DNA of 64,000 nt from Actinomycetota bacterium (GTDB lineage Bacteria > Actinomycetota > Acidimicrobiia > Acidimicrobiales > Ilumatobacteraceae): positions 2,593 to 66,592 of the forward strand of contig JBJTCB010000016.1 of assembly GCA_046091605.1 (NCBI GenBank), given 5' to 3'. Made by a program: the position numbers and the translations under genes. The notes under the pieces were generated by a model. The model saw only the letters and a program-made list of their open reading frames with translations. It had not been told where the DNA came from and ran no database searches. This document shows, piece by piece, positions 1 to 64,000 of this stretch (positions are counted from its first letter, which is position 1; each line of letters opens with the position of its first letter).

Positions 1-1347
1 AGTGCGTCGTCGCACGCACGAATTGCGGGTGCGTGCTCGATTGCGGCGGGTCTCGTCCATGCCGCGGCGATCGGGGTCCATGCCGAACACCCTGCAGCGG
101 CGCGCACGTTCGTGATGCTCGCGCTCGTGCAGGTGTGCTGGGGGCTTCTCGCAATGGCCCGGGGCGGCCGACTCGTGTCGGTGACGGGGATGTTCATCAA
201 CGCAGCAGCGATCGCGGGCTGGGCGCTCACGCGCACGGTGGGAATCGGGTTCATCGATGGTCTCGAGATCGCCGAGTCGCCCCAGCGCGCCGACACCGTG
301 TGTGCGCTGCTCGCGGCACTGTCGGCACTGTTCGTCATCATGCGCGGACCGATCGCCGACCGGATGTCGGCGAACATCGTTGCCTCGGGCACAGTGGTGC
401 TCGCGCTCACAACGGTTGGGCTCACGAGCGTGGGTGCCCATGATCACGGCCACGGAGATCCACTCGCCGAGTCGGCGTTCGTGATCGATGAGTCCGGTGC
501 GATCGTGTCGAAGGAGACCGGGGCCAACGCCGAATTCGACCTCGTGCCGAGCCCGTCGACCTCGGCAGAGGGCGACACATCCGATATCGCTGCAACAGGT
601 GCCGGTGCCTCGACGACGACCACCACCACGCGCCCAGTCACGGTCACCACGACCACTCTCACACCGAGGACCACGACCACGAGCCACCCCCACGCGACGA
701 CGCCCGCGGCCGCGCTCGCGGCGGCATCGGGGTGGCCGCGTGCCTGGGATCCCGGATCGGGACTCGACGTCATGTCCGGGGTGGGCGGGGTGAGTGCGGA
801 GCAGGAAGCCCGCGCGAAGGCCCTGGTCGCAGCAACGATGCGAGACCTGCCGACGTGGGCCGACCCGGCTGTCGCAGAAGCCGGCGGATGGAAGTCGATC
901 GGGGACGCATCCAGCGGCTACGAGCACTATGTGAACACCGCGCTCGTGAACGACGGGCGTTTCCTCGACACCAAGGCGCCCGAGTCGCTCGTCTACCGAG
1001 TGGAGAACGGTCGCAAGACCCTCGTGTCGGCCATGTTCATGGCACCCACCGGCACCCCGATGACCGATCCGACGCTGACTGAGTACGCCGGCCCGCTGAT
1101 GCAGTGGCACATCCACGACAACCTGTGCTTCACCCTCAATGCCGCCGGCAACGCGGTCGTCGTCGGTGTCACCGATGCCGCCGGGAACTGTCCGCTCTTG
1201 TCGGTGCGCCAGCGCAACGGGAGCGCGATGGTCCATGTTTGGATTGCACCCCATCCGTGCGGGCCGTTCGCCGCAGTCGAGGGGGTGGCCGCCGGGGTCG
1301 CCGCGGTGCCCGACGCGCAACGCCTCGATCTCTGCAGCCGCCACTGA
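1..1347 (+). CDS. Membrane-anchored protein, 5'-truncated by the window edge: hydrophobic N-terminal helices, His-rich HDHGHGD patch, Thr-rich linker, Cys-containing C-terminal domain of unknown function
   Basis: Frame 1 is open from nt 1, with no stop upstream of the ORF-track start at 112, so the gene probably begins outside the window. It has hydrophobic N-terminal segments, a GASTTTTTTRPVTVTTTTLTPRTTTT linker and a C-terminal WHIHDNLCF motif with conserved Cys. Stop is TGA 1345-1347. Confidence 0.6.
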   Translation, partial: SASSHARIAGACSIAAGLVHAAAIGVHAEHPAAARTFVMLALVQVCWGLLAMARGGRLVSVTGMFINAAAIAGWALTRTVGIGFIDGLEIAESPQRADTVCALLAALSALFVIMRGPIADRMSANIVASGTVVLALTTVGLTSVGAHDHGHGDPLAESAFVIDESGAIVSKETGANAEFDLVPSPSTSAEGDTSDIAATGAGASTTTTTTRPVTVTTTTLTPRTTTTSHPHATTPAAALAAASGWPRAWDPGSGLDVMSGVGGVSAEQEARAKALVAATMRDLPTWADPAVAEAGGWKSIGDASSGYEHYVNTALVNDGRFLDTKAPESLVYRVENGRKTLVSAMFMAPTGTPMTDPTLTEYAGPLMQWHIHDNLCFTLNAAGNAVVVGVTDAAGNCPLLSVRQRNGSAMVHVWIAPHPCGPFAAVEGVAAGVAAVPDAQRLDLCSRH

Positions 1348-1365
1348 CGCGGGGGCGACGGTGAG

Positions 1366-1551
1366 GTGCTCGACGTCGATGTTCAGGGAATCAGGAAGAT
1401 CTCGGCCCACCTGTTGAGGGCCTGTTGGGCGCCCTTCTTCGAGTTCGACACCATCTGGGTGGCGCGGCAGCTCTGGAGAAGGGCTCGTATCAACTCGTCT
1501 GCAACATCGCGGGGCACTATGCGCAGGGAATGTGGGCCGGCTTCACCGTAA
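1366..1551 (+). pseudogene. Decayed cupredoxin (type-1 blue copper protein) remnant
   Basis: Frame 0 at nt 1482-1550 reads GSYQLVCNIAGHYAQGMWAGFTV, a C-x4-H-x4-M copper-loop signature as in auracyanin and rusticyanin. Frame 1 at 1366-1416 reads VLDVDVQGIRKISAHLL, which resembles the first His-ligand strand. The only start (GTG 1366) and the nearest stop (TAA 1549-1551) are in frame 1. The whole region (~61 codons) is too short for an intact cupredoxin. Confidence 0.4.
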
Positions 1552-1571
1552 ATCAGCGGTGTCGCGGTGCC

Positions 1572-3173
1572 TCACGCAGGTGCGAGCACGAATCCCTCGT
1601 AGCCGGACTCGGCGACCTGCTGGCACCGCTCCGCATACGCGGGAAAGCCGATCAAGGGCATGAACACGCGTGGTTTCCCCTCGACATTGGCGCCGAGATA
1701 CCAACTGTTGCAGCGCGGATACAGCGTGAAATCGGCGATCGTGTTCACGTGGGCGACCCATTCGCGCTGGTGGTCCTCGGTCGTCTCGATCGAGGCGACA
1801 CCGGTGCGCGAGAGGTGCCCGATGCACGAGGTGATCCACTCCACGTGCTGCTCGATCGACACGATCATGTTCGTGAGCACCGACGGACTGCCGGGGCCAG
1901 AGACCATGAACATGTTGGGGAACCCGGCCGTGGAGAGCCCCAGGTAGGTGACAGGGCCCGCCTCCCACGCCTCGGCGAGGGGTCTTCCGTCACGACCGCG
2001 GATGTCGACGTTGAGGAGCGATCCGGTCATCGCGTCGAACCCGGTCGCATAGACGAGGGCATCGAACTCATGGGCGACACCCCCGGTGACGAGACCCGTG
2101 GCGGTGATGCGCTCGATCGGTGTTGCCGAGACATCGACGAGGGTCACGTTCCCGCGGTTGAACGTCTCGTAGTAGCCGGTGTCGAGGCACAACCTCTTGC
2201 AGCCGATCACCTGGGTGGGCATCAACAGATCGGCGGTGGCCGGATCCTTCACGATCGACCGGATCTTGTCGCGCACGAAATCGGCGAGCACGTCGTTCGA
2301 GTCCTTGTTGAGGAGGAAGTCGTTGAACGACGACATGAACGCGAATCCGCCCTCTTCCCATCGGCGCTCGAACTCCGCGCGGCGCTCCTCGTCGCTCGCC
2401 GTCAGCACGGAGGTCTCCCCGCGTTGGATGCGCGAGCCGAACCCGCCCTGTTGGAGTCGGTTCGCGGCGCGGAACTCGGGGTAGTGGGACTTCACCTCTG
2501 CGACGTAGTGCGCATCGATCGAGTCGTTGCGGGCCGGCACCGAGTACGTGGCGGTGCGCTGGAACACGGTCAGGTGGGCGGCCTGCTCGGCGACGATCGG
2601 GATGCTCTGGATGGCCGAGGACCCCGTGCCGATGAGACCGACTCGCTTGCCGGCGAAGTCGACACCCTCGTGGGGCCACTTGCCCGTGTGGTAGCTCGGA
2701 CCGGCGAACGTCTCGGCACCCGGGAACGCGGGAATGTTCGCCGACGACAGGCATCCCGTTGCCATGACGAGGAAACGGGACACGACCGTCTCGCCCGCAT
2801 CGGTGGTGACGACCCAGGTGGAGGACTCCTCGTCGAAGTGGGCCGAAACCACGCGGGTGGAGAAGGTGATGTCGCGCCGCAATTCGAACCGGTCGGCCAC
2901 GTGACGTGCGTAGTCGAGGATCTCGGGCTGGGCCGCGTAGCGCTCCGTCCAGTTCCACTCCTGCTCGAGGGCCTCGTCGAAGGAGTACGAGTACTCGACG
3001 CTCTCGACATCGCAACGCGCACCGGGGTACCGATTCCAGTACCAGGTGCCGCCGACATCATCGCCGGCCTCGAAGACGCGCACACTGAGGCCCTCGGCGC
3101 GGGTGCGATGGATCATGTAGAGCCCGGCGAAACCGGCACCCACCACGACGACGTCGACGTCTGCTCGTTTCAT
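1572..3173 (-). CDS. Baeyer-Villiger (flavin-containing, type I) monooxygenase
   Basis: 533 aa. It has the N-terminal FAD fold VVVGAGFAGL, the BVMO fingerprint FAGPSYHTGKWP, a second dinucleotide fold GLIGTGSSA and GGTWYWNRYPGARCD. Confidence 0.9.
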   Translation of the reverse strand: MKRADVDVVVVGAGFAGLYMIHRTRAEGLSVRVFEAGDDVGGTWYWNRYPGARCDVESVEYSYSFDEALEQEWNWTERYAAQPEILDYARHVADRFELRRDITFSTRVVSAHFDEESSTWVVTTDAGETVVSRFLVMATGCLSSANIPAFPGAETFAGPSYHTGKWPHEGVDFAGKRVGLIGTGSSAIQSIPIVAEQAAHLTVFQRTATYSVPARNDSIDAHYVAEVKSHYPEFRAANRLQQGGFGSRIQRGETSVLTASDEERRAEFERRWEEGGFAFMSSFNDFLLNKDSNDVLADFVRDKIRSIVKDPATADLLMPTQVIGCKRLCLDTGYYETFNRGNVTLVDVSATPIERITATGLVTGGVAHEFDALVYATGFDAMTGSLLNVDIRGRDGRPLAEAWEAGPVTYLGLSTAGFPNMFMVSGPGSPSVLTNMIVSIEQHVEWITSCIGHLSRTGVASIETTEDHQREWVAHVNTIADFTLYPRCNSWYLGANVEGKPRVFMPLIGFPAYAERCQQVAESGYEGFVLAPA

Positions 3174-3209
3174 CGAACCCCCCGGTGCAACTACCCGACG
3201 GGTCCAACC

Positions 3210-4847
3210 TTAGTTTCCGCGCTTCGGGCCGCTCCGAGCCGAGGGGCGATCGCTGCGGCGGTCCGAACGGCCTCCGCGCTCGTTGGAACGTCGGTCGTCT
3301 CGGCGGGGCGAGGCACCGCTGCGGGCACCGTCCCGGCGGTCGTCGCGTCGACGCGGGCCATCTCCTCTGGGGCCATCCGCGCGTGAGTCCTGCGTCCTCG
3401 GACCGGTCCCCACTGGGCGCCGGTCGTCTCGCCGGTCGTCGCGTCGGTCGTCCCGGCGCTCCGAACGGGGATCGTCCCGACGTTCGCGGCGGTCATCGAA
3501 TCGGCGGTCATCACGCCGATCATCGCGGCGATCATGGTTCCGCCCCTGGCGGCGGCCACCGCCACTGTTGCCACGCGGGCCGTTTCCGCGACCGCGTGCC
3601 TGGGCCGGGCGGCGCTCCTCGAGATCGGGCATCTCGCGCACCTCGCGCTCGCCGGGTGCAACCACGGTGAGCATCTCGTCGCCCGGCGCCACGTCGTGGT
3701 GCTCGGGGGCGATGCCCGCGTCCTTGGCGAGGCGGCGCGCGTGGCGCTTGGTCGCATCCGTCACGATCGTGATCACGTTTCCGGCCGCGCCGGCACGCGC
3801 GGTGCGACCCGAGCGGTGGAGGACCGCCTTGTGCTCCTCGGGCGGATCGGCATGGATCACGAGAGCGATGTCGTCGACATGGATTCCGCGTGCGGCGATG
3901 TCGGTGGCGACCAACGTGTCGACTCCCCGTCCGGCGAAGGCGGCGAGGTTGCGGGCACGGATGTTCTGGGAGAGATCACCGTGCAGTTCCACGCTCGGCA
4001 CACCGGCCTTGACCAACGCGGCCGCGAGCTTGCGTGCCCCGTGCTTGGTCCGGGTGAACACGAGCGACTTGCCCGGTGCCGCGCAGAGGTCGGCGATCAC
4101 ATCGAGGCGACGATCCTGGGACACCTTGAAGAAGTAGTGGGCCGCGGGCGGACCGTCGTTGTCGTCGGTAGAGATCTCGTGCACCACGGGGTCGACGAGG
4201 TAGCGGCGCACGACCTTGTCGATGCCGCGGTCGAGCGTGGCCGAGAAGAGCAGACGCTGTGCGTCCTCGGGGGTCTCATCCAGCAGGCGCGTGACGTCCT
4301 CGAGGAATCCGAGTTCTGCCATGTGGTCGGCTTCGTCGAGCACGCACACGTCGATGCGCGAGAGATCGACGTTGTTCGACTGCACATGGTCGAGCATGCG
4401 ACCGGGGCAGGCCACCACGATGTCGACACCGTCACGGAAGGCACCGATCTGCTTTCCGTACCCGACTCCGCCGTAGACCACGGTGGTGCGCAGCGACACG
4501 GCGCGGGCGAGCGGGGCGATGACGTCGCGCACCTGGTTGGCGAGCTCGCGCGTCGGAACCAGCACGAGCGCGCGGGGCGCGGTGCGGCGACCGGGGCGGT
4601 CGGAGGTCCCGGAGGCGAGGCGCGACACGAGGGGGAGGGCGAAGGCGAGCGTCTTGCCCGAACCGGTGCGGCCCTTGCCGAGCACGTCCCGTCCACTGGC
4701 GGCGTCATCGAACGTCGCATCCTGGATGGGGAAGCAGGTGGTCAGGCCCTGCCGCTCGAGCTCCGCGACGATCTCGGGGGCGAGATCGAGGTCGGCAAAT
4801 GATCGGGATGCGCGGTCGAGCACGACCGCGCCGGAATCGGCACCCAT
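3210..4847 (-). CDS. DEAD-box ATP-dependent RNA helicase with a long Arg/Asp-rich C-terminal tail
   Basis: Motif I GKGRTGSGKT, motif II VLDEADHM, motif III FSATL and motif VI HRSGRTARAG. The C-terminal ~130 aa are RRDDRRDD-type low complexity. RBS GGAGAA lies upstream of ATG 4847. Confidence 0.92.
   Translation of the reverse strand: MGADSGAVVLDRASRSFADLDLAPEIVAELERQGLTTCFPIQDATFDDAASGRDVLGKGRTGSGKTLAFALPLVSRLASGTSDRPGRRTAPRALVLVPTRELANQVRDVIAPLARAVSLRTTVVYGGVGYGKQIGAFRDGVDIVVACPGRMLDHVQSNNVDLSRIDVCVLDEADHMAELGFLEDVTRLLDETPEDAQRLLFSATLDRGIDKVVRRYLVDPVVHEISTDDNDGPPAAHYFFKVSQDRRLDVIADLCAAPGKSLVFTRTKHGARKLAAALVKAGVPSVELHGDLSQNIRARNLAAFAGRGVDTLVATDIAARGIHVDDIALVIHADPPEEHKAVLHRSGRTARAGAAGNVITIVTDATKRHARRLAKDAGIAPEHHDVAPGDEMLTVVAPGEREVREMPDLEERRPAQARGRGNGPRGNSGGGRRQGRNHDRRDDRRDDRRFDDRRERRDDPRSERRDDRRDDRRDDRRPVGTGPRTQDSRADGPRGDGPRRRDDRRDGARSGASPRRDDRRSNERGGRSDRRSDRPSARSGPKRGN
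3419..3454 (-). repeat. Imperfect 12-nt tandem repeat x3 inside the helicase tail (encodes RRDD units)
   Basis: Plus strand reads GCCGGTCGTCTC / GCCGGTCGTCGC / GTCGGTCGTCCC. It is in frame (multiple of 3) and translates on the minus strand to DRRDDRRDDRR. Confidence 0.8.
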
Positions 4848-4984
4848 GGGGGGTTCTCCTTGTATCGGTCACAGATACCGATGCGTACCCATGGACGCAC
4901 CACGAAGGTGCCCCGGCACGCTATCGGGGAATCGACGGTTCCGTGCGGATGCCGATTCGATGTGACTCCGAATCGATCAACGAG

Positions 4985-6400
4985 TCAACGGGGCCAACCG
5001 CGAGCGTGCCGCGGCCACGGAGATGTCTGCTCCCAGATGCGTGCGAGTCGGAGGCAGATGTCTTCTCTGTGTCGGGGTGCGTTGATCATCAACCCGATGG
5101 GGAGTCCCTCGCTCGTGAGGCCCGCGGGGAGACTGATCGCGGGAAGGTTCGCGATGTTGGCGAGCATCGTCAGCAAGGCGGCATGTCCACCGTGGCAGGG
5201 GCGCCCCGCGATCTCTGTGGGCATCGGGCCCTCGGCCGCGAACGGTGCACAGGCATTCGTGGGAGTGAGGATCACGTCGACGTGGTCGAAGATCTCGGCG
5301 ATGCGCATCTCGAGTCGGCGCCGTTCCTTCTCGACCCGGGCGAACCGGGGCAAGGTGACCTCGCGGGTGCGGCGCCATCCCTCCACGGTGCGGGGGTCGA
5401 GTTCGTCGAGACGACTCTCCCACCCATCCGGCACGGAGACGAACTTGTCGGCGCCCTCCATCAGCACATAGATGCCGATGTAATCCTCGATGCCCAGGTC
5501 GGTGTCCACGCGCTCCATGCCGGCGGCCGCGATCAACCGATCGGCGGCGGCGCCACAGATCGCGGCGACCTCGGGATCGACAGTGACGAATCCGAGATCG
5601 CTCGACCATGCCGCGCGAAGACCCGCGACATCGAGTTCCTCGATGATGCGTGAGTACGACAGTCCCGGCGCGGGCAGCGATGTGCGATCGCGGGCGTCCG
5701 GCCCGACGGCGATGTCGAACAGCAGTGCCGTGTCGGTCACCGTGGTCGCCAGGGCGAAGTTCACCGCGTTCTGGGCGTGCCGTGTCACGCCGAACGTGGG
5801 CACGCGGCCATACGTGGGTTTCAAGCCCGGCAGATTGCAGGAGCTCGCCGGACCACGGATCGAGCCACCACCATCGCTCGCCGTGCCGAAGGGGATCACG
5901 CCCGCCGACACCGATGCCGCTGTCCCTCCGCTCGATCCGCCCGGAGTGCGCGAGGTGTCCCACGGGTTTCGGGTCACTCCCAACAACGGGCTCGCGGTGT
6001 AGCCCCACGCGCCGAACTCGGGGGTCGCGGTCTTGCCGATCGGGATTGCGCCCGCCGCACGGAAGCGACCGACATGAATGTCGTCGATGGTCGCGGCCGG
6101 TCCGTTGGCGAACCAACGAGAACCCATGGTGGTGGGCATTCCGGCGCACTCCTCGAGATCCTTCACGCCGAAGGGCACACCCGCCAGCGGGGGAAGCGTC
6201 GCACCGGCGCGTCGCGCGGCATCCACCTCGTCGGCGGCACGCAGTGCACCCCCGTCATCGAGGTGCACGAAGGCATTCAGGTCGTCCTGTGATTCGCGTG
6301 CGGCCTCCAGTGCGGCCTCCACGACCTCGCGTGCCGAGACCTCGCCCCGGCTGATCGCGGCCGCAACGGAGACGGCGTCCATGACTTCGCGCTGCACCAT
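4985..6400 (-). CDS. Amidase (amidase-signature family, GatA-like)
   Basis: 471 aa with the AS-family Gly/Ser-rich core RTPGGSSGGTAASVSAG and GVPFGVKDL. Confidence 0.85.
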   Translation of the reverse strand: MVQREVMDAVSVAAAISRGEVSAREVVEAALEAARESQDDLNAFVHLDDGGALRAADEVDAARRAGATLPPLAGVPFGVKDLEECAGMPTTMGSRWFANGPAATIDDIHVGRFRAAGAIPIGKTATPEFGAWGYTASPLLGVTRNPWDTSRTPGGSSGGTAASVSAGVIPFGTASDGGGSIRGPASSCNLPGLKPTYGRVPTFGVTRHAQNAVNFALATTVTDTALLFDIAVGPDARDRTSLPAPGLSYSRIIEELDVAGLRAAWSSDLGFVTVDPEVAAICGAAADRLIAAAGMERVDTDLGIEDYIGIYVLMEGADKFVSVPDGWESRLDELDPRTVEGWRRTREVTLPRFARVEKERRRLEMRIAEIFDHVDVILTPTNACAPFAAEGPMPTEIAGRPCHGGHAALLTMLANIANLPAISLPAGLTSEGLPIGLMINAPRHREDICLRLARIWEQTSPWPRHARGWPR

Positions 6401-6457
6401 GGGCGCACCATAGTTCCGTCGCCGAACGCCCGAATCCGGGCCCGTTGGTCCGCTCCC

Positions 6458-6859
6458 CTAGGGGTGGAGCGTCACCTTGATCGCGCACCCCGTGTCGTCG
6501 TCATTGCGGCCGCGGCGGGTGATCTTGCGTGCGGCCTCGGTGGCGAGGAGCAACACCCATCCGATCCTGTACTTGGACTTCACCAGCGACTCGATCGTGG
6601 CGGTCTGATCGGCTGGCAGCACGACGGCTGCTCCCTCGAAGATCTCGGCGCCGTCGGCGACGCGCCCGCGCACGTCGCACACCTGCAGGGTGCATCGGGC
6701 GTCGTTGCGCAGTCTCTTGACCTTGCCCGATTTCAGATCCGAGGTGAATGCCCAGCCACGATCGAACGGCACGATCCAGACCGCGGTGGGAACGGGCGTG
6801 CCGTTCCTGCGGTACGTAGTGAACGAGACATAGCGGGCGTTCTCGAGTGCCGAGGTCAT
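6458..6859 (-). CDS. PPOX-class (pyridoxamine 5'-phosphate oxidase-like, probably F420/FMN-binding) small protein
   Basis: I trimmed the ORF-track entry 6458..7024 to the internal ATG at 6859 (MTSALENARYVSFTTYRRNGTPVPTAVWIV...), because the upstream part runs through tRNA-Pro. The YVSFTTxRRNGxPVxTxVW pattern is typical of the split-barrel family. Confidence 0.7.
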   Translation of the reverse strand: MTSALENARYVSFTTYRRNGTPVPTAVWIVPFDRGWAFTSDLKSGKVKRLRNDARCTLQVCDVRGRVADGAEIFEGAAVVLPADQTATIESLVKSKYRIGWVLLLATEAARKITRRGRNDDDTGCAIKVTLHP

Positions 6860-6916
6860 GGTGGGGTGCTCCTGGTCGGTCCGGCTCCTGGGCCGGTCGG
6901 TTCGTCGTGGCCTGTC

Positions 6917-6992
6917 TGGTCGGGGAGGGGGGACTTGAACCCCCGGCCTCCTGCTCCCAAAGCAGGCGCGCTGCCAACTGCGCCACTCCCCG
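6917..6992 (-). tRNA. tRNA-Pro (anticodon UGG), CCA encoded
   Basis: The reverse complement folds as a cloverleaf: acceptor CGGGGAG/CUCCCCG, D stem GCGC/GCGC, anticodon stem CCUGC/GCAGG with loop UUUGGGA, T arm GGGGG-UUCAAGU-CCCCC, discriminator A plus CCA. Length is 76 nt. Confidence 0.93.
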
Positions 6993-7030
6993 TGGTCGGG
7001 GAGAACGCTACCCCTGTCATGCACGAGGGT

Positions 7031-7306
7031 TCAGGAGTTCGCGGCACGTTTGGCCGCGCGTGCGAGTCGCTTCGCCGCGCGACCGATCGGGGTCAGCGTG
7101 CGGTGGTCGAGGTCGCCGACCTCCTCGCCGTTCACGAACAACACCCGGTAGCGCAGCCAGTTGAAGCCGTTCGCCAGGATGACCTTGCCCTCGGTGCCCG
7201 CGGGCACGCCGTCGAGGTCCACCGATGCCGTCACCTTGTCGCCGACCTTCAGGTCGATCTGGCCCTCGTGCGGGTTCGCGAGGGAGTGGGGCTTCCAGAG
7301 GGTCAT
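7031..7306 (-). CDS. Small hypothetical protein (91 aa) with a basic C-terminal tail
   Basis: Start is the internal ATG of ORF 7031..7345 (MTLWKPHSLANPHEGQIDLKVGD...). Composition looks coding, but I recognise no family. Confidence 0.5.
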   Translation of the reverse strand: MTLWKPHSLANPHEGQIDLKVGDKVTASVDLDGVPAGTEGKVILANGFNWLRYRVLFVNGEEVGDLDHRTLTPIGRAAKRLARAAKRAANS

Positions 7307-7335
7307 TGCCCCATTCTTATACGCCGACGAGAGCG

Positions 7336-7374
7336 CCGGGCACACTGCCCGGTGTCACACTGCCCGGCTGTGTG
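7336..7374. promoter_or_regulatory. Repeat/inverted-repeat cluster in the divergent spacer upstream of tig (candidate operator)
   Basis: CACACTGCCCGG occurs twice (7341-7352 and 7356-7367, period 15). The first copy sits inside a 7-bp inverted repeat, CCGGGCA-CAC-TGCCCGG (7336-7352). The second forms CACAC-N9-GTGTG (7356-7374). Confidence 0.3.
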
Positions 7375-7472
7375 TTCCCGGTCCGAGCCGGTTCCGGTCG
7401 AAGTGGTGCTCCTGTGAGCGCTCCGTGCCGACTCGGCGAGCGTGTTCGGGCCGCCGATACACTTCGCGCCCT

Positions 7473-8858
7473 GTGAAAAGCACGCTCGAAGCCCTCGAGG
7501 GCAACCAGGTCAAGCTCTCCATCGAGGTGGACGAGTCCGAGTTCGATCGGAACATCGACAAGGCCTTCAAGAAGATCGCCGCCCAAGTCCGCATCCCCGG
7601 GTTCCGTCCCGGCAAGGCACCCCGCAAGTTGCTCGAGGTTCAGATCGGTGTCGGAGCCGCCCGCGCCCAGGCGCTCGAGGACGCGATCCCGGAGTACCTC
7701 ACCCTCGCGGTGCGCGAGCACGAGGTCGACCTCATCGCCACCCCGAAGGTGGAACTGGTCGAGGGGCAGGAGTCGGGCACGGTCAAGTTCGACGCCACCT
7801 GCGAGGTGCGTCCCGAGATCACCCTCCCCGGCTACGAGGGTCTGCGCGTCGAGATCGTCAGCCCGGAACTCTCCGACGACGAGATCGACGAGGCGGTCCA
7901 GTCCGAGCTCCGTCGTCGCGGAACACTCGCCGATGTCGATCGACCCGCCCAGAGCGGTGATCACGTCGTGCTCGACCTCGAGGGCACACGTGACGGACAG
8001 CCGGTCCCCGGTCTGAACGTCGACGAGTGGACCTATGAGATCGGTCGCGGTTGGGTCGCGGCCGGATTCGACGACCAGATCACCGGCGCCAAGCAGGGCG
8101 ACAAGATGTCGTTCACCCTCGTGCCGAACGGGTCCGAGGAGGCCGCCGACTTCACCGTCAAGGTTGTCAAGGTGCAAGAGATCGTCGTGCCCGAGGTCGA
8201 CGACGAGTGGGTGGCGCAGAACATCACCGACGCCGAGACGGTGGCCGAGTGGCGCGAGATGATCCGCACCCGCTACGAGGAGATGCGCGCGAACCAGATG
8301 CGCTCGACGCTGGTCGATCGCCTGACCGATTCGCTCGCACAACTCGTCGCGATCGACCCGCCCGAGTCGATGGTGCAGGGCGACCTCCAGGCGCGGTTCC
8401 AGAACACCGTGCAGCAGATGCAGGCACAGGGCATCCCGCTCGAGCAGTGGCTGCAGGTCACCGGGCAGGACCCCGACTCGTTCGTGGCCGGCTTGAAGGA
8501 GCAGTCCGAGAAGGCCGTGCGCGTCGACCTCGCACTGCGTGCGGTCGCGGTGGCGCGCGGGATCGAGATCCCCGAGGCCGATCTCGAGGCCGAGTTCGCC
8601 GCGATCGCGACGCGTGTCGGCGAGACGACAGCCAAGGTGCGCAAGCTCTACGAGAAGAACGACGCGGTGGGCGACCTGGTGTGGCAGATGCGCAAGTCCC
8701 AGGCGCTCGACTGGCTCCTCCACAACGTGACCTACGTGGACCAGAATGGTCAGGTCATGGATGTCGACGACGTGCTCGGCCCCGACCAGGTGCGCGACCA
8801 CGACGATCATTCCGACGACGATTATTCCCACGACCAGACCGCGGAGGACGCACAGTGA
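7473..8858 (+). CDS. tig: Trigger factor
   Basis: Start is GTG 7473, in frame with ORF 7161..8858. The product reads [24 protein letters not shown]...[15 protein letters not shown] (ribosome-binding GFRxGxxP motif), with a PPIase and C-terminal arm and an acidic tail. Confidence 0.9.
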
Positions 8859-9481
8859 ACTTCCAGAACTACTACGTCCCGACCGTCACCGAGCAGACGA
8901 GCCGCGGTGAGCGCGCCTACGACCTGTACTCGAAGCTGCTGAAGGAGAACATCATCTTCCTCGGCACCCCGATCGACGACACGATCGCGAACCTCGTGTG
9001 CGCACAGTTGATCCACCTCGAGAGCGAGAACCCGGATCGCGACATCAACATCTACATCAACAGCCCCGGTGGGGACATCACCGCGCTGTTCGCGATCTAC
9101 GACACCATGCAGTTCATCAAGAACGACATCGCGACGATCTGTCTCGGGCAGGCCGCCTCTGCGGCGGCCGTCCTGCTCGCGGCCGGCGCCAAGGGCAAGC
9201 GCCTCGCGCTGCCGCACAGCCGCGTGCTGCTGCACCAGCCCTACGGCCAGGTGGGCTACGGCCAGGTGACCGACCTCGAGATCGCCGCCCGCGAGATCCT
9301 GCGGATGCGCGACCTCCTCGAGGAAATCCTTGCCAGCCATACGGGCCAGCCGATCGAGCGGATCCATACCGACACCGACCGTGACTTCGTAATGGAAGCA
9401 AACGAGGCCCTCGCGTATGGCATCATCGATGACGTGATCTCATCGCGTCAGCTCGCGGACCGCTCCGGTCCGATCCGCTGA
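8855..9481 (+). CDS. clpP: ATP-dependent Clp protease proteolytic subunit
   Basis: Start is GTG 8855, overlapping the tig stop (GTGA). Catalytic-triad contexts are [14 protein letters not shown] (Ser), LLHQP (His) and DRDFVM (Asp). Confidence 0.93.
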
Positions 9482-9506
9482 CGCTCCGTCCCAGGGAGGG
9501 GCCCGA

Positions 9507-10790
9507 GTGGCCAAGTTCAGCGACACCGGCGAACTGCTGAAGTGCTCCTTCTGCGGCAAGTCCCAGAAGCAGGTCAAGAAGCTCATCGCCGGCCCGGGCG
9601 TGTACATCTGCGATGAGTGCATCGAGCTGTGCAACGAGATCATCGAGGAGGAGGTCGGCGACCGCTCCGAGGTGCGCCTCGAGGCCCTGCCGACCCCGGT
9701 CGAGACGCGCGCCTTCCTCGACGAGTACGTCGTGGGTCAGGAGCGCGCGAAGAAGGTGCTGTCGGTCGCGGTCTTCCAGCACTACCGGCGGCTCCAGCAC
9801 CAGCAGCAGAGCCAGGGCATCCGCCGCGACGACGTGGAACTGCAGAAGAGCAACATCTTGATGCTCGGGCCGACGGGGTGCGGCAAGACACACCTGGCCC
9901 AGACCCTCGCGCGCATGTTGAACGTGCCGTTCGCGGTCGCCGACGCCACCGCGCTCACCGAGGCGGGCTATGTCGGCGAGGACGTCGAGAACATCCTGCT
10001 CAAGCTGCTCCAGGCCGCCGACTTCGATGTGAAGAAGGCCGAGCAGGGGATCGTCTACATCGACGAGATCGACAAGGTCGCGCGCAAGGCCGAGAACCCG
10101 AGCATCACCCGTGACGTCTCCGGCGAGGGTGTGCAGCAAGCGTTGCTCAAGATCCTCGAGGGCACGGTCGCCTCGGTGCCGCCGCAGGGTGGCCGCAAGC
10201 ATCCGCACCAGGAGTTCATCCAGATCGACACCACCAACGTGCTCTTCATCTGCGGCGGTGCCTTCGCCGGACTCGAGCAGATCATCGAGCAGCGCATCGG
10301 CCACAAGGGGGTCGGTTTCCACGCGACAGTGAGGTCCAAGGCCGACAAGGACCCCGGCGAGCTCTTCGCCCAGGTGCTCCCCGAGGACCTGCTGAAGTTC
10401 GGCATGATCCCGGAGTTCATCGGCCGCATGCCGATGGTGGCCGCCGTGCACGCGCTCGACAAGGAAGCGCTGGTGCAGATCCTCACCGAGCCGAAGAACG
10501 CGCTCGTCAAGCAGTACACCAAGATCTTCGAGTTCGACGGTGTCGAGCTCGAGGTGACGCGCGGTGCGCTCGAGGCGATCGCCGATCTGGCGCTCAAGCG
10601 CGGCACCGGTGCGCGCGGCCTGCGCGCGATCCTCGAGGAGACCCTGCTCGACACCATGTACGAGGTGCCGGGTCGCACCGACGTCGCGCGCGTGATCCTC
10701 GACGAGGAGTGCGTGGTGGGCGGACAGACCCCCCAGTTGGTCTCGAAGAGCACCGCGCGGATGCCCAGGCAGCGCCGCGCCGCGTCCTGA
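9507..10790 (+). CDS. clpX: ATP-dependent Clp protease ATP-binding subunit ClpX
   Basis: N-terminal zinc finger CSFCGK...CDEC, Walker [12 protein letters not shown], Walker B VYIDEIDK and the pore-loop region. Confidence 0.97.
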
Positions 10791-10830
10791 CAGGACCCGC
10801 ACCGGGTGCCCACGCCCGCGCCACGAGACC

Positions 10831-12123
10831 ATGAACCACGCCGACGCCCTCGCGTACCTCGACGACCACTCCTCGTACGAAAAGACCGGCCGCATCGAGG
10901 CGCCCTCGACGCAGAACATCGAGTCGATCCTGTCGGTGATGGGGGACCCGCACCTCGACTTCCGCGTCATCCACGTCACTGGAACGAACGGCAAGGGATC
11001 GACGTCCCAGATCATCAGCCGTCTGTTGACCGCGCACGGCCTGCGCACCGGCACCTACTCGAGCCCCCATCTCGAGTCGCCGCACGAGCGGATGCAGATC
11101 GACTGCGAACCGATCGGCGAGGAGGCCTTCGCCGCCGCGATCGCTGGCGTCGCGGTGGCCGAGGGCCTGAGCGGTGTGCGCCCGACGTACTTCGAGGCGA
11201 TGACGGCTGCGGCATTCCGGTGGTTCTCCGAGGAGGCCGTCGACGTCGCGGTGGTCGAAGTCGGGATGCTCGGGAGGTGGGACGCCACGAACGTGGTGCG
11301 GCCCGACATCGCGGTGGTGACCAACATCGCGCTCGATCACACCGAGTTCGCGGGCCCCACCCTCGAGCACATCGCCCGCGAGAAGGCCGGCATCATCAAG
11401 GACGGCTGTGTCGCCATCGTTGGTGAGACCCGACCCGCTCTCGCGGCGATCTTCGCCGCCGAGGCCGATGCACGCGTGGCGCAGAGGGGGCGCGACTTCG
11501 AGGTGCTCGAGAACCGGCTCGCACTCGGCGGCCGCCAGATGCACCTGCGGACCTCGCGCGCGGATCACCCCGAGGTGTTCGTCCCGCTGCACGGGGCGCA
11601 CCAGTGCGACAACGCGGCCGTGGCGATCGCGGCGGTCGAGGAGTTCTTCGATGCGCCGATCCATCCCGACGTCCTCGCCGAGGGTCTCGCCGCCGTCGCG
11701 ATGCCCGGGCGGTTCGAGTTGCTCGGACACCAGCCCCTGGTGATCGTGGACGGTGCGCACAACCCCGCGGGCGCCGACGTGTGTGCCCAGGTGTTCTTCG
11801 ACGACTTCGACCCGGTCGGCCGGCGGATCCTGGTGGTGGGTGCGCTCTCGTCTCGCGATGTCTCCGAGACGTTGGGTGCGCTGCGTGCCGACGAGTTCGA
11901 TCTCGTGGTGTGCTGCACCGCGCCGTCGCCCCGCGCCCGTGCCGCGCGCGAGATCGCCGCGATCGCAGAGTCGATCGGGTGCACCGTCGCAGTGGCCGAG
12001 ACGGTCGTGGAGGCCTGTGACACCGCGCTCGAGGGAGCAGGTGCCGACGATGCGATCCTCGTCGCGGGTTCGCTCTACGTGGTGGGCGCGGCACGACCGC
12101 ACCTGCGCGCGCGCCTGCCCTGA
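10831..12123 (+). CDS. folC: Bifunctional folylpolyglutamate synthase/dihydrofolate synthase
   Basis: Mur-ligase P-loop [11 protein letters not shown] and conserved position after clpX. 430 aa. Confidence 0.88.
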
Positions 12124-12179
12124 CGGGATGATCGGGGCACGACGGGTGGGTGCGCGGTTGCGCCCGTAGCCTGTCGGGC

Positions 12180-12590
12180 ATGTCGAACCGCACCCTCGTC
12201 CTGCTCAAGCCCGATGCCGTCGAGCGCGGCCTCGTCGGGGCCATCGTCTCGCGATTCGAGGCCAAGGGTCTCCGGTTGGCGGCGATGGAGCTGCGCACCC
12301 TCGATGCGGGCACGCTCGCGCGCCACTACGAGGAGCACGTCACGAAGTCGTTCTACGCCGATCTCGTCGAGTTCATGTCGCGGGGCCCCGTGGTCGCCAT
12401 GGCCCTCGAGGGACCGGAGGACACCTGGGAGATCGTGCGCCACACGATGGGCTCGACCAACCCCCGCACCGCCGCGCCCGGCACCATCCGGGGCGACTTC
12501 GGGACCATCCTCACCGAGAACCTCGTCCACGGCAGCGATTCGGCCGAATCGGCCGCCCGCGAGCTGTCCATCTTCTTCCCCGGGCTCTGA
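12180..12590 (+). CDS. ndk: Nucleoside diphosphate kinase
   Basis: Start is the internal ATG at 12180. The product reads MSNRTLVLLKPDAVERGL...NLVHGSDS (active-site His). Confidence 0.95.
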   Translation: MSNRTLVLLKPDAVERGLVGAIVSRFEAKGLRLAAMELRTLDAGTLARHYEEHVTKSFYADLVEFMSRGPVVAMALEGPEDTWEIVRHTMGSTNPRTAAPGTIRGDFGTILTENLVHGSDSAESAARELSIFFPGL

Positions 12591-12657
12591 TCCGGGGACA
12601 ACTACGATTGGGTCTCGCGGGGGCGCGCGTCGGCGCGCGACCGGGGGAGATTTTCCT

Positions 12658-13698
<1,041 letters not shown>

Positions 13699-13706
13699 AT
13701 CCCCCC

Positions 13707-14819
13707 GTGGCGGGCCAACCCTTCACTCGGCGCCGGGTGATCCTCCTCCTGGTCCTGACCTCGGTGCTCTTCGTGACGCTCGACCTGCGGGGCAGCGGCG
13801 TGGTCAACGGGGCGCGCTCGGCCTTCGGTGTGGTGTTCCGCCCGATCGAGAGTGCGGCGCGCGTAGTCACCAACCCGATCGAGAGCGCGTGGAACGGGAT
13901 CGTGCGCTACGACGATCTCGAGGACGAGAACCGGAGGCTGCGCGACCTCGTCGCCTACAACGAGGGTGCCACGATCGCGGCCGTCGCGAGCGTGCGCGAG
14001 GCCCAGGAACTCCTCGCCTTGAACGGTCTGCCGACACTGGCGGGGATCTCGTCGTGCACCGCCCAGGTGGTGGGTCAGTCGCCGTCGAACTTCGCCCAGA
14101 CCGTCGAGATCAACCGTGGCAGCGAGTGCGGCATCAAGGTCGGGATGCCCGTGCTGAACGCGGCGGGCTTGATCGGCAAGGTGACAGGGGTCTTCAACAA
14201 GCGCGCCGTCGTGATGCTGGTGACCGATCCCGGGTACTCGCTCGCGGTCAAGGTGGTGAACACGCCCCCCACCACCACGACCACGACGATCCCGGGCGAG
14301 GAGCCCGCACCCACCACCACCTCCACATCGACGACCACCACGGTGCCGCGCACCACGACCACGACCGGCATCCCCGGGTTCACGCCGGGCGCCACGGTCG
14401 CGACCACCTCGACAATCCCGGTCCCTGGGGCGACCACGACGGTTCCCGGCGACGGCAGCCCCAACCAACCGGGTCAGGCGACGAAGTCACCGATCACGGT
14501 GCCGGCCGGTGTCGATCTGCCGCTCCGCGAGACTGGTGCGCTCGAGGGCAGGGGACTGTCGCGTTCGCCGTTCGTGCGGTTCATCGAGAGCCAGAGTCGA
14601 TTCGGTGAGGTCGCCGTCGGCTCGCCGATCGTGACCGCCGGTGGTGCGACCTCGCTCGCGCCGCCGGGGATCGTGGTCGGGACGGTGTCGAAGGTCGTGC
14701 GCCGGCCGGGCACGCTCGGCCCGCTGCTCGAGGTCGACCTGTCGGCGAACCTCGACTATCTCAACTTCGTGAGGGTGCTCCTGTACCGGCCGAGCACCGA
14801 GAGGGTGGATGCGCCGTGA
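13707..14819 (+). CDS. mreC: Rod shape-determining protein MreC with a Thr/Pro-rich insertion
   Basis: N-terminal TM helix, a coiled region (DLEDENRRLRDL), beta-barrel segments (GMPVLNAAGLIGKV, SPIVTAGG) and its position between mreB and mreD. Confidence 0.85.
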   Translation: MAGQPFTRRRVILLLVLTSVLFVTLDLRGSGVVNGARSAFGVVFRPIESAARVVTNPIESAWNGIVRYDDLEDENRRLRDLVAYNEGATIAAVASVREAQELLALNGLPTLAGISSCTAQVVGQSPSNFAQTVEINRGSECGIKVGMPVLNAAGLIGKVTGVFNKRAVVMLVTDPGYSLAVKVVNTPPTTTTTTIPGEEPAPTTTSTSTTTTVPRTTTTTGIPGFTPGATVATTSTIPVPGATTTVPGDGSPNQPGQATKSPITVPAGVDLPLRETGALEGRGLSRSPFVRFIESQSRFGEVAVGSPIVTAGGATSLAPPGIVVGTVSKVVRRPGTLGPLLEVDLSANLDYLNFVRVLLYRPSTERVDAP

Positions 14820-15337
14820 TCGAGGGTCTCCTGCGGATCGCGGAAAACCGGTGGTTCCGGCTCGTGCTCGTCGGGATGGTGTTCCTCGGCGTGCAGACGA
14901 CGATCCTGAACGACATGCGGCCCTTCGGAGTGAGCCTGCAGGTGATGGTCCTGCTCGCGGCCGCGAGCGGGCTCGCGCGCGGTTCCGAGACCGGCGCGGT
15001 CGCCGGTTTCGTGATCGGTCTGCTCTACGACCTCGTCCTCACCACCCCGCTGGGGCTGGGTGCGGCGGTGTTCGCCGTGGTGGGCTACGCCTCGGGGCTC
15101 GCGAACACGTTCGTGCACGCACCCACCTGGTGGACGCGCATGTTGATGGCATCGGTGGCCAGTGCGCTCGCGATGTTCCTCATGCCGCTCGCCCTCGAGG
15201 TGACCGGCACCGAGGGCGCCCTGACCGGCCAGGTGTTCCTGATCGCACTCGTCGTCGCGGTCTTCAACGCGCTCGCCGCGCCACCGGCGCACTGGGTGTG
15301 CAGGTGGGCGCTGCGCGAGCGGGTGAGGATCAGGTGA
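14816..15337 (+). CDS. mreD: Rod shape-determining protein MreD
   Basis: GTG 14816 overlaps the mreC stop (GTGA). It is a polytopic hydrophobic 173-aa protein in the canonical position. Confidence 0.7.
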   Translation: MIEGLLRIAENRWFRLVLVGMVFLGVQTTILNDMRPFGVSLQVMVLLAAASGLARGSETGAVAGFVIGLLYDLVLTTPLGLGAAVFAVVGYASGLANTFVHAPTWWTRMLMASVASALAMFLMPLALEVTGTEGALTGQVFLIALVVAVFNALAAPPAHWVCRWALRERVRIR

Positions 15338-15343
15338 CCACCG

Positions 15344-17509
15344 GTGGTCGGTGAACGGCGCGTCTCGCGCACGGCGGTGCTCGGCACGGTGGCGGCGATC
15401 CTCGGGGGAATCCTGTGCATCCGACTCTGGTTCCTGCAGGCCGTCGATGCCCCGGGGCTCGAGGAGCGCGTGCGGGAGGTGCGCACCCGGACGGTGAAGT
15501 TGACCCCCGAACGCGGCCGCATCTTCGACCTCGAGGGTCGCATCGTGGCGGACAACGAGCGTGTGCTCACCGTGACCATCGATCGCCAAGTGGTGGCGCG
15601 CCCTCTCGCCCGCCAGCAGATGTGGAACCGGCTCTCGGGGGCGCTGGGTCTGAGCTTCGAGCAGTTGGAGGAGCGCTACAAGTCGAAGCGGTACGACCAG
15701 CTGCAGCCGGCCCCGTTGAAGGAGGACATCGACGAGTCGCTCGCGGTGTTCCTGCGCGAGAGATCCGAGGACTATCCCGGCGTCGACGTGCGCGAGGACT
15801 GGCGGCGCGAGTACCCGTACGCGCCGGTGGCGAGCCACGTGGTGGGATTCCTCGGGGCGATTCGCGAGCCCGAACTCGAGTACTACAGGAACCTCGGCTA
15901 CGACCCCGACGCCCGCGTCGGCCAGTTCGGTGTCGAGCAGACCTACGAGTCGGTTCTGCGCGGCACCCCGGGCTACGTGAAGTACGAGGTCGACTCCCGC
16001 GGTCGCATCCTGCGCCAGTTGGAGCGCCGCGAGCCGATCCCCGGCAACGACGTGCAACTCTCGATCGACCTCGACATGCAACAGTTCACTGAGCAGGCCC
16101 TCCAGACCGAGATCCGCGCGCGCCGCCGCACCGAGGCTCCGACGGTGCTCGCCTTCGGCGAGCCCGACCCGCGGTACCCCGAGGTGGTCTTCTACAAGGC
16201 ACCGGCCGGCTCGAGCGTGGTGTTGAACCACGAGACCGGCGAGGTGCTCGCGATGGCCTCGTACCCGAACTTTGACAACAGATGGTTCAACGCCGGCATC
16301 TCATCGGAGAAGTTCCAGCAACTCTTCCCGCGCACCGACGACCCCGACCTGTCGATCCTCGTGAACCGGGCGATCTCGGGTCGGTACAACCTCGGGTCGA
16401 CGTTCAAGCCGTTCGTCGCGTTCGCGGCCCTCAACACCGGGCAGTTGCCGGGCGGCACGTCGTACTCGCTCCTCGACAAGGGCACCTACAAGCTTCAGAG
16501 CATCCCCGAGGAGCGGTGCCAGTTGAACGTGAAGTGCATCTTCAAGAACGCCAACTGCGGCAACGGCGCGCCGTGCAAGTACGGGCGGGTCAACGTGGTG
16601 GATTCGCTCGCGGTGTCCTCGGACGTGTTCTTCTACAAGATCGGCGAGCAGATCTTCACCGAGCGGGGCAACAGGCCGGTGCTCGAGGAGCAGGTGCGCT
16701 TGTTCGGCTTCGGGTCCCCGACCGAGATCGACCTGCCCTATGAGTTCACCGGCACGATCCCGAGCCGGCTCCTCAAGGAGCGACTCGCCGAGGACGGTGC
16801 GATCGCCAAGGAGGAGGGCGAGGGCTACTACGTGGGTGACAACGTCCAGTTCGCGATCGGCCAGGGCCTGCTCTCGGCGACACCACTGCAGTTGGCCGTC
16901 GCCTATGGAACCCTCGCCAACGGCGGCAAGGTCGTGCGACCCCGCGTGGTGCGTGCGATCTGGACTCCGGGGACCCCCGACGGAAAATCGGGCGCAGTCG
17001 ATCTGAGGGCGGGGACGGTCCTGCGCGACTTCTCTGCTCCCCAGGTGATCCGCGACATCGGTCTGCGCGAGGATGTCCGCGACCCGATCGTGAGGGGTCT
17101 CACGCGCGTGATCAACGGGCCGGGCAAGCGCTACGACTTCTACCATGCCACGACGGGAGAGAAACTGTTCCGTTCGTATCCGAAGGCGACGCTCCCGATC
17201 GCCGGAAAGACGGGCACCGCGCAGGGCGCGGGAAACCTGCCGTGGAACGACTCCTCGGCGTTCGCCGCGTTCTCGAAGGACCCCTCGAAGCCCTACACCG
17301 CGAGCACCTACATCGAGAAGGCCGGCTTCGGGTCGCGTGCCGCTGCGCCGGTGGTGAAGTGCGTCTTCACCGCGCTCGCGGGCAAGATCCGCGTCGACAA
17401 GGCATTGCCGTCGGATCCGCTCGACGTGAACAGCTTCGAAGTGGCCCAACCCCAGTTCCTGCCGAACCCCCTGTGTCTGGTCGGCACCGGATCGTCGGTG
17501 CGCGACTGA
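15344..17509 (+). CDS. mrdA: Penicillin-binding protein 2 (elongasome class B transpeptidase)
   Basis: N-terminal TM helix, SxxK motif GSTFKP, SSD and KTGTA. 721 aa. Confidence 0.9.
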   Translation: MVGERRVSRTAVLGTVAAILGGILCIRLWFLQAVDAPGLEERVREVRTRTVKLTPERGRIFDLEGRIVADNERVLTVTIDRQVVARPLARQQMWNRLSGALGLSFEQLEERYKSKRYDQLQPAPLKEDIDESLAVFLRERSEDYPGVDVREDWRREYPYAPVASHVVGFLGAIREPELEYYRNLGYDPDARVGQFGVEQTYESVLRGTPGYVKYEVDSRGRILRQLERREPIPGNDVQLSIDLDMQQFTEQALQTEIRARRRTEAPTVLAFGEPDPRYPEVVFYKAPAGSSVVLNHETGEVLAMASYPNFDNRWFNAGISSEKFQQLFPRTDDPDLSILVNRAISGRYNLGSTFKPFVAFAALNTGQLPGGTSYSLLDKGTYKLQSIPEERCQLNVKCIFKNANCGNGAPCKYGRVNVVDSLAVSSDVFFYKIGEQIFTERGNRPVLEEQVRLFGFGSPTEIDLPYEFTGTIPSRLLKERLAEDGAIAKEEGEGYYVGDNVQFAIGQGLLSATPLQLAVAYGTLANGGKVVRPRVVRAIWTPGTPDGKSGAVDLRAGTVLRDFSAPQVIRDIGLREDVRDPIVRGLTRVINGPGKRYDFYHATTGEKLFRSYPKATLPIAGKTGTAQGAGNLPWNDSSAFAAFSKDPSKPYTASTYIEKAGFGSRAAAPVVKCVFTALAGKIRVDKALPSDPLDVNSFEVAQPQFLPNPLCLVGTGSSVRD

Positions 17510-18681
17510 TGGTCGGCACGCTGTTCACGCGTCGGCCCGACTCGGGTCTCGGCAACATCAAGCGGGGCATCACCGCGCCCACGCGCAGCATCGACTGGGT
17601 CCTCATGACCGCTGTCGGTCTGCTCACCACGATCGGGGTCTTCATCGTCTATTCGGCGACGCGACCGCGCCTCATCAGCAGGGGATCGGATCCGTTCTCG
17701 TTCGCCCAGCGCCAGGTCGCCTTCATCATCGTGGCGCTGGTGGCGATGGCGGTCGTGATGTGGCTGGACTACGTGCAATTGCACGCGAACGCGAACCTGC
17801 TGTACGCGGGAACGTTGTTCCTGCTGGTTCTCGTGCTCGTCACCGGTGCGGTGATCGGTGGTGCGCGCCTGTCGTTCGACCTCGGGCCGATCTCGGTGCA
17901 ACCCTCCGAACTCTCGAAGGTCTCGACGCTGCTCCTGTTGGCCGGATACCTGGCGCGCGGCGACACCGAGGAGGTGTCCTACGAGATGTTCATCCGGTCG
18001 CTCTTCATCGTCGGCGTGCCGGTGGTGCTGATCGCGATCGAACCGGACCTCGGGTCGGCCTCGGTCGTGGTGGCGATGGCGATGGGCGTGCTGTTGGTGG
18101 CGGGTGCGAAGGCCCGCTACATCATCCTCATCACGACGCTGAGCGTCTCGTCGGTGGTGGCCGGCGTGGTGTCGGGTGTCGTGCGCGACTACCAGTTGCA
18201 GCGCATCACCGGATTCTTGAACCAGAACTCCGACTCGGCCAGTCTCCAGCAGCTGATCACACAGGTGCGCTTCGCCAAGCGCGCTGTCGCCACCGGTGGC
18301 TTCTTCGGCAAGGGCTATCTCGAGGGGCCGCTCACGAACGGCCGGTTCATCCCGGTGCAGTCGACCGACTTCGTCTTCTCCGCGGTGGGGGAGCAGTTCG
18401 GGATGGTCGGCTGCGGCATCGTGCTGTCACTGTTCGCCGTGGTGCTGTGGCGCATCTTCCGGATCGCCCGCCTCGCCGAGGACCGCCTCGGCACCCTCGT
18501 CTGCACGGGGGTGTTCACGATGATCCTGTGGCAGGCCTTCCAGAACATCGGCATGACCATGGGAATCACGCCGGTCAGCGGGGTGCCGCTGCCCTTCGTG
18601 TCCTACGGGGGATCCCACACGGTGGCGTTCGCGATGATGATCGGGCTGGTCCAGAGCGTCCACATGCGCCGTTTCCGCTGA
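17509..18681 (+). CDS. rodA: SEDS peptidoglycan polymerase RodA
   Basis: ATG 17509 overlaps the mrdA stop. It is an FtsW/RodA/SpoVE-type polytopic protein with QPSELSK and PLPFVSYGGS. Confidence 0.92.
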   Translation: MVGTLFTRRPDSGLGNIKRGITAPTRSIDWVLMTAVGLLTTIGVFIVYSATRPRLISRGSDPFSFAQRQVAFIIVALVAMAVVMWLDYVQLHANANLLYAGTLFLLVLVLVTGAVIGGARLSFDLGPISVQPSELSKVSTLLLLAGYLARGDTEEVSYEMFIRSLFIVGVPVVLIAIEPDLGSASVVVAMAMGVLLVAGAKARYIILITTLSVSSVVAGVVSGVVRDYQLQRITGFLNQNSDSASLQQLITQVRFAKRAVATGGFFGKGYLEGPLTNGRFIPVQSTDFVFSAVGEQFGMVGCGIVLSLFAVVLWRIFRIARLAEDRLGTLVCTGVFTMILWQAFQNIGMTMGITPVSGVPLPFVSYGGSHTVAFAMMIGLVQSVHMRRFR

Positions 18682-18817
18682 CACCGACGGGTAACCTTGT
18701 CCACAAGGCCCCTTGGGCCGACGGTCCGACAGGACCCGCCGCGCCGGATCCGGCTGCGGCAGGGACTGCGTGGCGCGCCCCGTGTGCGACACGTCGAAGA
18801 GAATCGAGACAATCCAG

Positions 18818-20671
18818 ATGGACACCAACGACTCGGGTGTCGCGCCCTCCAGCGGCGCCACCTCAGGAGAGAGCCGGGCCGACCATGGCGCCGGCAACGG
18901 GAACGGCAACGGCGCCGGAAACGGACAAGCGCGCAAGCGTCGGCGCGGGTCGCGCGGCGGGAAGAACCGTCGCAAGCCCACCGACGGCACTCGTGAGACA
19001 GGCACCGGCCAGACCAGTACAGGGTCACGACCGGGCGGACACTCCTCCCGCGGAACCGGACCATCGACGGGCACGACATCGACATCGGCATCGGGTCCGG
19101 CATCGGGTCAGGGGACATCTGGCAGTGCACCGGAGACGTCGGCTCCGCCGCGGCCCTCTGGCCCGCCCCCTGGTCCGGCGCGCAAGCCCCAGATCGGTGA
19201 CACCCGTCCGGCCCCGCCGGCACCCGCATCGAAGGGCAAGGGCGGCGATGCCGGCGCGCAGAAGCAGGGCGACGGCAAGAAGAAGCGCCGGCGCGGTGGA
19301 CGCGGCCGCTCCCGTGGGGGGCAACAGTCGCGCGAGACCGCGCGTCCCGATGCCGACGCAGAGATCATCGAGCGCCGCCGCGGCCGCGAGCGCAACGGTC
19401 GGCCGATCGGGCGTTACCTGATGTGCGTGCAGGTGCGCGACGGCGTCACCCAGGTCGCCGTGATGGAGGGTCGCAACCTGATCGAGCACCACGTGAGCCG
19501 TCCCGCCGACGACATCGGGCAGATCCACGGCAACATCTATCTGGGTCGGGTGCAGAACGTCCTCGCGGGCATGGAGGCGGCCTTCGTGGACATCGCCACT
19601 CCGAAGAACGCGGTTCTCTACAGGGGCGATGTCTCCTTCGACACTGCCGATGTCGAGCACAAGGACACCGCGCGCATCGAGCACATCCTGCGACGCAGCC
19701 AGATGATCCTGTGCCAGGTCACCAAGAACCCGATCGGGGCCAAGGGTGCCCGTCTGACGCAGGAGGTCTCGCTGCCGGGTCGCTTCGTGGTGCTCATTCC
19801 CAACTCGAAGACCTACGGGATCTCCAAGCGCCTCGCCGATTCCGAGCGCCGCAGACTGCGCACGATCCTCGACCGGGTCAAGCCCTCCGAGCATGGCGTC
19901 ATCGTGCGCACCGCAGCCGAGGATGCGACCGAGCACGAACTGACCGCCGACATGACGCGCCTGCTCGAGCAGTGGGCCGAGATCGAGGAGGCCGCCAAGA
20001 AGGCCAACGGCCCCAGCCTGCTCTACCGCGAACCCGAACTCGCCGTGCGCGTCATCCGCGAGGAGTTCAGCGCCGAGTACCGCGGCGTGGTCATCGACGA
20101 TCGCAGGCTCTTCGAGGAGATCAAGTCGTACGTGTCGGCCTTCAATCCCGAGCTCGCGGACCGCGTGGAGTACTTCGATCGCGACGCCGAGCCGCTCTCG
20201 CTCTTCGAGACGCACCATGTCCACGAGCAGCTCCACAAGGCGCTCGACCGCAAGGTCTGGCTGCCCTCCGGTGGCTCGATCATCATCGAGCACGCCGAGG
20301 CCCTCACCGTGATCGACGTGAACACCGGCCGCAACGTCGGGTCATCGAACCTCGAGGAGACGGTGTTCGTGAACAACCTCGAGGCCGCCCAGGAGATCGC
20401 CCACCAGCTGCGCCTGCGCGACATCGGCGGCATCATCGTGATCGACTTCATCGACATGGAGATCAAGGACAACCGCCGCAAGGTGGTCGACTCGTTCCGC
20501 CAGGCTCTGTCGCGCGACAAGACGCGCACCCAGGTCTTCGACATCTCCGAGCTCGGCCTGGTCGAGATGACCCGCAAGCGGATCGGCGAGGGGCTCATCA
20601 CGGCCTTCTCGGGGGAGTGCCCCGAGTGCGCCGGACGCGGCATGAAGGTCGACTTCAGCCTGCTCGATTGA
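18818..20671 (+). CDS. rne: Ribonuclease E/G family endoribonuclease with a disordered Gly/Ser/Arg/Pro-rich N-terminal region
   Basis: S1 domain GNIYLGRVQNVLAGMEAAFVDI, catalytic region VIDVNTGR and IVIDFIDM, and Zn-link CPECAGRG. The start is uncertain: ATG 18818 is chosen, TTG 18713 is also possible. Confidence 0.85.
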   Translation: MDTNDSGVAPSSGATSGESRADHGAGNGNGNGAGNGQARKRRRGSRGGKNRRKPTDGTRETGTGQTSTGSRPGGHSSRGTGPSTGTTSTSASGPASGQGTSGSAPETSAPPRPSGPPPGPARKPQIGDTRPAPPAPASKGKGGDAGAQKQGDGKKKRRRGGRGRSRGGQQSRETARPDADAEIIERRRGRERNGRPIGRYLMCVQVRDGVTQVAVMEGRNLIEHHVSRPADDIGQIHGNIYLGRVQNVLAGMEAAFVDIATPKNAVLYRGDVSFDTADVEHKDTARIEHILRRSQMILCQVTKNPIGAKGARLTQEVSLPGRFVVLIPNSKTYGISKRLADSERRRLRTILDRVKPSEHGVIVRTAAEDATEHELTADMTRLLEQWAEIEEAAKKANGPSLLYREPELAVRVIREEFSAEYRGVVIDDRRLFEEIKSYVSAFNPELADRVEYFDRDAEPLSLFETHHVHEQLHKALDRKVWLPSGGSIIIEHAEALTVIDVNTGRNVGSSNLEETVFVNNLEAAQEIAHQLRLRDIGGIIVIDFIDMEIKDNRRKVVDSFRQALSRDKTRTQVFDISELGLVEMTRKRIGEGLITAFSGECPECAGRGMKVDFSLLD

Positions 20672-20786
20672 GCCGGGGGCTCCCCGGGTGTCGGGGGTGC
20701 GCGCCGTGGAGGCCCGATCGGGCGGGTGTCCCCGGGGCACTCCACGGTGGGGATCGCCGGGGGCGCAGATAATGTGGGAGACCGTT

Positions 20787-21098
20787 ATGTACGCAGTGAT
20801 CGCTTCCGGCGGCAAGCAGACCAAGGTCGCCCAGGGCGAGACCGTCCAGGTCGAGCTCCTCGGTGTCGAGGACGGTGCCGAGGTCTCGTTGACCCCGGTG
20901 CTCGTGGTCGACGGCTCCACCATCTTGTCCACCCCCGACCAGTTGAAGGGCGCCTCGGTGAAGGGCCGCGTGATCGGCACCGCCAAGGGCGTCAAGGTCG
21001 ACGGCTTCACCTACAAGCGCCGCACCAACCAGCGCCGGCGCTTCGGCCACCGTCAGCAGTACTCGGTCGTCGAGATCGTCTCCATCGCGAAAGGCTGA
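20787..21098 (+). CDS. rplU: 50S ribosomal protein L21
   Basis: Start is the internal ATG at 20787. The product reads MYAVIASGGKQTKVAQGETVQVE...KRRTNQRRRFGHRQ. Confidence 0.96.
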   Translation: MYAVIASGGKQTKVAQGETVQVELLGVEDGAEVSLTPVLVVDGSTILSTPDQLKGASVKGRVIGTAKGVKVDGFTYKRRTNQRRRFGHRQQYSVVEIVSIAKG

Positions 21099-21104
21099 CC
21101 TGAC

Positions 21105-21359
21105 ATGTCAAAGACAAAGGGTGGCGGGTCAACCCGCAACGGGCGCGACTCGAATGCACAGCGCCTCGGCGTGAAGGTGTTCGACGGCACCAAGATCACC
21201 GCCGGCACGATCCTCGTGCGCCAGCGCGGGACGCGCACGCATCCCGGCAAGAACGTCGGCAAGGGCAAGGACGACACATTGTTCGCCCTCGTCGACGGCT
21301 CGGTGAAGTTCGGCGAGCGCAACGGGCGCAAGATCGTCGACGTCCTTCCCGTCGACTGA
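21105..21359 (+). CDS. rpmA: 50S ribosomal protein L27
   Basis: [28 protein letters not shown]...ILVRQRGT. Confidence 0.97.
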
Positions 21360-21389
21360 CGTCGACGATCGCATTCGCCGCGACCGAAC

Positions 21390-21404
21390 GCCGGCGTGAC
21401 CGGC
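21390..21404. terminator. GC hairpin between convergent rpmA and the dGTPase-like gene (weak terminator candidate, no U-tract)
   Basis: GCCGG-CGTGA-CCGGC: a 5-bp stem and 5-nt loop in a 61-nt convergent spacer. Confidence 0.3.
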
Positions 21405-21420
21405 CGGGCTCGAGCCGTCG

Positions 21421-22521
21421 TCAGTGTCCGGGCGCGACCATCATGTCAATGCCGCGCGGCAACCGGCTCCCCGGGTAGCCGATCAATCTCACGGCCTGCT
21501 CGCAGGCGTACCTGTCGGTCATTCCCCCCACGTAGGTGACCACCTCGCGCACCGCGCGCTCCGTCCCCGCATCGAAGGGATCCTCGGCGTGGGCGGGGAT
21601 CGACTCGGGATGCACCAGGTAGTGGTCGACGAGGGCGCGCAGCATGTCGATCACTGCGGTCGCCTGGGCCCGTGACTCGGGCCGTTGGTAGATCCGCTCG
21701 TAGTTGAATCGCCGGAACTCCGCGAGTGCCTCGGCGGTGTCGGGCACCATGCCGATGCGACCGGTGCGCGCGGTGGCCGCGATCATCCCGTTGATGAAGG
21801 CGCTCAACTGCTCACGACGGGTGGTGCCGCACCGCTCGCGCACGAGGGCGGGGAGTTCCGCCGGCACGACCACGCCCGCATAGACGGCGTCCTCGAAATC
21901 GTGGCACACATAGGCGATCCGGTCGGCCCACGAGACGATCTCGCCCTCGGGTGTGCGCGGCGCGGGACGTGACCACGAGTGGTTGCGGATGCCGTCGAGT
22001 GTCTCGTCGCACAGATTGAGAGGGGACAGGACCGCGTCGGCACCCCAGACCGCGTGGTCGTAGCCCCCGTCGACATACGGCGACAGTGCATCCTCGCTCG
22101 CGTGTCCGCCGGGGCCGTGCCCGCAGTCGTGACCGAGTGCGATCGCCTCGGTGAGTGCGACGTTCAGGCGGAGCACTCGCGCCACCGACACCGCCACCTG
22201 GGCGACCTCGAGCGCGTGCGTGAGCCGCGTGCGTTGGTGGTCGTCGGGGAAGACGAACACCTGGGTCTTGCCCGCGAGACGCCGGAACGCCGATGCGTGA
22301 AGGATGCGGTCCCGGTCGCGCTCGAAGCAGGTGCGGAACGGGTCGGCCTCCTCGGTGATGGCGCGGATGCCGGCTCCGGTCGCACGCGTGGCGAGAGGAG
22401 CCAACTCGACGACGTGGTGACCCTCGCGATCGTGCCGGTCGGCGAGATCGGTGGTGCCGATACCGGCCCATGAATCGGCGTGCGCCAGGGTGATGCCGTC
22501 ACCTCCGGCGTTGCCGCCCAT
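21421..22521 (-). CDS. dGTP triphosphohydrolase-like HD-domain protein
   Basis: FERDRDRILHASAFRRLAGKTQVF, the HD motif (HALEVAQV...LGHDCGHGPGGH) and MTDRYA. The start is uncertain. I chose ATG 22521 because the full ORF (to 22677) would abut the obg start. Confidence 0.8.
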   Translation of the reverse strand: MGGNAGGDGITLAHADSWAGIGTTDLADRHDREGHHVVELAPLATRATGAGIRAITEEADPFRTCFERDRDRILHASAFRRLAGKTQVFVFPDDHQRTRLTHALEVAQVAVSVARVLRLNVALTEAIALGHDCGHGPGGHASEDALSPYVDGGYDHAVWGADAVLSPLNLCDETLDGIRNHSWSRPAPRTPEGEIVSWADRIAYVCHDFEDAVYAGVVVPAELPALVRERCGTTRREQLSAFINGMIAATARTGRIGMVPDTAEALAEFRRFNYERIYQRPESRAQATAVIDMLRALVDHYLVHPESIPAHAEDPFDAGTERAVREVVTYVGGMTDRYACEQAVRLIGYPGSRLPRGIDMMVAPGH

Positions 22522-22679
22522 CGTCGACACCCAGATGTCGTCGCGCTCCGTGCGTTCGTCGTCCACGCATCCACGATAGGTGGGGGATGTGACGCGATTG
22601 GTGCGATCCGCGCCACCGGTGCCGGTTCGCGATCCACCGGGCCGGTCACGGCGCGCCGGTAGCCTTCGAGAGGTCATCT

Positions 22680-23930
22680 ATGAGCGCATTCGTCGACGAA
22701 GCACAGCTCAACGTGCGCGGCGGCGACGGTGGGGCCGGGTGCGTCAGTTTCCGCCGCGAGGGGCCCGTGGCATACGGCGGGCCGAACGGTGGCGACGGCG
22801 GCAAGGGTGGCGACGTGTGGATCGTGGCGGACCGCAACGTCGCCTCGCTCCTGGCGTTCCGGGACCACCCGCACCGGCGCGCAGCCGATGGCGTCCACGG
22901 CAAGGGCAAGGATCTCCACGGACGTCGTGGCGAGGATCTCATCGTCTCGGTCCCCGAGGGGACGGTCGCGCGCGACATGTACACCGGCGAGGTGCTGGCC
23001 GACCTCGTGAACCACGGCGACAAGTGGCTCGCCGCCGAGGGCGGCCGCGGCGGCCGTGGCAACGCCAAGTTCCTGAACAACCGCCGGCGCGCGCCCTCGT
23101 TCGCCGAGCAGGGCGAGGTGGGGCGCGAGCGGTGGCTGAAGCTCGAGTTGAAGCTGATGGCGGACGTCGCGCTCGTGGGCTTCCCGAACGTGGGCAAGAG
23201 CACCTTCATCAGCGCGGTCTCGGCCGCCAAACCCAAGATCGCGAACTATCCGTTCACCACGCTCGAGCCGCACCTCGGAGTGGTGCGCATCGACGACGCG
23301 ACCGAGTTCGTGATGGCCGACATTCCCGGCCTCATCGAGGGTGCGAGCGAGGGTCGCGGACTGGGTCACCAGTTCCTGCGCCACGTCGAGCGCGCCCGGG
23401 TGCTGTGCTTCCTCGTCGATCTCGCGGCACTCGACGGCGTCGAGCCCGACGACCAGCTCGCCACCCTGCGGCGCGAACTCGGCAACTACCGCCCCGAGCT
23501 CCTCGAGCGTCCCGCGCTCGTCGTGGGCACCAAGACCGACAGTGCGACCGCCGAGGCGGTGGCCGCATGGCCGCACATGTCGATGAGCGCGGTGACGATG
23601 CACAACGTGCGCACGGTGACCGGCGCGCTCGCCAGGCTCGTGGCCCAGGCCCGCGACACAGAGCCGGTGGAGGAGGCGACGGTGATCGTGCGTCCAGAGC
23701 CCGAGCACGCATGGGTCGAACAGATCGGGGAGGGGGAGTACCGCGTCCATGGCCGTGCCGCGGAGCGCGCGGTGGCGCTGAACGACGTGAGCTCTCCCGA
23801 GTCGCTCTCCTACATCGACGAGCGGCTCGGCAAGCTGGGCGTGCCCCGCATGCTCGCCCGGGCCGGTGCCACGGAGGGCGATGTGGTGTGGATCGCCGAA
23901 TTCTCTTTCGAGTACGCACCGGACCTGTGA
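22680..23930 (+). CDS. obg: GTPase Obg/CgtA
   Basis: Gly-rich Obg fold (GGDGGAGCVSFRRE, GGNGGDGGKGG), G1 GFPNVGKST and G3 DIPGLIEGA. Confidence 0.96.
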   Translation: MSAFVDEAQLNVRGGDGGAGCVSFRREGPVAYGGPNGGDGGKGGDVWIVADRNVASLLAFRDHPHRRAADGVHGKGKDLHGRRGEDLIVSVPEGTVARDMYTGEVLADLVNHGDKWLAAEGGRGGRGNAKFLNNRRRAPSFAEQGEVGRERWLKLELKLMADVALVGFPNVGKSTFISAVSAAKPKIANYPFTTLEPHLGVVRIDDATEFVMADIPGLIEGASEGRGLGHQFLRHVERARVLCFLVDLAALDGVEPDDQLATLRRELGNYRPELLERPALVVGTKTDSATAEAVAAWPHMSMSAVTMHNVRTVTGALARLVAQARDTEPVEEATVIVRPEPEHAWVEQIGEGEYRVHGRAAERAVALNDVSSPESLSYIDERLGKLGVPRMLARAGATEGDVVWIAEFSFEYAPDL

Positions 23931-23967
23931 TGCTCTCGGGCATGGGGAAGTGTCGGAGCGCGCAGCG

Positions 23968-25053
23968 ATGAGGGTCGTGGTCAAGATCGGCACGTCCTCG
24001 CTCACCGACGAGGCCGGGGTCCTCCAACCCGCTGTCATCGGCTCGGTGGCCGACCAGATCGCCGCTGCGAGGGCCGCTGGTCACGAGGTGCTGCTGGTCA
24101 CCTCGGGTGCGGTCGCCTCCGGGGTGGCGAGTCTCGGTCTCGCATCGCGTCCCGCCGATGTGCTCTCGTTGCAGGCGCTCTCGGCGGTGGGGCAGCCGCG
24201 CCTGATGGCGGCCTACGACGCGGCGTTCTCGCGCCACGGTGTGGTCGCGGCCCAGGTGCTGCTCGTGCCGCACGACTTCGTGGACCGTCGCCAGTACCTG
24301 CACGCGCGCGACACGTTGCTGCGTCTGCTCGAGTTGGGGTGCGTCCCGATCATCAACGAGAACGATGCGATCGCCAACAACGAGATCCGCTACGGCGACA
24401 ACGACCATCTCTCGGCGCTCCTGGCCCATCTGGTGCAGGCCGACATGTTGGTGCTGCTCACCGACACCGACGGTCTGCACACCGCCGACCCCCGCACGAA
24501 TCCCGACGCGCGCCGCATCGAGAGGGTGGCCGCCGATGATCCGCTGCTCTCGGTGTCGACAACCGGCGTGGGAACCGATCGCGGAAGCGGCGGGATGTCG
24601 TCCAAGTTGGCATCGGCGCGCATCGCGTCGTGGTCGGGAGTGGTCGCGGTGATCGCTGCCGCATCGCGGGAGGGTGCGGTGATGGGCGCGATCGCCGGCG
24701 ACAGTGTCGGCACGCGCCTCGAGCCCCACGATCGTCACCTGCCCGCGCGCAAGCTCTGGATCGCCTTCGCGGCCGACGTCGAGGGGACGATCTCTGTCGA
24801 TGCCGGCGCGCGCGATGCGCTCACCGGGCGGGGAACCTCCCTGCTGCCGGCCGGCGTCGTCGGGTGCGAGGGCACCTTCGCCGCGGGAGCAGTGATCGAG
24901 ATCCTCGGACCCGATGGTGTCCTCGTGGCGCGCGGAATGACGGCGATGGACGCAGACGCGGTGAGATCGAGCATGGGACGACGCACCGGCGATCTCCCGG
25001 GCACCGGTGAAGTGGTGCACCGCGACGACCTCGTGGTGCTCGCCGGAGCCTGA
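23968..25053 (+). CDS. proB: Glutamate 5-kinase (with PUA domain)
   Basis: Start is the internal ATG at 23968. The product reads MRVVVKIGTSSLT...IINENDA...GGMSSKL, with a C-terminal PUA-like segment. Confidence 0.95.
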   Translation: MRVVVKIGTSSLTDEAGVLQPAVIGSVADQIAAARAAGHEVLLVTSGAVASGVASLGLASRPADVLSLQALSAVGQPRLMAAYDAAFSRHGVVAAQVLLVPHDFVDRRQYLHARDTLLRLLELGCVPIINENDAIANNEIRYGDNDHLSALLAHLVQADMLVLLTDTDGLHTADPRTNPDARRIERVAADDPLLSVSTTGVGTDRGSGGMSSKLASARIASWSGVVAVIAAASREGAVMGAIAGDSVGTRLEPHDRHLPARKLWIAFAADVEGTISVDAGARDALTGRGTSLLPAGVVGCEGTFAAGAVIEILGPDGVLVARGMTAMDADAVRSSMGRRTGDLPGTGEVVHRDDLVVLAGA

Positions 25054-25059
25054 GGAGCC

Positions 25060-25074
25060 CCCGCGCCGGGCGGG
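25060..25074. terminator. GC hairpin in the 22-nt spacer between convergent proB and murJ (weak bidirectional terminator candidate)
   Basis: CCCGC-GCCGG-GCGGG: a 5-bp stem with no flanking U/A tract. Confidence 0.3.
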
Positions 25075-25075
25075 T

Positions 25076-26668
25076 TCAGTCGAGGGGGCGGCCGACGTCG
25101 GTTCCGCGACGCGGCAGCAGCGAGCGGAGGTCGGACATCTCCGGAACCCGCAGGATCAGCAACAACACCGTGTAGGTCACGACTCCACCGCCGACGGTGA
25201 GGAACAACTCGGCCAGGCGCGACAGACCCGATTGAGGCTCGAGCAACGTCTCGACGCGCCACAGCCCGACACCCATCACCGCGCTCGCGGCTACCACGCG
25301 CCACAGCAGCGACACCATCGTGAGCCAGCGCACCGCGCGGTACTGCCGGTGCAGCAGCACCAGCACCACGGCGGAGGCGATCATGTACGACAGGCCGAAG
25401 GCGAGGCCGAGACCGAGCACGCCATGGCGCTCCACGAGCACGAGGGCGAGCACGATGTTCACCGCGTTCTGGAACAGGTTCACCATGAACGGGGTGCGCG
25501 TGTCCTCGTGGGCGTAGAAGCCGCGCAGGCAGAAGATGTAGAGCGAGAACCCGAGGAGACCGACCGAGAACCCCATCAGTGCCCGGGCGGTGTTCTCCGA
25601 GGCGACCGAGGTGAAGTTGCCGTACTCGAGGAGCGAGGTGATGATCGGCCGCGCGAGGACCCAGATCCCCACCGAGGAGGGAATCGTCAGCAGCGCGATC
25701 CACCGGATGCCCGATGTGGTCCAATTGGCGAACCCCTCCCTGTCGCCGGCGCGCACCCTGCGCACCAGTTCGGGGACGAAGGTCGTCGCGATCGAGATCG
25801 CGAGCAGACCGTGGGGGAGCATGAAGAAGATGAATGCCTTCGAATAGGCGTCCTGGTTGCCGCTTCCGGGTTCGGCGAGGTTCTTGATGACCACGAGCGC
25901 CACCTGGTTCGTCACCACGTAGCCGAATGTCCACGACGACAACCGCACCATCTGGCGCACCGCGGGGTGGCCGAAGTTCGGTTTGAAGCTGAAGGTGAAC
26001 GGGATTCCCGCCCGGCGCAACGCGGGGACGAGCACGAGACCCATCGCCATCACGCCTCCGGTCGCCGACAAGGTGAGCAACCAGAAGAACGACGAACCGT
26101 ACGAGATGTCGGCCAGATCGGGGGTGCCGTCGCGGGTGAATGGGATGATGAGCAGGAGCGTGATCGTGATCACGTTCGAGAGCACCGGCGACCACGCCGC
26201 GGCGAAGAAGTGCCGACGCGCGTTCAGCAGCGCGGATCCGATCGCCGACAGGCCGTAGAAGAAGATCTGGATCAGGCAGATCCGGGCCATCATCGTGCCC
26301 GCGGCGCGGAACTCGTCGGCATCGACCAGCACGCTCGGCTGCAGCGAGTACAGGCGGAACACGAGCGGGGCGAGCGCGATCGCGAGCACGGTGGACACCA
26401 CCAGGATGAAGAGCGAACTCGAGACGACCGTCTGGGCCGACTCGGCGTCGTCGTCCTCGGCGAAGCGCGTGAACATCGGCACGAGGCTGGCTGCCAGCAG
26501 GCCGCCCACGAGCAGCTCGTAGATCGAGTTCGGGCTGTTGTTGGCACCGTCGAAGGCATCGGCGAGGGCGGTCTGGCCGATGATGATGCCGAACACCATC
26601 ACCCTCAGCAGTCCGGTGAGTCGGGACATCGCGGTGCCGATCGCCACGACGATCGTGTCCCTGAACAT
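25076..26668 (-). CDS. murJ: Lipid II flippase MurJ/MviN
   Basis: 530-aa polytopic protein. The N-terminus is typical of MurJ: AMSRLTGLLRVMVFGIIIGQTALADAFDGANNSPNSIYELLVGG. Confidence 0.9.
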   Translation of the reverse strand: MFRDTIVVAIGTAMSRLTGLLRVMVFGIIIGQTALADAFDGANNSPNSIYELLVGGLLAASLVPMFTRFAEDDDAESAQTVVSSSLFILVVSTVLAIALAPLVFRLYSLQPSVLVDADEFRAAGTMMARICLIQIFFYGLSAIGSALLNARRHFFAAAWSPVLSNVITITLLLIIPFTRDGTPDLADISYGSSFFWLLTLSATGGVMAMGLVLVPALRRAGIPFTFSFKPNFGHPAVRQMVRLSSWTFGYVVTNQVALVVIKNLAEPGSGNQDAYSKAFIFFMLPHGLLAISIATTFVPELVRRVRAGDREGFANWTTSGIRWIALLTIPSSVGIWVLARPIITSLLEYGNFTSVASENTARALMGFSVGLLGFSLYIFCLRGFYAHEDTRTPFMVNLFQNAVNIVLALVLVERHGVLGLGLAFGLSYMIASAVVLVLLHRQYRAVRWLTMVSLLWRVVAASAVMGVGLWRVETLLEPQSGLSRLAELFLTVGGGVVTYTVLLLILRVPEMSDLRSLLPRRGTDVGRPLD

Positions 26669-26761
26669 GGAACAACACTAGGAGCCGACGACCCGTGCGG
26701 AACGGGAGCAATCGCGCTCCACTGCGTCGGCGGGGTGGCCGGGGAGTAGCGTGAGAGCCTT

Positions 26762-27625
26762 ATGGCGCATCGCTTCGATTCCGTGCAGCAGGTCCGGGAG
26801 GGCCTGAAGAATGTCAACTATCTCGCCGACGACGGAATCGCCGGTGTGGTGTTCCTCGCCGACCGACTCGGCAAGCCCGTGTTGGTGGAGGGCCCCGCCG
26901 GAACGGGCAAGACACAGCTCGCCAAGAGCATCGCCGAGATGACCGGTGCGCGCCTCATCCGTCTGCAGTGCTACGAGGGCCTCGACGAGTCGAAGGCGCT
27001 GTACGAGTGGAACTACAAGAAGCAGCTCCTGCGCATCCAGGCGGATCGCAACTCCGACTCCTGGTCCGAGGTGCACGACGACATCTTCGGCGACGAGTTC
27101 CTGCTGACCCGCCCCCTCCTCGAGGCGATCACCGCCGAGGAGCCTGTGGTGCTCCTGATCGACGAGGTGGACCGCGTCGAGGTCGAGACCGAGGCGTTGC
27201 TGCTCGAGATCCTCTCGGAGTACCAGGTCTCGATCCCCGAGCTCGGCACGATCACCGCCAAGCAGGTGCCGCTCGTGTTCCTCACGTCGAACAACACCCG
27301 CGAGCTGTCCGAGGCGCTCAAGCGCCGTTGCCTCTTCCTCCACGTCGACTATCCACAGATGGATCGCGAGAAGGAGATCGTGGTCACCAAGGTCGAGGGG
27401 ATCACCGAGATGCTCGCCGACCAGGTCGCCCGCATCGTGCGCAGCATCCGCCAGCTCGATCTGAAGAAGGCGCCGTCGGTCAGCGAGACCCTGGACTGGG
27501 CGCGCACGCTCGTGCTCCTCGGGCTCGACACGATCGATGCCGAGCAGGCCAAGGAGACTCTCCACATCCTGCTCAAGTACCAGTCCGACATCACCAAGGC
27601 CGCCAAGGAACTGGCCGTCGACTGA
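26762..27625 (+). CDS. MoxR-family AAA+ ATPase (CoxD-like / AAA_5 type)
   Basis: Walker A VEGPAGTGKTQLA, Walker B LLIDEVDR and RLQCYEGLDESKALYEWNY. 287 aa. Confidence 0.9.
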   Translation: MAHRFDSVQQVREGLKNVNYLADDGIAGVVFLADRLGKPVLVEGPAGTGKTQLAKSIAEMTGARLIRLQCYEGLDESKALYEWNYKKQLLRIQADRNSDSWSEVHDDIFGDEFLLTRPLLEAITAEEPVVLLIDEVDRVEVETEALLLEILSEYQVSIPELGTITAKQVPLVFLTSNNTRELSEALKRRCLFLHVDYPQMDREKEIVVTKVEGITEMLADQVARIVRSIRQLDLKKAPSVSETLDWARTLVLLGLDTIDAEQAKETLHILLKYQSDITKAAKELAVD

Positions 27626-27635
27626 CGGGGCTCGC

Positions 27636-29078
27636 GTGCTCGATCTTCTCTCCGGGTTCATCACAGAACTGAGGAACGCGGGCCTGCCCGTGAGCCTCAC
27701 CGAGAACCTGGACGCCATGGAGGCGATCCAGCACATTCCGCTCGAGGATCGCGAGGCGTTCAAGTATGCCCTTGGTGCGACCCTGGTGAAGAACAACGCC
27801 CACTGGCGATCCTTCGAGACCGTGTTCGAGGTGTACTTCAGCCTCCGGGGCCCGGAGTACAAGATCGACGGCACCGAGAGCGACCTCGACGACTTCTTCC
27901 GCGAGATGCAGGAGCAGATGGACCAGATGCGCCAGGGGCCCGGCGAGGGCAGCGGCGGCGCGATGGACCAGCTCACCCCCGAGGAACTCATGAACATCCT
28001 CATGAGCGCGCTCATGAACGGCGACCAGGCGATGATGCGCGCCCTCGCTCGCCAGGCCGTCCAGCGCTTCGCGGGCATGGAGCCGGGCAGGCCCGTGGGT
28101 GGCACCTACTACCTGTACCGGACGCTGCGGAACCTCGACCTGGACGGGATGCTCGACAAGTTGATGGAGCAGAGCCGCCAGCAGGTGGGTGGCGAGCTCA
28201 CCTCGCTCGAGGAGCGGCTCGAGCGCGATGAGTACCAGGACCGCATCGAGAAGTTCAAGCAGGAGGTCGAGGCCGAGATCCGCAGGCGCCTCGTGGCCGA
28301 CCGCGGCGCCGAGGCGATGGCAAAGACGCTCCGCAAGCCGCTGCCCGAGGATGTCGAGTTCATGCACGCGAGCCGCGATGAGATGCAGAACCTGAAGAAG
28401 GCCCTCCAGCCCCTCACGCGCAAGCTGGCCGCGCGCCTGGCGCGGAAGCGCCGCCACGGTCGCAAGGGCCCGCTCGACTTCCGCAACACCGTGCGCCACA
28501 GCCTCGCCTACGGAGGCGTGCCGGCCGAGCCGAAGTTCAAGTATCCCCGCCCCGCCAAGCCCGAGCTCGTGGTCGTGGCCGACATCTCGGGCAGCGTCGC
28601 TGCCTTCGCGCGGTTCACCCTGATGCTGGTGTACGCGATCTCGAACCAGTTCTCGAAGGTCCGCGCGTTCGTGTTCATCGACGGCATCGACGAGGTGACC
28701 GACTACTTCAAGAAGACCGAGGACATCTCCGAGGCGATCCACCGCATCAACACCGAGGCCGACGTCGTGTGGGTGGACGGCCACAGCGACTACGGGCACG
28801 CCTTCGAGGTGTTCTGGGACAAGTGGGGCAAGGAGATCAATCCGAAATCGACCGTGATCCTCCTGGGTGATGCGCGGAACAACTACCACGCATCTCAATC
28901 GTGGGTCATCAAGGAGATGAACCAGAAGGCACGGCACGTGTACTGGTTGAATCCCGAACCCCGTTCGTACTGGAACACCGGCGACTCGATCGTGGGCGAG
29001 TACGGTACCTTCACCGACGGCGTCTTCGAGTGCCGCAATCTCCGGCAGCTGGAGGCCTTCGTCGAGATGCTGGCCTGA
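27636..29078 (+). CDS. VWA-domain protein (CoxE-like), partner of the MoxR ATPase
   Basis: GTG 27636 lies 10 nt after the moxR stop. The N-terminus LLSGFITELRNAGLPVSLTE is typical of CoxE-like proteins. The C-terminal VWA domain has a MIDAS-like VVVADISGSV. Confidence 0.8.
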   Translation: MLDLLSGFITELRNAGLPVSLTENLDAMEAIQHIPLEDREAFKYALGATLVKNNAHWRSFETVFEVYFSLRGPEYKIDGTESDLDDFFREMQEQMDQMRQGPGEGSGGAMDQLTPEELMNILMSALMNGDQAMMRALARQAVQRFAGMEPGRPVGGTYYLYRTLRNLDLDGMLDKLMEQSRQQVGGELTSLEERLERDEYQDRIEKFKQEVEAEIRRRLVADRGAEAMAKTLRKPLPEDVEFMHASRDEMQNLKKALQPLTRKLAARLARKRRHGRKGPLDFRNTVRHSLAYGGVPAEPKFKYPRPAKPELVVVADISGSVAAFARFTLMLVYAISNQFSKVRAFVFIDGIDEVTDYFKKTEDISEAIHRINTEADVVWVDGHSDYGHAFEVFWDKWGKEINPKSTVILLGDARNNYHASQSWVIKEMNQKARHVYWLNPEPRSYWNTGDSIVGEYGTFTDGVFECRNLRQLEAFVEMLA

Positions 29079-29084
29079 GTCGTC

Positions 29085-30227
29085 GTGGCCGGGCACGCAC
29101 CGAGCACCCGACCTCCGCTGGTGATCGTAGGTGGGGGAACCGCCGGGTCGACGGTGGTCGCCCACCTCGCCCACGCCACCGATCGCGAGATCATCCTCGT
29201 GGAGCCCGGCGCACCCAGTCGCCTCGACGACGAGCCGCGGTTCTTCGACGTGCTCGCCGCCACCGACACCTGGTCGCTCGAGGGGTACACCCAGCCCCGC
29301 GTGCTGGGTGGTGGAAGTGCCGTCAACGGTCTCGTGCTCTCCGGTGACCCTCCGCCGCATGTGGCCGAACTCACGCGCGACGCCGAGGACGCCGACATGG
29401 GTCCCGCGTCGCGCGCGCTCCTGGCCGCCGGTGGTCGCGCGGTGCGCCTGTGGTGGAACGGGGGACGGTGGAATCCCGGCCGCGCGGCCCTGCACCTCGT
29501 CGAGGAGGGGCGCATCGAGCACCGCCGCACGTCCGCCGAGAGGCTCGAGATCCGCGACGGAGCGGTCGCAGCAGTGGTCACCGCGGCCGGTGAGATCGAA
29601 TGCTCGGAGGTCGTGGTGTGTGCCGGTGCGATCCTGTCGCCCGCGCTGCTCCTGCGCTCAGGTCTCGACCGGGTGGTCCCGCACATCGGCGAGGGATTGC
29701 AGAACCATCCGACTCTCGCGCTCGTGTTTCATGCACTCGCCGGCGAGGGTCGTTTCGATGCGACCGTCGTGCACGAGGCGCGGACAACGAACGGCCGCGC
29801 GGTGCTGACCACCGTGTACGAGCGTGCCTCGGCCCACGATGACGACATCGGTCTGATGATGTCGTCGTTGATGGAGGTCGAGTCCCGCGGGCGCGTGATG
29901 CTCGACGACGGACGCATCACGTTCGACTTCGGGGATCTCTCCACCCCGGGGGACCGCATCGCCCACACCGAGATGGGTGCGATGCTGGACCTGCTCGCCG
30001 ACGAGTGCGGCATCATCGCCCACGGTCTGCCCGCGCCCGCACTGGTGTCGCACGCGACATCGTCGTGCGCCTCGTCGGTCGACGGTGCGGGTCGGTTGCT
30101 CGGCGTGGGGGGAGTCCGGGTCGCCGATGCGTCCGTGCTGGCCGGTGTCCCGTCGGTGACCCCCGCCGCGCCTGTCACAATGGAGGCGTTGCGCATCGCA
30201 ACCGCGATGGGGGAGGAACTCAGATGA
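29085..30227 (+). CDS. Short GMC-like FAD-dependent oxidoreductase
   Basis: GxGxxG IVGGGTAGS, LGGGSAVNG, and the C-terminal GMC motif context HATSSCA...RVADASV. At 380 aa it is about 120-170 aa shorter than typical GMC enzymes. Confidence 0.65.
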   Translation: MAGHAPSTRPPLVIVGGGTAGSTVVAHLAHATDREIILVEPGAPSRLDDEPRFFDVLAATDTWSLEGYTQPRVLGGGSAVNGLVLSGDPPPHVAELTRDAEDADMGPASRALLAAGGRAVRLWWNGGRWNPGRAALHLVEEGRIEHRRTSAERLEIRDGAVAAVVTAAGEIECSEVVVCAGAILSPALLLRSGLDRVVPHIGEGLQNHPTLALVFHALAGEGRFDATVVHEARTTNGRAVLTTVYERASAHDDDIGLMMSSLMEVESRGRVMLDDGRITFDFGDLSTPGDRIAHTEMGAMLDLLADECGIIAHGLPAPALVSHATSSCASSVDGAGRLLGVGGVRVADASVLAGVPSVTPAAPVTMEALRIATAMGEELR

Positions 30228-31153
30228 CCTACACGTTGGGACTCCACGAACTGGCCGAGGGCTGCCACGCCTATCTCCAGCCCGACGGCGGGTGGGGATG
30301 GTCGAATGCGGGGCTCGTGGTCGGTGACGGACAGTCCCTGCTCGTCGACACGCTGTTCGACCTCAAGATCACCCAGCGGATGCTCGATGTCATGGGTGCT
30401 GCAACCCGGACCGCGCCGATCTCCACGGTGGTCAACACGCACGCGAACGGCGACCATTGCTACGGGAACCAACTGGTGCGCGACGCCGAGATCATCGCCT
30501 CGGCCGCCACCGCGCACGAGATGACAGAGGTGCCCCCGGCGATGCTGGCAGCGCTCAACAATGCTCCGGGCGAGGTGGGTGATCTGTTCCGCAGGTTCTT
30601 CGGCGAGTTCGACTTCGACGGCATCGAGCCCGCGCTCCCGACCCGCACGTTCACGGGCCGGTTCGAGTTCGAGGTGGGCGGTCGCCAGGTCGAGCTGGTC
30701 GAGGTGGGTCCGGCGCACACACGCGGCGACACGCTCGTGTTCGTGCCCGACGCCAAGGTGGTCTACACCGGCGACATCCTCTTCATCGGGGGCACGCCCA
30801 TCGTGTGGGTGGGGCCACTCGAGAACTGGATCGCGGCGTGCGACTTGATCTGTGCGGCCGATGTCGACCACATCGTGCCCGGGCACGGCCCGCTCACCGA
30901 CAAGGCCGGGGTCGTGGCGATCCGCGACTACCTGGCGTTCGTGGTGCGCGAGGCGACCGACCGCTTCCACGGCGGGATGGATGCATGGGACGCCGCGCGT
31001 GACATCGCCCTCAACGGCTTCGCCGAGTGGGGCGAGCACGGCCGGCTCGCGGTGAATGTCGACACCGTGTACCGCACGCTCGACCCCGCCCACAAGAGCC
31101 CCGATGTGGTCGAGCAGTTCCGGCGCATGCACGCCATGGAGATGCCCGGCTAG
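30224..31153 (+). CDS. MBL-fold metallo-hydrolase
   Basis: ATG 30224 overlaps the preceding stop (ATGA). The metal motif is NTHANGDHCYGN (HxNxDH variant), and downstream PGHGP and His/Asp ligand contexts are present. Confidence 0.85.
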   Translation: MTYTLGLHELAEGCHAYLQPDGGWGWSNAGLVVGDGQSLLVDTLFDLKITQRMLDVMGAATRTAPISTVVNTHANGDHCYGNQLVRDAEIIASAATAHEMTEVPPAMLAALNNAPGEVGDLFRRFFGEFDFDGIEPALPTRTFTGRFEFEVGGRQVELVEVGPAHTRGDTLVFVPDAKVVYTGDILFIGGTPIVWVGPLENWIAACDLICAADVDHIVPGHGPLTDKAGVVAIRDYLAFVVREATDRFHGGMDAWDAARDIALNGFAEWGEHGRLAVNVDTVYRTLDPAHKSPDVVEQFRRMHAMEMPG

Positions 31154-31881
31154 TCGGCCGATGCAGCAGGGGCGCGCAGTGATCGTCGCGCCGCGACCAG
31201 CCATCCAGCTGCGGCGACGAGCGAGAAGAAGAACCACTGGAAGGCATACGACAGGTGCGGGCCCTCGTCGGGCTCGGGCAGCGGGATCACCGCCGGCCAG
31301 TCGCTCGCGACCCGCGGTGACTGATCCGCCAACTGCACCCACATCGGCACCGCATCGGCACCGAGGTGTCGGGCAATGAGCGACACATCGAGCCTCTGGT
31401 ACTCGGTCGTGGCCGCATCGCTCGAGTCGACCGCACCGAGTGGACCGCGCCGCTCGGAGGGGCGCAGGTAGCCCGCGACGGTCACCGTGCCCTCTGGGGC
31501 CGACACGATCTCGGTGAGGGGCGCGAACCCACGGTTCACGAGGAGGATACGGCCATCTGCGAGACGCACCGGCACGATCGAATGCGTGCCGGCGACGCCG
31601 TTGGCCGACCGGTTCAGCACCGTCACGGCGCCGTCGGAAACCCAGGTGCCCGCTGCCGTCACGCGCCGCCACTCGAGCGAGTCATCGGGCCCGGTCCCTG
31701 CCGGGAGCACCGTGGAGAGTTCGGCAACCGGGGCCGCACTGCGGGCCGCGACGGCGGCATTCACCGCACGCTTGGTGTCGAGCCGGTCGAGCTGCCAGAA
31801 CCCGAGGTTGACCATCAGTACGACGAGGCTTGCCACGAGAATGTGCACCAACAGCCATCGGGGGGTGGCGAGGCGCCTCAT
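31150..31881 (-). CDS. SURF1-family cytochrome oxidase assembly protein
   Basis: N-terminal TM helix plus LGFWQLDRLDTKRA, and C-terminal HLSYAFQWFFFSLVAAAG. The start is chosen at MRRLATPRW (31881); the ORF extends to 31929. Confidence 0.8.
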   Translation of the reverse strand: MRRLATPRWLLVHILVASLVVLMVNLGFWQLDRLDTKRAVNAAVAARSAAPVAELSTVLPAGTGPDDSLEWRRVTAAGTWVSDGAVTVLNRSANGVAGTHSIVPVRLADGRILLVNRGFAPLTEIVSAPEGTVTVAGYLRPSERRGPLGAVDSSDAATTEYQRLDVSLIARHLGADAVPMWVQLADQSPRVASDWPAVIPLPEPDEGPHLSYAFQWFFFSLVAAAGWLVAARRSLRAPAASAD

Positions 31882-31927
31882 CGATCCGAACGCTACCGGC
31901 GCCCGATCGTGCACTACCGTCGCACCC

Positions 31928-32986
31928 ATGGGGGCGCAGGTCTACGACATCGCATCGTTGGACGACGCATGGTGGAGCGAGATCTTCGCGACGCCCGTCA
32001 CCGCGGGGGAGCCGACACGCATCGGTGACGGTCTCGTGGGGATGAACCTTCGGTACCGACTCCGTGGCGAGGGTGTTCCCGGGAGCGTGGTGGTCAAGCT
32101 CGCCTCGGAGGATGCGACGAGCCGCGCCACCGGGATCGCGCTGCGCAACTACGAGCGAGAGGTGAAGTTCTACCTCGAGATCGCCGGCACCGTCGATGTG
32201 CGTGCGCCGCGTTGTCACTTCGCCGACTGGCACGCGGCCGCGGGGGACTTCGTGATCGTGCTCGAGGACATGGCGCCCGCCGAACAGGGGAACCAGATCA
32301 CCGGGTGCTCGATCGATCACGCGCGCACCGCAGTCGCCGAGCTCGCACGGCTCCACGGGCCGCGCTGGAACGATCCGACGCTGTGGGGGATCGACTGGCT
32401 GCAGCGTCGCACCGAGACCGACGGCGCCGCGCAATTGAAGGGCATCTACCAGATGGTCAAGCCGGGGTTCCTCGCCACATTCGGTGAATCGCTGCGCGAT
32501 GCGGCCGGCGATGCCGGCCCCGCTCTCATCGACGAGTTGGAGCAGTCGCTCGACGTGTTCATCGCCGCCAAGGATGAGCCCTTCACGGTGACCCACGGCG
32601 ACTACCGGCTCGACAACATGTTGTTCGCCTCCGGGGCCGGTGGCGTGCCGTGCGCTGTGGTCGATTGGCAGACACCCGGGCACGGCAACGGCATCGCCGA
32701 CCTCGCGTACTTCATCGGCGCCGGCCTCCTGCCAGAGGAGCGCAGGCGCCACGAGTGGGACCTCGTCGATCTCTACATCGATGGCGTCGAGGCCCACGGT
32801 CACCGGCTCGATCGCGACTGGGTGCGCACGCACTACCGACGAGAGGCCCTCTCGGGGGTGTTGATGGCCGTGGTGGCCTCGCAGATCGTGCAGCGCACCG
32901 ATCGCGGCGACCAGATGTTCACTGCGATGGCGACGCGCCACGCAATCCAAGCCCTCGACCACGGCTCGATCGCATTGTGCCGCTGA
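31928..32986 (+). CDS. Aminoglycoside-phosphotransferase/CHK-like kinase family protein
   Basis: VVVKLAS (Lys), HGDYRLDNMLF catalytic loop and VVDWQ. 352 aa. Confidence 0.8.
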   Translation: MGAQVYDIASLDDAWWSEIFATPVTAGEPTRIGDGLVGMNLRYRLRGEGVPGSVVVKLASEDATSRATGIALRNYEREVKFYLEIAGTVDVRAPRCHFADWHAAAGDFVIVLEDMAPAEQGNQITGCSIDHARTAVAELARLHGPRWNDPTLWGIDWLQRRTETDGAAQLKGIYQMVKPGFLATFGESLRDAAGDAGPALIDELEQSLDVFIAAKDEPFTVTHGDYRLDNMLFASGAGGVPCAVVDWQTPGHGNGIADLAYFIGAGLLPEERRRHEWDLVDLYIDGVEAHGHRLDRDWVRTHYRREALSGVLMAVVASQIVQRTDRGDQMFTAMATRHAIQALDHGSIALCR

Positions 32987-32998
32987 TCGGGGAACGGC

Positions 32999-33286
32999 TC
33001 AGGAGTTGATGCCGGTTCCGGTGGGCGGTGTGGGCCCGCGCCACTCGATGAGATCCTTGAGAAGAGAGTCCCGCTCGGGTTCGGACATGGTCGGCACCGA
33101 GGTGCAGAGGTCGTCGGGTGCCCCGACCACCCGCAGCGCAGCGAGCAGAGCGAGAACGGGTTCGTCGTCGTAGGTCGACACCAGCACCTCGACGTCCCTC
33201 TTGGTGAGGCGTCTCGCGGTGGGGGGCAACGCCGGCTGCTCGGCAGACTCCGGATGCTCTCCGGAAGATTCGCGGGCACGCGACAT
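32999..33286 (-). CDS. Small hypothetical protein (95 aa)
   Basis: This is the terminal segment of the spurious 868-aa ORF, starting at ATG 33286 (MSRARESSGEHPES...LLKDLIEWRG). I recognise no family. Confidence 0.4.
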   Translation of the reverse strand: MSRARESSGEHPESAEQPALPPTARRLTKRDVEVLVSTYDDEPVLALLAALRVVGAPDDLCTSVPTMSEPERDSLLKDLIEWRGPTPPTGTGINS

Positions 33287-33505
33287 GGTCAGCTCCAACT
33301 CCGCCCGTCGGATGGCGCCACACCGTAGCGATGCCCCGGCGCGACGGCAACCCCCGAGTTCGGCGGGAGTTCGCATCTGTCGGGGACGGCTCGCGGTTGC
33401 TACCGTCGGGCGCACATCGATCGGGGAGGGGACCTGGGATGACGTGGAACTACGGCGTGCTGTGGAAGGGGAATCGCCGAGGCGGACCCGGGACGGCCCG
33501 CGCTG

Positions 33506-35059
33506 ATGCATGGCGATCTCGTCCGCTCGTGGGGTGAGTTCCACGCGAGGTCGAACGCCCTCGCGGCCGACATGCTGGCCGCCGGTCTCGGCCCGGACTC
33601 CAAGGTCGCCCAGTACCTCTACAACTGTCCCGAATACAGCGAGTCGATCTTCGCCTCGTTCCTCTCGGGCTTCGTCCCCGTCAACACGAACTACCGGTAC
33701 GGACCGGAAGAGATCGTCTATCTCTTCGACAACGCCGATGCCGAGGCGGTGGTGTTCCACGGCGTGTTCGCCAAGTTGATCGACGGCGTGCGTGCGCGCC
33801 TCCCGCAGGTGAAGCGGTGGTACATGGTCGCCGACGAGGTGACCGAGGTTCCCGAGTGGGCAGTCGACTACGAGGCCGTGGTGTCGGTGCCGGTGGCCGA
33901 CGTCGTGCCGCCGCGTCCGTTGTCGGGCGACGACATGTTGTTCCTCTACACCGGTGGCACCACCGGTATGCCAAAGGGTGTGATGTGGCGACTCGAGGAC
34001 CTCGCCGCGGTGCTCGGGTTCGGTGGCAATCTCCTGATGGGAATCCCGCCGGCCGGGAGCATGGCCGAGGTCATCGCGCGTGTCGAGCCCGGTGGCGAGG
34101 GATCGCGGAGTCTGGTCTGTTGTCCGCTGATGCACGGCACCGGTCAGTTCTCGTCGTTCATCAATTTCGCGACCGCGGGTTGCGTGATCACACTGCCGAA
34201 TCGCAACCTCGATCCCGGGGCGATCTGGTCGACGACGCAGAACCGCCGCGTGAACGCGATCGTGGTCGTGGGGCAGGCCTTCACCGGCCCGATGCTCGAC
34301 CACCTGAACGACCACCCGGGTGCCTACGACCTGTCGAGCGTGGTGCAGATGGGATCCTCCGGTGTGATGTGGAGTCAGGAGAACAAGGAGGGTCTGCTCG
34401 AGCACATCCCCCAGATGGCCATCACCGACTCGTTCGGGTCCTCCGAGGCCGTCGGCATGGGTGCATCGGTCTCGACCAAGGGTGCACCGGCAAAGACCGC
34501 ACAGTTCGCGCTCGGGCCGAACTGTGTCGTCTTCACCGAGGACGGCCGCCGTGTCGAGCCCGGCTCGGGCGAGCGGGGACTCGTCGCGGTGGGTGGCGCG
34601 ATCCCGCTCGGCTACTACAAGGATGAAGCCAAGACCGCCGCGACGTTCCGCACCTTCGAGGGTCGTCGCTGGACGGTGCCCGGCGATTGGGCCGAGGTGA
34701 ATCCCGACGGCACCCTGCACCTGCTCGGTCGGGGGTCGGTGTGCATCAACACCGGCGGCGAGAAGGTCTTCCCCGAGGAGGTCGAGGAGACGTTGAAGAA
34801 GCACCCGACTGTGCGCGATGCGGTCGCGGTCGGTATTCCCGACCCGCGCTGGGTCGAGACGATCTGTGCGGTGGTGGAGACCGAGGGCGGGGCGACCCCG
34901 ACCCTCGAGGAACTCTCCGAGCACGTCAAGAGCCATCTCGCGGCCTACAAGTCCCCGCGTCACCTGGTGATCGTGCCCTCGATCGGTCGTGCGCCGAATG
35001 GCAAGGTGGACTACAAGCGGCTCAAGCAGCACGCGATGGACACCCTCGGCGTGAAGTGA
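33506..35059 (+). CDS. Acyl-CoA synthetase / AMP-dependent ligase (FadD-like); the 5' end is apparently frameshifted (see findings)
   Basis: AMP-binding motif LYTGGTTGMPKGV, YLYNCPEY, PVNTNYRY, and the C-terminal GRAPNGKVDYKRL. Confidence 0.9.
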   Translation: MHGDLVRSWGEFHARSNALAADMLAAGLGPDSKVAQYLYNCPEYSESIFASFLSGFVPVNTNYRYGPEEIVYLFDNADAEAVVFHGVFAKLIDGVRARLPQVKRWYMVADEVTEVPEWAVDYEAVVSVPVADVVPPRPLSGDDMLFLYTGGTTGMPKGVMWRLEDLAAVLGFGGNLLMGIPPAGSMAEVIARVEPGGEGSRSLVCCPLMHGTGQFSSFINFATAGCVITLPNRNLDPGAIWSTTQNRRVNAIVVVGQAFTGPMLDHLNDHPGAYDLSSVVQMGSSGVMWSQENKEGLLEHIPQMAITDSFGSSEAVGMGASVSTKGAPAKTAQFALGPNCVVFTEDGRRVEPGSGERGLVAVGGAIPLGYYKDEAKTAATFRTFEGRRWTVPGDWAEVNPDGTLHLLGRGSVCINTGGEKVFPEEVEETLKKHPTVRDAVAVGIPDPRWVETICAVVETEGGATPTLEELSEHVKSHLAAYKSPRHLVIVPSIGRAPNGKVDYKRLKQHAMDTLGVK

Positions 35060-35913
35060 CTCGCGCAGACGCGCTCGGGGCGCGCATCGCAGCCGCGCCC
35101 GTGCTGATGCCCGGCGTGTGGGATCCACTCTCGGCGCTCCTCGCGCGCAACGCCGGGTTCGACACAGTGTTCCTCTCGGGATTCGCCCTCGCGGGCACCC
35201 ACCTGGGGGAACCCGACATCGGCATCCTCGGCCGCGACGACGTCGCCGATGCCGCGCGGCGGGTGTGCGCACAGGTGCCGGAGGTCTCGGTCGTGGTCGA
35301 CGCCGACACCGGGTACGGCGACCCCGATGAGGTCGAGCGCACGGTCGAGCTGTGGGAGGAGGCCGGCGCGACCGGGATGTTCCTCGAGGACCAGGTGTGG
35401 CCGAAGAAGTGCGGGCACATGGCCGACAAGCAGGTGATCGAGGTCGATGAATGGCTCGACAAGTTGCGCGCGGCACTCGCGCGCCGACGCGACCTCTTCG
35501 TGACCGCGCGCACGGATGCGCGCGCCGTCCACGGACTGGCTGATGCGATCGAGCGCGCCAAGATGGCCCGCGACCTCGGTGTCGATGCGGTCTTCGTCGA
35601 GGCACCCCAGTCGGTGGGGGATCTCGAGGCGATCGCAGCCGCGCTGCCCGACACGGTTCTCGTGGCGAACATGGTCGAGAAGGGCAAGACCCCGTTGCTC
35701 ACGCCCGACGAGCTGGCCGGGCTCGGCTTCCGGCTCATCGTCTCGCCGGTGTCGGGGCTGTTGTGGGCGACGCACGCCCTCGCCGAGGGGTACCGGCACC
35801 TGCACGCAGCCGGCACGATGCGCGATGTTCTGGATCGGATCACCGGCTTCGATGAGTTCACCGACCTGGTGGGCCTCCCGAAACATCTCGCCGCCGACGC
35901 CGAGAACCGCTAG
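35056..35913 (+). CDS. Isocitrate lyase/PEP mutase superfamily protein (2-methylisocitrate lyase / carboxyvinyl-carboxyphosphonate phosphorylmutase-like)
   Basis: GTG 35056 overlaps the ligase stop (GTGA). Motifs are PGVWDPLSA, DADTGYG and WPKKCGH. Confidence 0.85.
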   Translation: MTRADALGARIAAAPVLMPGVWDPLSALLARNAGFDTVFLSGFALAGTHLGEPDIGILGRDDVADAARRVCAQVPEVSVVVDADTGYGDPDEVERTVELWEEAGATGMFLEDQVWPKKCGHMADKQVIEVDEWLDKLRAALARRRDLFVTARTDARAVHGLADAIERAKMARDLGVDAVFVEAPQSVGDLEAIAAALPDTVLVANMVEKGKTPLLTPDELAGLGFRLIVSPVSGLLWATHALAEGYRHLHAAGTMRDVLDRITGFDEFTDLVGLPKHLAADAENR

Positions 35914-35924
35914 ATTCTCCGCAA

Positions 35925-36060
35925 CGCATTAGGAGAGACCTATTGGTCCGGCAACCGGGGTGACAGCCGCACGGTGCCTCTCCGCCGTGAGGCGGAGGAT
36001 GTGGTCCCGCGAGGGGCAACAGGCCGAATGATCCCGCCCGGTGCGCAACGATCCGCGAGC
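35925..36060 (+). promoter_or_regulatory. Candidate SAM riboswitch (SAM-I/IV-like core) in the metX leader
   Basis: Element order matches the SAM-I/SAM-IV binding core. P1 5' strand is GGAGAG (35932-35937). A short hairpin ACC-UAUU-GGU follows, then CCGGCAACC, a second helix region, GGUGC, and the P1 3' strand CUCUCC (35977-35982). Next comes a GNRA-capped hairpin CUCCGCC-GUGA-GGCGGAG (35979-35996). The element lies 165 nt upstream of a methionine-biosynthesis gene. Confidence 0.45.
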
Positions 36061-36078
36061 CGAGAGGAGGGACACACG

Positions 36079-37260
36079 ATGTACGAGCCGTTCCACGGCG
36101 ACGGTCCCTATCCCGCCTCGGGCGCGTGGGTGCCCGGTGATCCCGTCGGCAACCGCAGGTTCTTCACCTTCGCCGTCGATCGTCCGTTCTCACTCGAGTG
36201 CGGCGAGCGGCTGTCCGAGGTGACCATGGCCTACGAGACCTGGGGCGAGCTGAACGACGACGCATCGAATGCCGTGCTCGTCTGCCACGCGTGGACCGGG
36301 GACAGCCATGCCGCCGGACCGGCCGGGCGCGGACATCCGACGCCGGGCTGGTGGGAGGGTGTCGTGGGTCCCGGACACGCGATCGACTCCTCGCGCTACT
36401 TCGTGGTGTGCGTGAACGTGCTCGGCGGGTGCCAGGGCTCGACCGGTCCCGCCTCGCCGCATCCTGTCGACGGCCGCCCCTATGCGCTCCGGTTCCCGGT
36501 GGTGACGATCCGCGACATGGTGCGCGCCCAGGCCCTGCTCGCCGATCATCTCGGTGTCGGGCGCTGGCACTCCGTCGTCGGGGGCTCCATGGGCGGCATG
36601 CAGGCGCTCGAGTGGGCGATCATGTTCCCGCGTCGCGTCGGCGGGCTGGCCGCGATCACCACGAACGCCGAGGCGAGCGCCCAGCAGATCGCATGGGGTG
36701 CGATCGGTCGGCGCGCGCTGTGGATGGACCCGAATTTCGCCGGTGGCGACTACTACGACGCCGGTCCCGACGGTGGCCCGTGGCGCGGGCTCGCGATCGC
36801 GCGCCAGATCGCCCAGGTGACGTTCCGCAGCGACACCAAGTTCAACGAGAAGTTCGGCCGCGGTCTCGTCGAGGGCAACGTCTTCGAGGACGGCATCGAT
36901 CTGTTCTCGCGCTTCGACGTCGAGGGATACCTCGACTATCACGGGGACAAACTCGTGCGCCGGTTCGATGCGAACAGCTACCTCTACATCGGCAAGGCCA
37001 TGGATCTCCACGACGTGGGCCGTGGTCGTGGTGGGCTCGATCAGGCCCTCGCGCGCATCGCCTGCCCGGTGCTGACCGTCTCGATCGACTCCGACATCTT
37101 GTACCCCGCCTATCAGCAGGAGTTCATCCACCAGAGCGTCGCGGGTCGTGACCAGCGCACCGAGCACGTCGAGGTCACGAGCGCCGAGGGTCACGATGGG
37201 TTCCTGATCGAGACCGTCGCGGTGGGATCGGCCGTCGAGGGGTTCCTGCGCCGGCTCTGA
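36079..37260 (+). CDS. metX: Homoserine O-acetyltransferase
   Basis: ATG 36079 follows RBS GAGAGGAGGGA. Motifs are VLVCHAWTGDSH, the nucleophile elbow GGSMGGMQALEW, and C-terminal SAEGHDGFL. Confidence 0.93.
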   Translation: MYEPFHGDGPYPASGAWVPGDPVGNRRFFTFAVDRPFSLECGERLSEVTMAYETWGELNDDASNAVLVCHAWTGDSHAAGPAGRGHPTPGWWEGVVGPGHAIDSSRYFVVCVNVLGGCQGSTGPASPHPVDGRPYALRFPVVTIRDMVRAQALLADHLGVGRWHSVVGGSMGGMQALEWAIMFPRRVGGLAAITTNAEASAQQIAWGAIGRRALWMDPNFAGGDYYDAGPDGGPWRGLAIARQIAQVTFRSDTKFNEKFGRGLVEGNVFEDGIDLFSRFDVEGYLDYHGDKLVRRFDANSYLYIGKAMDLHDVGRGRGGLDQALARIACPVLTVSIDSDILYPAYQQEFIHQSVAGRDQRTEHVEVTSAEGHDGFLIETVAVGSAVEGFLRRL

Positions 37261-37271
37261 GCCGTCGCTGC

Positions 37272-37637
37272 TCAGCCGTTCACGTGCGGGCTGAGCGCAC
37301 GGTCGAGGGCGGAGTCGCGCCGTGTCCGCACCAGGACGATGTCGTCGGGCCCGAGCGTGAACACCGCATGGGACTCGTCGCGGTCGACTGCGACCACCCA
37401 CCATTGTCCCGACAATTGGCTGCGGGCGAGGAACGATTGGCGCAGCGTGACGCGACCATCACGGAGTCGGCCGTGCACGCGCGTCCACCGGGCGGCCGAG
37501 CCGGTGTCGGGTCGGCATGCATAGGAGATGAACCGCGACCCGTCGCGCGAGACCCATTGGGGCTGACGGGGGCCGAGCCACGACACGGCGAACACGAGCA
37601 GAGCGATGAATGCGATCGATGTGAGCGCGTTCAGCAC
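37272..37637 (-). CDS. Small membrane-anchored hypothetical protein (121 aa)
   Basis: GTG 37637 (VLNALTSIAFIALLVFAVSWLG...), a single N-terminal TM helix and a soluble beta-rich domain. I recognise no family. Confidence 0.5.
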   Translation of the reverse strand: MLNALTSIAFIALLVFAVSWLGPRQPQWVSRDGSRFISYACRPDTGSAARWTRVHGRLRDGRVTLRQSFLARSQLSGQWWVVAVDRDESHAVFTLGPDDIVLVRTRRDSALDRALSPHVNG

Positions 37638-37706
37638 GGCTCCATTGTCGCAGGAACCGCGGGTGGGGAGCACGCCGGCCGCGATCGGTTCTGCGAGAAT
37701 GGGCGG

Positions 37707-38162
37707 GTGAATCCGGGTCTCGTCGCAGCCTCCGACACCACGGTGAACATCCTCGGCGGTGGTCTCGTGGCGCTCGGGCTCGTGCTGCTCGCCGTCACGG
37801 TGGTGTTCTGGCGCTCGGCGCTCGAGGATCCCGATGTGCTCGCCCCGCTCGAGGTGATGGCTGATCGTCGATTCGCCCGCGCCGACGAATCGAAGAGGTT
37901 GGCACTGCTCAACCAAGTGCGACCAGAGGGCGCCGAGCCCGTCGTGCACCACGCCGCACCGCCTGTGCTGGTGCGCGAGCCCGACTCCGAACCCGACCGC
38001 CCGTTCCGGGACCCGTTCCCCCACGATGACGATGCCGTCGATGTCCGCGAGCGTGACGGTGAACCGGTGCCCGCGATCATCGATCCGCTGCTCAGCCAGA
38101 GGGCATCGGAGACCGAGACCGAGACCGAGACCCGACCCGACCACCCACGCACAGGAGAGTGA
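37707..38162 (+). CDS. Small membrane-anchored hypothetical protein with an acidic/ET-repeat C-terminus
   Basis: GTG 37707 (or GTG 37743), TM segment GGGLVALGLVLLAVTVVFW, and C-terminal ETETETET. Confidence 0.5.
   Translation: MNPGLVAASDTTVNILGGGLVALGLVLLAVTVVFWRSALEDPDVLAPLEVMADRRFARADESKRLALLNQVRPEGAEPVVHHAAPPVLVREPDSEPDRPFRDPFPHDDDAVDVRERDGEPVPAIIDPLLSQRASETETETETRPDHPRTGE
38109..38132 (+). repeat. Hexanucleotide tandem repeat (GAGACC)x4, in frame, encoding ETETETET
   Basis: Read directly from the sequence at 38109-38132. Confidence 0.9.
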
Positions 38163-38166
38163 GACC

Positions 38167-38385
38167 ATGGCCGCCTTCGACCCGAACGAGATGATCGAGC
38201 GCTACAAGGAGCGCGCGGCCGCGGTGCGGCGCCGGCCGCTCCCGCCGGTGGCGGGGGAGGAGCGTCAGCTCTTCATCAAGCAGGCAGAGGTCGATTTCAT
38301 GGATTTTGCGATCATCGGCGACGCGGTCGCGACCGTCGAGGACGGAGTGCTCGTCCTGCGCATCGATCTGAACGCGAAGAAGTGA
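38167..38385 (+). CDS. Small hypothetical protein (72 aa)
   Basis: ATG 38167 lies 5 nt after the previous stop. Its own stop overlaps the EamA start (GTGA). The product reads MAAFDPNEMIERYKERAAAVRRRPLPP... Confidence 0.5.
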   Translation: MAAFDPNEMIERYKERAAAVRRRPLPPVAGEERQLFIKQAEVDFMDFAIIGDAVATVEDGVLVLRIDLNAKK

Positions 38386-39311
38386 GTTCGGGCCCCGGAG
38401 TCGGCGCGCGCCTGCGCGGGCGCGACGACATCCACGTGATCGCGGCGGTGCTCGCCGTCGCGGCGTGGGGAGTGGGGCCGGTCCTCAACAAGTCGATGGA
38501 GGTCGACACCCCCGCGATCGTCTTCTACCGGATGGTCGTGGGAGTTCCGATGATGGTGTTCATGGCGCAGAGATTCGGCACCGGGATCGACCGCCGACTC
38601 CTGCGGATCACGGCTCTCCCCGGGGTGTTGTTCTCGCTGTCGTTCATCACCGGGTTCGCATCGGTGAAGATGACATCGATCGCGAACGCGACGCTGGTGA
38701 CGAATCTCCAGCCCGTGCTCGTGCTGCTGGTCGCTCCGAAGCTCTTCGGCGAGCGACTCCGCAAGAATCAGTTGCTTCTCGGTGCGGTGTCGATGGCCGG
38801 GGTTCTCACCGTGGTGCTCGCGGCCGCCTCCACGAGCGGAGCCAGGTGGACCGGCGATGTCATGGCGGCCGTCAATGTCGTGATCTGGACGGGGTACTTC
38901 CTGCTCGCCAAGCAGCGACGGGTCGATGGTGTGGATTCGTGGTCGTTCCTGGCCGGGGTGTTCCTGTGGGCCTCGGTGGTGGTGCTGCCCTTCGGGGGGC
39001 TCGCATCGAGCGATCTCGGCGCGATGACCACCAAGGACTGGCTCTGCGTGATCGGGATGGCGCTCGGTCCCGGCATCATCGGCCACGGCCTCATGACATG
39101 GTCACAGAGTCACGTCGATGTCACCCTCGCTTCGATCCTCGGGTTGTTGAGCCCCGTCATCTCGACGGCACTCGCGTGGGTCGTCTTCGGTGAGTCACTC
39201 ACGTTCGTGCAGTTGATCGGGGCCACAGTCGTGATCTGGTCCCTCGCGGCGCTCGTGCGCTCCCAAACGGGTTTGAATGCTCCGGTGGTGCCGATCCGCG
39301 AGGAAATCTGA
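38382..39311 (+). CDS. EamA/DMT-family transporter
   Basis: About 10 TM segments in two EamA-like repeats. 309 aa. Confidence 0.85.
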   Translation: MSSGPGVGARLRGRDDIHVIAAVLAVAAWGVGPVLNKSMEVDTPAIVFYRMVVGVPMMVFMAQRFGTGIDRRLLRITALPGVLFSLSFITGFASVKMTSIANATLVTNLQPVLVLLVAPKLFGERLRKNQLLLGAVSMAGVLTVVLAAASTSGARWTGDVMAAVNVVIWTGYFLLAKQRRVDGVDSWSFLAGVFLWASVVVLPFGGLASSDLGAMTTKDWLCVIGMALGPGIIGHGLMTWSQSHVDVTLASILGLLSPVISTALAWVVFGESLTFVQLIGATVVIWSLAALVRSQTGLNAPVVPIREEI

Positions 39312-39316
39312 CCCCG

Positions 39317-39344
39317 TTGCAGGCACGCCTCCCGGGGCTACAAT
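39317..39344 (+). promoter_or_regulatory. Sigma-70-like promoter candidate for tRNA-Gly
   Basis: TTGCAG (39317-39322), a 16-nt spacer, then TACAAT (39339-39344). The mature tRNA 5' end is 11 nt downstream. Confidence 0.4.
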
Positions 39345-39355
39345 CGTTTTCCTTC

Positions 39356-39431
39356 GCGGACGTGGCTCAGTTGGTAGAGCATCACCTTGCCAAGGTGAGG
39401 GTCGCGGGTTCGAATCCCGTCGTCCGCTCCA
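39356..39431 (+). tRNA. tRNA-Gly (anticodon GCC), CCA encoded
   Basis: Acceptor GCGGACG/CGUCCGC, D arm with GCUCAGUUGGUAGAGC, anticodon stem UCACC/GGUGA with loop UUGCCAA, T arm GCGGG-UUCGAAU-CCCGU, then U plus CCA. Length is 76 nt. Confidence 0.95.
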
Positions 39432-39720
39432 AAGTTCTCACCACTCCCGCGACCGCATCACAATCGATGAATGCGTGATACTGGGACATGAAGGTCGGAC
39501 GATTGCGGCGAACCCCGACTATTCGATTGTCGAGGTGAAATCCGCCACTAGCTCCGGCGAGACCAGAAGGATGATGACCGCGAGTGGTCAGCGCTCAATA
39601 TCGGTGAGTACGTGCTGCGTCGGGATCGCTGCGATCCACAAAGATGTGCGATCCAATGTGTGGAGGCCACAATTGCGCTTGCTACTCGGTGGACGTTGGG
39701 TCGGTAGCGTGGGCAACCGG

Positions 39721-41502
39721 ATGTTGAAGCGCCTGTTGACAGAGACCCTCGCCCCCTACAAGAGGGTCCTGTGGCTGGTGGTGGTGCTCCAGGGGATCCA
39801 ATCCTTCGCCGGGCTCGCCCTGCCCACCCTGAACGCCGACATCATCGACAAGGGGGTGCGCCTCGGCGACCAGGGCTACATCGTGCGGATGGGCGCGGCG
39901 ATGCTGGCGGTCTCCCTCGTCCAGGTCGCGTTCTCGATCGGTGGGGTCTACTACGGCTCGCGGGCCGCCATGGGGTTCGGACGGGACGCGCGCGCCGGAC
40001 TGTTCCGCCGGGTGAACCAGTTCGCGGCGAGTGATGTGGCCAGGTTCGGGGCACCCTCGCTCATCACCCGGATCACGAACGACGTCCAGCAGGTCCAGAT
40101 GCTCGTGCTCATGTCCTGCACCATGCTCGTCGGCGCTCCGTTCACCGCGGTCGGGGGAATCGTGCTCGCGGCCCATCTCGATCTGGGTCTGTCGTGGATC
40201 TTCCTGGTGGCGGTGCCCGTGCTGCTGGTGTGCCTGGGCTCGATCATCGTGCGGATGGTCCCCACGTTCCGCGCGATGCAGGAGCGGATCGACCGCGTCA
40301 ACGAGGTTCTCCGCGAACAGCTCACCGGAATCCGCGTGGTGCGGGCCTTCGTGCGGGAACCCGAGGAGAAGGAGCGCTTCGACGAGGGCAACCGGCTGCT
40401 CACCGACACCGCCCTCAGGGGTGGGCGTCTGATGGCGCTCATGTTCCCGACGGTGACCCTGCTCGTGAATGTCTCGAGCGTGGCGGTGGTCTGGTTCGGC
40501 GCGAACCGCATCGTCTCGGGCGACATGCAGGTGGGTTCGCTCGTGGCCTACCTCACCTATCTCACCCAGATCCTCATGTCGGTCATGCTCGCCACCTACA
40601 TCGGTGCTCTCCTGCCGCGTGCCTCGGTCAGCGCGGACCGCATCATGGAAGTGCTCGATGCCTCGCCGTCGGTGGAGCCGCCGCCGCATCCCGTGAGCCC
40701 GACCGCTTGTCGCGCCACACTCGAGTTCCGGGGCGTGGGATTCTCGTACCCCGGTGCCGAGGAGCCCGTGCTCCGGGATCTCTCGGTCACGGTCTCGGCT
40801 GGCGAGACGCTCGCGATCGTGGGGAGCACCGGGTCGGGCAAGACCACCGTCTGCAACCTGATCGCGCGGCTCTTCGATGTCACCGAGGGTGCCGTCTCGA
40901 TCGATGGCGTCGATGTCCGCGACCTCGACCCCTCTCAGTTGTGGTCGCGCATCGGACTCGTGCCCCAGAAGCCCTACCTGTTCTCCGGGACCGTCGCATC
41001 CAATCTGCGGTTCGGAAAGCCCGATGCCACCGACGACGAGATGTGGTCGGCGCTGCGGGTCGCCCAGGCCGAGGACTTCGTGCGCGCGATGGACGGGGGA
41101 CTCCAGGCAGCGATCGTGCAGGGCGGGGCGAACGTCTCGGGAGGCCAGCGCCAGAGGCTCTCGATCGCGCGGGCCCTGATCCACAAGCCCGAGATCTATG
41201 TCTTCGACGACTCGTTCTCGGCGCTCGATCTCGCCACCGATGCGCGTCTGCGCGCCGCGCTCGCACCGTGGGTGACCGACGCGATCACTGTCGTGGTGGC
41301 ACAGCGCATCTCCACGATCCGCGGGGCCGACCGGATCCTCGTGCTCGAGGATGGCCGCACCGTCGGACTCGGCACGCACGAGGAATTGCTCGCAAGTTGT
41401 GCCACGTACCGCGAGATCGTCGAGTCCCAGGCGAGCGCCCACGATGGCGCGGTGTCTGCCGCCGTCGCGACCGCGACGCCCGGTGCGGCGGTGCCGACAT
41501 GA
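39721..41502 (+). CDS. ABC exporter, fused permease/ATPase subunit 1 (degenerate Walker B)
   Basis: ATG 39721. It has six TM helices followed by an NBD: Walker A GSTGSGKTT, signature VSGGQRQRL, and Walker B IYVFDDS (Asp in place of the catalytic Glu). Confidence 0.92.
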   Translation: MLKRLLTETLAPYKRVLWLVVVLQGIQSFAGLALPTLNADIIDKGVRLGDQGYIVRMGAAMLAVSLVQVAFSIGGVYYGSRAAMGFGRDARAGLFRRVNQFAASDVARFGAPSLITRITNDVQQVQMLVLMSCTMLVGAPFTAVGGIVLAAHLDLGLSWIFLVAVPVLLVCLGSIIVRMVPTFRAMQERIDRVNEVLREQLTGIRVVRAFVREPEEKERFDEGNRLLTDTALRGGRLMALMFPTVTLLVNVSSVAVVWFGANRIVSGDMQVGSLVAYLTYLTQILMSVMLATYIGALLPRASVSADRIMEVLDASPSVEPPPHPVSPTACRATLEFRGVGFSYPGAEEPVLRDLSVTVSAGETLAIVGSTGSGKTTVCNLIARLFDVTEGAVSIDGVDVRDLDPSQLWSRIGLVPQKPYLFSGTVASNLRFGKPDATDDEMWSALRVAQAEDFVRAMDGGLQAAIVQGGANVSGGQRQRLSIARALIHKPEIYVFDDSFSALDLATDARLRAALAPWVTDAITVVVAQRISTIRGADRILVLEDGRTVGLGTHEELLASCATYREIVESQASAHDGAVSAAVATATPGAAVPT

Positions 41503-43394
41503 GCGAGCAGACGCACGGACAAGGGGCACAGGCACCCGCCTCGGGAGAGGCTGCCGCGCGACTCGGGGCCTCGATGAGGGAGGGCCGGATGAGCGCGGTC
41601 GGGATGCCGACCGCCAAGTCGAAGGACTTCGGTGCCGCAGCAAGACGACTGGCGGGTCGGATGTCGCACGAACGATGGCTCATGGCCGCGATCGGTCTCA
41701 TGGCGCTCGTCAGTGTCGGGCTCGTGGTGACCGGGCCGCGGGTGCTCGGTCACGCCACCGACATCCTCTTCGACGGCCTCCTGCGCCGGCGCGGACGCGA
41801 CGGGGTCGACTTCGCGGCGCTGCACCGCACGCTCCTGTTCGCACTCGTGCTGTACGTGGCGTCGTTCCTGCTCGGGTACGGACAGTCGTTCTTGCTGACC
41901 GGCGTCGTCCAGAGGACCATGCGAAAGTTGCGCACCGACGTCGAGGACAAGATCCACCGGCTGCCGCTGTCCTTCATCGACCGCAACGCCCGGGGTGACC
42001 TCCTCAGCCGCGTCACGAACGACATCGACAACATCTCCCAGAGCCTCCAGCAGTCGCTCAGCCAGCTCGTGACCTCGCTCCTCACGATCGTCGGGGTGCT
42101 GGTGATGATGCTCGTGATCTCACCCCTGCTCGCGCTCGTCGCTCTCGTGACCGTGCCGCTCTCGCTCGCGATGATGAAGCAGATCGCCGCGCGCTCACGG
42201 GCCAAGTTCATCGCCCAGTGGGCCCACACCGGCGAGCTGAACGGCCTCATCGAGGAGACCTTCACCGGTCACACGATCGTGAAGGCATTCGGACGCCAAT
42301 CCGACGTCGAGGAGCGGTTCGCCACCACCAATGAACGCCTCCACGATGCCGGGTTCGCCGCACAGTTCATCTCCGGGTCGATCCAGCCGTTGATGTGGTT
42401 CCTCGGGAACCTGAACTACGTCGCGATCGCGGTCGTCGGTGGACTCCGGGTCTCGTCGGGTGCCCTGGGGCTGGGTGATGTCCAGGCCTTCATCCAGTAC
42501 TCGCGTCAATTCACCCAGCCCCTCACGCAGGCCGCCTCGATGGTCAATGTCCTGCAGTCGGGCGTCGCCTCGGCCGAGCGAGTCTTCGAGTTGCTCGATG
42601 AACCCGACGAGCGCCCGGACCCCGCGTCTCCGGGGCCGCTCGAGGTGCGCGGCCGGGTCGAGTTCCGCGACGTGTCGTTTGCCTACGTGCCGGGCACGCA
42701 CCTGATCGAGAACCTCTCGCTCGTGGCCGAACCCGGCCAGACCGTGGCGATCGTCGGCCCGACCGGGGCCGGCAAGACGACGCTCGTGAACCTGCTCATG
42801 CGCTACTACGAACTCGATGGCGGTGCGATCATCCTCGACGGTCGCGACATCACCGGGATGCCGCGTGCCGATCTGCGCCGCCGGTTCGGCATGGTGCTCC
42901 AGGACGCGTGGCTCTTCAGGGGCACGATCCGCGACAACATCGCCTACGGCAATCCCTCGGCCACCGACGATGACGTCCTCGCCGCCGCACGCGCCACCCA
43001 TGTCGACCGTTTCGTGCGCACCCTGCCGCGCGGCTACTCGACCGTGCTCGACAACGAGGGCGGCGCGGTGAGCGCGGGGGAGAAGCAGCTCATCACGATC
43101 GCACGCGCGTTCGTGGCCGACCCGAGCATCCTCATCCTCGACGAGGCGACGAGCTCGGTCGACACCCGCACCGAGGTGCTCATCCAGAAGGCGATGGCGG
43201 CGTTGCGGTCCGGACGCACCAGTTTCGTCATCGCGCACAGATTGTCGACGATCCGCGACGCATCGGTGATCCTGGTGATGGAGTCGGGCCGCATCGTGGA
43301 GAAGGGTTCGCACGAGGAACTGATGGCGCACAACGGTGCGTACCGCCGGTTGTACGAGTCGCAATTCGCAGGTGCCGTCGCCGATCCGGTCTGA
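41499..43394 (+). CDS. ABC exporter, fused permease/ATPase subunit 2 (consensus Walker B, degenerate signature)
   Basis: ATG 41499 overlaps the subunit-1 stop (ATGA). Walker A is GPTGAGKTT, the signature is VSAGEKQ (not LSGGQ), and Walker B is ILILDEATS. Confidence 0.92.
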   Translation: MSEQTHGQGAQAPASGEAAARLGASMREGRMSAVGMPTAKSKDFGAAARRLAGRMSHERWLMAAIGLMALVSVGLVVTGPRVLGHATDILFDGLLRRRGRDGVDFAALHRTLLFALVLYVASFLLGYGQSFLLTGVVQRTMRKLRTDVEDKIHRLPLSFIDRNARGDLLSRVTNDIDNISQSLQQSLSQLVTSLLTIVGVLVMMLVISPLLALVALVTVPLSLAMMKQIAARSRAKFIAQWAHTGELNGLIEETFTGHTIVKAFGRQSDVEERFATTNERLHDAGFAAQFISGSIQPLMWFLGNLNYVAIAVVGGLRVSSGALGLGDVQAFIQYSRQFTQPLTQAASMVNVLQSGVASAERVFELLDEPDERPDPASPGPLEVRGRVEFRDVSFAYVPGTHLIENLSLVAEPGQTVAIVGPTGAGKTTLVNLLMRYYELDGGAIILDGRDITGMPRADLRRRFGMVLQDAWLFRGTIRDNIAYGNPSATDDDVLAAARATHVDRFVRTLPRGYSTVLDNEGGAVSAGEKQLITIARAFVADPSILILDEATSSVDTRTEVLIQKAMAALRSGRTSFVIAHRLSTIRDASVILVMESGRIVEKGSHEELMAHNGAYRRLYESQFAGAVADPV

Positions 43395-43425
43395 CGACCG
43401 GTCGCGACCCGCCCCGAGGCTCGGC

Positions 43426-43776
43426 TCAGGCCGCGAACAGGCCCGGGTCCACGAGTGCACCACGGGAGGATGCACGCGCAAGCAGGATCTCGACTGCGCT
43501 CTTGGTCGAGTCATCGAACGATCGACCACCGAGGGGGATCGCGAAGCTGGTGCGCCGACCCTCGAGTCCGATCACCAGCACCTCGCCCCCGAGGGCATCC
43601 GTGCGCACGGTTGCCCTCGAGATCCTGTCGGCCGGGATGATGCGCTCGCCGAACCAGGTGCTCACGACGATGGAGTCGCCCTGGATGCGGATCGCGCGGG
43701 TCGACTCGGCCAGCCACGTGAGTCCGGCAACGGCCAGAACCAATGCCGCGTAGGAGATGACGGTGAGTGTGTTCAT
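43426..43776 (-). CDS. Small membrane-anchored hypothetical protein (116 aa)
   Basis: N-terminal TM helix VISYAALVLAVAGLTWL plus a beta-rich soluble domain. Its start overlaps the stop of the upstream TauD-family gene by 4 nt. Confidence 0.55.
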   Translation of the reverse strand: MNTLTVISYAALVLAVAGLTWLAESTRAIRIQGDSIVVSTWFGERIIPADRISRATVRTDALGGEVLVIGLEGRRTSFAIPLGGRSFDDSTKSAVEILLARASSRGALVDPGLFAA

Positions 43777-44669
43777 CGCACCGTGACGGTCGGATCGCTC
43801 GGGACATGCGAGACGAATCCGTCGGGCCCGATCGGGGTGGTGCCCCTCAGCGTCACGCGTCGCATGATGCGCTCGGTCGCGCCGTAATCATCGATCGCAT
43901 AGTGCATCGTCGCCCGGTTGTCCCACATCAGCACATCCCCCGAGCGCCACCGGTGGCGCAGCGCCAGCTCCGGCTGGGTCATGTGCGCGTACAGCAGCGC
44001 GAGCAGGCCGTCGCTCTCGGTGCGGCTCATCCCGACGATGTGGCTGGTGAAACCGGGGTTCACGAACAACGAGGGCCGGCCGGTGGAGGGATGCACGCGC
44101 ACCACGGGGTGGACCACCGGCGGCACACGCAGTGAGTCCTCGTGGAGCTTCTGGGCATCCTCGCGGGAGAGAGCGGTGTCGAAGGGCTCGCCCCAGTAGG
44201 CGAGCGGAGAGATGCGGTGCACCGCACGCAAGTCGCGGATCGCGTCGCGAAGCGCGGGGTGCAGCCGCTCGTAGGCGCTGCGGGTGTCGACCCACATCGT
44301 GTCCCCACCCCAGTCGGGCACATGCTCGGCCACGAGCACCGACGCGGCAGGGGGTGTTGCCACGAAAGTGACATCGGTGTGCCAGCGCGCGTTCTTGCCG
44401 CCCTTCTGGGCATCGAGCACGAGGATCTCGGGGTGATCGGGATGACCCGGCACCACCGGGTGAGCGGGGGTGGGCTCACCGAGGCTGCGCGCCAGTGTCA
44501 CCTGGTCGGCCGGGGAGAGGAACTGATCGCGGAAGACCAACACGAGATGCTTCTCGAGGAGAGTCAGAACCTCGCCCTCGGCGAAGTCGCGACGCAGGTC
44601 CACCCCGTCGATCTCGGCCCCGAAAACCCCTGTTATCTGGGTGGCTTTTGCACTCACTGCCAGGTTCAT
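43773..44669 (-). CDS. TauD/TfdA-family Fe(II)/2-oxoglutarate-dependent dioxygenase
   Basis: Start is the internal ATG at 44669 (MNLAVSAKATQITGVFGAEIDGVDL...). It has the HxD metal motif WHTDVTF, plus WDNRATMH and RVTL. Confidence 0.9.
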   Translation of the reverse strand: MNLAVSAKATQITGVFGAEIDGVDLRRDFAEGEVLTLLEKHLVLVFRDQFLSPADQVTLARSLGEPTPAHPVVPGHPDHPEILVLDAQKGGKNARWHTDVTFVATPPAASVLVAEHVPDWGGDTMWVDTRSAYERLHPALRDAIRDLRAVHRISPLAYWGEPFDTALSREDAQKLHEDSLRVPPVVHPVVRVHPSTGRPSLFVNPGFTSHIVGMSRTESDGLLALLYAHMTQPELALRHRWRSGDVLMWDNRATMHYAIDDYGATERIMRRVTLRGTTPIGPDGFVSHVPSDPTVTVR

Positions 44670-44753
44670 GGCCACACCATAGCGGAATTCCGGCAATTCC
44701 TGATAAACAATGTCGGGTTTGTGTGGGGACCCGACGGCGAGGAGGAGCACAAG

Positions 44754-45404
44754 GTGGGACACCAGTTTCCCGTCAATCTGAATCTTGAGGGACGCTCCGT
44801 GCTCGTCGTCGGTGGCGGGCGCATCGCGTTCCGCAAGACCGAACAGATTCTCCCCACGGGCGCCCAGATCACGGTGGTCGCCCCCGAGATCCGGCCGGAG
44901 TTCGAGGCTCTCGACGTGGTGCGGGTGAGGCGGGGGTTCCACGACGCTGATCTCGACGGTGTGCGCCTCGTCATCACCGCGACCGGCGTGCGCGAGGTCG
45001 ACCAGGCCGTCTTCGATGGGGCAGAGCGGCGCGGTGTGTGGGTCAACTCGGCCGATGATCCCGACCGGTGCACATTCACCCTGCCAGCCGTCGTGCGGCG
45101 GGGCGCCTTGATGGTCACCACGTCGACCGCGGGGGCGAGCCCCGCACTCTCGTCGTTCCTGAGGGCGCGGGTCGCAGAGATGCTCGGCGACGAGTGGGCC
45201 CATGTCGTGGAGGATCTCTCTGAGCGCAGGCGCGACTTCCATGCGCGCGGGATCAGCACCGAGTCGATCGACTGGCGCCCGATCATCGACGAGGTGCTCG
45301 CGGATCGCGGACTCGCGCTCCCGGGGGCTGTTGCTCCCGCGGGGGCCGCTGTTCCTGCAGGAGACATAGTCCCTGCAGAAGACACAGTCGAGGTGCCGGC
45401 GTGA
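44754..45404 (+). CDS. Siroheme synthase N-terminal module (precorrin-2 dehydrogenase / sirohydrochlorin ferrochelatase, CysG-N/SirC-like)
   Basis: GTG 44754 follows RBS GGAGGAG. It has the Rossmann motif VVGGGRIAFRK and TFTLPAVVRRGALMVTTSTAGASPALS. Confidence 0.8.
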   Translation: MGHQFPVNLNLEGRSVLVVGGGRIAFRKTEQILPTGAQITVVAPEIRPEFEALDVVRVRRGFHDADLDGVRLVITATGVREVDQAVFDGAERRGVWVNSADDPDRCTFTLPAVVRRGALMVTTSTAGASPALSSFLRARVAEMLGDEWAHVVEDLSERRRDFHARGISTESIDWRPIIDEVLADRGLALPGAVAPAGAAVPAGDIVPAEDTVEVPA

Positions 45405-46135
45405 CCGTCTCTCTCGTCGGCGCCGGGCCCGGTGATCCCGAGCTTCTCACCGTGCGAGCCGCACGGCTCATCGCCTCGGCCGATGTGATCGTCCACGACG
45501 CGTTGGTCGACGCCTCGATCCTCGACCTCGCCCCGCGATCGGCCGAGATCATCGACGTCGGCAAACGTCCCGGCCGTGCGGTTCCCCAGGAGATGATCAA
45601 CGCTCTGCTGGTTCATCTCGGCCATCAGGGTCGCAATGTGGTGCGTCTGAAGGGTGGCGACCCCTATGTCTTCGGTCGTGGCGGTGAGGAGGCCCTCGCT
45701 CTGCGCGACGCGGGAATTCCGTTCTCCGTCGTGCCCGGAGTGACATCGGCGGTCGGTGCGCCGGCAGCCGCTGGCATCCCCGTCACCCACCGCGGAGTCT
45801 CGGTGGGATTCACCGTCGTGACCGGGCATCGGGAACGGGGCGGTGCGAGCAGCATCGACTGGGAGTCGCTCGCCAAGGTGGGCACCACGATCGTGGTGCT
45901 GATGGGTGTCGCCGAACGAGGAGTCATCGCCGAACGCCTGATGCGAGGCGGCCTCGAACCCGCCACGCCGGCGGCAGCGATCAGGTTCGGCACGCGGCAC
46001 GATCAAGAAGTCGTGAGATGCGATCTCGCCGGGCTCGGTGCGGCACCGATCGACTCGCCCGCAACGATCGTGATCGGAGCGGTGGCCGCGTTCGATCTCG
46101 GTGGGCTCCTCGCGGCGACGGAGACGACCCGATGA
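45401..46135 (+). CDS. cobA: Uroporphyrinogen-III C-methyltransferase
   Basis: VGAGPGDPELLTVRA, VVRLKGGDPYVFGRGGEE, and PGVTSA. Confidence 0.92.
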   Translation: MTVSLVGAGPGDPELLTVRAARLIASADVIVHDALVDASILDLAPRSAEIIDVGKRPGRAVPQEMINALLVHLGHQGRNVVRLKGGDPYVFGRGGEEALALRDAGIPFSVVPGVTSAVGAPAAAGIPVTHRGVSVGFTVVTGHRERGGASSIDWESLAKVGTTIVVLMGVAERGVIAERLMRGGLEPATPAAAIRFGTRHDQEVVRCDLAGLGAAPIDSPATIVIGAVAAFDLGGLLAATETTR

Positions 46136-46389
46136 GACGCTCGATCGACGACCAGCCGATCACGGCCGAGGATCTCCCTCCCGGGATCGACGATGCGACC
46201 CCCGTGTCGTGGGCGGTCGCGGTGTGCGACGACTACGACGATGCGACCTGCCGAGTGATCCTGACGGTCGAGGACTTGGGCCGACCCGGAGCCGGGATCG
46301 CCGCTCACCTCGCCGGTGCAGATGCTCGGCGACTGCGGGCCGCGCTGCGCGATGCCCTGCGCGAGATCGGCGAGGACACCGGGGTCTGA
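46132..46389 (+). CDS. Small acidic hypothetical protein (85 aa) within the siroheme/sulfite reductase operon
   Basis: ATG 46132 overlaps the cobA stop (ATGA). I recognise no family. Confidence 0.5.
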   Translation: MRRSIDDQPITAEDLPPGIDDATPVSWAVAVCDDYDDATCRVILTVEDLGRPGAGIAAHLAGADARRLRAALRDALREIGEDTGV

Positions 46390-46419
46390 GCCCGGCGAAT
46401 TCTGTTGAAGGACGAGACA

Positions 46420-48297
46420 ATGACCACACACGAGGAGGCCGACACGATGACCACCCCCACCGCACAGAACGGCCAGCAGACGACTGGCCAAGTACCTGCA
46501 AGTGCAGTACCGACGAGCCCCGCACCGGTGATTCCTGCGCCGCGCGACCTCTATGCCGAGCAGCAGCGCGACATCGAGCGCTTCGAGATCGCAATCGATC
46601 AGTACCTGCGTGGTGAGATCGCCGAGGATGTGTTCCGTGTGATGCGCCTCAACAACGGCGTCTATGGTCAGCGTCAGGGCGGCACCAACCAGATGATCCG
46701 CATCAAGTTCCCCGCCGGGACCATCGTTCCCGAACAGTTCGAGATGATGGCCGAGATCGCCACCGAGTTCTCGCGCGGCTGGGGCCACATCACCACGCGC
46801 CAGAACATCCAGTTCCATTTCGTGGAGCTCTCGAGGATCCCGGAGGTTCTGCGCCGCATCTCGCGCGTGGGGCTGACCTCGCGCGAGGCCTGTGGCGACA
46901 CCGTGCGCAACGTGGCCGCGTGCCACCTCGCCGGTGCGTGCCCCCACGAGAAACTCGACGTCACCCCGTGGGCAGAGGCCGTGTTCGAGCACTTCGTGCG
47001 CAACCCGCTCGGTCAGCGCCTCCCGCGCAAGTTCAAGGTGAACTTCTCGGGCTGTTCCACCGACTGCGGTCAGGCGATGTTCAACGATGTCGGCGTGGTG
47101 GCCGTCACCCGCACGCGCGACGACGGCTCGGTGGAGTCCGGGTTCCGCGTCTACATCGCCGGTGGACTCGGCGCGACGCCGCACCCCGCACTCGCACTCG
47201 AGGACTTCACGACCCGCGAGGATCTGCTCCCCACGATCGAGGCGGCGCTGCGCGTCTTCGACCAGACGGGCAATCGGGAGAACAAGCTCCGCGCGCGCAT
47301 GAAGTGGCTGGTCGACCAGTTGGGCATCGACGAAGTGCGCCGTCGCGTGATCAAGGTGCGCCACACGCTGCCCGCCTCGTCGTCGTGGCCCGGCGGAATC
47401 CCCGCTGCGGTGAGTGCTGCCGGGGATGAACCGGCCGGCACGGCGGGTGAGGTCACCGAGGTCGGCCACGGGGTGCGGGTGACACTGCGGTCGCGGGATC
47501 CCTACGAGAGATGGGCGGAGGCCTCCGTCGTGCGTGGCACCAAGGATGGTCTCGTCTCTGCGGTCGCCTACGCACAACTGGGTGACATCACTGCCGCCCA
47601 GTTCCGTGGACTCGCCGCGATCCAGCGCCGGTTCTCGGCCGATGTGCGGCTCTCCAACCGGCAGAACGTGGTGTTCCGTTCGGTCGACCCGGCACGTCTG
47701 CCCGAGTTGTTCGAGGCGCTCGCCGCGATCGGAATGGCCATGCCCGGTGCAGAACTGGCTCGTGATGTCGTGTCGTGCCCGGGTGCCGACACCTGCAACA
47801 TCGCCGTCACCCAGTCGCGTGGTCTCGCCAAGGCGATCGGTGACCGGCTCGAGGAGGAGGGCCTCGCCGAGGTCGGTGGCGTGAGGATCAACATCTCGGG
47901 CTGCTCGAACAGTTGTGGCCAGCACCATGCATCCGACATCGGCCTCTTCGGGGCCGAGCGGCGCGCGCATGGTCGGTCACTGCCCGGGTACCAATTGCTG
48001 CTCGGCGGCCACGTCGGGGACGAACAGATCCACTTCGGCCAGAAGACACTGCGCCTGCCGGCCAGGAACGCACCCGAGGGCGTGGCGCGTGTCGTGCGGC
48101 GCTTCGCCGCCGAGCGTGACGCGGGGGAGTCGTTCCGCGGATGGCTCGATCGTGCTGGTGGCACGACCGCGCTCGCAGCCGACTTGCGCGATCTCGACCA
48201 TGTCCCGACTCCCGATGAGGGGCCGGATTTCTTCGTCGACTACGACGAGACGGACCCCTTCACCGCCGAGGTGTCCGAGTCCGAGTGCGCGACCTGA
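46420..48297 (+). CDS. sirA: Ferredoxin-dependent sulfite reductase (NirA/Sir family, siroheme-[4Fe-4S])
   Basis: Two nitrite/sulfite reductase repeats. Cluster and siroheme Cys motifs are CPGADTCNIA and SGCSNSCGQHH. ATG 46420 is chosen (TTG 46405 is possible). Confidence 0.92.
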   Translation: MTTHEEADTMTTPTAQNGQQTTGQVPASAVPTSPAPVIPAPRDLYAEQQRDIERFEIAIDQYLRGEIAEDVFRVMRLNNGVYGQRQGGTNQMIRIKFPAGTIVPEQFEMMAEIATEFSRGWGHITTRQNIQFHFVELSRIPEVLRRISRVGLTSREACGDTVRNVAACHLAGACPHEKLDVTPWAEAVFEHFVRNPLGQRLPRKFKVNFSGCSTDCGQAMFNDVGVVAVTRTRDDGSVESGFRVYIAGGLGATPHPALALEDFTTREDLLPTIEAALRVFDQTGNRENKLRARMKWLVDQLGIDEVRRRVIKVRHTLPASSSWPGGIPAAVSAAGDEPAGTAGEVTEVGHGVRVTLRSRDPYERWAEASVVRGTKDGLVSAVAYAQLGDITAAQFRGLAAIQRRFSADVRLSNRQNVVFRSVDPARLPELFEALAAIGMAMPGAELARDVVSCPGADTCNIAVTQSRGLAKAIGDRLEEEGLAEVGGVRINISGCSNSCGQHHASDIGLFGAERRAHGRSLPGYQLLLGGHVGDEQIHFGQKTLRLPARNAPEGVARVVRRFAAERDAGESFRGWLDRAGGTTALAADLRDLDHVPTPDEGPDFFVDYDETDPFTAEVSESECAT

Positions 48298-48478
48298 GCC
48301 GCTGATGACCTCACCCCGCGGTCGCGCTTGGTGTGCTCTTCGCGGATGTGGTCCTTCAGTCGGCTCATGACGGCACCGTAGTGGTCGGTGCCACGCACCG
48401 CGACGGACGATCGTCCCGCATCTCCCGCTCGCCACTATCGTCGGTTGGGCACGGTTCGGATCGAGGGGAGAGCACGCC

Positions 48479-49414
48479 ATGGTGCAATTCGGAGTGCACG
48501 TCGGGGTCCAGAACGCGACGGTGGAGCAATTGCGCACGCTCTGGACGTGGCTCGATGCGGCGGGGGTGGACTGGATCTCGCTGTGGGATCACCTCTACGA
48601 GGCGCCCCCCGCGGGCGGCACGCAGCCCCATTTCGAGGCGTTCTCGATGTTGGGCGCACTCGCGGCCGACACCACGCGCGCCAGGCTGGGATGTCTCGTG
48701 TTCTGTTCCCAGTACAGGAACGTCGGCATCGTCATGAAGGGAGCCATCTCGGTCGACCACCTCAGCCGCGGTCGGTTCGAGCTCGGGATGGGCAGCGGCT
48801 GGCACGATCAGGAAGCGACCGCGTTTGGTTTCGATTTCCCCTCCATCGGTCAGCGCTTCAAGGTGCTCGAATCGCAGTTGAATGCGATCACCGCGTGGCG
48901 AAGGGGGGAGAGGGTCACGCACTCCTCTCCCGGTGTCGAGTTGACGGACGCCTCGATGGTGCCCGGGCCGATGGGTCGTCTCCCGATCTGGATCGGTGGC
49001 ACCGGCCGGCAAAAGACCCTCCGGCTGGCAGGGGCATTCGCCGACGGATGGAATGCGGCCTACGTGAGCCCCGCCGACTACCGCGAGCTGAACGGCATCC
49101 TCGACGACTGGTGCGGCACCGCCGGTCGCGAACCCGCCGATGTCGAGCGCTCGATCAATCTCTCGTGGGGGGTCAGTCGCGATGACATCGGCGTAGTCGA
49201 GTCGCAACTGCGCGACCAGTGGGGGCCCGCCGCTGACCGCATCATCTCGGGTTCGTTGCTCGGCAGACCCTCCGATGCCGCCGAACAAGTGGCGCGTTTC
49301 GTCGACGCCGGCGCCCAGATGGTCAACATCGCGATTCGACCGCCATGGGACCAGGACCTGCTCGCCGAGTACATCGAGCAGGTGGTGCCCGCTCTGCGCC
49401 GCGAGTTCTCCTGA
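48479..49414 (+). CDS. LLM-class (luciferase-like) F420-dependent oxidoreductase
   Basis: MVQFGVHV...ISLWDHLY...HFEAFSMLGALAADT...GRFELGMGSGW. 311 aa. Confidence 0.85.
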   Translation: MVQFGVHVGVQNATVEQLRTLWTWLDAAGVDWISLWDHLYEAPPAGGTQPHFEAFSMLGALAADTTRARLGCLVFCSQYRNVGIVMKGAISVDHLSRGRFELGMGSGWHDQEATAFGFDFPSIGQRFKVLESQLNAITAWRRGERVTHSSPGVELTDASMVPGPMGRLPIWIGGTGRQKTLRLAGAFADGWNAAYVSPADYRELNGILDDWCGTAGREPADVERSINLSWGVSRDDIGVVESQLRDQWGPAADRIISGSLLGRPSDAAEQVARFVDAGAQMVNIAIRPPWDQDLLAEYIEQVVPALRREFS

Positions 49415-49462
49415 GATCCGACTCCCACTCGGCCCACCGGGTGCGCGGATAGCGTCGTGCGC

Positions 49463-50212
49463 ATGAAGATCGGCGTCCAACTCCACCCCCAGGCAACCAC
49501 CGTCAACGAGATGCGCACCGCGTGGCGTGCCGCCGATGCGATGGGCGCCGACTCGATCTGGGTGTGGGACCACTTCTATCCGCTCTACGGCGACCCCGGT
49601 GCCACGCACTTCGAGGCCTACACACTGCTCGCTGCGATGGCGGCCGACACCTGCCACTCCCAGATCGGTGCGCTCGTCACCTGTTTCACGTACCGGAATG
49701 CGAATCTGCTGGCCGACATGTCGCGCACCATCGATCACATCTCGAACGGACGGTTCGTGCTCGGGCTGGGATCGGGATGGTTCGAGCGCGACTACACCGA
49801 GTACGGCTACGAGTTCGGCACTGCCATCGGCCGGTTGCGCGCGCTCGAGGCCGGTTTGCCCGTGGTGAAGGAGCGTCTCGCACGCCTGAACCCGGGTCCC
49901 GTGAACGGTCGTATCCCGCTGATGATCGGCGGCAGCGGCGAGAAGGTCACGCTCAAGTTGACCGCCCAGCATGCCGACGTGCACAACACTTTCGGGCCGG
50001 TCGACCACTTCCGCCACAAGATGGAGGTGCTAGACCGCTGGTGCGCCGAGGTGGGGCGCAATCCCCGTGAGATCGAACGCACCGTCGCGCTCGCACCGAC
50101 CGAGGCCGACAAGATCGCAGAGTTCGCCGAGGCCGGCGCCGACCATGTCATCTTCATGGTCGGAAACCCCTACGACCTCGGATTCCTGGAAAAGGTCCTC
50201 GCCGCCCGCTGA
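49463..50212 (+). CDS. LLM-class F420-dependent oxidoreductase (shorter tandem paralogue)
   Basis: MKIGVQLHP...IWVWDHFY...HFEAYTLLAAMAADT...GRFVLGLGSGW. It aligns along its length with the preceding gene. Confidence 0.85.
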   Translation: MKIGVQLHPQATTVNEMRTAWRAADAMGADSIWVWDHFYPLYGDPGATHFEAYTLLAAMAADTCHSQIGALVTCFTYRNANLLADMSRTIDHISNGRFVLGLGSGWFERDYTEYGYEFGTAIGRLRALEAGLPVVKERLARLNPGPVNGRIPLMIGGSGEKVTLKLTAQHADVHNTFGPVDHFRHKMEVLDRWCAEVGRNPREIERTVALAPTEADKIAEFAEAGADHVIFMVGNPYDLGFLEKVLAAR

Positions 50213-50290
50213 AGAGACTCCACCCGCTGAGGAGACGCCGCCTCGCTCAGGTTCGCAGGGCGTCGTGCTCGCTCAGGTGCGCAGCGCGTC
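50205..50290. repeat. Two short tandem duplications, each copying the stop-codon region of one of the two convergent genes
   Basis: CCCGCTGA(A/G)GAGAC occurs at 50205-50218 and 50223-50236 (period 18, same frame as the LLM stop). CTCGCTCAGGT(T/G)CGCAG(G/C)GCGTC occurs at 50242-50264 and 50268-50290 (period 26). Both minus-strand copies read DALRT-stop. Confidence 0.85.
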
Positions 50291-51136
50291 GCGATTGAAC
50301 GCGACATCGTCGGCACCGAGCGACGACCGTGAGACCGCACCCGCGAGGTAATCGGCGGGGCTGCGCACATCGTCGACGTAGCCGAGCGCATACGACCCCA
50401 TCGCGTACCCGCACAAGCGCTGGAGGTGGACGGGCAGGTCGCGGGCGATCTCGGGTGGCACCGAGAGGTACTGGTTCTCCTCCTGGCGCAACCAGCCCAG
50501 GACATAGTCGATGTTCAGCCCGGTGCGCACCGCGGTGCTGCGGTTCGCTCCACCGCCGTGGATGGTGCGACCGGTGTAGAGCACGACCGAGCCACGGGGC
50601 ATCACGGCCTGGACCACGCGGTGCGAGTGACCGAGCGTCTCGTTCGATTCGAGGTGTGAGCCGGGAATGATCCTGGTCGCGCCGTTGCCCTCGGTGAAGT
50701 CGTGCATCGCCCAGATCGTGGAGATCTCCACGTCGATGTCGTCGGGGAAGGGGAACGAGTCGAAGCACCATTGGTCGCGGTGCAACGGCTGCTCCGGCGA
50801 GTCCGGACCGATCGAGATCAACTGGGTGAGGTGCAACTGGAACGAGGTCTTCTTCGGCCACAACACCGACTCGCATGCCCCGAGCACGAGGGGATGTGCC
50901 ACGAAGTCCCACGACGCGCGTGAGCGCGCCACGAGAGCCCCGGTGCGCTTGGTGAGAAGACCGGAGAACGAGTCGGCACCGTTCGGTGTCGCATCGATCC
51001 ACGGGGCCATGTCGGCCATCAGGGCATCGACGGCGGCCTCGGGCATCAGTCGTTCGACGATCGCACACCCGGCGGACCGCAGCGCCTCCGACACCTGGTC
51101 GACGGTGGCGTCCGGTCCGAAGCGGGGTATCTCCAT
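50273..51136 (-). CDS. Phytanoyl-CoA dioxygenase (PhyH)-family Fe(II)/2OG oxygenase
   Basis: Start is the internal ATG at 51136 (MEIPRFGPDATVDQV...). Motifs are the HxD LHRDQW, NGATRIIPGSH and TIHGGGANRS. Confidence 0.85.
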   Translation of the reverse strand: MEIPRFGPDATVDQVSEALRSAGCAIVERLMPEAAVDALMADMAPWIDATPNGADSFSGLLTKRTGALVARSRASWDFVAHPLVLGACESVLWPKKTSFQLHLTQLISIGPDSPEQPLHRDQWCFDSFPFPDDIDVEISTIWAMHDFTEGNGATRIIPGSHLESNETLGHSHRVVQAVMPRGSVVLYTGRTIHGGGANRSTAVRTGLNIDYVLGWLRQEENQYLSVPPEIARDLPVHLQRLCGYAMGSYALGYVDDVRSPADYLAGAVSRSSLGADDVAFNRDALRT

Positions 51137-51235
51137 GTCCCGACCGTAGTCGCGTCCCGGCATCACCGTCGACGGCCGCACCGACCCGCATCTGAAGCGA
51201 CTACCGTGCGCCTTCGGGGCCGACGAGGGGGACCG

Positions 51236-52039
51236 ATGCAGCTCGAGACAGTTCTCTACGAGATCGCCGACGGGGTGGCGACCGTGACCCTGAACCGACC
51301 CGATGCGATGAACGCATGGACGGCCCAACTCGCGGACGATCTTCAACTGGCGATGGGCGCCGCCGACGCCGACGAATCGGTGCGAGCCGTGGTGGTGACC
51401 GGCGCCGGACGCGCGTTCTGTGCCGGAGCCGACCTGAGCGGCGGCGAGGGCGGGTTCGCCCCCGGTCAACGCGGCGGGGTCGATGCCCCGCGCTTGATGC
51501 CGCACCAGGTGCGAAAGCCGGTGATCGCGGCCATCAACGGGCACGCGGTGGGCGTGGGCATCACCTATCCGATGCTCTGCGACATCCGCATCGCGGCGAA
51601 CGAGGCCAAGATCCAGTTCGCGATGGTGCGCCGCGGAATCCTTCCCGAGCTCGGGTCGCACGTGATCCTGCCTCGGGTGATCGGGTTCTCCGCCGCCGCC
51701 GAACTCCTCCTCACGGGCGCGTTGATGACGGGCGAAGAGGCCGCCCGCATCGGAGTGGTGTCACGGGCGTTGCCCGCCGCCGAGGTGGTGCCGGCTGCGC
51801 TCGAGATGGCTCGCGACATCGCGGTGAACGTGGCGCCGGTGTCGGCCGCACTCTCCAAGGAACTGCTGTGGAGGGGTTTGACCTCGCCGCTCGACGAGAT
51901 GATCGCCACCGAGGGTCGCATCATCTCCAAGATGGCCCACAGCCCCGACGCCGCCGAGGGCGTGCGTGCCTTCTTCGAGAAGCGCGATCCCCGTTGGTCG
52001 ATGACTCTGGCCGATGATCTGGGGTCGTTCCGGCCCTGA
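51236..52039 (+). CDS. Enoyl-CoA hydratase/isomerase (crotonase) family protein
   Basis: MQLETVLYEIADGVATVTLNRPDAMNAW, the oxyanion region VVTGAGRAFCAGADL, and AAINGHAVGVG. Confidence 0.9.
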   Translation: MQLETVLYEIADGVATVTLNRPDAMNAWTAQLADDLQLAMGAADADESVRAVVVTGAGRAFCAGADLSGGEGGFAPGQRGGVDAPRLMPHQVRKPVIAAINGHAVGVGITYPMLCDIRIAANEAKIQFAMVRRGILPELGSHVILPRVIGFSAAAELLLTGALMTGEEAARIGVVSRALPAAEVVPAALEMARDIAVNVAPVSAALSKELLWRGLTSPLDEMIATEGRIISKMAHSPDAAEGVRAFFEKRDPRWSMTLADDLGSFRP

Positions 52040-52097
52040 TGCCGTCCCGGTCCGGATGCTGTCCTCACGCACTCTCGTCCTGTACTAGGTTGCACCG

Positions 52098-52874
52098 ATG
52101 AAGACAGCGCAGTTGAACGGCACCATGATCGCCTACGAGGACTCCGGCGGGTCGGGCCCAGCGGTGATTCTCAGCCACGGCTTCCTCATGGACCACTCGA
52201 TGTTCGACCACCAGGTGGCTGCGCTGCGCGCCACGCACCGCGTGGTCACATGGGACGAGCGTGGGTTCGGCGGCACCCGCGCGACGGGTGAGTTCACCTA
52301 CTGGGACTCCGCCAACGACGTGCTCGCACTCATGGACCATCTCGGAATCGACTCGGCCGTGGTCGGGGGAATGTCCCAGGGCGGATTCCTCAGCATGAGG
52401 GTGGCGCTCACGGCACCGGAGCGAGTGCGGGCACTGATCCTCATCGACACCCAGGCCGGCACCGAGGATCCCGCCACGATCGAGCCCTACAACCAACTCC
52501 ACGACGCGTGGGTCGCCCACGGTGCCGCTGCGGTGCAGGACGTGATCGCCGGCATCATCCTCGGCCCCGGGGAATGGTCCGACTGGTTCGCCAAGTGGGC
52601 GACACTCGAGCCCGAGCAGTTCTCGAAGGCCTTCCATTGTCTGATGCACCGCGACGACATCACGGGCCGTCTCGGTGAGATCGCACATCCCACCCTGATC
52701 ATCCACGGCGACGCCGATGTGGCGATCCCGCTCGCCAAGGCCGAGCAGTTGCGCGATCTGATCGCCGGCCCGACCCAACTCGAGGTGATCCCCGGTGGGC
52801 CCCACGCAGCCAACATGACCCATCCCCAGCCGGTCAACGCCGCGATCGTCCGGTTCTTGACCAGCCTGTCCTGA
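52098..52874 (+). CDS. Alpha/beta-fold hydrolase
   Basis: HGFLMD, the nucleophile elbow GGMSQGG, and C-terminal GGPHAAN. Confidence 0.88.
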   Translation: MKTAQLNGTMIAYEDSGGSGPAVILSHGFLMDHSMFDHQVAALRATHRVVTWDERGFGGTRATGEFTYWDSANDVLALMDHLGIDSAVVGGMSQGGFLSMRVALTAPERVRALILIDTQAGTEDPATIEPYNQLHDAWVAHGAAAVQDVIAGIILGPGEWSDWFAKWATLEPEQFSKAFHCLMHRDDITGRLGEIAHPTLIIHGDADVAIPLAKAEQLRDLIAGPTQLEVIPGGPHAANMTHPQPVNAAIVRFLTSLS

Positions 52875-52933
52875 CTGGGATACTTCTCTCCGGTGCGGGC
52901 CCCGTCCCGCCGACGAAGGGGGAGTGATCGGCG

Positions 52934-54151
52934 ATGCCGCTCGAACTTGATCTCGGACCTGCCGCGGAGAAGTTCCGTGGGGAACTCAGGGAATGGCTGG
53001 AGGCGAACAAGCCCGCCGACCTGAGCGGGATGTCGGCCGATGTGGCCCAGCGCACCGATCTGCCCGCGGTGAAGGCATGGGCCGACACCCTCTCGGCGGC
53101 CGGATACATGTGCGTCTCATGGCCGAAGGAGTACGGCGGTGCCGGCCTCACCGGTGTCGAGGTGGCGGTGATGAACGAGGAGTTCGCGCGCGCCCGGGTG
53201 CCGCGTGTGACACGGGGGATGGGCGAGTGGCTCGTCGGGCCCTCGATCATCGTCTGGGGCACCGAGGAGCAGAAGAAGAGGTTCCTCCCGCGCATCATCG
53301 ACGGCACCGATCGGTACTGCCAGGGATTCTCCGAACCCGATGCGGGCTCGGATCTCGCGTCGTTGAAGACCAAGGGAGTGATCGACGGCGAGGAGGTCGT
53401 CATCACCGGTCAGAAGGTGTGGACCTCTGGTGCGACCGCGGCGAACATGATGTTCTGCCTGTGCCGCACCGACGACAGCGCAGCCAAGCACGCAGGTATC
53501 TCCTATGTGCTCCTGCCGATGTTCACCGGGGACGGTGCCTCCAACGGGATCGAGTTGCGTCCGATCAAGCAGCCCCACGGCGTCTCGCACTTCACCGAGA
53601 CATTCCTCACCGAGTCGCGTGCACCGGTCGCCAACATCATCGGCGGCATGAACAACGGATGGCGAGTGACTATGACCACGCTCGGCAACGAGCGCGGCGG
53701 GCACGCCACCACCCAGCACGTGGAGTACACCAAGCAGTTCTGGGAGGCCGTCGAGCTCCTCAAGGAGAAGGGCCGCACCGGTGACCCCATCATCCGCCAG
53801 GAGCTCGCGTGGGCCTACAGCCACGTCGAGATCATGCGGTTCCAGGGACTCAAGCTGCTGTCGGAGGTCGTGGCCCGCAAGGAGCCGGGCCCGGCGGCCT
53901 CGATCAACAAGATGTTCTGGTCCGAGTACGCCCAGAAGTTCACCGAGCGGATGATGAACGCGCGCGGTGCAGAGTCGATGCTGATCGAGGATGGCACCAA
54001 CGGCCGCTACGTGGCGGACCGCTGGACCTCGATGTTCTTCCAGCACCGGTCGTCGACGATCTGGGGTGGCACCGCCCAGGTGCAGCGCAACATCGTGGGC
54101 GAGAGGGTCCTCGGGCTGCCGAAGGAGCCCGATCCCAGCAAGCAGAAGTGA
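52934..54151 (+). CDS. Acyl-CoA dehydrogenase
   Basis: YCQGFSEPDAGSDLASLKT, QKVWTSGA, and C-terminal IWGGTAQVQRNIVGERVLGLP. Confidence 0.92.
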   Translation: MPLELDLGPAAEKFRGELREWLEANKPADLSGMSADVAQRTDLPAVKAWADTLSAAGYMCVSWPKEYGGAGLTGVEVAVMNEEFARARVPRVTRGMGEWLVGPSIIVWGTEEQKKRFLPRIIDGTDRYCQGFSEPDAGSDLASLKTKGVIDGEEVVITGQKVWTSGATAANMMFCLCRTDDSAAKHAGISYVLLPMFTGDGASNGIELRPIKQPHGVSHFTETFLTESRAPVANIIGGMNNGWRVTMTTLGNERGGHATTQHVEYTKQFWEAVELLKEKGRTGDPIIRQELAWAYSHVEIMRFQGLKLLSEVVARKEPGPAASINKMFWSEYAQKFTERMMNARGAESMLIEDGTNGRYVADRWTSMFFQHRSSTIWGGTAQVQRNIVGERVLGLPKEPDPSKQK

Positions 54152-54161
54152 CCGCGCGGTT

Positions 54162-54941
54162 CTAGCGTTTCGGCTTTCCGCGGCGTGGTCGGTCCGTGGT
54201 CGGGGTGTCGGAGAGTCTGAATCGGATCGGCACCGAGAGTTCTGAACGAGTCCGCGAGGCCAATCCGGCCCTGTACATCTGCGGGGGCCGGCCCGGTGAG
54301 GATCCGAAGTCGGCGTACTCATCGAGGGCCTCGACGAATCCCGGGACCTTCTCGACCTTGCGCCTGAAGTTGGCCGGGTCGACCTCGCTCTGGAAGAACG
54401 CCTCATAGACGCCGCGCAGTTCGCTGATCGTGAACTTCGGTCGGCAAAAACCGATCGCGATGCTCGTGTCCTCCAGCATCTTGGTGGCCATCTTGCGGGC
54501 GTCCTCGATGATGTCACGGTGGTCGAACTCGAGCATGTTGCGACCCCGCAGGTCGCGGTAGCGCATGAATCTGGCGTCCTCGGAGTTCAATTCGGGACCC
54601 AACTCGCCAGGATGGGGCACGAGAATCAAGTAGGCGACCGCGATCGCGCGCCATCTGTCGTCGCGATTCGGGTTGCCATAGGCGGCCACCTGGTGGAGGT
54701 CCCGCTTGTTCAGGCGAAGGCCGGTCTCTTCGGTGACCTTGCGCAGGGCCGTCTCCTCGAGCGCCTCGCCATTGCCCACGAGACCACCGGGCAGGGCCCA
54801 TCGGCCATCGCGGACCCCGGGTCGCTTCATCACGAGCACCTCGAGCCGATCCTGGGCCTCGAGCGACCTGGCTTGGTTGATCGTGAAGACGACGGTGTCG
54901 ACGTAGACGTAGAAGTCGGGCTGGACGGATCTCTTGCTCAT
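54162..54941 (-). CDS. nrtR: NrtR-like Nudix-related transcriptional regulator (Nudix domain plus C-terminal winged helix)
   Basis: Start is the internal ATG at 54941 (MSKRSVQPDFYVYVDTVVF...). The Nudix box is GGLVGNGEALEETALRKVTEETGL. The C-terminal FTISELRGVYEAFFQSEVDPANFRRKV is typical of the NrtR wHTH. Confidence 0.8.
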   Translation of the reverse strand: MSKRSVQPDFYVYVDTVVFTINQARSLEAQDRLEVLVMKRPGVRDGRWALPGGLVGNGEALEETALRKVTEETGLRLNKRDLHQVAAYGNPNRDDRWRAIAVAYLILVPHPGELGPELNSEDARFMRYRDLRGRNMLEFDHRDIIEDARKMATKMLEDTSIAIGFCRPKFTISELRGVYEAFFQSEVDPANFRRKVEKVPGFVEALDEYADFGSSPGRPPQMYRAGLASRTRSELSVPIRFRLSDTPTTDRPRRGKPKR

Positions 54942-55114
54942 CCCATCATTTTCGCAGTTTCTTGACCGAAACACCAGTTTTTCGGGATGAGTTAGGGGAA
55001 AAGTGACAAAAATCGCGTCTGCTATACTTGTCGTGCGTACACGAAACCCCGGCACAGGTCTCGTGTACAACTGTGAGCGGCACCCGGGTCCCCGGGGCCG
55101 GACAAGGAGCCCAG

Positions 55115-56647
55115 ATGACCCGAGCACCCGCCAGAACAACCACCCCCCGTCGGCGCCTCAGCGCCGCGGCTCTCGACCGGGCAATCGGTGCGATCCTCGG
55201 ATCCGCCGTGGCCGATGCGGCCGGGGCGCGATTCGAGTTCCTTCCAGCGGGTCTCTATTCGACGGAGTTCCCCACGCCAGTGCTGGGCGGAATCGGCGAG
55301 CTCGTCGGAGGTGGGTCGTTCGGATGGGCACCGGGTGAGTTCACCGATGACACCCAGATGGCACTCGCTCTCGCGGCCGCCCTCGAGGAGGCCGGAGGAT
55401 TCGACGCCGAGACGGTGTGGCGCCACTTCCGTGCATGGTGCGCCGGTGCCCGCGACGTGGGTGCCACGACCTCGACGGCCCTGCACCACGAGTCCCATGT
55501 CGGGGCGGCCGAGGCGGCCCACGAGATGCTGGGAGGACGCACCGGATCGAACGGGTCGGTGATGCGCATCGCACCGGTCGGTGTGCACGGGGTGCTCCTC
55601 GGTCGCGACGAGCTCTACCGCGTGGCAGTGGCCCAGTCGAACCTCACGCACCACGATCCGATCGCAGCCGTGGCGGCGGCGTTCGTCGCCGAGGTCATCC
55701 GCCTTCTCGTGGAGGGCGCCGGTCTCGAGGATGCGATCAGCGAAGCCTCCGACATGATGCTCGAGTCGCCACTGGGCGAGGTCTTCGAGTTCCGTCTCGC
55801 GCCGGCGCTCTCGCGCACCTGGGATCCATTCTCCGATGACGGCCCGACGAACGGCTCGGCGCGCACCGCGGTTGCCCAGGCGGTGTGGGCCGTGCGGCAC
55901 GGGGTGGACTTCCACGACGTCGTCACCTCGGTGATCGATCTCGGTGGAGACACCGACACGGTCGCTGCGATCGCGGGTGCGATGGCCGGAGCGCGCTTCG
56001 GCGCGCAAGCGATCCCCGTGCGGTGGACGACATACGTCAACGGCACGGTGGAGGGCCCCGAGGGCGTGCGCCGATACGACGCGCAGGAGCTCATCAATCT
56101 CGCGCGTCGCCTCGTGGGTCGGACGAGCTCTGACCACAATCCGCCCGAGCCGGTCACGAAACTGCAGAAGATCCATCATTGGGGTGTCTGGGCCGCCGAT
56201 CTCGGTGGAGCGGCCTCGGTCGATGTCGGCAAGGCGGTCATCTCGATGTGCCACACGGCGGACCTCTTCACGGGTCACCCGATGCGCCGTCAGGTGCTCC
56301 TGCGCGACAGCGATGCCAATCCGGGGTTGGCGACCATCGTGCGCGAGGTGGTCGATGCCATCGATGCGTTCCTCGCCGAGGGCCGCGAGGTGGTGGTGCA
56401 CTGTCACGGGGGCCGCAGCCGCACGACGCTGGCTCTGCGTGCCTGGTACATGCGCACCAACGGCGTCGACCACGAGGCCGCAGCGCAGTGGGTCGAGAAC
56501 GCGTGGCCCCATGTCGGGCGTTGGAACGACTCGTTCGAGGAGTTCCTCGACCACGAATGGCACCCCGGCACCTGGGGGACGGCACCCGGTGGGGCCGATG
56601 ACTTCGACACACAGACGCGGACCGGAGCCGCAGGGGAGGACAAGTGA
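55115..56647 (+). CDS. Fusion protein: ADP-ribosylglycohydrolase (ARH/DraG-like) domain plus Cys-based (CX5R) dual-specificity/tyrosine phosphatase-like domain
   Basis: ATG 55115 follows RBS AAGGAG. ARH metal-site motifs are GEFTDDTQMALAL and LGGDTDTVAAIAGAMAGA. The C-terminal P-loop VVVHCHGGRSRTT maps to nt 56399-56425. Confidence 0.85.
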   Translation: MTRAPARTTTPRRRLSAAALDRAIGAILGSAVADAAGARFEFLPAGLYSTEFPTPVLGGIGELVGGGSFGWAPGEFTDDTQMALALAAALEEAGGFDAETVWRHFRAWCAGARDVGATTSTALHHESHVGAAEAAHEMLGGRTGSNGSVMRIAPVGVHGVLLGRDELYRVAVAQSNLTHHDPIAAVAAAFVAEVIRLLVEGAGLEDAISEASDMMLESPLGEVFEFRLAPALSRTWDPFSDDGPTNGSARTAVAQAVWAVRHGVDFHDVVTSVIDLGGDTDTVAAIAGAMAGARFGAQAIPVRWTTYVNGTVEGPEGVRRYDAQELINLARRLVGRTSSDHNPPEPVTKLQKIHHWGVWAADLGGAASVDVGKAVISMCHTADLFTGHPMRRQVLLRDSDANPGLATIVREVVDAIDAFLAEGREVVVHCHGGRSRTTLALRAWYMRTNGVDHEAAAQWVENAWPHVGRWNDSFEEFLDHEWHPGTWGTAPGGADDFDTQTRTGAAGEDK

Positions 56648-58065
56648 CCACGGACGAGTTCGAGAGAGAACTGAGGATCATCGAGCTGATCGGGGCGCAC
56701 GCCACGATCACGCGTCGGCCGAGCCAGACCGGCGCGCGCCGCACCAGTGAGTCGAGCGATGACGAGGAGTCGCTGCGGCCCGAGGACGTCCAGTTCCCGC
56801 TGCACTTCCGCACGCTCGAGAACCGCGTCGGAGGGTCGGTGCGCCTCTACAAGAGGTTCAACGACACCTGGGTGGTGTGCATCGATGCGCGCCTGCATTC
56901 GTACCCGGATCGTCCGGCCATCCATGCCTGGCTCACGAAGAACACCGGCACGATGCCGTTCGTCCAGGCCCGTGTCGAGCCGGCCTCGGACAACCGCGTG
57001 ACGGTGTACGCGACGCATTCGTTCCTGGCCGACGAGGTCACCGACGCCGAGATCGAACAGGCCCTCGGGTCGATCGACCATGTTGCACGCCGCTGGCACC
57101 GTGAATTGCGCCAGATCGACTTCGTCGGACGGCGCGAGGATCGCGCGCGCTCGGCGTCGGCGACGGACAAGACCGACGAGGAGCACCTCACGAACGCGGT
57201 GGTGCGCAAGGCCGAGGGCACCGAGGCGGTTCTCGCAGAACTCGACACCTTGATCGGACTCATCCCGGTGAAGCAGCTCGTGCGCCGGTTGACCGCGCTC
57301 CAGCAGGTGGCGGGGATGCGCAAGGCGGCAGGAATGAAGCCCGTGGCTCCCTCGCCGCACCTGGTCTTCACCGGCAACCCGGGGACCGGCAAGACCACCG
57401 TGGCGCGCCTGATCGGGCGGCTCTACAAGGAGCTCGGACTCCTGTCGATCGGGCACGTGGTCGAGGTCGACCGTTCGGGGCTCGTGGGTGGCTATATCGG
57501 CCAGACCGCGATCAAGACGCGCGCCGTGCTCGACTCGGCCAAGGGTGGGGTGTTGTTCGTCGACGAGGCCTACACGCTGACCTCGCACCACAACAACGAC
57601 TACGGCGCCGAGGCGATCGCCACCATCTTGTCGTACATGGAGAACAACCGCGGTGAGATCGTCGTGGTGGTCGCCGGATATCCGGCAGAGATGGCCCAGT
57701 TCCTCGAGCAGAACCCGGGACTCGCCAGCCGGTTCGACCACACTCTCGACTTCCCGGACTACACCGACGACGAGCTGTTCAGCATCCTCCAGTGGATGAT
57801 CCTCGACAACGAGTACTACCTCTCGAACGGGGCCAGGGCCAAGTTGCGTCGTGTGATCGGGTCGTGGCCGAGGGGCCGCTCGTTCGGCAACGCGCGCCAA
57901 GTGCGCAGGTTGTTCAACGAGGTGGTGGCAGAGCACGCCGCGTGGTTGATCGACAAGAAGATCACCTCGGGTGAGGGGCTGCGGCTGATCCGCGAGGGAC
58001 ACGTGCAGACGGTGCCGACACTGCCGCGCGATGCGGACACCCTCGTGCCCGCCGGGTATCTCTGA
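56644..58065 (+). CDS. CbbX/SpoVK-type AAA+ ATPase with an N-terminal YbjN/chaperone-like domain
   Basis: GTG 56644 overlaps the upstream stop (GTGA). The AAA+ core has LIGLIPVKQ, Walker A GNPGTGKTT, Walker B VLFVDEAY, VVVVAGY, PGLASRF and GNARQVR. The assignment of the ~170-aa N-terminal domain (VQFPLHFRTL...VYATHSFLADEV) is tentative. Confidence 0.85.
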   Translation: MTTDEFERELRIIELIGAHATITRRPSQTGARRTSESSDDEESLRPEDVQFPLHFRTLENRVGGSVRLYKRFNDTWVVCIDARLHSYPDRPAIHAWLTKNTGTMPFVQARVEPASDNRVTVYATHSFLADEVTDAEIEQALGSIDHVARRWHRELRQIDFVGRREDRARSASATDKTDEEHLTNAVVRKAEGTEAVLAELDTLIGLIPVKQLVRRLTALQQVAGMRKAAGMKPVAPSPHLVFTGNPGTGKTTVARLIGRLYKELGLLSIGHVVEVDRSGLVGGYIGQTAIKTRAVLDSAKGGVLFVDEAYTLTSHHNNDYGAEAIATILSYMENNRGEIVVVVAGYPAEMAQFLEQNPGLASRFDHTLDFPDYTDDELFSILQWMILDNEYYLSNGARAKLRRVIGSWPRGRSFGNARQVRRLFNEVVAEHAAWLIDKKITSGEGLRLIREGHVQTVPTLPRDADTLVPAGYL

Positions 58066-58186
58066 CCGCGACCCCCACCGGGGGCTAGCGCGCGATCAAC
58101 GCGTCCCGCGTGCCACCGTGTCGGCCCCGAACCGGGCGACGGCGGCGGCATCGCAGTCACGCGGGACCCCGTGAAATTAGGCTGAG

Positions 58187-59971
58187 ATGGTGATTTGGTC
58201 GGCTCTGCGGCGGTTCGACGCCCGGTTCCACCAGCCCCGCGACTTGGCAGTGGATCGACGAATGCTCACCTCGGCGATGGTGATCGGTGCGGCCGTGTTC
58301 GCGGTCATGGTCGGCATCGTGGTGCGCATCCACGGACCGACCGTGCACCCCGATGAATTCGGGTTCCTCGCGAACGGCCAGGTGATCATCGGCCATGACG
58401 AAGCCAAGATCTTCACCCCGAGTTTCTATCCGGCAGGCTACGGCATCATCACCGGCGCGGGCGCCCTGCTCACCGGTTCGATCGAGGGCTCCTACCGGTT
58501 CGCTCTCGTGGTCAATGTGGTCCTCGTGGCCGTGCTCGCATGGTCCGTGATGCGGCTCGCGGTGCGCGGGTTCGGTGCCTCGCCGACCGCAGCCCGACTG
58601 GCGGCTGTTCTCGTCGTGGTGGCGCCGGGCACCAGCGTGAGTGCCCTGTATTCCTGGCCCGAGACTGCGGTCAGGCTCGCCTTCCTCGGCCTCGTGGCAA
58701 TGGTGGTCTTCGCCGCGCGCCGACTGACGACGGTGTCGGTGGTCGCGTTGTGCGCCTATGTGGGTCTGCTGCCGGGACTCCACGGCAGGTTCACGCTGAT
58801 GATCCCGGTTGTCTGTCTGGTCGTTGCGTGGTGGGGCTGGAAGCGCGATGTGCCGCGCCCCGCAGTCGTGGTCGCATACCTGACCACGGTTGTTGCGTAC
58901 GCGATGACGTACCTGCTCAATTCATGGGTCAAGTCGACGCTCTATCCCACCTCGATCGACCAGGAGAACCGCCTGTTGCGGCGCCTCGCGGACTACTCGA
59001 TGTGGTTCGCACTGATCCGGCGCATCGCCGGACAGGGGTGGTACCTGCTGGCAACGTCGCTCGGGGTCGCCGGTATCGCACTCGGGTGGGCCGTGGTGCG
59101 CGTGCGCGGTTCCGGCGAGCCGCGCCCGTTGCGCACCGATCCGGAGCGGCTCGCCCTGGCCGTCATGGTCGGGTGCACGGCGGTCCTGCTGTTCACCGGG
59201 GGCCTGCAGTTGCTCCACGGCAACCGCGCCGACCACCTCATCTATGGCCGCTACGTCGAGACCCTCGTGCCCGTGCTCTTGATGGTCGGCGTCGTGGCGC
59301 TCGAGCGAGCCTCGGTGGTGGCACGACGGTCGTGGAGCATCTCGCTCGTGCTCGTCGCCGTCATCGCGGCCTGCCACGTGCTCGTCGACATGGGCGATCG
59401 CGTCAAGGGCGGGTGGGTGAGGCGCACGCTCGTGTTCCCGAACGCGGTCGGCGTCGATGCGGCCCAGTACGTCATCCAGCCCGGCATCATCACCTTCACA
59501 CTGCTGTTCTGCGGGGTCGGTGCCGTTGCATGGTGGGTGCACCGCTCTCGCGGCGGGGTGGCGGTGGTGGCCATCGTGGCGGTTCTCGCGGCCGGAGCGG
59601 TGGTGTCGGGGGAGCGCAGCGTTCTCGGCCGGCAGCGGATCATCACCAATTCGGGCACGAGCCTCGAGCGAGCCACCGCGGGATCCCCGGACAAGATCGG
59701 ATACGACAACTTCGGCGATCTATCGGGGTTCTCGAACGACCCCGTGCGCCCCGGCAACGATCGCGGCTACTACTTCCTGCGGTACAAGATGCATCCGATC
59801 CGGCTCGATCGCATCGATGTGTCGAGTCCCGCGGCGAAGATTCCGGCGGAGTACCGTTGTGTCTACGCCCGCATCGAGGAACCACCGAGCGACGGTGAGT
59901 GGGCCCCGGTGGCCGACGAGCCGCTCCTCGGGCGGGTGTTGTTCATGCGGGTCGGCGCGAACAGGTGTTGA
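58187..59971 (+). CDS. Large polytopic membrane protein, putative GT-C-fold glycosyltransferase
   Basis: At least 10 TM segments, an acidic motif in the first external loop (HPDEFGF), and a C-terminal soluble domain. It is adjacent to a GtrB/DPM1-like GT2. The start is uncertain. Confidence 0.55.
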   Translation: MVIWSALRRFDARFHQPRDLAVDRRMLTSAMVIGAAVFAVMVGIVVRIHGPTVHPDEFGFLANGQVIIGHDEAKIFTPSFYPAGYGIITGAGALLTGSIEGSYRFALVVNVVLVAVLAWSVMRLAVRGFGASPTAARLAAVLVVVAPGTSVSALYSWPETAVRLAFLGLVAMVVFAARRLTTVSVVALCAYVGLLPGLHGRFTLMIPVVCLVVAWWGWKRDVPRPAVVVAYLTTVVAYAMTYLLNSWVKSTLYPTSIDQENRLLRRLADYSMWFALIRRIAGQGWYLLATSLGVAGIALGWAVVRVRGSGEPRPLRTDPERLALAVMVGCTAVLLFTGGLQLLHGNRADHLIYGRYVETLVPVLLMVGVVALERASVVARRSWSISLVLVAVIAACHVLVDMGDRVKGGWVRRTLVFPNAVGVDAAQYVIQPGIITFTLLFCGVGAVAWWVHRSRGGVAVVAIVAVLAAGAVVSGERSVLGRQRIITNSGTSLERATAGSPDKIGYDNFGDLSGFSNDPVRPGNDRGYYFLRYKMHPIRLDRIDVSSPAAKIPAEYRCVYARIEEPPSDGEWAPVADEPLLGRVLFMRVGANRC

Positions 59972-59995
59972 GCCGGCGGCGAGGAGAGAGACCAG

Positions 59996-60904
59996 ATGAG
60001 CACCACCCACCAGCCCGACACCTGCGACGTGAGCGTGGTGCTGCCGATCTACAACGAGAAGGGTCATCTGCGCGCCGAGATCGACCGCATCCGTGCCGCG
60101 CTCGATGCGTCCCGGCACACCCACGAGATCATCGTCGTCGATGACGGCTCGAACGACGGCTCCGAGACCGAACTCGCCACGATCCCGGGCATCATCCTGA
60201 TCACCCACCGCCGCAACCAGGGCAGCGGTGCGGCACGGCGCACGGGCACGACGGCCGCTCGAGGGCGTGTGGTGGTGTGGACCGACGTCGACATGACGTA
60301 TCCGAACGATCGGATCCCCGAATTGGTGGATGCCATGGAGGGGTGGGATCACATCGTCGGGTGGCGCCAGAGCGAGGAGGGCACGCACAAGTTCCTGCGC
60401 ACGCCCGCCAAATGGGTGATCCGCAAGCTCGCGTCGTACCTGTCCGAGACCGACATCAAGGATCTGAACTCGGGTCTGCGCGCATTCAGGCGCGATGTCG
60501 CGATGCAGTACGTGCATGATCTCCCGAAGGGTTTCTCGTGCGTCACGACCCTGACGATGTCGTTCCTGGGGAACGGCTACTCGGTCGGGTTCCTCCCGAT
60601 CGAGTACTTCCCGCGCGCGGGGCGGTCGAAGTTCCACTGGTTGCGCGACACTCGCCGGTACCTGTTGCAGGTCATCCGCATGACGCTGTCGTACAACCCG
60701 TTGAAGGTGTTCCTGCCGGTGGGATTGGTCCTGCTCGGCCTCGGATTCGTGAAACTGGGATTCGACTGGGCCGAACGCGACTTCCGTCTCGCGGCCAACA
60801 CCCTCCTCATCTTCTTCGCCGCACTCCAGGTGATCGCCGTCGGCCTTCTCGCAGACCTCGTCGTGCGCGCCACCAAGTCGGCCTCGTCCGTGCCGCCGGC
60901 ATAG
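59996..60904 (+). CDS. Family 2 glycosyltransferase, polyprenyl-phosphate sugar synthase type (GtrB/DPM1-like) with C-terminal TM helices
   Basis: VSVVLPIYNE, IIVVDDGSNDGS, TDVDMTY (DxD), and two C-terminal TM helices. Confidence 0.9.
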   Translation: MSTTHQPDTCDVSVVLPIYNEKGHLRAEIDRIRAALDASRHTHEIIVVDDGSNDGSETELATIPGIILITHRRNQGSGAARRTGTTAARGRVVVWTDVDMTYPNDRIPELVDAMEGWDHIVGWRQSEEGTHKFLRTPAKWVIRKLASYLSETDIKDLNSGLRAFRRDVAMQYVHDLPKGFSCVTTLTMSFLGNGYSVGFLPIEYFPRAGRSKFHWLRDTRRYLLQVIRMTLSYNPLKVFLPVGLVLLGLGFVKLGFDWAERDFRLAANTLLIFFAALQVIAVGLLADLVVRATKSASSVPPA

Positions 60905-60919
60905 GGGGGCGGCGTCCTC

Positions 60920-62176
60920 GTGCAGCGCCCGGTGCGCCTCGCGTTCCTCGGAGCGGCGCTCTCTGCCAACAAGGGTGCCGCGGCCATGGTGGAGTCGGTG
61001 GTGCAGAACACGCCGCGGCGCGTCGGTGACTGCGAGTTCGCGCTCCTCACCACGTACCCGCGCGAGGATTCGGCGCGTGTGCCCCCGGGGGTGCCGATGC
61101 GGGTGGTCGGTCTCGAGCCGTGGCGACTCGCACTCGTCGAATTCCCCGTCGCGCTGCTCTCGGCGCTCCTCGCACTCGTGGGAATCCCGCGTGGCTGGGT
61201 GCGCACCCGTGCGAACCGCGCCCTCCTCGGGGGAGATGCCGCGCTCGATGTCGCGGGCATCTCGTTCGTCGACGGCCGCGGAGTGCCGATCACCGTGTAC
61301 ACCGCGCTCATGACGGGACTGCCCCTGCTACTCGGCGTGCCCACCCTCAAATTGGCACAGGCGACGGGGCCTTTCGCGACCCAGCCGAACCGCGCACTGG
61401 CTCGGCTGGTGTTGCCCCGGCTCGCCGCGGTGTGCGCGCGGGGGGCACGCACGCGTGAGCACCTCGACGCGCTCGATCTCGACAACGTGGTCGATGTCGC
61501 CGATCTCGCCTTCTCGCTCGAGGAGGCCGCCGCTCTTCCCGCCGATGTCGCCGACTCGATCGGCGCGGTGGGTGAGCATCTCGTGGTGATGCCGAGCGCT
61601 GTCGTGCGGAGGCTGTTCGAACGCGACGGACGGACGGGTGACCACGACTATGTCGGGGCGATGGTGGATCTCGTGCGCGAGTTGCGCTCGCGCACGGGAC
61701 TCGCCGTGGTGATCGCACCGCACTCGTACCGGGCCGGTGCGCCCGAGGGTCGCATGAACGACGGCCCCGTGTGCCGCGAGATCGCCGCGCACATGGAGAG
61801 CGACGATGGTGTCGTGCTGGTCGATGCCGATCTCACGGCCGGCGAGTTGCGTCGAGTCGTGTCCGGGGCGCGGCTGCTCGTCACGAGCAGGTTCCACGCG
61901 ATGATCTCGGGGTTGGCCACGTGCACGCCCACGGTGGTGGTCGGATGGAGTCACAAGTACCGCGAGGTGCTCGGTGACTTCGGGCTCGCCGATCTCGGAT
62001 GCGATGCGGTGCAGTTGGCAACGCCGGGTGCGATCGCCGACTTGGTCGAGGCGACTCTGGCCCGCCACGATCAGGTTGCACGCACGATCGGTGCGGGCCT
62101 CGCCGCCGTGCGCGCCAGATCCGAGCGCAATTTCGACGAGATCGCGCGCGTGGTCGCAGAGCGGGGAGACCAGTGA
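60920..62176 (+). CDS. Polysaccharide pyruvyl transferase family protein (WcaK/CsaB-like)
   Basis: GTG 60920. N-terminal LGAALSANKGAAAMVESV and C-terminal LLVTSRFHAMISGLATCTPTVVVGWSHKY. Confidence 0.8.
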   Translation: MQRPVRLAFLGAALSANKGAAAMVESVVQNTPRRVGDCEFALLTTYPREDSARVPPGVPMRVVGLEPWRLALVEFPVALLSALLALVGIPRGWVRTRANRALLGGDAALDVAGISFVDGRGVPITVYTALMTGLPLLLGVPTLKLAQATGPFATQPNRALARLVLPRLAAVCARGARTREHLDALDLDNVVDVADLAFSLEEAAALPADVADSIGAVGEHLVVMPSAVVRRLFERDGRTGDHDYVGAMVDLVRELRSRTGLAVVIAPHSYRAGAPEGRMNDGPVCREIAAHMESDDGVVLVDADLTAGELRRVVSGARLLVTSRFHAMISGLATCTPTVVVGWSHKYREVLGDFGLADLGCDAVQLATPGAIADLVEATLARHDQVARTIGAGLAAVRARSERNFDEIARVVAERGDQ

Positions 62177-63543
62177 TGACCGACGGCGGGAGCGTCACCG
62201 GGGATCTCTCGGGGGTCATCGCCTCGGGCATGTGCATCGGCTGCGGCGCCTGCGAGATGGCCGATGGGTCGGTGCGGGTGAGCCTGGATCCGAAGCGGTT
62301 GATCTTCCAGCCCGAGACGCCGGGGGGCCTCGATGCGGCCGCGGTGTGCCCGGCGGTGAGGGTCGACTACGCGGGTTTGCAGTCGTGGTTGTTCCCGGGG
62401 GCCGAGATCGGCCCCTATGGCGCGGTGCGCTCGGTGCACCTGTCGCAGAGCACCGATGAGGGCCGCAACCTGCGCGCATCGTCGGGCGGACTCATCAAGG
62501 AAGTGCTGCGCTCGATGTTGTCTGCCGATCGGATCGACGGGGTCATCGCCCTCGACCATGTGGAGGGTCTCGACTTCGCCGCGCGCCTCGTCACCGACCC
62601 CGCCGACGTCGACACGCTTCCCGGATCGATCTACCACAACCTGCGCCAGACGAGCGCGCTCGAGTTGCTGCGCGACACTCCCGGTCGGCTCGCGATCGTG
62701 GGCATTCCGTGCCAATTGGAGGGCATGTGGCAGTGGGTGCGCACCAAGGCTCCGCACCTGCGCGACAAGGTGGTGCTCACGGTGGGTCTGCTGTGTGGAT
62801 GGCAGTACTCGCACCACAGCATCGCCGCGATGGGCCAGTACCTGGGCTTCGATCCGGCCGAAATCGACGACATCTCCTATCGCGGCGGGGGACCGGTGGG
62901 CAAGCTCACCGTCACCACCGGCGACGGTGGTTCGTTCTCGGCGAGTCGCCGTGTCGACTTCGGCTACCAAGTGGCCTTCGATCGGCATTTCAACACGGCG
63001 CGGTGCCACGTGTGCGTGAACCACTCGAATTTCCTCGCCGACCTCGTGGTGGGAGATGCCTGGCTTCCGAGCACGGTGTTCACCAAGACCGGCGTCAGTC
63101 TCGTGGTGTGCCGCACCGCACTGGCCGAGGAGGTGCTCGCGGGGCTGGTCTCTGACGGTCGCTGCGTGTCGATCGAGGTCGGCCCCGACGAGATCCGCGA
63201 GTCGCAGACGGATCGGGTCGTGTTCGGGGAGTTCGCCTACGCCTATGCCGACCATCTGCGCGCGCTCGGGGGTCACGTGCCCGACTTGCACGGGCCGAAC
63301 GAGGGCCACGGCACGCTGAAACCACGCCGCCAGGTCGCCAAGTTCCATCGCGAGCTCGTCCGCAAGCAGGCGCTGATGGCCGCCCGGCGCTACCGGTACC
63401 TCAAGTGGCGCAAGGCCACGCTCGAGGTGCGCTCGTATGTGATGCGCTACGTGCGGTGGTTCGCGGTGCGGATCCTGCGGGTCAAGAGCCTCTCGGGCCA
63501 GCGCCGCGAGATCCCGCGCGAGCGGTTCTCAGGCTTCCGCTGA
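62176..63543 (+). CDS. Coenzyme F420 hydrogenase/dehydrogenase beta-subunit (FrhB)-like protein
   Basis: ATG 62176 overlaps the preceding TGA by 1 nt. Motifs are CIGCGACEMA, ASSGGLIKE, IVGIPCQLEG and the Cys-rich CHVCVNHSNFLADLVVGDAW. Confidence 0.85.
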   Translation: MTDGGSVTGDLSGVIASGMCIGCGACEMADGSVRVSLDPKRLIFQPETPGGLDAAAVCPAVRVDYAGLQSWLFPGAEIGPYGAVRSVHLSQSTDEGRNLRASSGGLIKEVLRSMLSADRIDGVIALDHVEGLDFAARLVTDPADVDTLPGSIYHNLRQTSALELLRDTPGRLAIVGIPCQLEGMWQWVRTKAPHLRDKVVLTVGLLCGWQYSHHSIAAMGQYLGFDPAEIDDISYRGGGPVGKLTVTTGDGGSFSASRRVDFGYQVAFDRHFNTARCHVCVNHSNFLADLVVGDAWLPSTVFTKTGVSLVVCRTALAEEVLAGLVSDGRCVSIEVGPDEIRESQTDRVVFGEFAYAYADHLRALGGHVPDLHGPNEGHGTLKPRRQVAKFHRELVRKQALMAARRYRYLKWRKATLEVRSYVMRYVRWFAVRILRVKSLSGQRREIPRERFSGFR

Positions 63544-64000
63544 CCCGGTTCGGCGCACCGCCGACCGTCCCGCGATCAGCCCGGCGATCGCGGCGCAGGC
63601 GACATCGACCACGATGAACACCACCCGACTCGCGACCGCGACCGACACCGCGACACCTGTCGGCACCGACGGCGAGACGAGTGCCGCGAACACCGCCTCG
63701 CGCACGCCGATCCCCCCGGGCACCCCGACGACCAGGAACCCGACCAGCCACGACAGCGACGAGGCACACAACATGTGGGCGAATCCGATGTCGGCCCCGA
63801 AGGCCGATGCCGTCACCTGTGTGGCGAGAGAGATCAGCACCCACGATGGTGCATGGGCCGCGACGAGTCGTGCGAGCGAGATCGTCGAGGGCGGCGTTCC
63901 GAGACGCGAGAACAACCGTGCCGCGGTCGATCCCACGAGCGGGATCGACGGTGACAGCACGCCACAGACGACTGCTGCCGTTGCGGCGACACCGGCCAGG
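63529..64000 (-). CDS. Lysylphosphatidylglycerol-synthase-TM-region-like (UPF0104) membrane protein, 5'-truncated by the window edge
   Basis: The frame stays open to nt 64000 beyond the ORF-track start. The product is hydrophobic, with VPGGIGVREAVF typical of this flippase-like family. It overlaps the convergent FrhB-like gene by 15 nt. Confidence 0.6.
   Translation of the reverse strand, partial: LAGVAATAAVVCGVLSPSIPLVGSTAARLFSRLGTPPSTISLARLVAAHAPSWVLISLATQVTASAFGADIGFAHMLCASSLSWLVGFLVVGVPGGIGVREAVFAALVSPSVPTGVAVSVAVASRVVFIVVDVACAAIAGLIAGRSAVRRTGSAEA

Follow-up and report, generated by a model that had tools for sequence, protein, structure and literature searches.

The question raised by this locus is whether three adjacent genes encoding a putative regulator, an ADP-ribosylglycohydrolase (ARH)-phosphatase fusion, and an AAA+ ATPase act together in reversing or sensing ADP-ribosylation. 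The genes are located at positions 54162–58065 of a window of 64,000 nucleotides, which represents the whole stretch of Ilumatobacteraceae DNA that was analysed. The analysis confirmed all sequence features first described for the locus: its three genes form a genuine unit under tight conservation, consisting of an ADP-ribose-type repressor, an ARH-phosphatase fusion, and a chaperone-headed unfolding ATPase.

Gene organization and encoded proteins

The ORF listing contains one ORF on the minus strand (54162–54941) and two on the plus strand (55115–56647 and 56644–58065). The NrtR-like regulator gene on the minus strand is thus divergent from the pair encoding the fusion and the ATPase. The 4-nt overlap noticed originally (GTGA, 56644–56647) was found as described: the TGA stop codon of the fusion gene (56645–56647) is overlapped by the GTG start codon of the ATPase gene at 56644, so that the two genes are translationally coupled. 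A ribosome-binding site, GGGGAGG, is present 4–5 nt 5′ of this GTG, and GGAG (55106–55109) precedes the ATG of the fusion gene at 55115. The trio is flanked by genes for fatty-acid-type and envelope-polysaccharide enzymes. In agreement with the original prediction, no ADP-ribosyltransferase gene was identified among the flanking genes; the ADP-ribosylation would have to come from a transferase encoded elsewhere, which may be endogenous or belong to a phage or toxin. DraT, Tre1, and nitrogenase contexts are absent around the trio, as is a Rubisco context, and PADLOC gave no real match at the locus, a point against the explanation preferred below.

The regulator (259 aa) comprises a NUDIX-fold sensor (residues 31–147), an NrtR winged-helix domain (residues 168–224), and a basic C-terminal tail. 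Its Pfam matches (NUDIX, 6e-16; NrtR_WHD, 1.6e-12) and PDB matches (AraR 5bs6, 1.5e-21; Shewanella NrtR 3gz5, 8e-16) bear out its description as NrtR-like. The score against the NCBIfam NtrR model (74 bits) is far under the cut-off of 400, which counts against the reading that we prefer below. The Nudix box is G-x5-E-x7-R-K-V-T-E-E-T-G, in which RE is changed to RK; this change is found in all trio-clade regulators, and RELxEETG is retained by more distant neighbours of the fusion. The regulator therefore probably binds its ligand rather than hydrolysing it. ADP-ribose is known to make NrtR proteins let go of DNA (PMC2330246).

The fusion protein (510 aa) has the same domain arrangement in >1100 homologues. 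Its ARH domain (55187–56020, plus strand; residues 25–302) matches Pfam ADP_ribosyl_GH at 1.3e-59 and is intact, as had been proposed: both metal-site motifs, like the equivalent of DraG D97, show no variation among 23 homologues, and the metal/catalytic residues E41, T77, D78, D79, D114, D279, D281, and T282 are invariant or nearly so in the 23 sequences. The closest solved relatives are DraG (2woc, 1.4e-26) and Tri1 (6dre, 5.5e-26), and a DraG/Tri1-like dinuclear-metal active site is predicted, as shown by homology. All metal and catalytic residues of these relatives, known from the DraT/DraG and Tre1/Tri1 systems, are conserved, but the scores are far under the equivalog cut-offs (DraG, 131 vs 337; Tri1, 116 vs 490), and the phosphatase domain is an addition relative to DraG and Tri1. 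This Cys-based dual-specificity-type domain (56288–56515, plus strand; Pfam residues 392–467) matches DSPc (7.9e-9; 35.9 bits, cut-off 33.5) and Tc-R-P (4.4e-6; 27.6 bits, cut-off 27), and it contains HCHGGRSRT, with C430 and R436, and D398 located 32 residues upstream. HCxGGxSRT and D398 are also invariant in the 23 homologues, in line with the predicted CX5R phosphatase, and a profile search of the PDB with this domain returned atypical DSPs, MKPs, and PTPMT1.

The ATPase (473 aa, plus strand) is headed by an N-domain (56644–57159) with an alpha-beta(4)-alpha-beta(2)-long alpha arrangement, originally called YbjN-like. This description holds for the fold but not for Pfam significance. The AlphaFold model is confident (pLDDT 86), and the top Foldseek matches in the PDB (YbjN 6vu7, AmyR 5frk, SycH, ExsC, and CesT) are structures from the YbjN family and of class I T3SS chaperones, so that a T3SS-chaperone/YbjN (TY-chaperone) fold is predicted; Pfam TY-Chap1, YbjN, and CesT are all below threshold, the best being TY-Chap1 (E 0.02–0.05). 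The N-domain family has 12 representatives among 1.84 billion proteins. The following AAA+ module (57232–57993) contains Walker A (GNPGTGKT), Walker B (VLFVDEAY), a G-Y-I-G pore loop, and a lid domain; these motif columns are invariant in the orthologue alignment, and the Pfam matches are AAA (2.2e-15) and AAA_lid_6 (1.7e-7). As predicted, the module is of CbbX type: its closest solved relative is CbbX (3zuh, 4.6e-60), with EccA1 also matching (4e-46), although it is under the respective cut-offs of the NCBIfam SpoVK, CbbX, and EccA models (240 vs 459 for CbbX TIGR02880). CbbX, the red-type Rubisco activase, remodels its client by threading a terminal peptide of it. Residue-level similarity to CbbX is strong, and the pore-loop Tyr and lid domain are conserved, but CbbX has neither the N-terminal chaperone domain nor the C-terminal G-Y-L (58054–58062, plus strand) found here, which is invariant in 26 orthologues and follows a variable, low-confidence linker (pLDDT <50 for residues 458–473).

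The divergent control region

The 173-nt spacer between the divergent genes (54942–55114) is comparatively AT-rich, as had been noticed (GC ~0.58 vs 0.63–0.71 in the flanks), and its layout is kept among orthologous loci. A 20-bp palindrome, CCGAAACAC-CA-GTTTTTCGG (54966–54985), is a candidate operator. Related loci also have a palindrome between nrtR and the -10, namely CGAAA-N9-TTTCG in L001 and CCCTT-N7-AAGGG in seven freshwater loci (two or fewer in shuffles). The palindrome sequence is not the same in all groups, and the orthologous spacers were not found to share any 21-bp palindromic operator, which counts against the preferred reading. An extended -10-like element, TGcTATACT (55020–55028, plus strand), was read from the sequence as the candidate promoter of the ARH-phosphatase operon, and 14 related spacers retain its counterpart, TGTGCTATATT; a consensus promoter scan of the spacer gave no match because a -35 element is absent. 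Right after the -10 is a GT-N7-AC sequence (GTCGTGCGTAC, 55030–55040), a candidate for the core shared by NrtR operators (PMC2330246), and in the alignment a candidate GT-N7-AC occupies this position too in L001, in L016, and in the majority of the freshwater loci. An inverted repeat, GTACACGAAACC / GGTCTCGTGTAC (55037–55068, plus strand; 12-nt arms, 92% complementary, 8-nt loop), represents either a 5′-leader hairpin or a long palindromic site, and matching arms (GTTGTACC...GGTACAAC) are present in L016 and L001. Finally, a GC-rich hairpin, CCCGGG-tc-CCCGGG (55083–55096, plus strand), ends ~10 nt 5′ of the GGAG of the fusion gene; at this place, most orthologous loci have a hairpin whose stem differs in sequence.

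Conservation of the trio and its relationship to known systems

The trio was identified at ~20 genome loci with a fusion at least 50% identical. In searches starting from the ATPase N-domain, the ARH-phosphatase gene is directly upstream of the ATPase gene in all 14 informative loci, and NrtR is divergent in all 11 loci with enough flank. This strict co-inheritance is far above chance. The original prediction would have been undermined by dispersed homologues or unsupportive profiles; the genes instead occur together in many genomes, with both shared synteny and unrelated flanks, and the assignments as ARH, CX5R phosphatase, and NrtR are backed by the profile searches. In three loci of close relatives (L007, L008, and L034), NrtR and the fusion are present and the ATPase is missing; the ATPase is therefore not essential to the core, which counts against the preferred reading. 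In Ilumatobacteraceae, the module occupies a single fixed syntenic position amid housekeeping genes, in a region spanning acyl-CoA dehydrogenase to glycosyltransferases. A stable position of this kind does not resemble a variable defence island, and an anti-phage reading is weakened accordingly. The ATPase-bearing loci all have Actinomycetota-lineage record labels, and the fusion without the ATPase is also found in records labelled with other phyla.

A computational study (Iyer et al. 2022, Viruses 14:1977, PMC9503650, section 3.8, Fig. 7) predicted 'ARG-centric' systems consisting of an ARG, a rhodanese-phosphatase-superfamily phosphatase, a Nudix- or WYL-type regulator, and TY-chaperones. 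On sequence grounds, the trio is a member of this class. Both have an ARG/ARH without a linked transferase, an ARH fused to a Cys phosphatase of the rhodanese-phosphatase superfamily, a negative regulator of the Nudix-HTH (NrtR-like) kind that is replaced by WYL at other loci, and a T3SS/YbjN-type chaperone domain. In other lineages, fusions related to this one adjoin genes for ARPP-1 (Pfam 1.5e-59), WYL/PafC regulators, an HD_4 phosphatase, NERD/UvrD and RecB-like helicase-nucleases, and a weak vWA; ARPP-1, HD, vWA, and nuclease-helicase genes are among the listed ARG-centric partners. The circuit originally proposed here (removal of ADP-ribose, remodelling of the target, and sensing of the released ADP-ribose) is essentially the published model, in which the identical ADP-ribose-induced de-repression was put forward as a prediction. 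Several features distinguish the trio from the systems described in the text of that paper: the chaperones named there are free-standing (vWA, SseB, TY-Chap1-3) and the text does not mention an AAA+ ATPase, whereas in the trio the chaperone fold heads a CbbX-like AAA+ ending in an invariant G-Y-L, the N-domain is sub-threshold for Pfam TY-Chap1, and the locus in Ilumatobacteraceae keeps one syntenic place instead of varying. The joining of a chaperone fold to a threading AAA+ and the G-Y-[L/I] tail of all full-length family members appear to be new.

An earlier link was listed by Rodionov et al. in 2008 (PMC2330246), who assigned the Streptomyces nrtR1-draG-SCO1765 regulon to 'reversible protein ADP-ribosylation'. 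It likewise couples an NrtR-family regulator genomically to an ADP-ribosylglycohydrolase, but, compared by description, is written as one unit rather than as a divergon, and neither a phosphatase fusion nor an AAA+ is named for it. The statement that no system of this composition has been characterised is thus true only experimentally, because the circuit model (PMC9503650, section 3.8) and the NrtR-DraG link (PMC2330246) had both been published.

Proposed mechanism and alternative explanations

We favour, as the probable explanation, an inducible three-gene module handling ADP-ribosylated macromolecules. The sequence analysis establishes which domains are present, that their catalytic motifs are intact, and that the genes are operon-coupled and strictly co-inherited; the ligand, substrates, direction of regulation, and fate of the client we infer as follows. 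Sites around the -10 and the leader would serve the NrtR-like Nudix-fold ligand sensor for repression, most likely of the divergent operon and probably also of its own gene, and the sensor would leave the DNA once ADP-ribose or a close derivative builds up. The ARH domain most likely takes ADP-ribose off arginine-type protein adducts, and the Cys phosphatase probably acts on a phosphate of the released ADP-ribose-derived product or of the same target. The T3SS-chaperone/YbjN-fold head would capture the modified client, which would then be threaded through a CbbX-like hexameric pore, and the repressor would in turn respond to the freed ADP-ribose.

That the three genes are unrelated neighbours, joined only via common ancestry of one syntenic block, is extremely improbable. 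The whole region is syntenic within Ilumatobacteraceae, but the trio has other flanks in L082, L083, and L084-86, and flanking genes vary between lineages, including for members with N-domains only 27–40% identical. Furthermore, the N-domain family was found nowhere but beside the fusion, the stop-start overlap is seen again in L082 and L083, and NrtR- and WYL-type regulators are alternatives across fusion loci, as expected of a functional module; together, these observations contradict this explanation. A rather unlikely one is that the module degrades rather than repairs, with the ATPase as a proteasome-docking unfoldase whose G-Y-L enters the 20S alpha-ring, clients of the chaperone head being fed to the proteasome and the ARH-phosphatase stripping or recycling ADP-ribose or marking clients. 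Bacterial proteasomes are reported almost exclusively from Actinomycetota, which also label all ATPase-bearing loci, and the G-Y-I-G pore loop is typical of threading AAA+ proteins. G-Y-[LI] is the C-terminus in 33/33 full-length chaperone-AAA+ family members, after a variable disordered linker, vs a penultimate Tyr in 0/96 paralogous CbbX/SpoVK-like matches. The tail seemingly resembles the GQYL docking signal of proteasome activators, which need this C-terminus and its penultimate Tyr but can dispense with the Gln (PMC12288473; PMC6017811), and a pupylation locus is present in Acidimicrobiales (PMC3511204). Mpa/ARC and PafE/Bpa are ring-forming and have a flexible ...G-Q-Y-L end; the likeness is one of sequence, and in the trio the Gln position is missing, Gly preceding Tyr instead of Gln or a hydrophobic residue. 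Its ATPase lineage is CbbX/SpoVK-type, vs PAN/Mpa-type in Mpa/ARC, and it has no coiled-coil or OB domain. Proteasome and Pup genes are absent from the window and ~1 Mb of related loci, and the tail may instead contact the chaperone head (autoinhibition) or the partner enzyme.

It is quite improbable that the enzymes target small molecules instead of proteins, their substrates being free derivatives of ADP-ribose that are turned over, for example signals in which it is phosphorylated, acetylated, or cyclic, or toxic products of NAD breakdown, with NrtR coupling expression to NAD/ADP-ribose homeostasis. A glycohydrolase-plus-phosphatase fusion would fit a phospho-sugar nucleotide, and O-acetyl-ADP-ribose is hydrolysed by some ARH enzymes. 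The stable housekeeping locus in Ilumatobacteraceae is in keeping with such a role, and NrtR regulons mainly concern NAD metabolism (PMC2330246), but the genes flanking the trio include none for NAD biosynthesis or salvage. In the trio clade, the obligate partner combines a threading AAA+ with a chaperone fold that binds peptides, which points to protein clients, and DraG and Tri1, to which the ARH domain is closest among solved structures, are protein-arginine hydrolases.

Gene organization and conservation of the module

The module consists of three ORFs, i.e. a gene for an NrtR-like regulator on the minus strand (54162-54941) and two genes on the plus strand, which encode a fusion of an ADP-ribosylglycohydrolase (ARH) with a Cys phosphatase (55115-56647; 510 aa) and a chaperone-headed AAA+ ATPase (56644-58065; 473 aa). 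These positions and strands agree with those of the original prediction. The fusion gene starts with ATG at 55115, preceded by GGAG at 55106-55109, and the ATPase gene starts with GTG, just 5' of which the ribosome-binding site GGGGAGG is located. The predicted 4-nt overlap of the two genes was also found (GTGA at 56644-56647), the last two bases of the ATPase GTG codon forming the start of the fusion stop codon. Longer ORFs on a mechanical list (regulator from TTG at 55139 and fusion from TTG at 55028) were dropped, because the orthologues start at the shorter starts. The 173-nt spacer between the regulator and fusion genes has a GC content of approximately 0.58, as compared with 0.63-0.71 in its surroundings, and is thus AT-richer, as had been noted.

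In a neighbourhood survey of 80 genome loci, the complete trio was found wherever the fusion protein was at least approximately 50% identical to that of the window. It is located there in a conserved block, with genes for a luciferase-like protein, an enoyl-CoA hydratase, a hydrolase, and an acyl-CoA dehydrogenase on the left side and those for a membrane protein, a GT2 glycosyltransferase, a pyruvyl transferase, and an FrhB-like protein on the other side. In the window, the latter side begins with a gene (58187-59971) that always follows the module in Ilumatobacteraceae and whose product, a 594-aa protein with multiple membrane passes, matched no Pfam family; this side then continues with genes for the GT2 glycosyltransferase, a polysaccharide pyruvyl transferase, and an FrhB/FdhB-like protein, onward to 63543. 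The genes at 58187-63543 look like an envelope-polysaccharide pyruvylation cluster; the membrane-protein and glycosyltransferase genes were ruled out as parts of the module, since they are absent from the loci with a different context. Three close relatives with otherwise the same synteny (L007, L008, and L034) contain the regulator and fusion genes without the AAA+ gene, and the membrane-protein gene directly follows the fusion gene in these loci. A gene weakly matching VWA_2/VWA (223-278 aa, with a DxSxS-type motif) is present directly downstream of the NrtR-like gene in 10 loci (L007, L008, L010, L014, L015, L022-L025, and L034). It is absent from the window, in which 10 nt separate the end of the regulator gene from the acyl-CoA dehydrogenase gene convergent with it.

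Because synteny alone may reflect shared inheritance, loci were also sampled from the ATPase side. The fusion gene is located immediately upstream of the ATPase gene in all 14 informative loci, which comprise ten metagenome loci and the most distant members of the ATPase family, with N-domain identities of 27-40%, and an NrtR-like gene lies divergently beyond the fusion gene in 11 of the 11 loci with enough flanking sequence. The flanks of these loci bear no relation to those seen in the window, containing amidase/acyltransferase, PD-(D/E)XK, or rhodopsin/photolyase-related genes, and the 4-nt overlap was found again in two loci of different context (L082 and L083). This retention of the trio, its arrangement, and the overlap in unrelated flanks indicates a functional unit that is mobile over long timescales. 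ATPases of this family seem to occur exclusively as partners of the fusion enzyme. Co-localization across genomes, for which the original prediction had proposed a neighbourhood test, was thus found in both shared and unrelated flanks, and its observation of a compact three-gene unit is confirmed.

Several public MAGs (L003-L005, L012, L013, L016, L019, L023, and L054) carry a locus of the acidimicrobial type, in most cases also with the synteny. Their record titles, which name 'uncultured Bifidobacterium sp.' or 'Bifidobacterium breve' in some cases and beta-proteobacterium, Oscillospiraceae, or Acidobacteriota in others, are probably taxonomically incorrect. The same module is present in two JGI metagenome contigs, Ga0169931_10011509 (L087) and Ga0194123_10000373 (L088), with protein identities of 98-99 and 89-96%, respectively, and these samples contain the window organism or one very closely related to it.

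The ARH-phosphatase fusion and the chaperone-headed ATPase

The ARH part of the fusion protein matched the Pfam family ADP_ribosyl_GH (1.3e-59), and its closest solved relatives are the arginine-specific hydrolases DraG and Tri1. E41, T77-D78-D79, D114, D279, D281, and T282 align with the metal/catalytic site of DraG and are invariant or nearly so among 23 diverse homologues. The score against the DraG equivalog TIGR02662 was 130.8 (cut-off, 337), and DraT or nitrogenase genes do not neighbour the fusion gene; scores under the equivalog cut-offs and the wrong context rule out DraG or Tri1 proper. The phosphatase part, which is encoded in the same polypeptide, matched the Pfam families DSPc and Tc-R-P, the former marginally (35.9 against a gathering threshold of 33.5), and its loop HCHGGRSRT (HCxGGxSRT in the family) and D398, located 32 residues upstream, are invariant in the homologue alignment. 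In the PDB, the phosphatase profile matched atypical DSPs (3e-7), MKP catalytic domains, PTPMT1, and, weakly, a baculoviral polynucleotide 5'-phosphatase, matches so mixed that the substrate class is not readable from the sequence. The Pfam matches, invariant motifs, and PDB relatives bear out the claim that an intact ARH domain is fused to a CX5R phosphatase. The family is large, with >1100 matches of the same architecture, and is concentrated in Acidimicrobiia (Ilumatobacteraceae and freshwater lineages), with further members in Geodermatophilaceae, Kineococcus, and a few MAGs labelled as other phyla. Blastococcus xanthinilyticus (L068) encodes a second, free-standing phosphatase domain (10468-10833), which is 40% identical to residues 357-479 and located approximately 3 kb from the fusion gene.

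The ATPase matched the Pfam families AAA and AAA_lid_6, with conserved Walker A and Walker B motifs and pore loop G-Y-I-G. In the PDB comparison, the AAA+ module is nearest to CbbX (4.6e-60), followed by EccA1, in agreement with the CbbX/SpoVK type originally proposed. The scores fall under the equivalog cut-offs for CbbX (240 vs 459), SpoVK (275 vs 423), and EccA (218 vs 467), and these scores together with the wrong context rule out any of the three proper. The family is a distinct orthologous group, which is marked by its N-domain and its C-terminal tail.

The N-domain gave sub-threshold matches to TY-Chap1, YbjN, and CesT in Pfam (E 0.02-0.1; 0.02-0.05 for TY-Chap1), and its sequence profile gave no match in the PDB. 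The claim of a YbjN-like domain, which these profiles left unsettled, is supported at the fold level: an AlphaFold model from 13 orthologues (pLDDT 86) contains a helix, four strands, a helix, two strands, and a long helix, and its best PDB fold matches are all YbjN-family proteins (YbjN, AmyR, 2plg, and DR_1245) or class I chaperones of type III secretion systems (T3SSs), including SycH, ExsC, CesT, VecA, SpcU, and others. As a word-index search with the N-domain alone returned no match, the family was gathered by an exhaustive HMMER search instead. It is tiny: clustering at 50% gave 12 representatives from a set of 1.84 billion proteins, and all of these have the N-domain plus AAA+ layout except for two truncated fragments and a 1,085-aa repeat protein, which is probably not truly related.

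The last three codons of the ATPase gene (58054-58062, plus strand) encode G-Y-L. All 33 full-length family members, including those with approximately 30% identity, end with G-Y-L or G-Y-I, and the 96 top-scoring SpoVK/CbbX-like paralogues all lack a penultimate Tyr. The tail is preceded by a linker that varies in length and sequence and is disordered in AlphaFold. At the level of the motif, it resembles the GQYL/HbYX tail by which activators dock on the proteasome. Actinomycetota is the proteasome-bearing phylum, and all ATPase-bearing loci have an Actinomycetota-lineage name in the record title. The pupylation locus is carried by Acidimicrobiales (PMC3511204). Mpa/ARC and PafE/Bpa require a C-terminal GQYL, in which the Tyr, but not the Gln, is indispensable, and the bacterial proteasome activators recognized in a 2025 review are Mpa, PafE, and Cpa only (PMC12288473, PMC6017811). 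PrcA, PrcB, and Pup queries gave no match in the window or approximately 1 Mb of related loci, a result that concerns these loci and says nothing about whole genomes.

The NrtR-like regulator and its control region

The regulator consists of an N-terminal Nudix-like domain and a C-terminal NrtR-type winged helix (Pfam NUDIX and NrtR_WHD) and matched AraR (5bs6; 1.5e-21) and Shewanella NrtR (3gz5; 8e-16) over its full length, in support of the assignment originally made. Since it scored 74.3 bits against the NtrR equivalog NF050029, below the cut-off of 400, it is assigned to NrtR at the family level and is not an orthologue of the characterized repressor. Its Nudix box reads RKVTEE, and the first Glu of REUXEE is replaced by Lys across the whole trio clade; the NrtR-like neighbours of more distant fusions either keep RELxEETG or have a degenerate box. 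The Lys-for-Glu replacement suggests a sensor that binds its ligand and does not cleave it. NrtR was defined by Rodionov et al. in 2008 as a regulator whose DNA binding is relieved by ADP-ribose and whose 21-bp operators contain a GT-N7-AC core; the Streptomyces nrtR1-draG-SCO1765 regulon was listed in that study as 'reversible protein ADP-ribosylation' (PMC2330246).

In the spacer, an extended -10-like element, TGcTATACT (55020-55028, plus strand), is conserved among the orthologous spacers, and its counterpart in the freshwater group is TGTGCTATATT. The assignment was made solely from conservation; a consensus sigma-70 scan found no promoter, and terminator-like sites were at the background level. 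A GT-N7-AC sequence, a candidate operator core, is located directly after the -10-like element (55030-55040) and occupies the equivalent position in related loci. A palindrome, the sequence of which varies between groups, is situated further upstream (54966-54985); a counterpart, CCCTT-N7-AAGGG, is present in seven freshwater loci and absent from the window. A de novo search of all orthologous spacers yielded neither a common palindromic operator nor a common 21-bp palindrome, but only CCCTT-N7-AAGGG, and the operators of the trio spacer remain candidates.

Two further elements are present in the spacer. An inverted repeat with 12-nt arms (GTACACGAAACC/GGTCTCGTGTAC) directly follows the -10-like element (55037-55068), is found as GTTGTACC...GGTACAAC in the two nearest genome relatives (L001 and L016), and represents a hairpin in the leader or, alternatively, a long operator. 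Just 5' of the fusion ribosome-binding site, a GC-rich hairpin (55083-55096) is kept in position in most orthologues (L001-L016 and L034), with stem sequences that differ by locus and apparent covariation, which makes an RNA element more likely than a site bound by protein. A search of Rfam with 54100-58300 returned nothing relevant, and the leader hairpins correspond to no known riboswitch or leader there.

Relation to ARG-centric systems and proposed function

The composition of the module can be compared with that of the ARG-centric systems, a class predicted by Iyer, Burroughs, Anantharaman, and Aravind in 2022 (PMC9503650). These systems combine an ADP-ribosylglycohydrolase (ARG) domain, to which no transferase is coupled, with a phosphatase of the rhodanese-phosphatase superfamily in the same polypeptide or an adjacent gene. 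A regulator of the Nudix-HTH or WYL type, chaperones (vWA, SseB, and TY-Chap1-3 of the T3SS/YbjN superfamily), and a variable set of genes (nuclease-helicase, HD, Macro/NADAR, and ARPP) are further components; the systems are predicted to reverse phage-imposed ADP-ribosylation, the released ADP-ribose causing de-repression. The likeness extends to the ARH domain, the phosphatase, the regulator, and the chaperone. The ARH gene of the window has no coupled ADP-ribosyltransferase or sirtuin, its flanks encoding metabolic or envelope enzymes, as the original prediction had noted for the transferase, and the phosphatase is part of the same polypeptide. The regulator is a one-component protein with a Nudix sensor, which is replaced by a WYL/PafC type in other fusion clades, and the TY-chaperone fold is present, though fused to AAA+ and sub-threshold for Pfam TY-Chap1. 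Accreted variable modules, a hallmark of conflict systems, i.e. ARPP-1, HD, and nuclease-helicases, are found in some fusion lineages, whereas the Ilumatobacteraceae clade has a fixed synteny.

In more distant members of the fusion family, the fusion gene adjoins genes for Pfam ARPP-1 (1.5e-59), HD_4, NERD-UvrD, and RecB-like SF1 helicase proteins, and, in loci without NrtR, for a WYL/PafC double regulator. The neighbourhood clustering thus independently recovers the published ARG-centric description, and, since relatives of the fusion are found beside ARG-centric partners, the trio is a member of this predicted class. The circuit originally proposed, in which ADP-ribosylation is reversed and the product sensed, is the model of Iyer et al. 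(PMC9503650); our literature search found no paper beyond this and Rodionov et al. that links the components of the trio. As the class had already been predicted in print, the novelty is confined to the variant. The text of Iyer et al. never names an AAA+ protein or ATPase in ARG-centric systems, whereas the chaperone fold of the window heads a CbbX-like threading ATPase. The new part seems to be the TY-chaperone-AAA+ fusion, which ends in a proteasome-activator-like tail and is strictly linked to the ARH-phosphatase. PADLOC defence models returned generic AAA/Nudix noise and assigned no catalogued defence system, and this result, together with the fixed location of the locus among house-keeping genes in Ilumatobacteraceae, argues against a classical defence-island reading.

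The best-supported reading of the trio is an ADP-ribose-inducible module, and the interpretation of the original prediction is supported. The DraG/Tri1-like hydrolase would strip ADP-ribose off a protein, whose modification may come from a phage, a toxin, or the cell itself, the fused Cys phosphatase would process a phosphate on the product or client, and the coupled chaperone-AAA+ protein would engage the client. That the three genes are together merely by synteny, which the shared block of the close relatives could suggest, is contradicted by the loci with different flanking context. Action of the fusion enzymes on small-molecule ADP-ribose derivatives is disfavoured, because the partner of the fusion is an obligate protein-binding one. 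A degradative role is a rather unlikely alternative for the ATPase, to which its tail points: it may be a previously unrecognized proteasomal ATPase of Actinomycetota that docks in the 20S alpha-ring through G-Y-[L/I] and, together with the ARH-phosphatase and NrtR, may form a Pup-independent route from ADP-ribosylation to proteasomal unfolding and degradation. We hold this proteasome-linked reading only tentatively. If the tail does dock on the 20S core, the ATPase would represent a new class of bacterial proteasome activators and would tie bacterial ADP-ribosylation to proteolysis.

How bacteria undo or dispose of proteins ADP-ribosylated by phage or toxin transferases is little understood, and the literature searched here offered a single proposal, that of the ARG-centric systems, which is purely computational. 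The trio is a minimal and experimentally handy version of this proposal, with a single gene each for a regulator, a bifunctional enzyme, and an ATPase, and is conserved among abundant Acidimicrobiia of fresh water. The combination of a substrate-binding chaperone fold and a threading AAA+ module in one protein implies that the modified client is actively remodelled or destroyed, beyond removal of the mark.

The WYL-regulated fusion loci (L018, L019, L026, L028, L029, L031, and L037) contain conserved genes with no Pfam match, encoding proteins of approximately 260 aa (clusters 14 and 23) and 120-140 aa (cluster 11), which may represent further chaperone or effector families.
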